Part shown: in pieces, positions 1 to 64,000 of the stretch
Position numbering within the stretch: the stretch's first letter is position 1
How the letters are laid out: every line of letters starts with the position of its first letter
Assembly (NCBI RefSeq): GCF_046119375.1
Contig: NW_027362764.1
Coordinates: 713,930,001 to 713,994,000, forward strand
Source of the DNA: Phyllobates terribilis
Taxonomy: Eukaryota
DNA length: 64,000 nt
Reading direction: 5' to 3'
Position numbers and translations under genes: made by a program
The notes under the pieces: generated by a model
Databases searched by the model: none
What the model saw: only the letters and a program-made list of their open reading frames with translations
Told to the model about the DNA's origin: nothing

Positions 1-470
1 CCCCATGTGACCACATTACCAGGGCTGCCCCCCATGTGACCGGATTACCAGGGCAGCCCCCCATGTGACCAGATTACCAGGGCAGCCCCCCATGTGACCA
101 GATTACCAGGGCTGCCCCCCATGTGACCACATTACCAGGGCAGCCCCCATGTGACCAGATTACCAGAGCTGCCCCCCATGTGACCACATTACCAGGGCAG
201 CCCCCATGTGACCAGATTACCAGAGCTGCCCCCCATGTTACCAGATTACCAGGGCAGCCCCCCATGTGACCAGATTACCAGGGCAGCCCCCCATGTGACC
301 AGATTACCAGGGCTGCCCCCCATGTGACCACATTACCAGGGCAGCCCCCATGTGACCAGATTACCAGAGCTGCCCCCCATGTTACCAGATTACCAGGGCA
401 GCCCCCCATGTGACCAGATTACCAGGGCAGCCCCCCATGTGACCAGATTACCAGGGCAGCCCCCATGTGA
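1..470. repeat. Minisatellite, unit about 30 bp (CCCCATGTGACCAGATTACCAGGGCAGC)
   Basis: Direct tandem copies visible from position 1. Confidence 0.95.
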
Positions 471-518
471 GCAGGCACATACCCGTCTGATGACACATAC
501 ATATCTGTACATTTGTAC

Positions 519-585
519 CTGTGCTCAGGAGCCTGTATATATGGACGGTGCGCTGCTGACCATCTCTCCACACACGAGCCATCGC
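519..585 (-). CDS. RAD54B: RAD54B exon 13 ([22 protein letters not shown], motif VI); gene continues beyond position 1
   Basis: [11 protein letters not shown] motif VI; TGCAG acceptor, G|GTACA donor. Confidence 0.95.
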
Positions 586-802
586 CTGCAACACAAAAGA
601 CTCATTTACACAATCTGATTTATAAAACATTCATCTCAATGACTGACGCTCGCTGCCGGCGTCTCCGGGAGAAGAACATCTTTTCTATTAAGACACCTCT
701 GTCGGACGATGGCCCCGATTCATCATTCTCTTTGCGCCTTCATTTTTTTTTTTATCTTTTAGACATCCTTATCTTGGTGCCAGTTTCATTCTGGCCATTT
801 AA

Positions 803-1360
803 GGCCCCGTCACACTTGGCGACGCTGCAACGATCCCGACAACGATACGACCTGTCAGGGATCGTTGCTGCGTCACTATGTGGTCGCTGGTGAGCTGTCA
901 AACAGGCAGGCTCACCAACGATCAGGGGAGCAGCGACATCGTGGAAAGAATCTTTCCACGATGTCCTGCTCCTGGTTACCAGCCTGCTGAAGCAGGAGCA
1001 GGCTGGTAACCATGGTAAACATCGGGTTACTAGGGGCACACGCGCACCTAGTAACCCGCTGTTTATCATGGTTACCACTCTGCTACGGTGAGCGGGAGGT
1101 TACCGCGCGTGTGCCCCTAGTAACCCGATGTTTATCATGGTTACCAGCCTGATCGCTGCTCCCACTGGTCACACACAGCGATGTGTGCTGACCAGCGGGA
1201 GAGCAACTACCAAAAAAAGGTCCAGGACATTTTGCAGCGATCAGCGACCTCACAGCAGGATCGCTGCAAAATGTCACACATAGCGACATCGCTGGTGAGG
1301 TCGCTGTTGCATCACCAAAACCGTGACTCCGCAGCGATCTCACTATGTGAGACGGGGGCT
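803..1360. mobile_element. PIF/Harbinger-type MITE
   Basis: TAA + GGCCCCGTCACA ... ACGGGGGCT + TTA; internal inverted GGTTACC repeats. Confidence 0.65.
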
Positions 1361-2705
1361 TTAGTCTTGTTCAGTCCTCATCATTTTTTTAGGTTTGTTT
1401 TCCCAATGTTTTTGGCTAATTCATCATTTGAAACTTTTTGAAAAAAAAGACTCGCCCAAAAAACGCAACTGATGAATCAGGGCCATCGACTTCTAAGGTG
1501 GCCACCTCCAATGGGAGCAGTTCTCTATCACATTGGCATTTTTTTCCAAAAAACATGGCCTGGAGAAATCGTGCCCTCTGGACCTTGAATCCTCGTGTCA
1601 TCCCCCATCTCTAGATATAGCAAAGCGTATACTTTTTGTCTACAGAGTTTCAAAAACTCATCAAAAACTCATTGTGGGCACAAAACCCTAAGGAATTTCT
1701 TGAGCGCATAGATATAGACAAGCAATATGGATTGCGGACAGTGTGCGCGCACCACAGTCCAGAAGGACAGGAGAACAGTGACTCCTGGTGGTAAAAGTTG
1801 GTATGACTCCACAATTATCATACCTTTATTTATAGATACAGAAAGAATTTGCCATTTATTTCATGATTCATGAATGTCAAATCTGCCCAGTTACACAATG
1901 CTGCACCCCTTGTTCCAGTTTCTTGTACAATTTGCCATTCAGGACACTTGTAAAGCAAAAAAGTGTAATGAGATCATTGGATGCAACAGTCTTTGGCGCC
2001 TTCTTACAGATGCATGAATGAAGTTCAGCCGTGAGGGGCCACGTTCCCATGAGTTTTATGGGAAGAAAATCTGCTGTGTTTCGCAGGTTAAGCAAAGAGG
2101 ATGTGATTCTATGAAAGCTCATGGCCACCGTGTATAAAAGACGCCATTAACTCTGCTTTTTTGGTGCATTTTTTCCCCTATAGGCTTTTATGGGATAGGC
2201 TTTTATGGGAAGCCTGGAAAAATGCATGTGAAAAAAACAAAACGTAATTGCATTGATAAGTGTGGGATCCCAGCATTTCTGCACTAAAAAAAATACAAAA
2301 AATGCAGCATTTTCATATGTGGGAACATGTACATTTTTTGGGGTCCAGGATGACTGAGCAGCTAGACTGAGTGGACGCAGTGGATATGTCAAGTCCTGGA
2401 TGACGTGGTTGTATTTTCTGCTGTTTCTCTATGGGTGCTCCATCAAAGATTACTCCAATACCCTAAGGCCGGATTCACACATCCAATATTCACAGTCCTA
2501 GTATGGACCGACTATGGCTCTCCTGACCCAAACTCTACAGCCTTATGTCAGTCTATGAGGCTGTTGGGTTTGGGTCCGAAGACCAGACCTGTGGAAAGTT
2601 TGCACATCGTGTCCGCACTTTGACCATGAATGTCAGATGTGAGATGTCCAAAGGGTTAATAACCAACTAAAAAATAAAGAACAGGATAATATCAATTGTC
2701 CAAAC

Positions 2706-2967
2706 CTGTATGTCATTAGCCGGATTCCAGTCGATGTCGTATAGGATTAAATGGCTGCCTCCGATCAGGTTCAGCCCCACGCCGCCCGCTTTGGAGCTAA
2801 GTAGGAAGATGAAGTCTGGCGAATACTTGCTGTTAAATCCGTCCACTATTTGCTGCCTGTGTGTGACCGGCGTCTGTCCGTCCAGTCTGGTGCACTTGTA
2901 TCCATGCTGCTGACACATGTCTTGTAGTATATTTAAGGTCTGAGTATAATTGGAGACCAGGACGACT
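2706..2967 (-). CDS. RAD54B: RAD54B exon 12 (VVLVSNYTQTL...RLDGQTP...LLSSKAGGVGLNLIG...DWNPANDIQ), motifs IV-V
   Basis: Helicase C-terminal motifs; TGCAG acceptor, CAG|GTTTG donor. Confidence 0.97.
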
Positions 2968-3029
2968 CTGCAAGATATAAGAGTCCACGTTTTAACCTGA
3001 TGTAATCAGACCATACACGTCCATGTTCT

Positions 3030-3570
3030 GTGCTCCTGCTCCATCCAATCCTTCACCCCACATGTCCAAACCCTCACCACATCCAAAACATTTCTCAGAT
3101 CCAGTCTTACCCAAACCTTGAATCAACATGCCCTCATCATTTCCCACCTAGACTACTACAACGTCCCTCTCCGCTGCAAAAATCTACTTTGCTCCAAATT
3201 TAATCCACGGCCTCTCCCGTCTGCCAGGCACCTTAATCAGCCATATAGTTAATCCAGAAATGGTGGCAGTCATACACAGGACTGTCCACGATCAGCTCCC
3301 CCATATATCTCTACCCTAAACTCCTGGTACATTCCCAGTCAATCTCCGGTTCTCACAAGACCTCCTTCTATCTATCCTCATGTCTGCAACTCACAGCTGT
3401 CTCCACCATATCACCTGTACATCCCCCCGTACCCTGGATCGCACTACCCCGACTGATGAGACCCCACATCAGCGAGACTTCCAAATCCAACCGCTTCAGA
3501 AAAGCCTGCACCTTAGATTGCACCCACATTTCTGTCTTGTGTAGGCCCTCACGGGCAGGGTCCTGGAGCT
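3030..3570 (+). mobile_element. L2-type LINE 3' fragment
   Basis: CATGCCCTCATCATTTCCCACCTAGACTACT and terminal CTTAGATTG...CTCACGGGCAGGG motifs; highly degenerate. Confidence 0.5.
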
Positions 3571-3677
3571 TGCACCAATCACCACCATTTCATCAGGAGT
3601 CCGGCTATGTGATTCAGCTGAGCTCCTGCCACTGATCTTGAGGGCACAGGATCAGTGCTCACTAACACACACACATA

Positions 3678-5284
3678 CAGTACAGACCAAAAGTTTGGAC
3701 ACACCTTCTCATTTAAAGATTTTTCTGTAGTTTCATGACTATGAAAAAATTGTACATTCACACTGAAGGCATCAAAACTATGAATTAACACATGTGGAAT
3801 TATATACTTAACAAAAAAGTGTGAAACAACTGAAAATATGTCTTATATTCTAGGTTCTTCAAAGTAGCCACATTTTGCTTTGATGACTGCTTTGCACACT
3901 CTTGGCATTCTCTTGAGCTTCAAGAGGTAGTCACCGGAAATGGTTTTCACTTCACAGGTGTGCCCTGTCAGGTTTAATAAGTGGAATTTCTTGCCTTATA
4001 AATGGGGTTGGGACCATCAGTTGTGTTGTGCAGAAGTCTGGTGGATACACAGCTGATAGTCCTACTGAATAGACTGTTAGAATTTGTATTATGGCAAGAA
4101 AAAAGCAGCTAAGTAAAGGAAAATGAGTGGCCATCATTACTTTAAGAAATGAAGGTCAGTCAGTCCGAAAAATTGGGCAAACTTTGAAAGTGTCCCCAAG
4201 TGCAGTTGCAAAAACCATCAAGCGCTACAAAGAAACTGGCTCACATGAGGACCGCCCCAGGAAAGGAAGATCAAGAGTCACCTCTGCTTCTGAGGATAAG
4301 TTTATCTGAGTCACCAGTCTCAGAAATCGCAGGTTAACAGCAGCTCAGATTAGAGACCAGGTCAATGCCACACAGAGTTCTAGCAGCAGACATCTCTACA
4401 ACAACTGTTAAGAGGAGACTTTGTGCAGCAGGCCTTCATGGTAAAATAGCTGATAGGAAACCACTGCTAAGGACAGGCAACAAGCAGAAGAGACTTGTTT
4501 GGGCTAAAGAAGACAAGGATTGGACATTAGACCAGTGGAAATTTGTGCTTTGGTCTGATGAGTCCAAATTTGAGATCTTTGGTTCCAACCACCGTGTCTT
4601 TGTGCGACGCAGAAAAGATGAACGGATGGACTCTACATGCCTGGTTCCCACCGTGAAGCATGGAGGAGGAGGTGTGATGGTGTGGGGGTGCTTTGCTGGT
4701 GACACTGTTGGGGATTTATTCAAAATTGAGGGCATACTGAACCAGCATGGCTACCACAGCATCTTGCAGCGGCATGCTATTCCATCCGGTTTGCGTTTAT
4801 TTGGACCATCATTTATTTTTCAACAGGACAATGACCCCAAACACACCTCCAGGCTGTGTAAGGGCTATTTGACCAAGAAGGAGAGTGATGGGGTGCTACG
4901 CCAGATGACCTGGCCTCCACAGTCACCAGACCTGAACCCAATCGAGATGGTTTGGGGTGAGCTGGACCGCAGAGTGAAGGCAAAAGGGCCAACAAGTGCT
5001 AAGCATCTCTGGGAACTCCTTCAAGATTGTTGGAAGACCATTTCCGGTGACTACCTCTTGAAGCTCATCAAGAGAATGCCAAGAGTGTGCAAAGCAGTCA
5101 TCAAAGCAAAAGGTGGCTACTTTGAAGAACCTAGAATATAAGACATATTTTCAGTTGTTTCACACTTTTTTGTTAAGTATATAATTCCACATGTGTTAAT
5201 TCATAGTTTTGATGCCTTCAGTGTGAATGTACAATTTTCATAGTCATGAAAATACAGAAAAATCTTTAAATGAGAAGGTGTGTC
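3678..5284 (+). mobile_element. Tc1/mariner DD38E (Intruder-type) copy 1; defective; right end lost in the N gap
   Basis: TA + CAGTACAGACCAAAAGTTTGG TIR; ATG at 4091, TGA at 4124 and 4307, frameshift near 4390; D-38-E spacing. Confidence 0.92.
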
Positions 5285-5446
5285 NNNNNNNNNNNNNNNN
5301 NNNNNNNNNNNNNNNNNNNNNNNNNNNNNNNNNNNNNNNNNNNNNNNNNNNNNNNNNNNNNNNNNNNNNNNNNNNNNNNNNNNNNNNNNNNNNNNNNNNN
5401 NNNNNNNNNNNNNNNNNNNNNNNNNNNNNNNNNNNNNNNNNNNNNN
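5285..5446. other. Assembly gap, 162 N
   Basis: Run of N directly after a Tc1 right TIR. Confidence 1.
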
Positions 5447-5882
5447 GCAAAAAGTAATCACAGAGACCCTGATTCCAGAGATCTATCACTTACTGGGCTG
5501 CATGCTGCAGTTTTGATAAAATCATAGTTTTATCTGCTGCAGATATAGCAGTTCTCTGAATGCTGAGCTCTCTATAAAACCACCCACACCACTGATTGGC
5601 TGCTTTCTGCCTATGCATAGTCTAAAGCTGCCAATCAGTGGTGGGTGCAGGGTTATACAGAGCTCATGTATATGGAGGACTACATAGTAGTCCTCTAAAG
5701 ATAATCTCCTGCTGATAAAACTATGATTTTATCAAAACCTACACTAAGCAGCCCAGTAAGTGACACATCGCTGGAATCAGGGTATCTGTCTCTACATGAT
5801 GCTGCTCTCAGATTAGGTGGCAAATTCTGTTCAACACAGTGGTTCTCATTACCAAACTGCTAACAAAGAGCATGGCGCTCAC

Positions 5883-6049
5883 CTCTCTGAGGGACTCTGC
5901 TCTCTTATAGCATGTAATAATTTTACTAAAACCTGCAGCTTCCCAGATTCAGACTCCAAAACTGTATTAATGCTATAATCCTGGGGAAAGAGTTCAGCTA
6001 AAGTCTCATAGAAGCTCTGCTCTTCACAGCCCACATTGGAGCGTTTCTC
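5883..6049 (-). CDS. RAD54B: RAD54B exon 11 (EKRSNVG...ESGKLQVLVKLLHAIREQSPSE)
   Basis: SGKL motif; TTTCAG acceptor; AG|GTGAG donor; only an 82-nt intron separates it from exon 10. Confidence 0.93.
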
Positions 6050-6131
6050 CTGAAAGAAGAATAAAGTGCGAGAGATTAGAAATGATACATAAATATCTAA
6101 GATGTATAATAGCTGTATAACTCACACTGAC

Positions 6132-6422
6132 CTGGATGGTCTTATAGAGCAGACTCGGGTGGTTGCAGAGTTTCTTCAGTGCCCCGATACACACGAGGTG
6201 AGGACTGCCCTCTCCTGAGCCCTGCAAACAACGCCTAACAAGACAGGAGCTCAGGAGCTTTTTGTACAGTTCCAGCTGGAACGTACAGGGTTTGCAGAAA
6301 ACGATACTTTCAATCTTCGGAGGGAGGAATTTATTAATGACCTCCTGGGTTCTTCGGAGAACGAACAGACCTGTTAAACGTCCAAGTTCTGTGGCTCTTT
6401 CGTCTCCTAATTTCTTTTCTTC
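6132..6422 (-). CDS. RAD54B: RAD54B exon 10 (EEKKLG...FVLRRTQEVINKFLPPK...LKKLCNHP)
   Basis: LRRT/LPPK and LCNHP SNF2 signatures; 291 nt, phase 0 to 0. Confidence 0.95.
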
Positions 6423-6509
6423 CTAAGAGGAAAAATTTAAGGGAAAAAATAGTTTTAAACCATTTGAAAAAAAAATAATCCTTTATGCAAAGTTTAAGAT
6501 GAGTTTTCC

Positions 6510-7976
6510 ACTACCCACAAGCACTTTTTTTGTCTGCTACCCACAAGCACTTTTTTTGTCTGCTACCCACAAGCACTTTTTTTGTCTGCTACCCACAAGC
6601 ACTTTTTTTTGTCTGCTACCCACAAGCACTTTTTTTGTCTGCTACCCACAAGCACTTTTTTTTGTCTGCTACCCACAAGCACTTTTTTTGTCTGCTACCC
6701 ACAAGCACTTTTTTTTGTCTGCTACCCACAAGCACTTTTTTGGTCTGCTACCCACAAGCACTTTTTTTCGTCTGCTACCCACAAGCACTTTTTTTCGTCT
6801 GCTACCCACAAGCACTTTTTTTCGTCTGCTACCCACAAGCACTTTTTTGGTCTGCTACCCACAAGCACTTTTTTTTGTCTGCTACCCACAAGCACTTTTT
6901 TTTGTCTGCTACCCACAAGCACTTTTTTTCGTCTGCTACCCACAAGCACTTTTTTTCGTCTGCTACCCACAAGCACTTTTTTGGTCTGCTACCCACAAGC
7001 ACTTTTTTTTGTCTGCTACCCACAAGCACTTTTTTTGTCTGCTACCCACAAGCACTTTTTTTTGTCTGCTACCCACAAGCACTTTTTTGGTCTGCTACCC
7101 ACAAGCACTTTTTTTTGTCTGCTACCCACAAGCACTTTTTTTGTCTGCTACCCACAAGCACTTTTTTTTGTCTGCTACCCACAAGCACTTTTTTTTGTCT
7201 GCTACCCACAAGCACTTTTTTTGTCTGCTACCCACAAGCACTTTTTTGTCTGCTACCCACAAGCACTTTTTTTGTCTGCTACCCACAAGCACTTTTTTTT
7301 GTCTGCTACCCACAAGCACTTTTTTTTGTCTGCTACCCACAAGCACTTTTTTTGTCTGCTACCCACAAGCACTTTTTTTGTCTGCTACCCACAAACACTT
7401 TTTTTCGTCTGCTACTCACAAGCACTTTTTTTCGTCTGCTACCCACAAGCACTTTTTTTCGTCTGCTACCCACAAGCACTTTTTTTCGTCTGCTACTCAC
7501 AAGCACTTTTTTTCGTCTGCTACTCACAAGCACTTTTTTTCGTCTGCTACCCACAAGCACTTTTTTTCGTCTGCTACCCACAAGCACTTTTTTTGTCTGC
7601 TGCCCAAAAGCACTTTTTCTGTCCGCTACCCACAAGCACTTTTTTTGTCTGCAACGCACACGCACTTTTTGTCTGCTACCCACAAGCACTTTTTTGGTCT
7701 GCTACCCACAAGCACTTTTTTTGTCTGCTGCCCAAAAGCACTTTTTCTGTCCGCTACCCACAAGCACTTTTTCTGTCTGCAACGCACACGCACTTTTTGT
7801 CTGCTACCCACAAGCACTTTTTTGGTCTGCTACCCACAAGCACTTTTTTTGTCTGCTACCCACAAGCACTTTTTTTGTCTGCAACGCACACGCACTTTTT
7901 GTCTGCTACCCACAAGCACTTTTTGTCTGCTACCCACAAGCACTTTTTTTGTCTGCTGCCCACAAGCAATTTTTGT
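6510..7976. repeat. Tandem array, unit about 26-28 bp (GTCTGCTACCCACAAGCAC + T-run), about 55 copies
   Basis: Directly visible; source of the spurious 465-560 aa ORFs. Confidence 0.97.
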
Positions 7977-8433
7977 TAGAAGGTCCATTAACAATATTTG
8001 AGGAGAGCTTTCTAGGCATGATCTCATCTGGGCACAAGGTATTGTGCGGGAAGGGGGAGGAGGTGAGCTGTGACATCACCTATTGTGAATGGTGGATACT
8101 GAGTTATCTACTATACATAAAGGTGTTACCTGTCTTTGTAATCCTGTCTGCAATGGTAATGAGACTGCTGAAAAGTAATCTGTACAGAACAGGAAGTATA
8201 AGTCTGGTATAAGGCTTAGTGGCCAGTGTGAAAATTGCAAGATTTTTGTTTTTTTATACAGATAGTGATATGGAAAACTGTAAAATAAAAAAATATATAA
8301 AATTTTTCCCCAATCAAAGACAGATAACCTGCACTAAACTTCCTAACAATAATGAATGGCATCTAGAAAAGTTATATATGTAGAATGGAGGGTTATATGC
8401 TGATATGAGAAGCCAAGATCTGAATCTACGCAC

Positions 8434-8573
8434 TTTATCCGCTGAAGGCTCCCGGGATCTAATTATTGGTTCTTCGTATATTTTTCTGTAAGTGGACAGA
8501 GAGCCAAGAATTCCTGGATTTACAAAGTCGATCAATGCATAAAACTCCTGGAGGTCGTTCTGGACCGGAGTCC
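8434..8573 (-). CDS. RAD54B: RAD54B exon 9 (GTPVQNDLQEFYALIDFVNPGILG, motif III)
   Basis: GTPxQN motif; TGCAG acceptor, AAA|GTGCG donor. Confidence 0.95.
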
Positions 8574-9517
8574 CTGCAAGAAAGCAAAGAGCATTAAAAA
8601 TATGCGAACCTATTTATATTCGGCAATGGAAATGATAAAAATATAAAGATGAGTTGACTTTCCCCATTAAGTCTTTAAAAAATGCAATTCAGACATTTTG
8701 AGAAAAAAATGGGTAACAAATAATATGGCCAAAATTACTGCTTGCAAATAGGTGTAGAGCTGAACATGACGCCTATACCATGTACCTAAATGGCACCATA
8801 AAAAGGCAACACATAAAAACAGAAAAATATATATTTGCTTGCTGTCAAGAAATAGTATAGCAAATAAAGTAGAGCCAAGGGATAAAAGGCAATAATCAAC
8901 TCCACAAACATGTGTGGGGACCCAAAATGAGCCTGTCAGAAAGGCTAAAAACACGAAATAAAACACAAAGAAAAAAAAGACAAAGAAATTAAGAGTTTCT
9001 GCAGTAATAGTGTCATAAGTGACATAGGGCAGGGAGCTAGGGACCTACCGCACGTTTCGCTTGAAAAGCTTCATCTGGGAGCCTGCCTTTTTCTATATGC
9101 TATTTTTATTTTGACGTTTTAGTCTATTTTTTAATTGATTTGAACAGACAATTTGTTATCAATAGAATTTTTGAGATTATTTAAAATTTATTCTTATTGT
9201 TTAATGGAATTAGGGACTTTTTGCTGTTTCTTGTTGTTTTTTTTTGGTGTGGGGGGGGGGGGTAATTAGTCTTCAGAAGGATTTATTATCCCATGCTGAC
9301 TTGTGTTTTCAGATCAAGGGAATATCCTACTGGCATACAAGTTATTGGTCTGAAGAAAAGCTTTTTCCAAATGTCTATGGATGTCATAAGACAAAATGTC
9401 CCCTGTATAGCATCTCCCCTGTATGATCCAAAATATTGACGGTCAAAAAACAGACAGAGAGACATTAGGAAATTGTTAATAATGCTATTTCTTAGTATAT
9501 AGGGAAACAAAACCTAC

Positions 9518-9725
9518 CAGACAGGATGATCCTTCTGCGGCAGGACAAGCTGCTGAGCGCTGAAGTCGTCTTTATCGAGCTGTTCTTTAGGCGATGGCCT
9601 TCGTCACAGATGAGGAGGTCGAAGCTGAGGTTCTGCAATTGTTCCAGAGAGCGTAATAACATCTCGTAGCTGATGATGAGCACCGGATACAAAGGAGAAC
9701 CAAGGAACTCCTCCACTTTGTGATC
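9518..9725 (-). CDS. RAD54B: RAD54B exon 8 (LLICDEGHRLKN, Walker B/DEGH)
   Basis: Motif II DEGH; TGTAG acceptor, G|GTAGG donor; phase 0 to 1. Confidence 0.97.
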
Positions 9726-10600
9726 CTACAGAGAAAGACACAAATGTATCACTGCACAAAGGAGGAAGGACTCCCGATTTTTCCCTAATGCTCAGGGCGA
9801 GAAGGGTCAAGGGCAAAGCTAAGAATTAGGGTGACCCGTCTTAGGGTGCTCCTGCCTGAGCGAGAGCACAGAACAAAGTATGGATTCAGGTATTTTTTAA
9901 GTCACTTTTCTTTCTTTTTTGTATTGTGGTATTTGTTTATGCGCTAAATTCTTCAAAATGACGAACATGAATGAAGCGTGAATTTTTGCGCAAAATCAAA
10001 AATTACCTTTATTTTTATCTTTGACCTTTTTTGTTCTCGACATTTTAGAACAAAATGTCACATGTTCAGATAAATGTCTCAAAATCTGCCCAAAAAAAAC
10101 AAAAAAAAATCAGGTGCAAATAAAATCACTCCAAGGTGGGAGAACTGGAACAAGTTTGAGCCAAAAAGTTGCAACTTTTTGAAAAGTCGCAATTGATGAA
10201 TCAGTCGAAAACATCTGGAAACTCCGAACTTCACCCGCAGTGATAAACAGAAAAGAAAGACAACAAAAGGCAATATACGAACGGGTATAAAATATCCTTT
10301 AGAAAAAGGCACAAATGAAAAGAAAAATAAGGTGCAAATGAAAAACACCCCAAAGTAGACAAAAAAGGGCCCTGTGAGTTTTTATTGAGCGAGGAATATA
10401 AAAATCATATATACAGGCCCGAACAATGATGGTTTTGTATTCATTTTCTGTTTAGATTTCATTGTTCTCTTTTTGGCTCATGAACTTAAAAAAAAAAAGT
10501 AATAATTCTTTATGAAAAGTATCGTGGACTGTAAAAGTTGGCTTGTATCTGTAAGGTATATACAGCTGCAATATAAATCATACAGAAGAACGGCTAGTAC

Positions 10601-10826
10601 CTGATCCACAGCGAATACTCTCATTCTCTCTATTCCCAACCACTTCTGAAATTCCTTCCTCCAGTTCTTCACCAGGCTCCCTGGGGTAACAATCAGAGCC
10701 TTCTTCAGGATGGGTTTTCCTCCATAGGGACCTTGACGTAGAAGAGTCCAGATCAAGCAGATACACTGAAGCGTTTTTCCTAAGCCCATCTCATCAGCGA
10801 GGATTGCTCCAAATTGGCCACTGACT
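10601..10826 (-). CDS. RAD54B: RAD54B exon 7 ([15 protein letters not shown], Walker A; motif Ia TPGSLVKNW)
   Basis: SNF2 helicase motifs I and Ia; TTAG acceptor, CAG|GTACT donor; 226 nt. Confidence 0.97.
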
Positions 10827-11239
10827 CTAAAATGAAAATGTGATTATTAAAGTGTTGTCCAATTATGAAAAATATATATTTTTTTATGTTTTCTTGTTGA
10901 AAACTCTTGAGTTACAGGGGTTGACCATGCTTGGGGTTCAAGTCTGTAGTCATTCTATGTGGCTGCAGACTGGTGAATCTTCAAAGCCCGTGCTGTCATG
11001 ATTCTCTGGTGCCTGCGTGTGACTGCAAGTATGCTATTTGGATACATGCGGTCATGTGCCGACTAGACGTTCGCATGTCTAGTTGGAATGTGGCCCTAAG
11101 TATGCAAAGTGCACGCTTGCGGTCATGTGACTGTCCGCTCCCAGCACTGTGGGCCCGCCGACGCCAGCAGAAACTTCAACTGGATGTGCATCATCGGAAG
11201 AAGATGATGAACGGCGAGGGAGTACACAGTGGTCATACT

Positions 11240-11640
11240 ACTATATGGATGACTATGGACTGTGCACTATACTTTATGGAGGACTCTGGGGAGTGCATTA
11301 TACTCTATGGAGGACTATGGGGAGTGCAGTTTATTATATGGAGGACTATGGGGAATGCATTATACTCTATGGAGGAATATGGGGAGTGCATTATACTATA
11401 TGGAGGACAATGGGGAGTGCATTATACTCTATGGAAGAATATGGGGAGTGCATTATACTATATGGAGGACAATGGGAGTGCATTATACTATATGGAGGAC
11501 TCTGGAGGGTGCATTACACTATATGGAGGACTCTGGGGAGTGCATTATACTATATGGAGGACTATGGGGAGTGCATTACACTATATGGAGGACAATCGGG
11601 GTGCATTATACTATATGGAGGACTATGGGGAGTGCATTAT
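11240..11640. repeat. Minisatellite, unit about 30 bp (TATGGAGGACTATGGGGAGTGCATTATAC)
   Basis: Directly visible; explains the repetitive ORFs at 10931-11843. Confidence 0.9.
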
Positions 11641-11859
11641 ACTTCTGCAATGGGGCCCCATGGCTTCTGTGTACGCCCCTGGTGAGTGTAATGGTTTATT
11701 TTTTCTATACATTAAAGAATAGCGGCAGAACCGGGATCACATACCAGGGGATACATATATATCAGGACGGGGCCCAGGATAAGGGACATATACCAGAATC
11801 GGGAATATATATCAGAACGGGGTCCAGGATAAGGGACATATAACAGTATGGGGGATATA

Positions 11860-13464
11860 CAGTTGAAACCAGAAGTTTACATAAACTATATAAAAAGACA
11901 CATATGCATGTTTTTCTCAATATCTGATATGAAATCAGAATAAACCTTTCCCGTTTTAGGTCAATCAGGTTTACCATAATTTTTAATATTTGCCAAATGC
12001 CAGAATAATGAGAGAGAATGTTTTAAGGCATTTTTATTACTTACTGCAAAGTCAAAAGTTTACATACATTTCATTAGTATTTGGTACCATTGCCCTTAAA
12101 CTGAATGACTTGGGTCAAACGTTTGGGATATCCTTCCACAAGCTTCTCACAATAGTTGGTCGGAATTTGGGCGCATTCCTCCTGACAAAACTGGTGTAAC
12201 TGATCCAGGTTTGTAGGTCGCTTTGCTCAGAGCCTTTTCAGCTTCGCTCATAACTTTTCAATAGGATTGAGATCAGGGCTTTGTGACGGACACTCCAAAA
12301 CACTGACTTTGTTATCCTTAAGCCACTTTGTTACCATTTTGGCAGTATGCTTCGGGTCATTGTCCATTTGGAAGACCCATTTCCGCCCAAGCTTTAACTT
12401 CCTGGCTGATGTCTTGAGCTGTTGCTTCAGTATTGCTACATAATCTTATTTTCTCATGATGCCATCTATTTTGTGAAGTGCACCAGTCCCTCCTGCAGCA
12501 AAACAACCCCACAACATGATGCTGCCACCCCTGTGTTTCACAGTTGGGATGGTGTTCTTAGGCTTCCAAGCTTCTCCCTTTTTCCTCCAAACGTAACGAT
12601 GGTCATTATGCCCAAAAAGTAAAATTTTAGTTTCATCAGACCAGAGGACATGTCTCCAAAAATTAAGGTCTGTGTTCCTGTGTGCATTTGCAAACATTAA
12701 TCTGGCTTTTTTATGTTTCTTTTGGAGTAATGGCTTCTTCCTGGCAGACTGGCCTTTCAGCCCATGTTGATACAGGACTCGTTTCACTGTGGATATTGAC
12801 ACCATCTTACCAGCTTCTGCCATCATCTTCACAAGGTCTTTTGCTTTTGTCCTTGGGTTGATATGCACATGTCGGACCAGAGCACGTTCATCTCTGGGAC
12901 ACAGAACCCGTCTCCTTCCTGAGCGGTATGATGGCTGGACATTCCCATCTTGTTTGTACTTGCGTATAATTGTTTGTACAGATGGACGAGGCACCTTCAG
13001 GTATCTTGAAATTGTACCCAAGGATGAGCCACATTTGTGCAAGTCCACAATTGTCTTCCTGATATCTTGGCTGATTTCTTTAGACTTTCCCATGATGCTA
13101 CACAAAGCAGTGTGTTTCAGGTGTGCATTAAAATACATCCACAGGTGTGTCTCTAATTAACTCAGATGTTGCCAAAAAACAGAAGCTTCCAAACACATGA
13201 CTCCATCATATGGGCAGTCCAGAATTGTTTAAAGGCATAGTAATCTCAGTGTATGTAAACTTTTGACTTTGCAGTAAGTAATAAAAATGCCATAAAACAT
13301 TCTCTCTCTCTCTCATTATTCTGGCATTTGGCAAATATTGAAAAATATGGTAATCCTAATTGACCTAAAACGGGAAAGGTTTATTCCCATTTCATGTCAG
13401 ATATTGAAAAAAACATTCAGATGTGTCTTTTTATATAGTTTATATAAACTTCTGGTTTCAACTG
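11860..13464 (-). mobile_element. Sleeping Beauty-like Tc1 (DD34E, IR/DR) copy 1; frameshifted
   Basis: TA + CAGTTGAAACCAGAAGTTTACA...CTG + TA; MGKSKEISQDIRK...WSDETK. Confidence 0.93.
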
Positions 13465-13491
13465 TATATACCAGGATGGGGCCAGGATATA

Positions 13492-13827
13492 CAGGTGCTT
13501 CTCACAAAATTAGAATATCATCAAAAAGTTAATTTATTTCAGTTCTTCAATACAAAAAGTGAAACTCATATTACCGTATATAGTCATTACAAACAGAGTG
13601 ATCTATTTCAAGTGTTTATTTCTGTTAATGTTGATGATTATGGCTTACAGCCAATGAAAACACAACAGTCATTATCTCAGTAAAGTAGAACAATTAACAA
13701 AAAACACCTGCAAAGGCTTCCTACGTGTTTAAAAAGGTCCCTTAGTCGGTTTCAGTAGGCTCCACAATCATGGGGAATACTGCCTGTTGACTTGACAGAT
13801 GTCTAGAAGGCGGTCATTGACACACTC
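13492..13827 (+). mobile_element. 5' fragment of a third Tc1 family
   Basis: TA + CAGGTGCTTCTCACAAAATTAGAATA TIR, then a degenerate MGKTADLTDVQKAVIDTL-like start; truncated. Confidence 0.65.
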
Positions 13828-14757
13828 ACTATGACACTATGATAGAAGCTAACTTCCTGATCGATGAGGGGGTCCAACCCACTGGGACCCCACCCAGCAC
13901 ACTTGACTTCCACTCCATCCATTGTCTACAGAACGGCCGGTAATACCCCAGCACTGTACTCCGCCTACTGGGACGTATTTGGGTTGTGATGGGGCACATA
14001 TATGAGGCTTCTTTGGGTACGGGATAAACCAGTGGACTCAACACCCCCAACTAATGTGGTTTGTTGTGTAAATTGTCCATTATACTACAGTACATTTCTA
14101 TAACACTGGTTAAAAAAATCTTCACCTTGTAAAATGTTGACTAAAGGCCTGTCTACATGGACTGGCGATGGCTGACGCCTGTTCACACAGAGCCAATACA
14201 AACTCCGTAAGGGCAGAATGATATGATCGTTCTACCCAATACAGAATCTCAGCAGCACATTCTCTTTATGGGCTCATGCAGACGTCCGTGGATCTTGGTC
14301 CCAGCATGGACCGCAATGCACTGGACTGTCTGCGGGAATCACCATCTGAACTCGACAGCGTCATAAATGCCTACGAGGCTGTCGAATTCGAGTCAGGAGA
14401 TCTGCAGACAGACGGTCCTTTGTGGTCTGTGCTCCGAGATCTACGCATTGGTTTTTTACGTCCAGGTGAACCAAAATAATCAGCAGACGAGCAGGAATTT
14501 TAATTGACTGACAGCGGACCGGTGGCGTGTATACACACCCTGATGGTCGTTCTTAGGGCGCTGTCAGACGACCATATAAATCAGACTGAGATTGGACCAC
14601 AATCTCCCGACCAGAACGTATTTCTATGCAGCTGTCACACTTGGGTCGGGAGAGCCGCCGGCCAGTCCGAGCGCTGCGGTCCGATCTCGGTCAGATTTAT
14701 CGGCCCTTACAATGGCTTTCGTTTTAAGTCTACTTTTTTATAAACGTTCTCTCTTAC

Positions 14758-14920
14758 CTCATGCCCATTACACACTCATAAAGAAACAGAATCCCTTCTT
14801 TTTGATGCGGCCGTAGATGGACTGCCAGGTATGGATCCACCACCACATCTACAACAGCACCGCCGGGCTTATTGAACACTTGCTGGTGATATGTCGATGG
14901 TCTCGGCATTACTATGGCGT
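14758..14920 (-). CDS. RAD54B: RAD54B exon 6 (VMPRP...VDPYLAVHLRPHQKEGILFLYECVMGMR), SNF2 Q-motif region
   Basis: Hand translated (absent from the ORF track); LRPHQKEG motif; poly-T/AAG acceptor, AG|GTAAG donor. Confidence 0.95.
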
Positions 14921-15591
14921 CTTAAAAAAAAAAAAAAAAAAAAAAAAGAAACAAGAAGACGACAATCCATTCAGAGGAAGAAATAAATAATGCCGAAAAC
15001 AGACTTCTGCTTTGGGTATGTTCACATGTGGTGGAAAATACACAATGGGATTTTCACCGTTTGCAGTACATAAGGTTAAAGCGGAGACAAATCCACGACA
15101 AATCTGAAGAATCTGGAGTTTTCCTGCAGTAAAATCTGCCGCAGACATTTTTTTTTTTTAGTTTTATCTGAGAATATATTAGATGTAAAACATCTCTGCT
15201 CCTACATTATGCACAAAAACCCTCTGACCGATTCCCTTTAAATGCATGTATTTTTTTGGCTTAAGATAATTTTTCATTGAAAAATTTTGCACCGTTTCCC
15301 TTCTACAGCCTCTACATTATGAGTTAACTGAGAATTTGTCAGTGAGCTCATTCTTATTCCATAGCAGAGTTTATTACTTCATCTATCTTTTTTAGTTTCT
15401 CTCAGCTGATTTTTGACCACAGACCACATCAAAGTTGAGAGTACCAGGAAACAAAGAGCCTGTAAAATCCAAGTGGTGCAACATTTTTAATGAAACCCAA
15501 TTGCAAAAATTATTTTTCGCCCCAAATACATACATGTAAAATTATCCCCAGAGGAGGACAGCAAATAATGGGAGTGTTTAGAAATGAATAC

Positions 15592-15864
15592 TTGGTGTGC
15601 TGGGGTCGTGGCGAGCCTTGCAGTTATGGAGGTCTCTGGACGGGTTTGTTTCCTTGCTTCTGTCTTTCGCTAGGTTGTTGAAGGGTTTTATTGGGACGTG
15701 ATCTGAAGGAGCCTGGGTGGACGCCATTACTGCTGAGTGAAAGCATCTGCCACTGGTGAAATCTTCTGCCGAGATCGTACCCATCACCTCGATCTCCTTT
15801 CCACCAATCATCAATGTGTGGCCTTCATCCAAGCTTTCCAGGTCCTTTAGCTTGTATCCTGACC
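15592..15864 (-). CDS. RAD54B: RAD54B exon 5 (GSGYKLKDL...GKEIEVMG...ARHDPSTP)
   Basis: Matches the recalled RAD54B segment; CACAG acceptor, A|GTATT donor, 273 nt, phase 1 to 1. Confidence 0.93.
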
Positions 15865-16300
15865 CTGTGAAGAAGAAATCCATACATACAAAAGGGATAC
15901 AAAATAGGTGACGGCACACTTACTGGACCAGAGTGTCTCTATCATCAGCCTACAAATCTGTGGTGGGACATCCTTATCCAACATGTCCATGGTCCTTCCT
16001 TCACAGTCAATCACCTACTTGTAGCTACGTCAAACTAGTTAGGCCAGCATTAAAGGTGAACTGGTCTCTTATAATAGGATGGCATATTAATGCACCAGGT
16101 TAATACCGTATCCTCCCCACTGCACATTGGCGCCCACGCAGGGACCCTCGCTGTGCACAGGAAACTTAGAAGGGCAAGCAGCACTTCAACTTCGTCCCTT
16201 TCAATCTCAGGATGGACAAGAGTCCCGGACGACCATTCATAGAATAAGGGCATGTCCAAGCAATATACCATCACCTTATAAGACAGGAATAACCCTTTAA

Positions 16301-16734
16301 AGAGAACTTGTCCCCAGGATTTTGCTGCCCCATTAGAGAAACAAAGTAGAGGCAGAAACCCTGATTCAATGCTAGGTTATTTGCTGCAGTTTTTTTTTTT
16401 TTATAAAACACAATTGTATCTGCTGCTGCTCTGCTAGTCTTCTCAATGCCATTCCGCTGCTTTGTAGTACTCCATATTCATGAGCCCTGGCCATCTCTGC
16501 CCCACAACACTAAGTGGCAGCTGTCTATGTATAGTATAGGCAGAAAGCAGTCAATGTCCCGGGCGGTGGTAGACGGAGCTCATTATTGAGAAGACTAGCA
16601 GAGCTGCAGCAGATAAACCTATTATCAAATCTACAGCAAGCAGCCCAGTAAGTGACAGCACTGGAATCAGGGTCAATTTCCCTATTGTGTGCTGCTCTCA
16701 GATTCAGAATCACAAACCTGGGGACACTTTCCCT
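16301..16734. mobile_element. T2-type MITE; family also at about 5447-5830 and 57513-58172
   Basis: TTAA + AGAG terminus; internal inverted CCCTGATTC / GAATCAGGG arms. Confidence 0.6.
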
Positions 16735-16946
16735 TCAATGTGAACTTGCAAATGGATTAATTTACTAGTGACTGATGAAGAACCAACCAGTGTGACCCAG
16801 ACAATCGCTAAATAAAAAGGGCAGAGTGCCAAGGACCATTTGGAGCTAGCTTGGCACAAAGCTGCCTCCAACTAGTGCAAGTAAATGGGGTAGTCCTGTA
16901 ATACCAGACACTAAGGGAAAATTTATCAAGCCAAGATTATGGTTAA

Positions 16947-17396
16947 GGGAGCACTCCTCCTCCCATCAAAGTTTTTCTCCTCTTATGGCGACTGCAATAT
17001 ATTATTATATAGCACAGTGTACTTACAATTGCTCATTTTGCCTTTCTACTCTGCTAATTCTTCTCTTTTCTCTTCTCTATATAGAGAAAGGAAGTCTCTT
17101 GTCCCTGCATTTATTATTCCCGTCAACTCCTGACCCAGCTGCTTCGCTCCTCTTCCCTGCCAGGGACTTTTGCAGTGACTGATGATTCACACAGAGAAAA
17201 TTGACCTCCTGTTTCTACACAGAGCTTAGAAGGATTCAGCTAGTCAGTTTTTAGTCACATGATGTCATAGACCTAATGGAAAAGAGAAGAATTAGCTGGG
17301 TAGAAAGGCAAAAGGAGCAATTGTAAGTACACAGTGCTGTATAATATGAGGACTGAAATATCTTAAGAGTCTAAAAACTTTGATGGGCATGCTTCT
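16947..17396. mobile_element. T2-type MITE, copy a
   Basis: TTAA-flanked; collinear with 18786-19202. Confidence 0.65.
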
Positions 17397-17518
17397 TTAA
17401 CCATAATTTTTGGATTGTGCTGTAGATCTCAAAATTGGGAGATACTTATGTTGTTTTAAACACTTTTTCTTACTTTAGAAATGAGAAAAATATCTAAGCA
17501 AATCTTTAGTCGCACTAC

Positions 17519-17716
17519 CTTTCCCAATATCTTTGCCCTCCATGTCCTTTAATGTCACCGATCTCCCTCTAGTAATGAGAACGGCATCTCCCTCCCATTT
17601 CTTGTGCTTTTTCTTGGAAGCTTTGCACCAGACCACGCTGAAGTATTTAGCCGGGCAGCTCGGCTCTTCCTCCTCACTTCTATGGTCTGGAACCGGATTT
17701 GTCACTCGGAGAGGAG
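17519..17716 (-). CDS. RAD54B: RAD54B exon 4 (YFSVVWCKASKKKHKKWEGDAVL...GKDIGK); alternative in-frame acceptor at 17725
   Basis: Signature RAD54B N-terminal motif; phase 1 to 1; two in-frame acceptors 9 nt apart (TTAG at 17726, ACAG at 17717). Confidence 0.92.
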
Positions 17717-18785
17717 CTGTAAAACCTAAGGAAATAATAGACTCCATAGATATCAACTGAGAACAGTCAGTATAAGGCCACATCCCCACTGTCAGCATTT
17801 GGTCAGTATTTTTTCTCAGGAGTGGGAGATGAATGCAGAATTAGTGACTTGTTTCTATTACACCTTTTCTCTGATTGTTCCTCACCTGGTTTTTGGCTCC
17901 CACTCCTGAGAAAAAATACTGAGCGAATACTGATAGTGGGGCGGTGGCCTAAGGCAGACTTTACACACAGGCAATGTGATAACTTAGAATATCAATGGCT
18001 CGTAACCGATTATGTGTCTCAAGTATCTCAGATGCTTCTGCAGATGTCCTCCCCGTCTCCTAAATTATCTCAAGTTTTAGCCCTTTGGGACCATCTAAAG
18101 TGCTGTGTTCCATGCTCTTCACCTCCTTGATTGGGCTACCCATGATTTTGCCAAAGTTTTAGTATGTCACCAAAGTGGATTAAAGGCCTAGATCGTATCG
18201 ACGTTTAGATGAATGACCCTTGTCCAGTTTTCAGGACATTCATAAGATGTCTACATCGGAAATCTTTGGGTGTAATCGGCTCATTTTCTGTTGAACAATT
18301 ATAGACCAGTCGTTCAGCGCTCAGTTACTGGCCAGACAACTAATGATGCCAATATGCTCGTTCTGTCCCCGTATAGCATCATGTTATCGGTAGCACATCA
18401 TCCGGTGTAACGGAATTTATATGCCAGAATAAACAATCACTCGTAAGATTGTTGGCATTGTTACATGGTCCGATAGTCGGGAACAAGCATTAGTAAGATT
18501 CTCAGCACCTCCAAACAAACCTTCACTCTTCTTAATATCACTGGCTAAGTAATTCTCTCTAGGGACGGCCACTTTTCCAATGGCATCTGTTTCGATCTGT
18601 CCATACAACCGTCTTTAGTTTTACCTCTGGTCATGTCTGTACATTTCTCTTTCGCTGTCTAAGTGCTGCTGACTAGGCTCCTCTCAAATAGGGATACCCA
18701 ACGGGGCAAGAAATACCATTCTATCTGTTTGGGCGTCTGGGGGAAGATATCCCCTTTGCGACCCACATGATAGCCACCACATTAA

Positions 18786-19202
18786 AGCCCTCCTCCTCCC
18801 AAAGTTTTATCCCCTTAATATATTGTAGTCACCATATTATATAGCACTGTGTACAATTGCTCATTTTACCTTTCTACCAGCTTATGCTTCTCTTTTCTCT
18901 ACTCTATGTAGAAACAGGAAATCTCATCCTTGCATTTATCATTCCCCTCTTCAACTCCTAACCCAGCTGCTCTACCCCTCCCCCTACCAGGGACTTTTGC
19001 AGTGACTCATGACTCATACAGGGAAAATTTACCTCCTATTTCTACATAGAGCTAGAAGGATCAGCTAGTTGGTTTTTAATCACGTGATGTCATAGACCTA
19101 ATGGAAAACAGAAGAATTTCCTGGGTAGAAAGGCAAAATGAGCAATTGTAAGTATAATTCCCTATAATATGATGATTGCAAAATTTAGATGGAAGTGCTT
19201 CT
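18786..19202. mobile_element. T2-type MITE, copy b (same orientation as copy a)
   Basis: TTAA-flanked; shares CTCCTCCTCCC...TTGCTCATTTT...AGCAATTGTAAGTA...GCTTCT. Confidence 0.65.
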
Positions 19203-20413
19203 TTAACTTGAAAATGTAGTAAAAAAAAATATGGAAACACAAAATAATAATTCAGCACCACTGTTACAATCGTCCCTATCGTTTTGCAGTGATGACATCA
19301 TGTACATTGTCCCTGTGAACACATAAGGAGACCAGCGACAGGCTGCAGGGGTCACACGAAGGATGTATGACACAGGAGCAAGATCAGCGGAGACTAGCAT
19401 TGGTGCAAAACGATTCGCAGGACCCAGGATCCATCAAACACGTCAGTAATTTGTGGCCAATGGACGGGAAGTCTGACAACCAACTCTTTCCTGATGGCAC
19501 CCAGGGCTCCTCTTTTCATTAGCCGGCCTGGTGCGATGTGACACACGCAGGATGTCACTCCAGGCCGGCTAATCAAGAGCCGCAGGTACAATTAGGCAAG
19601 AAGCAATGCTCCGCGTTTCCGTCCAGCGGCTACAGATTACTGAAATGGCCGATGGATCTAGCGAAACGATTTGCACCAGTTCTAGCAGAAACCACCAAAC
19701 CAACCAGCAGTGCCACAAGAGCGGAGGGATTTCATAGACGAGTTTTTGCTGTTTTACTGGGTTATCAGGGAGCCGGCTGCTATGCAAAGATCAAAAATGT
19801 CAGACGACCCCTTTCATTTCTTCCTTGTCAAACGTCTTTTTGCAGTCTTTTTTTTTTTTAAATGAATCCATTTACATTTCTAGGTCCTTTACTAGGAAAT
19901 ATGGGCAGAACGGGAAAATATCATTGCATTAGATGTGGGCATTTATTAGAAAGTGACTGACAGCTGCCCACTTAGCAAGAAACAATTCAAGAAAAACTTG
20001 AGCATGCAAATGAGAAATAAACGGGAAAATACACCGTCCCTTGCGATCAATACTGAGCAGAAACTAAGTATTATATTAGAGACATACTTAGATGTGAGCC
20101 AACCTGACCATTCAGCGGTGCGTGCGGGGACTCCTGTGTGCCGCACAATACATGCTGGATAACGGTGAGTGCATAATATGGGGGGCTCCCCCCATTTAAG
20201 TACTTAGATGCTGCGTTTGCTGTTGATGGGATAGTTCCTATCCCAGCAGGCAGGTCCTAGCTGTATAACCCAAAAATGCACCCAGTGTGTATGGAGCGGC
20301 CTCAGCTCCCGAGCCCACCACATGCAACCACTCCCATCATCAGATGTTAAAAGGGGTTGTTCTAAGCACCCAGCCTGTCCATGGGCCCCAATAGGATATC
20401 GAGGACTCTCTTA

Positions 20414-23615
<3,202 letters not shown>

Positions 23616-24194
23616 TATGTGCCAGCAAAGTGGTACCAGTTCTTCCAAGCCCCGCAATCTATGGACAGCCATTCACTCTGCTGCTTTGGCCAGCTTCATT
23701 ATCTTTAATAAAAACAAACCCCTTTAAAGCATCCAGCTGCAGCGGGTCCTTGCCCCCATTCTGTCAGCAATATTAGACTATAGAAGGTTTAATGGCGTTG
23801 TCCAGACTATTATCCCTATGAAGAGTGGATACCAGGATCTGTACCCTCACAGTCCACTTTTTCTGCTGTACCTCTATATTTTTATTTATATAAAATAACA
23901 AACAGACCAACAGAAATTCACCTCTCGGCCGTCCCACCAATCACCTGACGAGAGATGCATGCCTTTCAGGGGTAACTTTTCTGTTTATGGAGAGTGACGT
24001 GGTTGTGTAAGGAGACTTCTAGGCCACACAATGCTCCACTGGGAAATTAAATATACAAATGGTCTCTTCAGAGAGGAAGAGGACTTGAACTCTACAGCTC
24101 CACCTACTGGAAGTAGCAATCCCACAAGTCACTATCGACCCTTTAAACGAGCCTTGCAATAGGACTTAGGATAAAAGCCAAACCAAAATCATTA

Positions 24195-24235
24195 TTTACA
24201 GACACATGTTTTGCGGTGCTGCTCATCAGTGCAAA
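24195..24235 (-). ncRNA. Degenerate hammerhead of the same family (GAAA changed to AAAA)
   Basis: Minus strand reads TTTGCA-CTGATGA-GCagcaccGC-AAAA-CATGTGT-C-TGTAAA, inside a foldback repeat at about 24051-24415. Confidence 0.65.
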
Positions 24236-27200
24236 GCAAGAGATCTGATTTGGCTGTAGGAGAGGCTTCTGATTGGGGTCTAAGGGGTAATGTTTCTCCT
24301 TAGCCATGAGGCAAGGCTCATTAAAAGGTTCGATATTGACGTTTAGGATCGCTGCTTCCAATAGGTGGCACTAGAGTTCTTGTCCTCTTCCTCTCTGAAG
24401 AGGCAATTTGCATATGTAACTTCATTTTACCAGGAACAGTGCTGCGCAATACGTAGTGGCAGTCGCTGGTACTGCAGTTTTGTCCCGTTCATTTGAATAG
24501 CTGTATACAAAGGTATAGCCCCTACAAAACTTACAAAGTCACGTGTGATAAAAAAGGGCATGCAGCACTCGCCAGAGCATCGCAGCCCCTTCACAGAAAG
24601 CCATCCCCCTCATCAAGTCCTTTATAGTAGCAATGCATACGTATTTCCCTTTCCTTCCCTTGAAGACAGCCATCAGCATAACAGATGCAATCTAATCTGT
24701 AATATGGAAGAAATGCAGATCTGTATTACATACACTTATGGGAAAAAGGCCAATGCAAATAATGAAGCCCCATGCAAACAAATGAAGACACATGCATAGG
24801 TCCAGGACAGCAGCAAAGAAGCAATCGCCTGCAGCACATTTACTCCTTTCTCTTACTAAATCCCTACTGGATTGTATTTTTTGCACGTTATTAGATAGAA
24901 ATATTTATATTTGAATACATTTGTCGGGTGTTTCCATTTATACGAGACCTTACAAGATGAAGTCTTTGGATGAGAAGAAAAAAAAAAAAGACTAAAAACA
25001 TTCAATCACTACCCGTCATTCATTATTCAGTCATTATTTTTATTCTTCTGAAAAATAAGGTGATGTACACACTGGAATTTTCACATTGTCAAGAAATTAT
25101 AAAGAAAAAAAAAAAGTTTTTACTTTAGAATTACAAAAATCTATAAATGAAATATAACACAAGATTATGTTGCAAAGAGTTGATCCTGGAATGAGACAAA
25201 TATAAAATAAAAGTTTACAAAAAACATAAGAATTGAAAGTAGTATTTTTTTTTTTTTTTTTTCTGACAAAACTCCTAACAAACCAATACTGCAAAGAGTG
25301 AAAAGCCTGAACCGGGTGCAAGCGGCAGGAATGAAAGAATTTTATAGTTTTGCCCGTGAGATAGATTTAAAAGGAGTTGCCTCTGCGAAAGTCTATAGAA
25401 AAAGCCCTGTGTGCGGCGGGTGCAGATGTTGGTGTGCGGGTGTAGAGGTGCAGGCACACAACTTAATGGCGCATTATGGTTGCTCATGCTCAGCTCGGCC
25501 GCGCGTCTCCCGACCTGACGCAGAGACTCGTGTGCATATACAAAGAAGTTTGTCCACGTCAGGAGACAGTCAATCAGGCCGGTTATTGCGGACGGACTGT
25601 AAAGTATGGTAGTGTATAGTATAGGTGCAGGAGACCTCCCAATAATGTGCGCGACCTGATGGGCATCGGCCGTCACAATGTCATCAGCGCAGCTCTCGAT
25701 GTGACAACCACGGATCGCAATGCCACGAGAATATCGGATGTGAGAACGAGCCCTTGGGTATTAAAGCCCGAGGCTGTACTACTGAGAGATCCTGTTGACG
25801 TGTTGCCCTATATCACTCAGGTGCAGCATTCTTATAAACACCACGTGTGGATCCAAATCATCATCATATATACACACATTTATATGGATTTTAGGGGCAG
25901 TATAGTGTAAATTTTAATGGAGACAGTGCTTTAAAGTGTACATGTCATCAGAATCTCTGTAGGGCAGCCTCAGGCTTTAGGCCCGTAACTTCAAACAATG
26001 ATCACAAAAGAAAAAAACTCAGATGGGAGCTGTACTTTCAATAAACTGAAGAAATCAACAGTACATGGGAATATTAGAAACTTTGCAATATATTTTGAGA
26101 GTTCTGCTTCTTGTGCCACTTAGGAGCCACTTCTTTCGCTGCCTCCTAATCCTACCACACACTGCAGAAAAAAAAAAGAAACAGCTTAACTGACTGCCAG
26201 CACAGTGAGGAGTCAGATTACACCTCCTATTATAGTTCATGGAGAAGGGGTGTCAGAAAGCAGGCAGAGAGATTGTGCAGAGCTTTCTAACAAGTGTTTT
26301 ACGTCACTCCTGAGCTGGATTCACATCTACAGTGCTCAGTAGTGCTGTATAATGTCCCCCATGCTGCTGCTTCTGTCTGTGATGTATCTCGCTCTGCTGT
26401 GATGTGTATGGGAGACATCATAGTAGCTCCGAGTCAATTTTAATAGCCTGCAGAGGTGATACCTGGTAAAAAATGCAGAATACTCGTATAATGGCCAGAG
26501 CTCGTGTTATTCCTCATGAATATAGAGTATTCTGAAAAAAGTTACTTGAAAGTACAGTTACCGATTAAAAGTTTACAAAAAAAAAGTTATAGTCATAAAC
26601 CTTATTAGAGGAGTCTGATTTGATAGAGGGAATTGGTTCAGGATCTTCATCTTTTGGGCAGAAGGGAGAGAAATTATAAAGAGCGACTCTCTCTGGAGGA
26701 CCCGTCCTCCATCACAGACACAACCCATTGATTTGAATGGACACTATGTAATGCTTTATTTCCCCATTGGAGGCACTGCAGGGAAAGTGGACACTTACCG
26801 CCCGGTTTTCGCCTAGCTCGCTGGTGGACTCAATCGGAGAACTATGCGAGACCCATCTATCAAATATGGGATCTCCAAAGCAGAGAACCCTTTTAAGCAT
26901 TAAATGGGTTGCGTAGATTTTTATTGTGGTAGCAATATATATATTAATACCATTGGCAGTTAGATATTTATTCATTAAAGGGGGTCTCCGGAGCTACTCA
27001 CTTCGACATAGGGGAGGTGAGCAATGCCGAGGACACCACATCTATAGATACCTGTTTCGACGCATGAATATATGACCAACAGGCATGGTCTACCTGTCCT
27101 ATTTCATGATGAAGAAGTGAGCGGCGTCGGAGAAGCACTTTTTGAACCCTGTTGAGGTCTGATGTGTCCCAGACTTGCTGAGCTCGATACCAGAAGGAAC

Positions 27201-27245
27201 ATCACAGTAGGATACATCACCCCAATGACCATCCACAAAGTGAGT

Positions 27246-27765
27246 CTATAAGTTACTATACTCCGGCAGGTCCCGCCTTAATCTTAAAGCCTTCAACTTC
27301 TCAACTTTAATTTTAGCTTTTAGCAATTCCTCTTCTAGCTGCTGCCTCCTCTTCAAACATTCCCTCTTCTCCTTGATGTAGAGTCCATATTGCTTCTGGT
27401 TTTGTAAAATGATCTGATGCTCTTTTTTCACCAACTGCAACGTCTCTGGACTGCAAGCGCAGGTCGTCCGCAGGCGCGAGCAGTTCTGGCTGAAGCATTC
27501 TTCTATCCTGGGCAGCGGTGGAGACATGGACAAGTTCATATCCACCGAGGAGAGGGAGGGAGACACCGATCTCTCCAAGTTGTGTTCAAAATCCAGATCC
27601 TCGGCGTCGTCGGAGGCCGCCTCTGGTTGCGGAGGCACGAGTAAAGATGGAGGCGGCTTCACATCGTCGTCTAGCTCCAGCTCCACGGTGACCGTCGAGA
27701 TGTGATCCGGTAACGGTGGTGGCAAGAGATTGACCGTCGATTCTGACTTTGTAGTCTTCACTTCA
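27246..27765 (-). CDS. FSBP: FSBP coding exon 2 with C-terminal coiled coil (...LKRRQQLEEELLKAKIKVEKLKALRLRRDLPEYSNL*); total 288 aa
   Basis: TTTCAG acceptor with matching phase 2; C-terminus matches recalled FSBP; 347+520 = 867 nt. Confidence 0.93.
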
Positions 27766-28103
27766 CTGAAATTAAATGCAGAGAATTCAGTTTTTGCAAT
27801 ATTATAACAGTGAAGCATTGTATTTAGGTTTGCACCCAGCCCACGCGTGGTTAATCAGCCTGTGGTGCATACTATACAAAATGGGCGCGTAAAGTGCCCC
27901 CTAGCAGGCAGAGTCCAGGTAACAATGACCAATGTAACTAAATGGGCTGTCTTATTAGAGACCACCCCTTGTAAAACGTGCTTCACCCAAGGTGATCATC
28001 TGATTTTGCAGCAGAAGTATCACGAGGCCGTCACTGTCATACAAGGAAGGTATAGAATTACCGCAAATAAACAACTTTTATAACAAAAGGTAAATGATGC
28101 TAC

Positions 28104-28336
28104 AGCATTGACACCCCATGAGTGCCTCTATGCGTTTCACCATTCTGGCTTCCTCAGGAGGCTGATAAATATTAATGGGTCCCATTTTGTTTCCATCATT
28201 TGTCTGAGGAGCATCATTGGGAACATGGTTATCTAAAGGAGTACATTTCCCTCGGAGGACATCGTTAATACTTATCAGGCTCCAGAGGAACCTAGAATGG
28301 TGAAACGCGTCGAGGCACTAATGGGGTATCAATGCT
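28104..28336. repeat. Foldback repeat with two inverted degenerate hammerheads (second family)
   Basis: Arms of about 70 bp are reverse complements; each carries C(T/A)GAGGAA...GAAACGC(G/A)T. Confidence 0.6.
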
Positions 28337-31300
28337 CTAACATCATTTCAAGATAAGTTCCTATTTTTGATTTGTTATGCTGTTATTTGACTGTTTTGTA
28401 TAATTGCTGTCTAGGGTTATTCAGGGATAGCCACCGTGGAGCGGGGGCGCCACAATGTCAACCTTAAGTAGGGTGCCAACCTCCGCTGTAAGGCAGGCTA
28501 GCCGTACTCAGGAGTTTCATCAGGGCCTGGGCAGTTATTTTCTGTATGCTGTATTTAACCTTATGATGGAGGATCTAACATTGGGGAACTTTTCCTTGAT
28601 ATACTTTATTATGTGCATTGTCACTTTATGTACGGTATGCACTCTTTTCTAGTACACTTCAAGGTCTGGTTTGGTATGGATAATAGACCCCAATATACCT
28701 TTCTATCCCTATTGGATCCAACCTTTATGGTAATTTTTTTTTCTTTTTTTTGGGGGGGGGGGGGGGGGGGTAAATACACGGACACAGCCAGCCTATTATT
28801 GGTGGTATACATACCAGCTAAGGTTGACGGGCTGGTAACCTCTGCTACGACAGGCCGGTATGGGCCGTAGATCCTTTGAATGAAATGCATCATTGTGGAC
28901 TACTCATTGTCATCATATCTTTTGTTGTAAAAGGTGATTATCTGTGATAATTCTACACCGTCTAGAAGTGTACTAATCGGTATCCATGACGGGTGTTAAA
29001 TCTGTCTGATTCCCTAAAACTGGTCAATTGTGATTAGTTAAAAATAAGACAAGGAAGGTTCAAGGGCCACTCTCCACCTTGGCTCATAGACAGTGGGTGG
29101 TGTAGAGCAGTAGGCCCTCCTGTACGGCCTCAACCCCTTTTAATATACACTGCTAGTGGTCTCATGAAGACCACCCCTTTTAAGTGTTTTCCCACCACTC
29201 ATATTGAGGACCTATGCAAGTCAACAAAACCCGCCGATTTTGGAGAGCTCGTCAACCAATGTGCATGGGGGTCTCCTGACTCTTCCCGACAAATGATAAA
29301 GAGCCGAGCACTGTGTATGAGAGATATAGGTGTCGGCTGACAGCAATCACAGGAGTATACGGGTCTGTAAGCATCAGATCAAAGGCAGCAGACTCCTGAC
29401 AAACCTCATGTTGCAGCACTGGCTGTTTACAAAGAGGACCCCCAGCGCACAAAGAGGACCCCCAGCTCTCCATCACCGTGTTTAGTGGCCTCTGCTGCAG
29501 ATCAGCTCCTATTTTGCCAATAAGGCTGCATTCACACACCTGTATATTGCAGTCAGAGTACGGACTGATGCACAGACTGGCCGTGGGTCTCCTGACTCGA
29601 ACTTATATGAGGCTGTCTGGTCGGTCCCAGTTTGTGCTCAGACTGCGACAAAGACGTGTGAATTTAGCCTTATAGGAAGGACATCTAGGGTGCATGGGAA
29701 CCTATTGGGAGGGAGCTGCAAGAAGCATCGAGAGCTGACAGCAGCTAAGCCGGACATTCACATTACATTCAGCAGTGAATGGAGAGGACTACAACTCTCA
29801 TCACTGCGGCTGGGGCACTGGTCGTAAAGGGGGATCAGGGGCCCCCCATTCTGGCGATAGATGAAAGTCCCAAAGGTGGCACTTGCATCTACTACACGTA
29901 TAGGATATGTCAGAAGAGTCTATTGTGACACAGCCCCTTACTGTCAGCTGAATGCGTTGCCCATGATGTGTCTGGGGACCTCAGAATCTTCACTGGGGAG
30001 ATAAGGGTTTGGGCATTTTGATTTCAACATGCTCGATCCTTTTATTCTGAGGAGACAATCCTCCGACAAATGAGTTTAGCAGCAGCTTGTTCTCCTCTTT
30101 GGGAACCGATCTTAATGTTAATCACCCTCTCTAACCCTCCCTGGGTCAGCACTGGACCTGGGGAGGGTTAGAAAAGAACAGTTTGTTTTTGATTTAAACA
30201 ATCTGCAGCCGAGGAACAAAGTTTTTTTTTCGGAACCAAAAAACCCATTAATGCAACGAGGCACTGATAAGCCACAGATCTACCCTGTGTGTTTTTAGGA
30301 AACAGCGGTAGGAGGGCATAAACTCTAAAATACAAAAGATTGTTTTATTTGGAACAAGTGTGTCAAAACTGACCTGACAGCGAAAGGGTTAAGCTACGGT
30401 ATACGCAGCAGCGCCTATACATGAATGACCTTCCATATGGCAGCCATCCTGTATGTAGTGTCAGTTTTATGCTTTTCCAGATAGAAGAGGATAAATGCCA
30501 TAATCCTGGAGCAGCGACGTCGGCTGCGGACCCCCCTGTTCTACCCCCATCCCCCTAATAGCAGCTGTGACTAGCAGCAGCCCACACCGGCGCTGGGATT
30601 GGCCGGCGCCACCAGCTTTATATCCTAGGACTGGAATTTCAGGTTTGGACCGGCTCCTGGGATCTGCAGCTCCTTCTGCTGAGTGCGACTTTTCGGCCAC
30701 TATCTCGCCTCTTAACCCTTTCTGCTCAGTCTTCGTTTGCACATGAACAGTATGGGCTATGTATAGAGAAGCCAAGGGGCCGCTGTCCTGGATTCACCCA
30801 TCCTACGGCCAGTGCCAAGCCTACGCAGAGATGTAACCCGGAGGGGCAGTCACCCAGCTCTGCCAGGCCCCCGATCTGCTGCTACATTAGACAGTGGCGG
30901 ACAATGGTGGATGTCCCGTTCAGGATCTTGGAGAAGTTGGGTGAAGCCTTCCTTTAGCAATCACATCAGTGTAAGGCGCAATGTCCCTTTGTGTCGTATA
31001 TAAGGACGTCGCCCCCTTATGGCTGCACATAGCGCTGCTGCTACACAGGCCATGTTCTGTGTATGGAGGGAGAAGACTGACTGCACCATCGCTGCCCCTA
31101 TAGTTGTGCCATTACTTCACCAGCAAACCAAGCACTAGAAAAACATGGCTGCTTTCTTCCAGGAACAGCACCACACCTGTCTCTGGGTTGTGTCTAGTAT
31201 TGCAGCTTAGTCTCATTCAATAGAGCCAACCTGCAATACCAGATACAACCTGTGGACAGGAGTGGCGCTGCTCTCGGAAGAAAGCAGACATGTTTTTCAA

Positions 31301-32120
31301 TCTTTTAAATCCTTTTAGGCCGGAAAGACAAATGCAGGTATATTTATATATATAGTTTTTTAACCAAAGCTGGAAATCATTCAGAAGGAATGGCCACTTC
31401 TTCCACTTTGGCTCAAAAACATGTTAAACTGCTTGATCATTGCTTTCTCCTGAAAACAGCACCACCCCTGTCCTCAGGTTGTGCATAGTGTGGCAGCTCT
31501 GCCTCATTTTCTTTGATACAGCTAAGCCGCAGTACCACACGCAACCTTTGGACAAGTGTGGCGCTGTTTCGGGAAGCAATCAGCCATGCTGTCCTAATGG
31601 TGCAGCTGAGGTTACAGCCACCCGCAGGGAGACATTGGACACATCAGTTGGCTGGTCACTGTTTTGGCTGCACCCTAATACTGAATGACCCCTTAAAGAG
31701 CTCATTTTTGTATTGATTTGTCCAGCTGGGCTGACTCGTTTGATAGCAGATTACTGCGTTATCGTTACAGTCCGGGTACAGGGCGGCCGCCGTGCTCCGG
31801 ACCCCCAGCTCAAGCATATAAGAGGCTGGAGAGTCCAGCTCAGAAGCCCCGTGGCAGGTCTGCCCCGTAAGCTGGTCTTATGGTGTGAACACAGCCTATC
31901 TGGGTCCCTTCTCCATCTGAATGTCCAAAAACTGGTTTCCCAAAGCCAATGACTAAAAGAGCAGGCACAATAACGATGCAGTTTTCAAGAAAAGAAGGTA
32001 AAAATTTTATATTTAAGGCTCCTTTTGTCTCAATGAGGTCAATGGGAGACATCTGAATATGTGATGGAGCCCGGGGTGCGGAGTGAAGCCCCTCTACCAG
32101 GCCGCATTGATGCATGTAAT

Positions 32121-33513
32121 GGAGCTCGGGGTGAAGCCCCTCTACCAGGCCGCAGTGATGTCAGGTGTCATGTGATGGGGCTCGGGGTGAAGCCCCTCTT
32201 CCAGGCCGCAGTGATGTCAGGTGTCATGTGATGGAGCTCGGGGTGAAGCCCCTCTACCAGGCCGCAGTGATGTCAGGTGTCATGTGATGGGGCTCGGGGT
32301 GAAGCCCCTCTACCAGGCCGCAGTGATGTCAGGTGTCATGTGATGGAGCTCGGGGTGAAGCCCCTCTACCAGGCCGCAGTGATGTCAGGTGTCATGTGAT
32401 GGAGCTCGGGGTGAAGCCCCTCTACCAGGCCGCAGTGATGTCAGGTGTCATGTGATGGGGCTCGGGGTGAAGCCCCTCTTCCAGGCCACAGTGATGTCAG
32501 GTGTCATGTGATGGGGCTCGGGGTGAAGCCCCTCTTCCAGGCCACAGTGATGTCAGGTGTCATGTGATGGGGCTCGGGGTGAAGAACCTCTACCAGGCCG
32601 CAGTGATGTCAGGTGTCATGTGATGGAGCTCGGGGTGAAGCCCCTCTACCAGGCCGCAGTGATGTCAGGTGTCATGTGATGGGGCTCGGGGTGAAGCCCC
32701 TCTACCAGGCCGCAGTGATGTCAGGTGTCATGTGATGGAGCTCGGGGTGAAGCCCCTCTACCAGGCCGCAGTGATGTCAGGTGTCATGTGATGGGGCTCG
32801 GGGTGAAGCCCCTCTTCCAGGCCGCAGTGATGTCAGGTGTCATGTGATGGAGCTCGGGGTGAAGCCCCTCTACCAGGCCGCAGTGATGTCAGGTGTCATG
32901 TGATGGAGCGCGGGGTGAAGCCCCTCTTCCAGGTCACAGTGATGTCAGGTGTCATGTGATGGAGCTCGGGGTGAAGCCCCTCTTCCAGGCCACAGTGATG
33001 TCAGGCGTCATGTGATGGGGCTCGGGGTGAAGCCCCTCTTCCAGGCCACAGTGATGTCAGGCGTCATGTGATGGGGCTCGGGGTGAAGCCCCTCTTCCAG
33101 GTCACAGTGATGTCAGGTGTCATGTGATGGAGCTCGGGGTGAAGCCCCTCTTCCAGGCCACAGTGATGTCAGGCGTCATGTGATGGGGCTCGGGGTGAAG
33201 CCCCTCTTCCAGGCCGCAGTGATGTCAGGTGTCATGTGATGGAGCTCGGGGTGAAGCCCCTCTACCAGGCCGCAGTGATGTCAGGTGTCATGTGATGGGG
33301 CTCGGGGTGAAGCCCCTCTTCCAGGCCGCAGTGATGTCAGGTGTCATGTGATGGAGCTCGGGGTGAAGCCCCTCTTCCAGGCCACAGTGATGTCAGGTGT
33401 CATGTGATGGGGCTCGGGGTGAACCCCTCTTCCAGGCCACAGTGATGTCAGGTGTCATGTGATCTGGCTCGGGGTGAAGCCCCTCTTCCAGGCCGCAGTG
33501 ATGTCAGATGTCA
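32121..33513. repeat. 56-bp tandem array, about 25 copies, in FSBP intron 1
   Basis: Unit GGAGCTCGGGGTGAAGCCCCTCTACCAGGCCGCAGTGATGTCAGGTGTCATGTGAT; period measured as 56. Confidence 0.97.
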
Positions 33514-33599
33514 CTGCCAGATATTGGCTGCCATAGTCACGTGACAAGTGAACCAGCCAGGCGATCATGTGACCGATCCCTGCACTCAGGCTCCCTCTG

Positions 33600-34450
33600 G
33601 CGGGCCTCCCCAGCATTGCTGCGCACTTACTTGGAGGAGCCGTTGACGACGTTGCCGAACTGAGGGATGATGTCCAGCAGGCGCTTTGTGGCCTCGGTCA
33701 GGGTGCTGTCGGTGCCGGCCTTGCTCTGCAGCAGCAGCTCCTGCTTGCCGTGCTCCTTCAGCCGCTTGTAGAGGGTGCGCAGGCCCTGCGGGGTGCGCGG
33801 CGGCCTCCCGGGGCCCATGGCGTTGTACTTGTCGGCGATGATCTCCCAGCAGTTGTTCTTCTCGATGATGACGGAGTGCTTGTTGGTGTGCTCCTCCAGC
33901 ACGCCGATGTACGGCCGCACCAGCTCCAGCAGGTCCAGCTTTTCAAACACAGTGAAGTTACACGATCGCGCCTTCATGGCTAGGCCGCGCAGCACACACC
34001 GCAAAACACGCAGGCTTAACTAGGTTAGTCTCGCTCAGGCCTACGCCTACAGGGGAGGGTTTAGTAAGATTCCTCCGGCTTAAGCCGGCCCGGGTGCAGG
34101 CAGTCAGGCCTGGCCCCCATGTGGGCCCTGTGCCGGCTTGTGGCCCCTCTGCTCACACTCGGGTCACGGGCAGTCATTGCCCCCTGTCATTTATTAACTC
34201 AGGTGAGAAGCCAGCAGCCGGCGATGGAGACCTGCCCGCAGCGCCGCCCGGCGCACACTCCCTGCCGGGGCCCCGCCGCGCTGTGTGCAGGCTTTGCCTC
34301 ATTTGCATAATGCTACTCCTGCAGCCAATCAGACGCACGGACACTTAGGTCACGCCCAAGGCTCAGACTGCGCTGTAAGCTCGGCCTCGCCGGCTGTGCG
34401 TGCCCCGGGGCATTGTGGGGCGGGCATGGTCCTCACAACGGCCATACCAA
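33600..34450 (-). promoter_or_regulatory. CpG island / probable FSBP internal promoter, with octamer ATTTGCAT (34301-34308) and CCAAT (34325-34329)
   Basis: Dense CpG and GC content around the first FSBP coding exon; motifs read directly from the sequence. The transcription start is not known. Confidence 0.55.
33631..33977 (-). CDS. FSBP: FSBP coding exon 1, Myb/SANT-like DNA-binding domain ([17 protein letters not shown]...[12 protein letters not shown])
   Basis: Near-identical to recalled FSBP ([30 protein letters not shown]); donor AA|GTAAGT, phase 2; nested in RAD54B intron 3 as in mammals. Confidence 0.93.
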
Positions 34451-34784
34451 CCGAACACAGCAACGTACGGGAGGCTGGGCTGATAGCAGAGAACAACAGA
34501 GTAGGCACTATCAAATTAGCCCAATTCCTGTTATTATTTTATCTATTGCACCTATTATTTTTCGTCTTAACGTGGACTTATCGGAATAAGAACTTGTTAT
34601 TTGTGAGGCAAGTAGTAGTTTTATTTCAAGGGATTTTCCACTTTCAGGAAAGTGTGTAAAGTATGTAAAATAACATGCAGGTGGAAGCCTGGAACTCTAG
34701 CGCCACCTATTGGAAGTAATCCTACAAGTCACCATCGACTCTTGCCCCATAACTTTTAGGCTAAAAGCCAAACCAGACACTGGA

Positions 34785-34829
34785 TTTGCAGACACATGTT
34801 TTGGGGTGTTTGCCGCTCCTCAGTGCAAA
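34785..34829 (-). ncRNA. Degenerate hammerhead of the same family (GAAA changed to AAAA)
   Basis: Minus strand reads TTTGCA-CTGAGGA-GCGGcaaacaCCCC-AAAA-CATGTGT-C-TGCAAA, inside a repeat at about 34675-35240. Confidence 0.65.
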
Positions 34830-37130
34830 GCAACAGATCTGATTTGGCTGTATGAGGGGCTTCTGACTGTGGTCTAAGGGGGAACACTGCTCTACTTATG
34901 GAGAGTGACAAGTCAGTGTAAGGAGACTTACAGGCCATGCAATGTTCTTCTGGGATGGAAGAAGGAATAGTGCATGGCTTATAAGTCTCCTAACACTGGC
35001 ACGTCACTCTCCATAAGGAGAAATGTAACCCCTTATATGAGAGGCCTCTGACTGGGGTCGAAGGGTTAACGTTTCTTTTGGAGAGTGATCTACCGGTGGA
35101 ATTAGACTTATAGGCCATGCAATGTTCTTCTGGGAAGGAGGGAGGAGCATTGCAAGGCCTATAAGTCTCCTTACACTGAGTTGTCATTCTCTAAAAAAAG
35201 AAACATTACCCCTTAGACCCCAGTCAGACGCCTGCATACGACTTTAATAGTTTTAAATGAATTGCATTTTTTAGGGATACATATGACATAACCAAAGAAC
35301 AGCAATTCTGGCATATTAGTGTGTGGCAACATTCACTTAGCAGAATAAATAATGCCGCTTATTAAAAGTTCAAAAGACTTGTACGAATGTGTCGGGTTAC
35401 CAACTTGATTTTCTATTTTCTTTTTTCGGACAACTTATCAAAGACAATAATTTAATGACATATTAGAAAACTATAATAAATGATTGAGATTGGAAGTGAC
35501 GCATGGCTGCAGTCCGTACTACTGATATACCAAGGCAGCTGCCTTTACTGTCAACTGTAAAATGATGATAATAAGGCTTTGTTCACACATGTTTTTTTTA
35601 CGTCACAAATCTGCAGCAAAACTGATCTCTGGCAGGAAATCAGCTGCGTCAAAAACGCTGGTTTAGCTGCGTTTTTTTCCCACTGTCTTTCTGTCTCTAT
35701 TTATGCATGTACATAAAGATCCGTGAAAAAAAAAAGAGAACCCAATTCTATTTTGCCATCAAAACTGCTGAAAAAACGCGGATGCAAATTTTGGTGCTTT
35801 TTTTTTCACCACCCATTACTTCCTATGGGTGAAAAAACGCTGAAAGAAGTGACATGCTCTGTTTTCCAAAAACCCTACAAAAAAAGAAAAAATAACATGA
35901 TGTGTGAACAGAGAATTCTGGTTTCTCATAGACTTTGCTGGTACTGCAAAACGTAGCTGAAAATTTGTATAAAAATCTACAGCAAAAACCGCTGAAAAAC
36001 CCAACATGTGTGAACGTAGCCTTACAGTCACAATAACCTGTACAGGTTTCTTCAACATCAAAAAAAAAATTAAAAATAAATAATCAGACCCATCACATTT
36101 TCTTATTACAAAGAAAAAAAGCCGTATTTTTATGGATGGTCCTGGAATTTCTGGATGGTTGCCAACCCTAAAACGTAGGAATACCAATATATATTTATAT
36201 TTATTTAATGTACACTCTACATTTTTTTAATTCTCCTATGGGATTTCAACCTGGAATCAGGTGATCTCGGGTACAGTGCAGAGCAACCACGTCACAGTGA
36301 ACAATATGGTGACTTAGGGCGCATCTAAGAAATAGCAGTTGGGCGTCATGTGTGTTACACAGCCGGCACCCACTGTGCGCTCCGTGCCAAACACGAGCAC
36401 TGGACGTATACAGTGAACTCAGCACGGGCAACATGATGAAGAGCGGAGACATAAGTGTAGGTTAAAGTGGAGCTAGGGTGGTGTAAGGGGAGATCGATGG
36501 AAATGGAGGACTACAACATGGCGAGCTTATTGGGGTCCTGGCAGAGGATGAATGACCAAAAGGTGTTAGGAGGTTGGTCCAGAAGAGGTGGTAAGGGGTT
36601 TCCTCATCTTATAAAAGTAATGGCATAACACCATGGCATGCCATCAATTTATGGTCCTGGAGGTCCTACCCCCGATCCAGAGAATGAGGGGAGTGTGGCG
36701 CACTTTGCTCCCTTCTAAGTTTTACCGACACAGCGACCCTACTGACCACCTGACTGAAAATATTAGTGCCTTGGACATATTCTGAGTTGTAGTTTTATTC
36801 CTTTATTGTCCAAAGTGCATCATCTTAGCAATGTTGCGGCCAATAAACTGCCTTTTTCAGGGAACTGCACTTGTCCCATTACTGCAGGGTGCCATTTTGC
36901 AGAGGAAAAGCTGAATGGGGAGCAGCACTAGACCAGATCCATCACTGTCTTCTTTACTCTTGGACCCACATAGTCATAAAGTTATGGCGTACCTTAGTCC
37001 TGCGCCTTCACATTAGGAGATGGGTGCGGCTGACTTAATTACTCCACTTACCTGGGACTGCAGACACCCACCCTTCCCATATTGAAAATATACAGCAGAA
37101 ACAATTGTGCTGTGTTTGAAACCACTTTAA

Positions 37131-38211
37131 CCCCTTCACGACATATGACATATATTTACATCATATGTCCCTGACTTTGATGCTGGCTGCGACGTTGAGC
37201 CCACATCTTTCCCCGCACATGACAGCTGATTTAATCATATGCCTTTAACTGCCGTACGTGGGATTGGAGCGCCACCCACAGCTATTACCAGCTAAATTCT
37301 GCTGTCAATCACTGAAAGCGGGATTTAACACGCGCCGGCCAGAAGCGCAACATTCTGGCTGCTCATCAGTGCCTCGGTCACGTGATCACAGGGCGCTGAT
37401 GGGTTGTCATGACCGGTGCCTGTCATTACGATCCTCCTGTGAACGCTGGCTCGTGGCCGGCATTCATAGGAGATCATGAGTTAAGCTATACACAGCAGGG
37501 CTGAAGCACTGCTATGTAATGTACAGGGGATCGGATGATAGCTTCAGGTACCCTAAAGAGACTATTAATATTAAATAAACCAAAAAAAAAAAAAAAAAAA
37601 GTTTTAAAAAAAAATAGGAAAAAGAAAAAAAAAAAAAAAAACCCCAAGCATTCAAATCACCCACCTTTTGCCCCATTGAAAATAAAATAAAAAAAACCAT
37701 TTGGCATCGCTGCGTTCAGAAATGCTCAATCAAAATATAAAATCAGCTCAGGGCACAAAAAATAAGCCCTCACACAGCCCCAGATCCCGAAAAATGAAAA
37801 AACTACAGGTCTCGGGAAATGGCGACTAACGCAAAACTTTTTTTCTTACAAATTTCAGAAATTTTTTTCACAATGTAAACAAAAAATAAAGTATACAAGT
37901 TTGGTACCTGCGTACTCGCACTGACCTGGGGAATCATACTGTCAGGTCACTTTTACCATATAGTGAACATGATAAATTAAAAAAAATGACAATTGTGGAA
38001 TAGCACTTTTTTTTTGCAATTTCACCGCACTTGGAATTATTTTTTCCAGTTTTGCAGTACCTTATATGGTAAAATCAATGGTGTCGTTCAAAAGCCCTCA
38101 TATAGCTATATTGATGGAAAAATAAAAAATAAAAATAAAAAAGTTATGGCTCTGGGAAGAAGGGGAGACAAAAATGAAAAGGAAAAAAAAAAACAGAAAA
38201 TGGACCGGGGG
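37131..38211. mobile_element. Non-autonomous piggyBac-like element, TTAA-flanked
   Basis: TTAA + CCCCTT ... CCGGGGG + TTAA; related fragments near 44.6 kb and 46.5-47.3 kb. Confidence 0.7.
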
Positions 38212-39661
38212 TTAAGGTGGTTTCAAACACAGCACAATCATTTGGATTTTTGAGCATTTTCCTGTCGTTTTCTCTGAGGTCTGTCGTACACCACCAGTCA
38301 CAATAGATCACTATGGGCCAACATTGATCTCTGCCGACTCCGCTATATACACGGATGCTCAGTTCTGGTGACAGCTTATCCCCCGAGGAACAAAACGGAT
38401 AGAAAATCCAACATGCCAGATGCTTCTCTCCCCCAACACCATCTGTCGAGGAGAGTCAGGAGGTCTCCATACATATTAGACTGATCCAAATATCGGAGGA
38501 TTCGGCCGACGTCAGTGTATTGTGATTGTAGGACTTCAGCGCTCACACAGGCCTGAGATGCAGGAGCTCCAGAGTCCAGAGATTTTGACCTTGGAACATT
38601 CCCGCTCCTTACAGATATCTTATAAGCAGAGGACTATCTCATACAAAGCTGCAGTAAAACAAATGACCAACACCTTACATGATCAATAACCCTCTGTACT
38701 CAGGGTAGGTAGAGGTGGGACTCTCGGGGAATACTTTATTATAAACCTTTTACTGTCTCTTACAATACAGTGTTCCTGCATGACCAGACAGAGGGTGCAC
38801 ACTGGACCGTACAGTTCCCAAAACAAGCGTACAACATGTAACATATCTCCTTTACGGTCCATTGTACTCAGAAGGACATGTGCACGAGACATTACTGGCA
38901 ATGATGGCAGCCAGGGCATTCCCCATCTCTTAGATTGCACGCAGAACGGAAATATAGGATCAACCTAAAGACGCTAATAATTATTTTTTCTTTGCATCCC
39001 TGCTGACTATACTTTTTTTTTGTTTGTTTTCAGTGACTTAACATCTTGTGGCATTATATCTCTACTCCATTTTGGTTAACATAAAACTTCATATTTATCG
39101 TATTTTTTTGGACTAGAAGAGGCACATTTTACCAAGACAAAAATCTTGCTAAAAGGTGTGTACGTCTTATAGTCCAGAGGCAGCGTCCTGTTTGAGGAGA
39201 AAGCTGACATAGCGTCTTTTGCAATCATCGAGGGAAAAGTTCACTCTCCTCCTGCCGACACTGATCAGGCTGATCCGTGCAGGGCAGGAAGGACTGCAGA
39301 CTGCAGGGCCGAGCAGGGCAGGAAGGACTGTAGACTGCACGTCACCCATGCCTCAGGTCCTGAATAGCTGTGATCAGACACATGCCTGGAAGGAACTTCA
39401 AAATGTGCTAGTGTATACAGTGCACGCGTGTGTGCGTGCGTAGCAGTTATGTGTCATGTAGAAAATCTGGGTGTGAATATATGCACTGCAGAGTGTACAT
39501 AATGTGCGCACTGTAAAGCGTATGTGTATAATGCACATGCTGCAGAGAAATACTAACATCAGAACTATTCCATCCCTATTCTACCCTCATGCATTAAAAT
39601 TTGTGGTTTTGTCCCCTCCACATCTTTACACCAACTGGGGAGTTGTAATTAGTAAGAAATA

Positions 39662-41165
39662 CAGTTGAAACCAGAAGTTTACATACACTATATAAAAAGA
39701 TACATATACATGTTTTTCTCAATATCTGACATGAAATCAGAATAAACCTTTCACGTTTTAGGTCAATCAGGTTTACCATCATTTTTAATATTTGCCAAAT
39801 GCCAGAATAATGAGAGAGAGAGAATGTTTTAAAGGCATTTTTATTACTTACTGCAAAGTCAAAAGTTTACTATGCCTTTAACCAATTCTGGATTGCCCAT
39901 ATGATGGTGTCATGTGTGTGGAAGCTTCTGATCAGTTTTTTGGCAACATCTGAGTTTGAGGCACACCTGTGGATATATTTTAATCCACACGTGAAACACA
40001 CTGCTTCTTTGTGTAGCATCACGGGAAAGTCTAGAGAAATCAGCCAAGACATCAGGAAGAGAATTGTGGACTTGCACAAGTCTGGCTCATCCTTGGGTAC
40101 AATTTCAAGATACCTGAAGGTGCCTCGTTCATCTGTGCAAACAATTATACGCAACTACAAACAAGATGGGAATGTCCAGCCATCATACTGCTCAGGAAGG
40201 AGACGGGTTCTGTGTCCCAGAGATGAACGTGCTTTGGTCCGAAATGTGCATATCAACCCAAGGACAAAAGCAAAAGACCTTGTGAAGATGATGGCGGAAG
40301 CTGGTAAGATTGTGTCAATAACCACAGTGAAACGAGTCCTGTATCAACATGGGCTGAAGGGCCACTCTGCCAGGAAGAAGCCATTACTCCAAAAGAAACA
40401 TAAAAAAGCCAGATTAATGTTTGCAAATGCACACAGGAACAAACACCTTAATTTTTGGAGACATATCCTGTGGTCTTATGAAACTAAAATTGAACTTTTT
40501 GGGCATAATGACCATTGTTACGTTTGGAGGGAAAAGAGAGAAGCTTGGAAGCCTAAGAACACCATCCCAACAGTGAAACACGGGAGTGACAGCATCATGT
40601 TGTGGGGTTGTTTTGCTGCAGGAGGGACTGGTGCACTTCACAAAATAGATGGCATCATGAGAAAAGAAGATTATGTGGCAATACTGAAGCAACATCTCAA
40701 GACATCAGCCTGGAAGTTAAAGCTTGGGCATAAATGGGTCTTCCAAATGGACAATGACCAGAAGCATAATGCCAAAATGGTAACAAAGTGGCTTAAGGAT
40801 AACAAAGTCAGTGTTTTGGAGTGTCCATCACAAAGCCCTGATCTCAATCCAATTGAAAATTTATGGGCAAAGCTGAAAAGGCTGCGAGCAAGACGACCTA
40901 CAAACCTGGATCAGTTACACCAGTTTTGTCAGGAGGAATGCGCCCAAATTCCAACCAACTATTGTGAGAAGCTTGTGGGAGGATATCCCAAACATTTCAC
41001 CCAAGTCATTCAGTTTAAGGGCAATGGTACCAAATACTAATGAAACTGATGTAAACTTTTGACTTTGCACTAAGTAATAAAAATGCCTTAAAACATTCTC
41101 TCTATCTCATTATTCTGACATTTGGCAAATATTAAAAATTATGGTAATCCTAATTGACCTAAAAC
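39662..41165 (+). mobile_element. SB-like Tc1 copy 3; nearly full ORF, start codon ACG (40021), first catalytic D changed to Y, right TIR truncated
   Basis: ORF 39901-41040; WSYETK in place of WSDETK; the element ends abruptly after GACCTAAAAC. Confidence 0.92.
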
Positions 41166-41864
41166 TGGGGCTGACAGGGAAGTAACAAAAGGGATCAACG
41201 TTTCTAGTTGCCATGCTATAACCAGTACTGATCACGGCTATAAGTGGCAAGATAGACATTTCAATATGTAAAAATAGAAAAAGCACATAACAGCATCCAT
41301 AGGGCCAAATAAGTACCAATTCAAATCATGCAAACGTAATCCTGATATACTAGGTAAGATGAAAAAGGCGTAGTATAGTATGCCCGCTGCAGCCAGACGT
41401 CGTACCAGAAGGTGGTCGAAGAAAAACAGAAAAATGTTCTCAGACACCAAAAGGTTTAGAGAGCAACTGCTGATCACAGCTTGCCTCCAGTAGGTTATAT
41501 TACACCAGGGGTAGACCTTTTTTTCTGCCAAGGGCCATTTGGATATTTCTACCATCATTCGGGGACCGTACAAAATTATTAACTTAAAAATTTGCCTCTA
41601 TATTTGGTAAAACATTTAAATTAACTCCCCCCTAATGTGATGGCTGCAGCTGCTTCTCTTTGATACGACTGTGATATTAGGTGGTAGTGATGATATCGCT
41701 ACTCGAAACTGCTTTTACAGGTTTGCATCAGTCTGGACTGCAGTCAACTCTGAGATGATAAGTTGTACCGAAGGTCTGCTGTATACACACACATCATACA
41801 TGTATGTATGTATGTATGTATGTATGTATGTATGTATGTATGTATGTATGTATGTATATATATA

Positions 41865-43475
41865 CAGTACAGACCAAAAGTTTGGACACACCTTCTCATT
41901 TAAAAGGTTTTTCTGTATTTTCATGACTATGAAAATTGTACATTCACACTGAAAGCATCAAAACTATGAATTAACACATGTGGAATTATATACTTAACAA
42001 AAAAGTGTGAAACAACTGAAAATATGTCTTATATTCTAGGTTCTTCAGAGTAGCCACCTTTTGCTTTGATGACTGCTTTGCACACTCTTAGCATTCTCTT
42101 GATGAGCTTCAAGAGGTAGTCACTGGAAATGGTCTTCCAACAATCTTGAAGGAGTTCCTAGAGATGCTTAGCACTTGTTGGCCCTTTTGCCTTCACTCTG
42201 CGGTCCAGCTCACCCCAAACCATCTCGATTGGGTTCAGGTCTGGTGACTGTGGAGGCCAGGTCATCTGGCGTAGCACCCCATCACTCTCCCTCTTTGTCA
42301 AATAGCCCTTACACAGCCTGGAGGTGTGTTTGGGGTCATTGTCCTGTTGAAAAATAAATGATGGTCCAACTAAACGCAAACCGGATGGAATAGCATGCCG
42401 CTGCAAGATGCTGTGGTAGCCATGCTGGTTCAGTATGCCTTCAATTTTGAATAAATCCCCAACAGTGTCACCAGCAAAGCACCCCCACACCATCACACCT
42501 CCTCCACCATGCTTCACGGTGGGAACCAGACATGTAGAGTCCATCCGTTCACCTTTTCTGCGTCGCACAAAGACACGGTGGTTGGAACCAAAGATGTTAA
42601 ATTTGGACTCATCAGACCAAAGCACAGATTTCCACTGGTCTAATGTCCATTCCTTGTGTTCTTTAGCCCAAACTAGAGACATCTTCTGCTTGTTGCCTGT
42701 CCTTAGCAGTGGTTTCCTAGCAGCTATTTTACCATGGAGGCCTGCTGCACAAAGTCTCCTCTTAACAGTTGTTGTAGAGATGTGTCTGCTGCTAGAACTC
42801 TGTGTGGCATTGACCTGGTCTCTAATCTGAGCTGCTGTTAACCTGCGATTTCTGAGGCTGGTGACTCGGATAAACCTATCCTCAGAAGCAGAGGTGACTC
42901 TTGGTCTTCCTTTCCTGGGGCGGTCCTCATGTGAGCCAGTTTCTTTGTAGCGCTTGATGGTTTTTGCAGCTGCACTTGGGGACACTTTCAAAGTTTGCCC
43001 AATTTTTCGGACTGACTGATCTTCATTTCTTAAAGTAATGATGGCCACTCGTTTTTCTTCCCATAATACAAATTCTAACAGTCTATTCAGTAGGACTATC
43101 AGCTGTGTATCCACCTGACTTCTGCACAACACAACTGATGGTCCCAACCCCATTTATAAGGCAAGAAATCCCACTTATTAAACCTGACAGGGCACACCTG
43201 TGAAGTGAAAACCATTTCCGGTGACTACCTCTTGAAGCTCAAGAGAATGCCAAGAGTGTGCAAAGCAGTCATCAAAGCAAAAGGTGGCTACTTTGAAGAA
43301 CCTAGAATATAAGACATATTTTCAGTTGTTTCACACTTTTTTGTTAAGTATATAATTCCACATGTGTTAATTCATAGTTTTGATGCCTTCAGTGTGAATG
43401 TAAAATTTTCATAGTCATGAAAATACAGAAAAATCTTTAAATGAGAAGGTGTGTCCAAACTTTTGGTCTGTACTG
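41865..43475 (-). mobile_element. DD38E copy 3, TA-flanked, next to a (TATG)n microsatellite
   Basis: Full TIRs; long ORF 42158-43153; a deletion just after the ATG puts it out of frame, and a TAG replaces W near the C-terminus. Confidence 0.93.
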
Positions 43476-43559
43476 TATATGCACACACACACACAAATAC
43501 ACACTAATGTATATATCTATCTCTCTCTATATCTATAAATACACTGAGACCCTGCTGTG

Positions 43560-43614
<55 letters not shown>

Positions 43615-43744
43615 CACCAAGACCCTGCTGTATATACACATCACATGGATACACCGAGACCCTGCTGTATATACACATCACATGGATACACCGAGGCCCT
43701 GCTATATACACATAATACAGGAGACACTGACTCTGCTGAATAAA

Positions 43745-44285
43745 CCGTATTTTTCAGATTATAAGACACTTTTTCCCCCCAAATTTGGGAGATTAATGGG
43801 AGTGCGTCTTATAATCCTAATGTAGTTTACCAGCTGCGGTGGAGAGGGGTCACAGGAGGCAGGGTCGCTGCTGCAGGAGGCCGGCGGCGACAGAAGTGGG
43901 GCGATGCTGCGGGCCCCGTGCTGCGAGGATGGGGTGTCCTGGCGGTGTGAGGCTGCGGGCCCTGGGTTTTCATAAAATGTTGACTCGTGAGTGGAGTCCC
44001 CTTCCCATTGATTTCCATGTGGTGGGCATCGGGAAAACGGCCACCGGAGATCTCACGACAACCCCTCCTGCCAGCACGAGCCCCAGAGCATTGCCCCACC
44101 CCTGCCGCAGGCCTCCTGCAGCAGCGCCCCGCCACCTGTGACCTCTCTCCACTGGTAAGCTACTGCAAAATCGAACTATAAAACGCACCACCATTTTATT
44201 TAAAAAATGTTTTTTTCCTATTTTCCTCCCCAAAATTTGGATTGTGTCTTATGGTCCGGTAAGTCTTATAGTCAGCAAAATACGG
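43745..44285. mobile_element. Non-autonomous Tc2/pogo-like element
   Basis: CCGTATTTTTCAGATTATAAGAC ... CTTATAGTCAGCAAAATACGG + TA termini; no ORF. Confidence 0.6.
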
Positions 44286-44705
44286 TATATCACATAGGAG
44301 ACACCGAGACTGCTGTATACATCACATAGGAGACACTGAAGCTACTATTTATACATCACACAGGACAGGAGCGCAGAGTGCACTAACTCTGCCAACAAAG
44401 AACGTCCTGAAATCTCATGTATGGACAGCTTTAATACGAGCACAGTGTTCATAGCTTTAAGGCAGGAATGTGATTGTTTTAGTTCCTTTACCGGTATAGA
44501 AAGAGTCTGTATGTGGGAATACGGCGCTTCTCAGGACCTAAAGTAATTTTCCGACATAGGGACCATGCCATTAGCTTGTAAATTTACACTTTGTGGGCCG
44601 GAAAGGGTTTAAATGGTGTATCCAGGCTTTAGGATAAGTGGTGTAAAATGAAATAATGTATAAAGCCATCGCAATGTACAGTAAGTAATAAAATGCAACC
44701 CTTAC

Positions 44706-44829
44706 CAGTAGTCGGTCTGAACCGGATGGAAGCATTGGCTGAAGGTTGCGCAGCTTCTACCTTAGCAGATTTTAGCTCATCTCCACAGCTTCTTACAAAG
44801 TCTTCTGAAGATACATTGTCATTCTTGGG
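44706..44829 (-). CDS. RAD54B: RAD54B exon 3 (PKNDNVSSEDF...RFRPTT), poorly conserved linker
   Basis: 124-nt open exon, phase 0 to phase 1, fitting both neighbours; donor G|GTAAG; acceptor AAG after a T-rich tract. Little similarity to recalled orthologues. Confidence 0.7.
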
Positions 44830-45082
44830 CTTTATCAGAGAAACAAAAAAATATTATGATTATGGTTCTAAGAGGAGAAAAAAAAATACGTATACACAGT
44901 ATATAGATGTATGCATATCAGATGGGTGATGTAATCGCAATCCTTTCACAGTCTGCTTTTTGGAATGGAAGCTTCGGCTTCAAAAAGAAGGAATATATTA
45001 GGAAATGGATTTTAAAGGGGTTGTCCAAGCTTGGGCTCAAGTCAGCATCCCCACTGACCAGCTAAAACGAGATCCAGGAGAA

Positions 45083-45381
45083 CACGGAGCCGGACCGGAG
45101 GAGCGCACGGAGCCGGACCGGAGGAGCGCACGGAGCCGGACCGGAGGAGCGCACGGAGCCGGACCGGAGGAGCGCACGGAGCCGGACCGGAGGAGCGCAC
45201 GGAGCCGGACCGGAGGAGCGCACGGAGCCGGACCGGAGGAGCGCACGGAGCCGGACCGGAGGAGCGCACGGAGCCGGACCGGAGGAGCGCACGGAGCCGG
45301 ACCGGAGGAGCGCACGGAGCCAGACCGGAGGAGCGCACGGAGCCAGACCGGAGGAGCGCACGGAGCCGGACCGGAGGAGCG
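45083..45381. repeat. 23-bp CpG-rich tandem array, about 13 copies, in RAD54B intron 2
   Basis: Unit GAGCGCACGGAGCCGGACCGGAG. Confidence 0.95.
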
Positions 45382-45710
45382 CTATACACAATGTAATTCT
45401 TGGGTGCTGCTGCTGCTCAGTTCCTATTTAACTTGTTTCATTTTCTGATATTCATGATATTAGGCAAAAAATGTGGGGGTTTTTATGCCAGATTTGCCAC
45501 TTTTCTGAAAAGAGGTAGAGTTTTGAGATGATGGAATTTGGGGCATCTTACTCCAGCAGACTTTTCTTCCAGACTGGTGTATAAAATGCAAGTCATTGCC
45601 AAACATTATTTACAAAAACTTACTAATAGTGATATTTTGGAGGAACTGATTATATTTTACAGGTCCGTACAAAATACTCGGCCTTCATAGAGGACGCCTG
45701 CTGTCATTAC

Positions 45711-45833
45711 CTGTAATGCGGGAGTCACAATTCCCACATTCGGACGTGTATTCAGTATGACAGGTGGGACAAAGCGCGGCCTTTTTGATGCATTGCCCGC
45801 GAGTTGTTGGCTCGGAGCTGCTGACCGCCTCAT
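45711..45833 (-). CDS. RAD54B: RAD54B coding exon 1 (exon 2), MRRSAAPSQQLAGNASKRPRFVPP...ALQ
   Basis: Hand translation matches the recalled RAD54B N-terminus (MRRSAAPSQ); acceptor TTTCAG at 45845, ATG 45833, donor CAG|GTAATG, phase 0. Confidence 0.92.
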
Positions 45834-47662
45834 AGTGAGATAGTCTGAAATAATAATACATCATTATACCACAGAAGCAATTATACAATAAGGCTACTTT
45901 GCACAAAGATGAATATTTGCATAGCTAAATGAAAAATCAAGGATTGTTGTTTTGGGCTTTTTCTATATTTTTTTCCCATAAGGCATTATTTCCCTTGTTC
46001 ATAGAATGGATGTGTCACCAGGTGAATAATTTCCTTTAAGCCATGCATTTTTTAGGACTCTGGTTTGGGGTCTATATTTGTTTAGGGAATATGGTCAAGG
46101 GCCCGTTTTTTTTTTAACTGTGTATATTTTTTTAGAAGGGTATGTATTTTTAAGTCTGGTCTAGGTGGGCTATAATTTTTTTTTAAGGTTTATTATAGGG
46201 TCTGCTTTCGGTTCAGGGGCCAGGTCTGTATTTTTAATCATTGTATTTTTGGTCTGGGGCTGTATTTATTTATGGGGTCTGCATTGGTCTATCTGTTAAC
46301 TGGTCCTGATTGTTGTTTTTTTTGTTTTGTTTTAAGGAGTCAGGACCGGGGTCTCTTCACTTCCAGACTGCTAGTAGACTATAAATGTCCTGTCGGTCAG
46401 CGCTCTAAAACATCACTGCAGAGTAAAGCAGGTGCATGTGATCGAACAACTTCAGGAGCTGACTGTTAGGTACGCCCCAGGCCATAACCCCCAGTTCAGC
46501 TCCGGCCCGTACTGAACCAGGCACATGTCAGCTGATTTATACAGCTGACATGTGCCCACAACAGCCACGGGTGGAATTGTGATCCACTCCCGGCTGTTAA
46601 CCAGTTAAACGTCGCTGTCAGAGGCTGTCAATCTCTGACAGCGGCATGTAACATCGCCGCACTAGAAGTGCGGCATTAGCCCCGCCCATCGGTGAATCTG
46701 TCATATGATCGTGGGTCACCGATGGGTGGGCATGACAACCCGGGGTCTGCAGCAGACCCCTGTGGTTGTCATGTCTCGACTGCTATGAGCGCCACCCAGT
46801 GGTCAGCGTTCATAGCAAGTGAGCATTTCAGCTGCATACAAGCGATCTGCTCATCACTTGTATGCAGCAGAGGCAATCTGACAACTGCTACTTCTCCTAT
46901 GGAAACTATTGAAGCATGCAGAAAGTGTAAAAAAAAATGTTTTAAAAAATATTATTAAACAAAATAAAAAATATATAAAACATTTCAATCACTGCCCTTT
47001 CACACCATTCAAAATAAAGTAATAAAAAAACGCCATACACACATATTTGGTATCGCCACGTTCAGAATCGCCCGATCTAACAATATAAAAAAAGAATTAA
47101 TCCGATCGGTAAACGGCGCAACGAGAAAAAAAATTCTAAACGCCAGAATTACGTTTTTTTGGTCATCGCAACATTGCAATAAAATGCAATAACAGGCGAT
47201 TAAAACATCGGATCTACCCCAAAATGGTATCAATAAAAACGTCAGCCCGGCGCGCAAAAAATAAGCCCTCACCAGGCCCCAGAGCCCGAAAAATGGCACC
47301 ATTTTTTTTTTTTTTTTTTTCATTGGGGGGAGGGAGGGGGCTCGGCTCTGGGGCCTCCCGGCTTAGGGAGTCTGGGATTTGTATGTGTTTAGGTGGGTCT
47401 GGTCTGCAGTATTGCAGAAGGTCTGATCTGGGGTCTGCACTTATTTCGGGGGCCGCTCTGGGGTCTCTGTTTGGCAGCAGCTTTCTCTCCCTGATGTTGG
47501 TCTGATCACTGGTCCCAGCAGTTACTACTATGACCCATCACTCAGGACCAGATCCATCTCTCTCAGACTGAAGAGAAGTAGGCAGAGGCCACCAGACGTG
47601 TGGAGATGCGGGGCCTCCATGACAGTGACAGAGCCTGTGCACCTGAACCGCAGCGCACTCAC

Positions 47663-47790
47663 CGGGAGCCGCAGAGACTTCTCCACCAGCCGCAGTCACC
47701 GCTCAAACCTCCCTCTCTCCCAGCATGCACCGCGACCCGCCAATTCCCTCAGTCACTACAAGAGGAGGCGAACAGCGCGCGAAATAAAGT
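47663..47790 (-). other. RAD54B: Probable non-coding first exon (5' UTR) of RAD54B; 5' boundary approximate
   Basis: Donor CCG|GTGAGTGC at 47663/47662 on the minus strand in a CpG-rich stretch just downstream of E2F and X-box motifs; the next exon (45844) begins with 11 nt of UTR before the ATG. Confidence 0.55.
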
Positions 47791-47975
47791 TTATTGAAAA
47801 AAAAAAATCTGTGTTCGCTAGTTACTATGGCAACTAGCTGCGACGTGTGCGTACGGATGACCCACATAGAGGTTATTGAAGGTGGGGGCACCTCTAGTTA
47901 CCATAGCAACGGACTGCAAGTGGGCATAAAACTTCATTGTAAAAAGTGTTTTTAAGAGCGAAATGGCGTCACACT
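47770..47975. promoter_or_regulatory. RAD54B promoter, possibly bidirectional: E2F site GCGCGAAA (47777-47784) and two RFX X-boxes (47821-47834, 47897-47910)
   Basis: GTTACTATGGCAAC and GTTACCATAGCAAC both fit the X-box consensus GTTNCYATRGCAAC; they lie just upstream of the RAD54B exon 1 donor and on the 5' side of the divergent RING gene. Confidence 0.65.
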
Positions 47976-48717
47976 TGTAATTGTAGTGAAGGGGAAGCAC
48001 AGGAGCCTGTGCGCTGTATGGCCCCAGACCAGGCGGCCAAAGACTTAGGCCACGGCCCCACTATCAGTATTCGGTCAGTATTTTTTCTCAGGAGTGGGAG
48101 CCAAAATCAGATGAGGAACAATCAGAGAAAAGGTCTAATAGAAACAAGTCACCAATTCTGTATATAAAAAAATACTGACCGAATACTGAAAGTGGGGCCG
48201 TGGCCATAGAATTGATCACATTATCAATGCAGGAAAGCGATTGGAGCATGGCTGCCTCGTAAAGGTCACATTGCAGATTGCTTTCCTCTTGTTAATGGCC
48301 GCACAGTCATTAGCACAGGAGGAGCCGAGTCTTAGGCCGGGTTCAGACGGCCGAATCTCACAGTCCGTATTTGTGCACAATGCCCGGCGAGTGTATATAC
48401 ATATACACCTTAGGGCACATTGTAAAAAAATAAAAAACAAGCAAAAACTATATATGGTCCGGTGAATAAAAAAAGAATATCAAAATTAAGAAAATGTATC
48501 CTATATATTTAACGTAAAAACCTGATAACCAATAGTCCATTGTATGATAACAGATTTAGCTCATGGTTTACGCATCTATTGATGTATAACGACATATGCC
48601 ACACATTGGCAACTAGCCAATAAAATTTACAAAAAATTATACCGCGCAGAATATATATATATATATTTTAATGGTCCACTATATTGGAAAGTACTGTCTG
48701 CTGCGCTTGCTCTAGAC

Positions 48718-49133
48718 CAGAGGTCCTCAACATTTTTGACCTTGAGAGCCACATTCAGCCATAAAAGAGGGTCACGAGCCACATCCTGCTCATTGCCCAC
48801 TCACAGTAGTGACACCCAGAGACCCCTATTACTGGTATAATGACAGCCAAAGCTTTTCCACTGAAATCGCACCAAGGCAGTAGATCAAGCTCCAGGGTTT
48901 CCTATCTTAACCCCATTCAGATCTGCTCCTCTGTGCAGGGCTACATATAAAAGACTTCATCTAGAGATCTGTTCTTAAAGGGCTACATATAAAAGACTTC
49001 ATCTAGAGATCTGTTCTTAATGGCTGTTTGCTACACATGGAGCTAATGCACCAAGCTGGTAGACAGCAGCGAGCCACACATCATGGGCCCGCCAACTACA
49101 TGTGGCTCTAGAGTTACAGGTTGGGGACACCTA
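48718..49133. mobile_element. hAT-like non-autonomous element
   Basis: CAGAGGTCCTCAAC / GTTGGGGACACCT termini; imperfect 8-bp flanks; internal tandem duplication of about 39 bp. Confidence 0.45.
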
Positions 49134-49980
49134 ATCTACACAGTGAGAGAAAAAAGCAGTTTGAATGAGTTGGGTGAATAGTAACCTACCTCTACTTTCT
49201 ACTAGGTTTCCCAGCATACATTAAATGTCTCTAAGGACAGGTGCAGACGATCGTATTTTCGGTCCGAGTGCGATTCAGCAAAACATCAGATTGCATTCAG
49301 TCCAATGTTATTCTATGGGGCCGTGCACGTCCATTTTTCTCCTCAGACAGAGCTTGTCCAAGGAAAAAATTGCTGCATGCCCGAGTTGGATTCAATATTC
49401 GGATCGCACTCGGCCATGAAAGTCAACGGGTCCATGAAAAACATTGGACTGCACTTGGATGTCATCTGAGTGGGGTCTGATTTTCACGGACTAACAGAAT
49501 GGAGAAGATGGAGAATTTGATCAGCATGTGTGATCAGCCTAATTGGCCCAATTTTCTCGGATGAGAGAATATACACTGGAGGCACAAAAAAACCCAGTCT
49601 GCATTGGTCATTTAACTCAACTCCGCTGCCGACTGTCAGCCGAGAAATGCGCTAGGTGCCTATGTACCTGGTGGTGGGTCTCAGTTGTCTGATCCACATG
49701 ACCGAACATTTTTGCGTATCCGGCGGATATGTCATAAAAGATATTAATGTTAACAAAAATTAGATTTATTTTTGGATGCTCAATTTTAAGTTTTCTTTGC
49801 CACTCAGGAGAGATCATGGAGCGGCCCATTCTTTGCTTCTAGCCATGTATGACGGTGCAGAATCTTACTATCCAGGGATTTGTTTTCCAAGTGAACAGTG
49901 GTGTATTGTGTAGTGAGCTCAGGCCGCGGCTGTCCGGTCTCATAGGAAACACATGTGATCTTCTTTCTTTGTCTTCACAG

Positions 49981-50072
49981 GAAGGGAATAGCATTCCAGT
50001 GAGGCACCTCTGCCAGTGTCACCCAGTCCCCGTCCTAGCCTTGATCTCACAGCCTTCCATCACTTTCACTGG
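49981..50072 (+). other. Probable non-coding 5' UTR exon of the RING gene
   Basis: Strong acceptor CTTCTTTCTTTGTCTTCACAG and donor TGG|GTAAGT around 92 nt of unique sequence, upstream of the ATG exon at 54058. Confidence 0.55.
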
Positions 50073-51489
50073 GTAAGTGGTTTCCACTAATATTCCTTAT
50101 CCCATCACAGGACAAGAACTTCGTCTTCATGTTATAACATCAACCGTAATGAGGTCGTCACGTCATGGATGAGAACTGTCACGTGAGTGATTTATTTACA
50201 CATGGGTGTATCATTATCTGATGGAGGAATATATGCCTCCTGACGCCATGGCTCCACAGCAAAAGAACTTGATTGATATTTGCAAAAGCACGTTCACATT
50301 ACAATACAGCGTGATATTTCCCCCGACTTAAAGAATTGCCATCATTTACACTTTTTTTTTCTCATAAATCAATAGTACGCCTGAAAATAAGAAACTTTGT
50401 AATGTATCTTAATAGAGAAATCCACTTCTTTCTCCTCCTGGACTGATCATTCGTTCTCAAAATACAGACCTTCCCATTACTGAGATAGGAGATGACAATT
50501 GGTGCTCATAAAGTTCTATGGAGAACTGTAAGTGTTTTTGGAGAACTTGCAGCAGAATGTCCATGTATCTCTAGCTCCTCCCTCTTCTCCATAGAATCTT
50601 CTAAGCACCAACGTGTATCTCCTATTTCAGTAATTGAGAGTGAAAGATCAGTCCAGGAGGTGAAAGAAGCAGATTTCTCTCATAAAATATATTACAAAAT
50701 TGTGTATTTTCTTGTGTACTATTGATTTATGAAATAAAATTTAAAACAACAGTTACTCTTTAGATTTTTGGGGACAAATGGCATTGCCTGTGTATATGAG
50801 ATATCATTATAAGCAATTTTGCAATAGTATTAAATTTAATGTGACAAATTAAACATATTGTCCGTCCATAATGACTGAAGATATTGCATGTGACATTGCA
50901 GAATCACAAGTGAATATAACAAGTGATATGACATTGTGGAGCTCTGGCCTAAGGGTGATAGTCATTTAGTAAGTAGGAAAATAATATTTCATTGGCTAAA
51001 CAAACCTCTCACTCTATATTGCAGCTTGATGTACTATTGACTTGTGCTGACAAGTGGCTCTATGCCCTACATGTATTGAGGTACACTATGTGGACAAAAT
51101 TGTTGGAACACACATCTTTATCATCGAGTTCAGGTTAATCATTTAGTCTCATTGCTCCTGGTGTATAATGTCCGGCAAACAAAAAGGTGTCCAGCTCCAG
51201 GATCCGAGCAATCGAAACGCGTTGCTGAAAATGTCCTAGTAACAGCTATTCAATTGCACCTGTACCTCACTTTTATTTATTCATTCCTTCATTTTTGGAT
51301 GGAGTAATTTTTATGATTTTTTTCTAATAAAGTTGCTATTTTAAAATGTTCCTGTTTCCTCGGATCCTGGAGCTGGATACCTTTTTGTTTTCTTCAGTAT
51401 TATTGGCGTCTGGTCAGGACGAATTTCCGTGCTCCATTCTTCGGATTGCTCAGGTGAGCTGGCTGAAACTTTTTATATACTAAGTATAA

Positions 51490-52670
51490 TGTCCAGCCCC
51501 CTTGTCCCCGGTGTATAACATCTGACTCCATTGCCCTCGGTGTATAACTTCCGGCCCCCTTATCTCCGGTGTATAACATCTGGCTCCTCCATTGCCCTCG
51601 GTGTATAAAATCCGGCCCCATTGCCCTCGATGTATAACATCCGGCCCCATTATCCTCGGTGTATAACATCCGGCCCCATTATCCTCGGTGTATAACATCC
51701 GGCCCCATTATCCTCGGTGTATAACATCCGGCCCCCTTGTTCCCGGTGTATAACATAAGACCCCATTGCCCTTGGTGTATAACATCCGGTCTCCTTGTCC
51801 TCGGGGTATAACATCTGGCTCCATTGCCCCCAGGTTATAACATCTGGCCCAATTGCCCCCGGGGTATAACATCCAGCCCCACCGCCCTTGGTGTATAACA
51901 TCCAGCTACATTTGCCCCCAGTATATACTGTAACATCCGGCTTCATTGCCCTTGGTCTATAACATCCAGCTCCATTTGCCCCAGTGTCTAATATCTGGCT
52001 TCATTGCCCCCAGTGTATAACATCAGGCCCCATCTCCCTCAATGTATAACATCCGGCCCCATTGCCCCCGGTGTATAACATTCGGCCCCATTGCCTTCGG
52101 TGAATAATATCTGGCCCCATTGCCCTCGGTGTATAACATCCGGCCCCGTAGCCTTCGGTGAATAATATCTGGCCCCATTGCCCTCGGTGTATAACATGTG
52201 GCCTATTTGCCCCCAGTATGTAACAACCGGCTTCGTTGCCCCCCGAGTATAACATCCAGCTCCATTTGCCCCCAATATATAACATCCGGCTTCGTTGCCC
52301 CTGGTGTATAACATCCAGCTCCATTTGCCCCCAATATATAACATCCGGCTTAGTTGCCCCTGGTGTATAACATCCAGCTCCATTTGCCCCAGTATATAAC
52401 ATCCGGCTTCATTGCCCCTGGTGTATAACATCCAGCTCCATTTGCCCCCAATATATAACATCCGTCTTAGTTGCCCCTGGTGTATAACATCCAGCTCAAT
52501 TTGCCCCAGTATATAACATCCGGCTTCGTTGCCCCTGGTGTATAACATCCAGCTCCATTTGCCCCAGTGTCTAATGTCTGGCTTCATTGCCCCCAGTGTA
52601 TAACATCCGGCCCCATCGCCCTCGATGTATATCATCTCGTCCCTCGCCCCCCAGTGTATAACATACGGCC
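51490..52670. repeat. Minisatellite, unit about 30 bp (GTGTATAACATCCGGCCCCATTGCCCTCG)
   Basis: Directly visible degenerate tandem array. Confidence 0.9.
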
Positions 52671-52859
52671 CTTCGCATTGCCACCTGCCTTTACTAACAT
52701 GTGACTTTGGAGCTACAAACCTAATCTGGCTTTAACTCCATTACAAAATCTGTGTGCTGAGAGCTATATTATATGGGTCTCCATGACCAAGCAGCTGCAT
52801 GCAGCCTTACATCACCAAGCACAATTCCAAGTATTGGATGGAGTGATGTAAAGCCGCCA

Positions 52860-53090
52860 CCACTGGACTCTGGAGGAAGCGTGTTCTGTGCAGTGACGGA
52901 TCACACTTCTCTATCCGGCATCTGATGGATGAGTTTGGGATTGGCGAATGCCAGAACATTACCTGCCTGACTGCATTGTGCCAGATATAAAGTTTGGTGG
53001 AGGAGGGATCAAGCTACGGGGTTGTTTCCAAGGGTTTGACCTCGGCCCCTTAGTTCCTGTGAAGGGAAATCTTAATGCTTCAGTATAAAA
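52860..53090 (+). mobile_element. Tc1 transposase remnant
   Basis: Degenerate frames resemble WKRVLWSD...CIVP.VKFGGGGI..WGCF...[11 protein letters not shown]. Confidence 0.6.
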
Positions 53091-54065
53091 ATAAATAGCC
53101 CAAAGATAGCCATACACAAAAGAGATAAGCTGGACGATCCTGATGATTTCGGCCGGACCACCTAACCCTCTAATGTATATAGGATGACACATTGTCCGGC
53201 CACAGTACATATTGGGGGAAGAAATCCCCCTTGCTCAATCCTTTGTTCTCACATGAGAGTTACCGCCAGCCTCCCCATATTCCCCTCTCCCCATTAGTGG
53301 TGATGAGATGAATAGCGGTCAGTGCTATTGTAAGTATATGGGCACCATTAGGCTGGATTCACTATGTATTTTTTTTTGGGGGGGGGTTCTTATCCCAAAA
53401 AAAGCTAAGGCTATATGTTTTCTGTTTGGAAATTAGGAAATTCTCAACACATTTTTCATTTTGGTATGTGGCTTTTTTCCTCATTTGCTATGAGAATCAT
53501 TTTTGAAGACGTTCTCCATCTCTCTTTCCCACAAAATAACAGCAAAAACCACAAACAACTGCACTGTATGTGTTAACTTTTATGCAGTTTTCATGTCATT
53601 TTTAGCCCACCCCTTCTAAAATGTAAAGGGGTCCATAGAGTATATTTAGATGCAACAGAATATTTTCATTTCAGAACATTATATTTGTGAAAATCCTGAA
53701 AAAAAACATCCATGACAGAGGGGGAATTGTGGGAAATTAAAAATCCGTAAAATACCCCAAAATCTGCATGGGTTTTAGGGCATGCTGTGTGTGAATTAGG
53801 TTCTGTAAAACCTTATTTACTTTTTTTTTTTACTGTAATTTGTTGAGGATTTTACACCTAAAATCCACACTGAATTTTCACAACAACTGAACATGATGGA
53901 GGAAAGTTCGGATCGAAAGTCAGGAAGTGAATCTTTTTAATTGGGGCTACAAATGCCCAGGTCACGGTACAACGTCCAGAGAGTATGACAAATGGATCAG
54001 GATTAGAGGGACACATTGCAATCTTGTAGGGTTTCTAATACATTCCATTTATTTCAGACATAGTG

Positions 54066-54259
54066 ATGGGCAATGACATTGAACGTTTCCTTGGCTATGT
54101 GAACGATGGTCTTCTCTGCTGCATATGTCGGGATGTTCTTGAGCGCCCACTACAAGCCCCCTGTGAACATGCCTTCTGTGCTTCATGTATACCTGTATAC
54201 AATAACTGTCCTGAGGATCGGCAAACCCTAGCTGTCACCGATCTAAAGGCATTACACAG
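54066..54259 (+). CDS. RNF41/RNF151-like RING E3 ligase, coding exon 1 (RING domain, shortened)
   Basis: MGNDIERF..C-x2-C..PCEHAFC-x2-C..CPEDR resembles RNF41 (MGYDVTRF..PHCEHAFC..CPVDR); acceptor at 54057, donor AG|GTATT. Confidence 0.85.
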
Positions 54260-54294
54260 GTATTCTTTTGGGCAATTTCTGATTTTGTTCTTTA

Positions 54295-54650
54295 GGCTGT
54301 GTGCCCACGATGCGTTTTTGGTTCGTTTTTTGGTGCGGATTTGCAGAAACGCATTGCATACCTTATCCCATGACTTCCTATGACATTCTGCAAGTTCTGT
54401 GCACATGGTCAGGATTTTTTCTGCGCAGATTTTACTCCCAGAAAAAATATGGACATGACCAATTCTTGTGCGTTTCTGCATGCGTATTTGCCTATACAAT
54501 GCATTGGAAAAACGCATGTCAAATACGCATCAAAAACGCATCAAAATGCGTCAAAAACGCATGTAAAAACCGCATGCGTTTTTCTGCCAAGGAGATGCAG
54601 AAATGCTCAGGAAAATTTCTGCTTCATTTCTGCATCGTGGGCACTAAGCC
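54295..54650. mobile_element. PIF/Harbinger-type MITE; similar elements at 29524-29669, 35575-36021, 62010-62206, 62210-62532 and about 63.0-63.3 kb
   Basis: TTA + GGCTGTGTGCCCACGATGC ... GCATCGTGGGCACTAAGCC + TTA. Confidence 0.7.
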
Positions 54651-54964
54651 TTACAGTCTCCTATGCTTAGACTGCATTTTTTCAGGAGACTACAAATTCC
54701 TGTCTTTGTTTCTTAGCAATAATGTAATATTCACCCCTAGTCAAAACGGTTATTTACCCCGCCGCCCATACTTCAGACATAGCCGTAACCCTCACGGTGT
54801 ATTGTACGCAGGGTAATTGCACACAATGTCTGAATGACTTCTAATGTGATGTTTCTGCTAAAAAATTATTGAATGGTTCAACATAGTTATAAAATAAAAG
54901 TGGGAATAGGTGTCATCAACATATAGACGGCCCTGCACAAAAATCTGCTGATGGATTGTCAAAT

Positions 54965-55294
54965 AGAGGCAAGGCCAAGAGGAGACAAATATATCTGAAG
55001 GGCTGTCACAGTGTAGAGGGATCATCCTCATTTGCACATGGAAACACTAGAGGCAATGGGATGAAACTGAAAGGGAGAAGATACAGATTAGATATTAGAA
55101 AACACTTTTTGACAGTGAGGGTGATCAATGAGTGGAACAGGCTGCCACGAGAGGTGGTGAGTTCTCCTTCAATGGAAGTCTTCAACCAGAGGCTGGACAG
55201 ACATCTGTCTGAGATGATTTAGTGACTCCTGCATTGAGCAGGGGGTTGGACCAGATGACCCAGGAGGTCCCCTCCAACTCTACCATTCTATGAT
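54965..55294 (+). mobile_element. CR1 LINE 3' end
   Basis: RGNGMKL...LDIRKHFLTVRVINEWNRLP (ORF2 C-terminus) followed by a 3' UTR ending in ATTCTATGATT. Confidence 0.85.
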
Positions 55295-56030
55295 TAAGAG
55301 GAGGGGATCTGAGGAACCCCAACAGTAAGGGAAAGAGGACAGGAAGAAGAGCCAGGAAATGATAGTGAAGGAGCGGTCAGAGGAAAAGGAGGAGAACCAA
55401 GAACGAACAGTGTCCTTAAGGCCGATAGAGCGGAGCATAGTGAGGAGGAGCTGGTGATCCACAGTGTCGACTACAGCAGAGATCCAGGAGAATCAGCAGG
55501 GAGTAGTGACCATTAGATTTAGCTGTTAGTAGATCATCAGAGACTTTAATAAGGGCAGTTTCAGTAAAGTGTAAAGAGCAGAAACCGGATTATAAAGGGT
55601 CAAGGAAGAGTATTATCTGAGAGATAGCGGATTCGATGGGAGTGGACCAAGGGTTCCAGGAGATTAGAGACCAGTCTGTAGTTAGCAGCACAGTTCTGGT
55701 CTAGTAGGATGTTTTTTTTAGTAAAGGGGTTATGATGGCATGTTTGAATGAAGAGGGAAAGATACCGGAAGAAAGAGAGAGGTTAGGTATTTTAGTTAGG
55801 TAGGGAGTGACAGCCGGGAAGTTGGACTGAAGGAGATGTGAGGGAATAGGGTCATTGATGCAGGTTGTAAGGCGAGATGAAGCCAGGAGCCTGGTCACTT
55901 CTTTTGGGACAGGTTCAAAGGTGGAAAGTGAGCTTGAGGTGTGGGAGGGAAGAGGATCCAGGTTCTGGGGGGATTGTGCAAAATTGTCCTGACAGATATG
56001 GTTGAAATGAGTCATTTACTATGATGTGTC
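55295..56030 (-). mobile_element. L2-type LINE reverse transcriptase fragment
   Basis: DPIPSHLL...NLSLSSGIFPSSFKHAIITPLLKK and [26 protein letters not shown]. Confidence 0.8.
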
Positions 56031-56106
56031 TGGTGGAAGGATTGAGTGAGATGATAATACTACACGAGTTCATTCTATTCTATAATATGCTTCTGTATTT
56101 ATCTAG

Positions 56107-56246
56107 GTACATGCGGAACGAGCTGAGCAGACTTCAGATCCAGTGTAAAAATGACAGAAGTGGCTGCGAGATGGTTTGTTCTCTGGGGTCCATAGATAAA
56201 CATGAGAAGGAGTGTGAATACGGTTGTATGTCCTGTATAAATGCTG
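56107..56246 (+). CDS. RING gene coding exon 2 (YMRNELSRLQIQCKNDRSGC...HEKECEY)
   Basis: TRAF/SIAH-type zinc finger as in RNF41/RNF151; phase 2 to 1 with canonical splice sites. Confidence 0.85.
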
Positions 56247-56327
56247 GTAAGTATCTAATAAACTCATTATGAACACTGTCCACCCTTCCATTCTATGTCA
56301 CGTTCTACATGAGCTTTCTGGTGTTAG

Positions 56328-56487
56328 GCTGCCCTGTCCAGTTTGAGAGAAGACATCTGGATAGTCACCTGGTGGTGTGTGAACATCGGAGCCGGGAATG
56401 CCCCAATGGCTGTGGTTATGGCATCCTAAGTGCTGAAGATCTACAGCATAACTGTATTGCACTCAGAACAGAGCTAGAACTTCTAAG
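56328..56487 (+). CDS. RING gene coding exon 3 (GCPVQFERRHLDSHLVVCEH..CPNGCG..HNCIALRTELELL)
   Basis: Second zinc-finger module; TTAG acceptor, AG|GTAAT donor, phase 1 to 2. Confidence 0.85.
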
Positions 56488-57010
56488 GTAATAACCTTTA
56501 CATATACAAAGCATTAGGGTATGTTCACACTGTGCCTTAGCCTACCATAGGTGGCTCTCTTGAGAGCTTACATTTGAAGCCCTGGAAAACAGAATTCGGA
56601 TGATTGCGCTCATGAGGCCATTGACTTTAATAATGCAGTTACATTGTGCTTTGTAGGATATAATTTTCAGCAGTGTCCACCTATTTCTGGTGGGCTCCAA
56701 GACGCAGTACCTGCCTCAAATAGCCAGATAAGGACGTAAATTATGTCCGATGGAGCACAATGTGATTCTGCATTACTAAAGTCAATAGTAAGTAAGTGCA
56801 AACGTCCATATCCAAGGCTTTGGATGCAAGCCCCAACGAAGCCAATGACGTGCCATTCGAGGGCTTTCTGCCGGAGAACACAGGAGCACTCTGCCAAATG
56901 TGTGCTCCTGTGTATGGGAGCGACGGCCAAGATGGCCTTGTAAGCATGATTTGGCCGACAGCCATCTAATGTGTAGGGCGGCCTTTACTGTACTGATCTC
57001 TCGTCTCTAG

Positions 57011-57131
57011 ATCTGAAGTGATATACAGAGTCAAAGAAGCCAAGCTGGAGATGGACTCTAGGCTGGACTCACAGAGACGACACATGGTCCTTAAAGGGAG
57101 TCTTTACAGGCAGAGACAGAAGAGCTAAAAG
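57011..57131 (+). pseudogene. RING gene coding exon 4 with frameshift and in-frame TAA at 57126-57128
   Basis: SEVIYRVKEAKLEMDSRLDSQRRHMVLK.S is followed by an off-frame stretch ending in TAA; the shifted frame reads LQAETEELK up to the donor at 57132. Confidence 0.75.
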
Positions 57132-57610
57132 GTATATTTTGTGTCTGCTTCCATTTTAGCTGTACAAAAATGTAATATAAATATCTGAAGACATTTAATA
57201 GGGATCTCTTTAGGATCCAAAAGAGGATTCTCTTTTTGGTGAGTGGAGGTAAATGATCCAGTTGACCAAAACAACTGTTCAGTTTCTCTATAGCATCACA
57301 AGACATGTGAAGTATTACACTGTGCCTAATGAGATGAGGCTGCTTATGGAAAGCATGGACTCACAGGTCTATCCAGGGCAAGAAATACGCTTTGGTAACC
57401 AAGAACAGTCACCTAATAGACTTCTCTTCACCCAAAACTGTGAAGTGAGTACTTTGGACCCCTGTTCCAGTGAATGTTGTGGATAAATGTTGAATATGGG
57501 AAACACTTTTAAAAGGAATCAGCAGGTTTTTGCTATGTAATCTGAGAGCAGCATGAGGAAGGGGTAGAGACCCTGATTCCAGTGATGTTTCATTGTTTTT
57601 ATAAAATCAC

Positions 57611-57866
57611 AAGGAGAAACGTTACCCCCTTAGACCTCAGTCCAGAGCCTCTCACCTAGCCAAATCACTTATCATACTTTGCACTGATGAGGGCCAACAG
57701 CCCGAAACACCGTGTCTGCAAATTGAGATTCTGACTTGGCTATTATCCCAAGTCATATTGCACTACTCGTTAAAGGGTTGATTGTGACTTGTAGGATTGC
57801 TGCTTCCAATAGGTGGCAGTAGAGAGTACAAGTCCTCTTTTTCTCTAAAGAGGCAATTTGCATATT
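57611..57866 (+). mobile_element. Hammerhead-bearing dispersed repeat (Penelope-like pLTR / retrozyme type), nested in a TTAA MITE
   Basis: Shares CCCCTTAGACC...CTGATGAG...CTTCCAATAGGTGGC...GAGGCAATTTGCATAT with the repeats at about 24.0-24.4 kb and 34.7-35.2 kb. Confidence 0.6.
57678..57722 (+). ncRNA. Type I minimal hammerhead ribozyme with intact catalytic core; predicted cleavage after GUC at 57716
   Basis: TTTGCA-CTGATGA-GGGC caaca GCCC-GAAA-CACCGTGT-C-TGCAAA: 6-bp helix I, complete CUGAUGA and GAAA core, 4-bp helix II, short near-palindromic helix III. Confidence 0.85.
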
Positions 57867-58244
57867 AATAAAATCAGTGTTTTATCAGCTGGAGATTATC
57901 ACTATAGGACTAGCTGTTGCGTGCCTCCTGGTCCAAGCACACCCTCATCACTGATTGGCAGCTTTCTGTCTATATTGACAAAGCAACCTATCAGTGTTGT
58001 GGGCGGGGTTATAGAGCTCCGCATTTGAGCACTGCTAGATCTGCAGCAGAGATAACTCATTGTATCACAACTGCTGCACCCAGTAAGTGACACATCGCTG
58101 GAATCAGGGTCTCTGTTCCTACATTATGCTGGTGCCAGATTAGAAAGAAAAAAAACTGCTTACAAATTCCCTTTAAATAAAAAAAATAAAAAAATAGCTC
58201 CAACCTGTCAGCTTTTAGCTCTAAAAGACTAGTGTATTCATAGT

Positions 58245-58650
58245 ACAGTCATGGCCAAAAGAAGAAACTGACACAAATTTTGGATTTCACAAAGTTTGTT
58301 GCTTCAGTTTTCTTAGAACTTTTAGTCAGATGTTTCTATGGTTACATTAGTACAGTCGTCGGCATTTTAGATGGTTTTGAACCTTAATTGACAAATATGT
58401 TACACTTTTGCAAAGAATCAATCATGACCCTTATTTTTCCAGGCTTCTTAAGCCCTTTGCCCTCAAAGCTAGATATCAGCTTCTGGGCCAAATCCTGACT
58501 GATGAGGATAGCCCATTTTTGCCTAATCAGTGCTTGGAGGCTAACCCTATTTCTGTGTTTTTGTTTGTCCACCCACTTTTTGGAGATTGACCACAGGTTC
58601 TCAATAGGATTAAGATACACAGAGTTTCCTGGACATAGACTCGAGACAAG
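58245..58650 (-). mobile_element. Tc1 remnant (TIR plus transposase C-terminus)
   Basis: TA + CAGTCATGGCCAAAAG terminus; minus-strand LNPIENLWS...LAQKLISS. Confidence 0.65.
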
Positions 58651-59554
58651 GGAGTACATTTACCAAGTTTTTCATGTTGAACTGGACGCAAGATGTAATA
58701 ATGGCTGCAGAGCGTAATAGGTTTGTTTTTATTTCACCTCTCCATTGCGGAGATATTAGCAAAGTATTTGGTGGTACTTAATGAGTTAACTTTGTTAAAG
58801 CCAAGTGGGTGTCATCAGACAGCAACTCATTCATGGAGAAAGTCATCCTCCGGTAGCAACACCCACTTGGCTTAACTAAAGGTAACTCATTAGGCGACAC
58901 AGTTTGATTGCAAATATCTCTGCAACAGAGGCGAAATAAAAAATAATAATATTTTATTCCACTCTGCAGCCATTATTACATTGTGTGTCTGGTTCACCAT
59001 GAAAAGTTTGGTCATCTAAGTAGTTAAAAAGTGTTTTTGGTTCAACAAAACTTTGCTAACTTGAGTAATTGCCATCAAATAATAAATCCATCAGTACTTA
59101 CTCGAGGAATCCTCGTCAGTCTTGCACCATCGCTTCCAGACTCTGTTTTACATCTCTACAAGCATCATGTGCTATCACTCATGTGACCACTGCAGCCAAT
59201 CACTATAACTTCTGCTGAGAAGTAATTGAATTGTCAGGAAGCAATGATGCAGGATAGACAGGGATGTAACCAAATAAGTTATGGTTGGTTTTGTTATTTT
59301 ATAACCTTTACTGTCTTTCACAAAAACATTTTGAACCCAGAAAAAAACATATAATTATAAAATATCTTGCTATGCTGAGAATTAGAAAAAATAAGAGATA
59401 TTAATCAGTCCAGAGTTTGGAACAAGAAATGGCAAAGGCAGATCTGTACTTTTAGGTTCAGATTGAATGGCTGCATTTTAATTTTACTCAATGAGATCAC
59501 CTAAAAATTTAGCATTTTGATAGTTTCTGCACGTCATGGCTTTGTTTGTTCCAG

Positions 59555-59794
59555 AGGCAGGTATCGCAGCTCATGTCAGATGTGCGGACTCTGATGGCTT
59601 CAGAAAGACAGATCCGGCAGGACCTGGAGCCGACAAACCTGGAGCCGACAAACCTGGAGAAGCGAGAACTGATGGTACTACTGAAAGGATTACAGCCAGA
59701 ATGCCGAACAAACAAGGATGAAGTACAGAAAACTTCCAGTGACCGTTCAACGCTCCCTGAAAGCTTTAAAGAGAAGAACCAGAGAGGTCTCTAA
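59555..59794 (+). CDS. RING gene last coding exon, coiled coil (RQVSQLMSDVRTLMASERQIRQDLE...); untranslated if the upstream TAA is real
   Basis: TTTGTTCCAG acceptor, phase 0; heptad-like sequence; contains a 15-nt tandem duplication (LEPTN twice). Confidence 0.7.
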   Translation, partial: RQVSQLMSDVRTLMASERQIRQDLEPTNLEPTNLEKRELMVLLKGLQPECRTNKDEVQKTSSDRSTLPESFKEKNQRGL

Positions 59795-59935
59795 TCTCAT
59801 CAGGATGTTATGGAGTTATTTCCAAGCAGCATGTAGCATCTAGTCAGTTTTGACCCCTATAGCCACATTTATTTTAGAAAGCCTGGGAAGAAAACAAGTC
59901 CCTTCAGGAAGAGAATGCAGTTTATTTTAAGTTAA

Positions 59936-60483
59936 AGGAGTTTTACCACAAACAAAAGTTGATTTTAATCAATAGATCTTGGAATAATAATAAGTTCCAC
60001 AATTGATGTGTTTAAATAAAATGTTCCTGTGCTGAGATAATCTTATATATTTGTCCCTGCTGTGTACTGTGTAATGGCCGAGTCTGACCATACAGGGACA
60101 TGGTCTGATCATACCACAGCTCCTGGGCAGGGGGGGGGGGCAAAAGAGTATACAGACATTACAGCCGGGGATCACAGCTGATTCTGTGAGGTAAAACTTT
60201 TCACTGCCCGTTTTTAAAAAATGTTTTACCTCAAAGAAAGTTATTTGCGATCCCGTGCTGAATTTCTCTACACTCTTGCTTCCCCCCCTGCCCAGGAGCT
60301 GTGGTATGATCAGACCATGTTCCTGCACAGTCAGACACAGCCATTACACAGTACACAGCAGGGGCACATTTATAAGATTATCTCAGCACAGGAACATTTT
60401 ATTTAAACACATCCAATTGTGGAACTTATTATGATTCCAAGATCTATTGATTAAAATCAACTTTTGTTTGTGGGAAAATCCCT
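59936..60483. mobile_element. T2/Kolobok-type MITE, near-perfect 548-bp palindrome
   Basis: TTAA + AGGAGTTTT ... AAAATCCCT + TTAA; the arms pair over almost their whole length. Confidence 0.8.
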
Positions 60484-61577
60484 TTAAGGTTTCTCTTCCC
60501 GAAAACGTGCATTAATGAAGGCTATAAGACACAGTCCTTATGTTATTATAAATGGTTGACAGGTAAATGCATTAAAGAATATTTGTTTACATAGTTTCCC
60601 TTTCCAGAAAGGTATATTTTAAGAGAAATGTATACTTCATTATTTTTTTTGTCTTCAAAACATTTAGGATATTATTAGAGGCAGTGTACACATTTGCTTT
60701 GATTTTATTTTTAAATGGTTTATCTGCTTCCTAAATGTAAAATTAAACAAGTTTTAAAAGTCTTTAAAAATTGCCTGCCATTTTCCTGCTGTAGAGTCTG
60801 CACAACGCCTACACAAAGCTGACTGTGCTGCTGCTTCAGACATAGATCAGACAGCATCCTGCTTCCTGGCTGCTGTTGGCTCAGGGATGAGACCTTTCAC
60901 AAGGCGTTATTTCCCAAGTTCGTAGGTTCATTCAAAGCTTACGCCCGGTCCCCCCACAACATGCGGTTCGGGAGTATGCCCCACATCATTTTTGGGCGTA
61001 TATGCCTACTAGAAGCGGATACCCAGACTGCATCTGAATGTCTGCCTCCAGTAGATGTATATGCCCGCACGCTGACTCTTCTGGCACCATTATAGTCTAT
61101 GGCCCCATCAGTGCTTACACCCAGATCCCGTTTTGCAGGGGAAGGGAGAGGGGTATGGATGCAAGCCCCGACAGGGCCAACAAACGTGGGCAAAAACGCT
61201 GTGTAAAAGGGCCCTAACTCTAAATACCTTTCAATGAAATCCACTGTGAACGTCCATTTCATGTTATGTTTTCACCAGTTACTTTGAATAAAATACACAA
61301 ATAAATGCACATCTGATATTTAGTCATTTTATTATAAAAAAAAAAAAAATAATAAAAAATGCGCCAAAGAAGATGGGACAAACAAAAAAAATGACTAAAC
61401 TGTACATAAAAATAAAACGCTTTTCACTTCGACTTGTAACATGTATCAAAATACGTTTACTGTCAGGCCCAATATTGGAAGGTGCGGCGGTATCACACCA
61501 CGGTGTCCCTTGGTCCTTCTGCTTTCCAATAATCTTTCAAACTATTCACATATATAACATGTCCGGGAGATTTCCTT

Positions 61578-61741
61578 CTATCTGGTGAAGGAACGCACGT
61601 GACGCCCTCTGCTGCCATTTCCTCCAAGGAATTTTCCACGTGAAGCATTTCCACCGCCTGCAGCATTAGCCCAAGAAGGTCCAAGACCTCCACCACCACC
61701 GCGGCCCCTGATTGCTCGTTCACGAGGGTTTGGACGGTATC
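61578..61741 (-). CDS. VIRMA: VIRMA last coding exon (YRPNPRERAIRGRGG...RGRHVRSFTR*)
   Basis: Ends in the conserved RGRHVRSFTR-stop; TATTAG acceptor. Confidence 0.95.
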
Positions 61742-63404
61742 CTAATAAAGAAATAGATCAATATTCAGTTTGGTAAAGGAAAAACAGAACGTGCAACGCT
61801 CATTTTATGAAAAGCTTGATACTGAAGACATAAGTGTATGAAGTCACGTATGATGAAGATGATGGAAAATATTCGGGGAAATCATGTTATTACCCAAAAC
61901 TAACCAGTTGTGTGCGTGATCAGCAAGTGTTGTGCACACGTCCTAAGTGAATGAACAGGACATGATCACGATACCTGGCGATTGTGCACGCGTTTCAGCA
62001 CCTATGTAAGGGTGCAGTCAGACGGCAGTATATATTGGACAGAGATCGGACTGCAGTGCTCGGACAGGTCGCAGCTCTCTCGACCCAAGCGGGACAGCTG
62101 CACAGAAATACATGAAGCTGTCAAGCTCAGGTTGGGAGAGACGACGGTCAGTCCGTGCACTGCGTTCCGATCTCACTCTGATATATATGGTCATCAGACT
62201 GTGCCCTAAGGCTGTGTGCACACGTTACAGATTTGGTGAGTTTTTTCCTGCGCGGATTTGTGGCAAAACCTGATGCCAGCAAAGTGAATGAGAAACCTGA
62301 AGTATCATGCACACGTTGAGTATTTGTGACTTGCAGATTTGGTGCAGAAAATAATCTGCTGCGTGTCAATTCTCTGTGCGATTTTCACCATTGACTTCAC
62401 TCAAAAACGATGGGTAAAAAAGCACCAAAACGCGCCTATTTTTCATTGCGTTTTTGCTACCAACAAATTCCTAGAGATTCAGAAACGTTTCAGAAATTTC
62501 TGCAATCAAATACTCAACATGTGCACATAGCCTTAGGGTCATAAGGTAAAAGGCACTATTCACCTCCAATGCAGAAGAGGCACTGGACAGCCCCTTTAAG
62601 CTGTCTGTGGTTCATGTCCAATACATACGCCTAGATACTAAGAGTGTTTTTAACAAATGTTTGCTTGGTCCTTTTTTTTTTTGCGAGTATATGGCTCCTA
62701 ACACCACCTTATAACTTTTTATTTAATGACTAGGTTTATAGGACTGTTGGGAGCTATAAGTAGGGTTCCAATGAGTGCCAGTCCAGAGCGACATACGTCG
62801 CAGTACCCGGTGCTAGAACAGCAGATCTTCCTCCCATACACACATTGGCAATCAGTTCTGATCAAGGTCTAAACGCAAGACCAAAACGTTACATTTTGAT
62901 ACAGATTGCCTATTAAACGAATATCTTTCACTGCAACCTCCTGAGTGCCAAGTTTTATCTACTATAGGTTTATAGGACTGGTCTGGAAATGTTCCTATAA
63001 GGGCCTGTGCACACATTGAAGACTTGTTGCAGATTTGTCACAAAACCTGAAGGGATTCCTGATAGCAGCAAAGTTAATGAGGAACCTGAAGTCTCGTGCA
63101 CACGCTGCTTATTTTTTCTTGCAGATTTAAATCTGCAACATGTCAATTCTTTCTGCAGATTTGCACCAAAATCGCTTGTAAAAAAAAAAAAAAAGCATCA
63201 AAAACGTGACGACCTTACACAGGGTTTTTCCTGCCAATAGATGCAAAAATGGTGCAGAAGTAAATACTTAACGTGTGCAGATACCCTAAATAGCAGCTCT
63301 GCGATTGGTAATGTCCCATATTGGTCGTTGAAAAGGGCAACAGAAAGTAAAGATTAGAAAATAATGGAGATCTGTAAAATGTTAAAATGAGTGTGGTTAC
63401 CCAC

Positions 63405-63545
63405 CTGCAGAGCTTTGCCTTAGCGAGGGCAGGGGCACTCTGTCAAAATTGCTTTGCGCTCCTCTGCTTTCCACATACGCCCCCCGTGGGGCGGCCTGAG
63501 CAGTCCAGTTTAGCACACGGACACCTTCGCGACGACTGTAGTTAA
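63405..63545 (-). CDS. VIRMA: VIRMA penultimate exon (NYSRREG...RGAQSNFDRVPLPSLR)
   Basis: Hand translated; TTTAG acceptor, G|GTGGG donor; 141 nt, phase 1 to 1. Confidence 0.9.
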
Positions 63546-63825
63546 CTAAACAGAAACAAAACCACAATGTCAAAAAGTTAGGCTGAAATTAAACAGTTAA
63601 CATCTAAAATTCATGGATTCGAGACGTCCGTCCATCTCTAGGCATCCGTCCACTCTTGTGCTGTCCCAGGTGCGTCAGGATGGGACTCATGTATTTGTAA
63701 GGCATTTCCATGGTTGTGAAGGTTACACAATGCAACATTACAATGTAGTGCCAGCCCTGGTGTAAAACCACCATAAAATAATTAGCTAACTCCGTTTACT
63801 GGTTGGTTATATGATGGCGACCCAC

Positions 63826-64000
63826 CTTTAGGAGCAGGAGGAGTGAAGAATCTGCTCTGGCTGTGAAACACCCCTCGACCACCACGGTTTCCTGGAAATC
63901 CACCACGAGATGACACCTTTGGAGTAACTTTTATGGGTCTTTTGGGCGGAGGAATTCCAACTTGAGGTACAACTTCTTTACGCTCGGCAGCCACAAAGTC
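63826..64000 (-). CDS. VIRMA: VIRMA (KIAA1429) third-last exon, 5' part outside the window
   Basis: DFVAAERKEVVPQVGIPPPKRPIKVTPKVSSRGGFPGNRGGRGVFHSQSRFFTPPAPK matches the recalled VIRMA C-terminus; donor G|GTGGG. Confidence 0.92.

What the first reader, a model, noticed from the sequence alone, without database searches (positions are those of the whole stretch)
57678..57722. Intact self-cleaving hammerhead ribozyme in sense orientation in the last intron of the RING gene
Seen: TTTGCA CTGATGA GGGC-caaca-GCCC GAAA CACCGTGT C TGCAAA holds every invariant hammerhead nucleotide (C3 U4 G5 A6 G8 A9, G12 A13 A14, A15.1-U16.1) and a GUC cleavage triplet, with a 6-bp helix I and a 4-bp helix II. Helix III is only 3 bp and nearly self-complementary (ACAC-C-GTGT). 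Established: minimal type I hammerheads with palindromic helix III are typical of Penelope-like elements, retrozymes and newt satellite 2, and often cleave as dimers. Inference: the RING pre-mRNA could be cut at 57716 before the last intron is spliced, which would silence the gene or give a truncated, non-polyadenylated 3' end just after the exon that carries the premature stop.
Basis: partly seen in the sequence, partly recalled or inferred. Interest (0 to 1): 0.78.

Follow-up and report, generated by a model that had tools for sequence, protein, structure and literature searches.

The report
Retrozyme-type hammerhead repeat in an intron
The 45-base self-cutting "hammerhead" RNA motif is real and intact, but it is one copy of a very abundant frog jumping-gene repeat of a well-known kind that landed in the last intron of a RING-finger gene, and the gene's RNA is still spliced normally across it.

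Summary
Observation confirmed. 57678-57722 (+) holds a complete canonical type I hammerhead: helix I 6 bp, helix II 4 bp, all core bases, GUC site, weak near-palindromic helix III. A descriptor finds it once in the window and never in 300 shuffles.

It is not a gene-specific element. It lies in a 254-bp repeat unit (57610-57863) with a target-site-duplication-like repeat, inserted into a MITE. Two decayed copies (G12 to A) lie elsewhere in the window. Near-identical copies pile up to roughly 10^4 times single-copy depth in a DNA run. This is the amphibian retrozyme / Penelope-related hammerhead class. This scan has already noted many such repeats elsewhere in this frog genome.

RNA contigs confirm that the motif is sense-oriented in the last intron (57132-59554) of an expressed RING/TRAF-zinc-finger gene. 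The preceding exon ends with an in-frame stop (57126-57128). The same contigs show this intron spliced out in three runs, so the gene is not silenced.

Folding gives the monomer a 0.4-1.6% chance of forming all three helices, and a dimer is favoured. There is no second copy in the transcript. Published amphibian monomers cleave slowly, and slow intronic ribozymes do not block splicing. Cleavage itself could not be tested, because only contigs were available. Ordinary; low interest.

The parts
57678..57722 (+). Type I hammerhead ribozyme motif. Helix I is 57678-57683/57717-57722, helix II 57691-57694/57700-57703 with loop CAACA, helix III within 57707-57715. The predicted cut is after C57716.
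57657..57742 (+). Predicted extension of helix I into a long imperfect arm: UAGCCAA...UUGGCUA, with an internal loop holding UAC at 57675-57677 next to helix I
   Evidence: Minimum-energy and centroid folds of the whole unit. The UAC aligns with loop 1 of the HH9 model.
57610..57863 (+). 254-bp copy of the hammerhead-bearing repeat unit (GC 0.449, 4 CpG). The 3' boundary is uncertain by about 6 bp.
   Evidence: Blast and alignment to two other copies in the window. The interruption of a MITE defines the ends. Composition.
57597..57609 (.). Left copy of the target-site-duplication-like repeat, TTTTATAAAATCA (the core ATAAAATCA is identical to the right copy)
   Evidence: An uninterrupted MITE copy has a single TTGATAAAATCA.
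57864..57876 (.). Right copy of the target-site-duplication-like repeat, ATTAATAAAATCA
57856..57863 (+). Octamer ATTTGCAT at the 3' end of the unit, also present in the arm at 24317-24415. Function not tested.
57508..57592 (.). Left part of the host MITE (inverted repeat of 58088-58177)
   Evidence: Contigs of other MITE copies skip 57585/57592 to 57867 (table 5).
57865..58177 (.). Right part of the host MITE. Other copies lie at 5447-5824 and 16501-16720.
57132..59554 (+). Last intron of the RING/TRAF-zinc-finger gene (GT..AG). It lies entirely downstream of the stop codon.
   Evidence: RNA contigs X9 record 25 and X10 record 4. Splice-site letters.
57011..57131 (+). Penultimate exon, with in-frame TAA at 57126-57128, 3 nt before the donor site
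59555..59900 (+). Last exon (runs beyond 59900). The old reading frame stays open to 59794.
24050..24301 (-). Decayed copy of the same unit: helix II deleted, G12 to A, helix III ACATGTGT. An inverted partial arm lies at 24317-24415 (+).
34695..34882 (-). Decayed copy of the same unit: G12 to A, helix II mispaired

Best explanation
The motif is the ribozyme of a dispersed, single (monomeric, about 254 bp) copy of an abundant amphibian hammerhead repeat. This is the non-LTR retrozyme class, related to the terminal repeats of Penelope-like elements. The copy was retro-inserted, with a 9-13 bp target duplication, into a MITE that already sat in the last intron of an expressed RING/TRAF-zinc-finger gene. 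That intron is a 3'-UTR intron. Shown here: the ribozyme core is intact, the repeat membership, the insertion anatomy, the sense orientation, and normal removal of the intron. Inferred: as a lone copy its weak helix III makes it a slow or inactive self-cleaver, because the family is built to cut as a double hammerhead formed between tandem copies. Splicing therefore outruns any cleavage, and the copy is a neutral passenger whose core has simply not yet been hit by CpG decay.
For: 1. Complete canonical metazoan type I architecture (helix I 6 bp, helix II 4 bp, short near-palindromic helix III), as described for animal repeat-borne hammerheads in PMC4209133.
2. The motif sits in a repeat unit with two more copies in the same 64 kb. 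Both have lost G12 through CpG to CpA changes.
3. The unit interrupts a MITE and is flanked by ATAAAATCA direct repeats. Other MITE copies lack it.
4. Summed contig depth over the motif is about 236,000 against 14-25 on single-copy flanks in DNA run X5. The only common variants are 57711 C>T and a 1-base deletion at 57625, so near-identical copies are very numerous.
5. RNA contigs of three runs join the exons across this intron with no mismatches.
6. Partition-function modelling gives helices I+II a probability of 0.15-0.6, but all three helices in a monomer only 0.004-0.016. A dimer forms an 8-bp extended helix III and is 8.6 kcal/mol better than two monomers.
7. Literature. Axolotl retrozyme monomers self-cleave only 6-22% in one hour, while dimers cleave efficiently (PMC7229834). 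In Xenopus about 43% of retrozyme copies lie in introns, and 8 of 9 dimer constructs gave no cleavage in vitro (bioRxiv 10.64898/2026.07.22.740005). Slow intronic ribozymes leave splicing unaffected (PMC10919898, PMC2995048).
Against: No direct measure of cleavage was possible. Every run on offer is kept as contigs, which cannot show RNA ends. This copy keeps both CpGs of the core while its neighbours lost theirs. That could mean youth (favoured) or constraint, and no orthologous locus was available to tell them apart. The UAC next to helix I and the CAACA loop 2 resemble the tertiary-contact elements of fast natural hammerheads, so the monomer could be faster than the nearest-neighbour model suggests. 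Only a 254-bp unit is seen here, so I could not show that it belongs to the roughly 330-bp tandem families noted elsewhere in this genome. Depth summed over contigs is not a true copy number.
Confidence: 0.85

Rival explanations
1. One reading: the ribozyme cuts the RING pre-mRNA at 57716 before the last intron is spliced. This would silence the gene or give a truncated, non-polyadenylated transcript, making it a regulatory, exapted intronic ribozyme comparable to HH9 in RECK or the CPEB3 ribozyme.
For: Intact core in sense orientation inside the transcribed intron. Both core CpGs are retained while two neighbouring copies decayed. The best Rfam resemblance is to the intronic HH9 family. The intron lies downstream of the stop codon, so cutting it would change only the 3' end. 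Amniote intronic hammerheads are thought to have been domesticated from just such amphibian-type retroelement ribozymes (PMC6155905).
Against: Mature, correctly spliced mRNA across this intron is present in three RNA runs. It is a single copy of a family that needs dimers, and the monomer fold with helix III has probability 0.016 or less. The HH9 score is far below the gathering score (22.5 against 52). The sequence is one of very many near-identical copies, so its intactness is explained by youth. In Xenopus such copies in introns are commonplace.
Confidence: 0.05
2. The unit is not a retrozyme monomer but a fragment of an autonomous Penelope-like element: a solo terminal repeat (pLTR) or a 5'-truncated or 5'-inverted insertion.
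For: The copy at 24050-24415 has a head-to-head inverted partial arm, an arrangement often seen with Penelope-like insertions (my own knowledge). Xenopus retrozyme families are sister to pLTRs of Penelope-like elements. The unit is flanked by a long target duplication.
Against: The ribozyme has the canonical 6-bp/4-bp architecture with a real helix III. The minimal Penelope type described in PMC4209133 has a long helix II and essentially no helix III. No reverse-transcriptase or GIY-YIG reading frame adjoins any of the three copies, although I did not search the whole window for one. The distinction is partly semantic if retrozymes derive from pLTRs.
Confidence: 0.12
3. A chance match to the hammerhead consensus, or an artefact of assembly consensus.
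For: No Rfam family reaches its gathering score. The HH9 E-value would be about 0.5 if scaled to the whole window.
Against: 0 of 300 shuffles give any match to the structural descriptor. The motif is shared, in decayed form, by two other copies in the window. Contigs from an independent DNA sample (X5) and from RNA runs carry the same letters over the core, at 95% likeness or more, at very high depth.
Confidence: 0.01

Closest known systems
Metazoan non-LTR retrozymes / amphibian satellite-2-type hammerhead repeats (newt satellite 2; axolotl Rtz331/Rtz353; Xenopus retrozyme families)
   Same: Canonical type I hammerhead with 6-bp helix I, 4-bp helix II and a short near-palindromic helix III that favours dimers. 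Low-GC unit of a few hundred bp. Very high copy number in an amphibian genome. Target duplication longer than 4 bp. Dispersed monomers common in introns (PMC7229834; bioRxiv 10.64898/2026.07.22.740005).
   Different: Here there is a single 254-bp copy, not a tandem array, so no unit bounded by two cleavage sites and no route to a circular RNA from this locus. Helix III is ACAC-C-GUGU (odd-length, so a C-C mismatch in the dimer). Sequence relation to the named families could not be tested.
Minimal hammerheads in the terminal repeats of Penelope-like elements (Cervera and De la Pena 2014, PMC4209133)
   Same: Repeat-borne, type I, built to act as dimers, low activity as a single motif, thousands of copies in frog genomes (about 9,000 in X. 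tropicalis).
   Different: Penelope-type minimal motifs have a larger helix II with a bulge and practically no helix III. This one has the canonical architecture and no adjoining coding region.
Rfam RF02275 Hammerhead_HH9 (conserved intronic hammerhead of amniote RECK and related genes)
   Same: Type I, intronic, sense-oriented. Same core and same layout: UAC 5' of helix I, loop 2 CCAA-A-G, 3-bp helix III. It is the best-scoring Rfam family.
   Different: The score of 22.5 bits is far below the gathering score of 52. HH9 is a single-copy, deeply conserved element, whereas this is one of very many young repeat copies with no evidence of conservation.
Sm-alpha SINE-like hammerhead repeats of Schistosoma
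   Same: Short non-autonomous retroelement carrying a type I hammerhead with helix I / loop 2 contacts.
   Different: Different phylum. No tRNA-like part or clear polymerase III boxes were found here (ARAGORN negative).

Membership tests
Hammerhead ribozyme, type I (structural definition) | Conserved core C3 U4 G5 A6 N7 G8 A9 / G12 A13 A14 / A15.1-U16.1 / non-G at position 17 | tested here: met
   Read directly. Descriptor hit. Core aligned to the HH9 model.
Hammerhead ribozyme, type I (structural definition) | Three helices around the core, with helix I open-ended | tested here: met
   Helix I 6 bp, helix II 4 bp, helix III 3 bp with a triloop. Helices I and II appear in the centroid folds, but helix III is not in the minimum-energy fold.
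Hammerhead ribozyme, type I (structural definition) | Self-cleavage 3' of position 17, giving 2',3'-cyclic phosphate and 5'-OH ends | not testable with these tools
   Only contigs were available, and they show no RNA ends.
Rfam hammerhead families (clan CL00010, best RF02275 HH9) | Bit score at or above the family's gathering score | tested here: not met
   No hit at gathering thresholds. HH9 scores 22.5 against 52.
Metazoan non-LTR retrozyme | Canonical type I hammerhead inside a short (about 170-400 bp), low-GC, non-coding repeat unit | tested here: met
   254-bp unit, GC 0.449, with no ORF of note.
Metazoan non-LTR retrozyme | Head-to-tail tandem copies, so that two ribozymes delimit a unit-length RNA | tested here: not met
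   Single copy at this locus. The other two copies lie more than 20 kb away on the other strand. Tandem arrays of hammerhead repeats elsewhere in this genome are only reported by unchecked scan notes.
Metazoan non-LTR retrozyme | High copy number and insertion with target-site duplications longer than 4 bp | tested here: met
   Depth about 10^4 times single copy in DNA run X5 (rough, not a copy number). ATAAAATCA duplicated at both ends of the insertion into a MITE.
Metazoan non-LTR retrozyme | Expression as linear and circular unit-length RNAs | not testable with these tools
   Family words are abundant in the RNA runs, at 940-2,600 summed depth against 5-18 on RING exons. Contigs cannot show circles or ends.
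Penelope-like element terminal repeat (pLTR) | Direct repeats flanking an RT plus GIY-YIG reading frame, with a minimal hammerhead (long helix II, vestigial helix III) | tested here: not met
   No coding region adjoins the unit. The ribozyme architecture is canonical, not minimal.
Domesticated intronic ribozyme (HH9 / CPEB3-like) | Single-copy element conserved at an orthologous intron across species | tested here: not met
   Multi-copy repeat. Orthologous loci were not available, so conservation itself was not tested.

The most novel reading that the evidence does not exclude
This young, still intact sense copy is being co-opted. Slow or factor-assisted cleavage could occur, possibly as a trans double hammerhead with the abundant family RNAs. 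Cleavage in the 3'-UTR intron of a RING/TRAF-zinc-finger gene that has just acquired a premature stop would tune how much polyadenylated mRNA is made. That would be an early stage of the domestication that produced HH9-type intronic ribozymes in amniotes.
Probability: 0.04. Interest if true: 0.6.

Novelty: new member of a known kind. Interest (0 to 1): 0.17.

Why it matters
It matters little on its own. It is a clean, well-delimited example of a retrozyme-type hammerhead copy caught inside a transcribed intron, with an intact core, a dated insertion (into a MITE, with target duplication) and direct evidence that the host intron is still spliced. Such copies are the raw material from which the conserved intronic hammerheads of amniotes are thought to derive. 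A genome-wide comparison of intact sense and antisense intronic copies in this frog could test whether sense-oriented active ribozymes are selected against in genes. The result also warns that an intact hammerhead in an intron, in a genome with thousands of such repeats, is not evidence of gene regulation.

Tried and rejected
- Rfam at gathering thresholds over the whole window found nothing. Only a permissive local scan gave a sub-threshold HH9 match.
- A loose pattern (CTGATGA...GAAA...TC) gives 6 matches against about 1.9 expected, so it is uninformative. I replaced it with a structural descriptor.
- No run of this organism is kept as raw reads and none is on record as RNA. Cleavage ends, strand and level could therefore not be read. 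The 'RNA?' runs were accepted as RNA only because single-copy intron bins have zero depth while exons are covered and joined.
- No single contig from the independent DNA sample spans the motif uniquely. The contigs break in the repeats (X5 record 18 ends at 57546), so locus-specific confirmation of the letters was not obtained, only family-level agreement.
- Look-up of earlier scan notes by sequence was blank, which means nothing according to the operators.
- ARAGORN found no tRNA-like part in 57400-58200, so a tRNA-derived SINE origin was dropped.
- I considered comparing fold probabilities with the HH9 consensus.
- The EMBO Rep 2010 paper on intronic hammerheads is not held. Its content is cited only through reviews that are held.
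- The spliced gene model was translated and searched exon by exon, by reference.
- The N run at 5285-5446 was left untouched.

Full report
**1. The observation**

Every invariant hammerhead position is present:
- C3 U4 G5 A6 (U7) G8 A9 at 57684-57690
- G12 A13 A14 at 57704-57706
- A15.1 (57707) paired with U16.1 (57715)
- C17 at 57716, followed by helix I

Helix I is 6 bp, and helix II is 4 bp closed by G10.1-C11.1 with loop CAACA. Helix III can form only A-U, C-G, A-U around a CCG triloop.

I wrote a descriptor requiring the core boxes, helix I of at least 4 bp, helix II of at least 3 bp, helix III of at least 2 bp and a non-G at position 17. It finds this single site on both strands of the 64-kb window and none in 300 dinucleotide-preserving shuffles.

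Rfam gives nothing at its gathering thresholds. A permissive scan of 801 bases gives Hammerhead_HH9 at 22.5 bits (gathering score 52), E 0.0057, over 57668-57738.

**2. What it is part of**

Blast of 56901-58500 against the window and an alignment show the motif inside a repeat unit. Two more copies lie on the other strand, at 24050-24301 (78% identity) and 34695-34882 (73% identity).

Both other copies have lost the ribozyme:
- The CpG that contains G12 has become CpA (CCCGAAAC to CCCAAAAC or CGCAAAAC).
- Helix II is deleted or mispaired.
- Helix III reads ACATGTGT, which is what CpG decay of a palindromic ACACGTGT-like sequence would give.

The copy at 24 kb also has an inverted partial arm at 24317-24415.

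The flanks of our copy belong to a different element, a MITE. Its ends at 57508-57592 and 58088-58177 are inverted repeats, and other copies lie at 5447-5824 and 16501-16720. An uninterrupted MITE copy reads ...TTGATAAAATCATAGTTTTATCAGC. In our locus that site is split. TTTTATAAAATCA (57597-57609) precedes the unit, and ATTAATAAAATCA (57864-57876) follows it and runs on into GTGTTTTATCAGC.

The hammerhead unit (57610-57863, 254 bp, GC 0.449, four CpG) is therefore an insertion into the MITE, with a target duplication of 9 to about 13 bp. Contigs from other MITE copies that skip from 57585-57592 to 57867 confirm that the MITE normally lacks this insert (tables 5 and 5c).

**3. Abundance**

The reads tool could lay only Logan contigs. 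In DNA run X5, which comes from a different sample and study than the best holders, single-copy bins have depth 14-25. The bin holding the motif has 173,747, and position 57711 has 236,436.

The tool warns that summed contig depth is not a copy number. The order of magnitude still means that copies at least 95% alike are very numerous. Within the motif the only difference reaching 10% of depth is 57711 C>T, the CpG in helix III. Just upstream, a 1-base deletion at 57625 is common.

So the intact core, including the extra C in ACAC-C-GTGT, belongs to a young, abundant subfamily and is not special to this locus. Earlier notes of this scan describe the genome as a frog's. They list many hammerhead repeats of about 280-350 bp, tandem and dispersed, and two follow-ups filed them under the retrozyme/Penelope class. 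I used these notes as leads only.

**4. The gene context**

RNA contigs give the exon structure directly:
- X9 record 25 joins 56105-56245, 56327-56485, 57009-57129 and 59553-59900.
- X10 record 1 joins 54177-54257, 56105-56245 and 56327-56399.
- X10 record 4 joins 56955-57129 to 59553-59900.
- X13 record 8 joins 56415-56485 to 57009-57108.

Each junction shares two letters (or one) between the sides. Shifting by these gives canonical GT..AG introns, and the last intron is then 57132-59554.

Translated exon by exon, by reference, exon 1 carries a RING finger (zf-RING_UBOX 27.9 bits against a cut-off of 25.2; zf-C3HC4 25.9 against 21). Exons 2 and 3 show weak Sina/TRAF-type zinc-finger matches, and the best solved relative is a TRAF4 zinc finger. 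I did not build or search a joined coding sequence.

Phase bookkeeping shows that the frame runs from 54066 through exons 2-4 and meets TAA at 57126-57128, 3 nt before the donor site. The same frame would otherwise stay open in the last exon up to 59794. The stop is present in the RNA contig and in the independent DNA contig (X5 record 18), since no difference is listed there.

This makes the intron a 3'-UTR intron.

**5. Does it cut the pre-mRNA?**

Direct evidence is out of reach, because contigs cannot show RNA ends and no raw-read run was offered. Four lines of indirect evidence bear on the question.

- **Splicing.** The exon-exon junction across the intron is present, with no mismatches, in contigs of three runs from two studies. 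Single-copy intron bins have depth 0-3. The gene is therefore not silenced.
- **Folding.** With nearest-neighbour energies, helices I and II are well populated (P 0.15-0.61 in contexts of 45 to 601 nt). All three helices together reach only P 0.004-0.016. Two copies of the 71-nt RNA fold into a double hammerhead with an extended helix III (4 + 4 bp around a C-C mismatch). That dimer is 8.6 kcal/mol better than two monomers. In the whole unit, helix I extends into a long imperfect arm (57657-57742), and the unit folds better than shuffles (z = -2.5).
- **No partner.** No second same-strand copy lies in the transcript, so a cis dimer is impossible.
- **Literature.**
  - Canonical metazoan type I hammerheads have 6-bp helix I, 4-bp helix II and a short palindromic helix III. 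[quoted passage not shown]
  - Axolotl retrozyme monomers cleave 6% and 22% in one hour, while dimers cleave efficiently (PMC7229834).
  - Of nine Xenopus dimer constructs only one cleaved at 6 mM Mg2+, and about 43% of Xenopus retrozyme copies lie in introns (bioRxiv 10.64898/2026.07.22.740005).
  - Introns cut by a slow hammerhead are still spliced, and only fast ribozymes abort processing. This is from Dye et al. 2006 and Fong et al. 2009, as reported in PMC2995048 and PMC10919898.

From these I infer that polymerase needs to travel only about 1.8 kb from the ribozyme to the acceptor site. A monomer with a half-life of hours would therefore cut at most a few per cent of transcripts before splicing.

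**6. Comparison with what is known**

The thing works like, and most likely is, a dispersed monomer of an amphibian non-LTR retrozyme / satellite-2-type repeat. A recent preprint derives these from the terminal repeats of Penelope-like elements.

It meets these class features: canonical type I ribozyme, short low-GC non-coding unit, high copy number and a long target duplication. At this locus it does not meet the tandem arrangement that defines a functional retrozyme. Circular RNA could not be tested.

It differs from the minimal Penelope-type hammerhead, which has a long bulged helix II and no real helix III. It is not a member of Rfam HH9 by score, although HH9 is its nearest model. That fits the published view that amniote intronic hammerheads were domesticated from such amphibian-type retroelement ribozymes (PMC6155905).

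An ATTTGCAT octamer ends the unit (57856-57863). An earlier scan note proposes an snRNA-type promoter in the related 330-nt repeats. I checked only that the octamer is there.

**7. Verdict**

The functional inference of silencing or truncation of the RING transcript is contradicted for silencing and unsupported for truncation.

This is an ordinary, young passenger copy of a known kind of repeat. This scan has already met many copies of that kind elsewhere in the same genome. Novelty: a new member of a known kind. Interest is low.

The most novel reading still open is incipient exaptation as a 3'-UTR-intron ribozyme. I give it about 4%.

Noticed in passing
window 54066-59794 (+): The RING/TRAF-zinc-finger gene is expressed and spliced, yet its frame is closed by TAA at 57126-57128, 3 nt before the end of the penultimate exon. 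The same frame would stay open for 80 more codons in the last exon. The stop is in both the RNA contig and an independent DNA contig. The protein would be about 200 aa with RING and zinc fingers intact. The stop is too close to the last junction to trigger nonsense-mediated decay by the usual 50-nt rule.
   Followed up: partly
window 24050-24415: The decayed hammerhead unit at 24050-24301 (-) abuts an inverted partial copy of itself at 24317-24415 (+). This head-to-head fold-back arrangement is like the ones other scan notes report for this repeat family.
   Followed up: partly
window 51484-52669: A 29-bp minisatellite with about 40 copies and 74% matches. It produces a stack of spurious overlapping ORFs on the minus strand.
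   Followed up: partly
window 58387-58659 (-): Remnant of a DDE (Tc1/mariner-like) transposase reading frame in the same intron as the ribozyme (Pfam DDE_3, 19.8 bits, below the cut-off).
   Followed up: partly
window 56955-57129: One RNA contig (X10 record 4) begins 54-56 nt upstream of the penultimate exon's acceptor site and is still joined to the last exon. It could be a retained-intron fragment or an alternative start or acceptor.
   Followed up: no
window 57781-57795 and the matching places of the other copies: The unit holds a GGTTGATTGTGAC stretch (GGTTCGATATTGAC in the arm at 24.3 kb) that loosely recalls a polymerase III B box. Together with the terminal ATTTGCAT octamer it hints at an internal promoter. 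ARAGORN finds no tRNA-like fold.
   Followed up: partly
window 54197-55575: Intron 1 of the RING gene is filled with very high-copy repeats. Contig depth reaches 650,000 in the DNA run and 30,000 in the RNA runs, far above the hammerhead unit itself.
   Followed up: no
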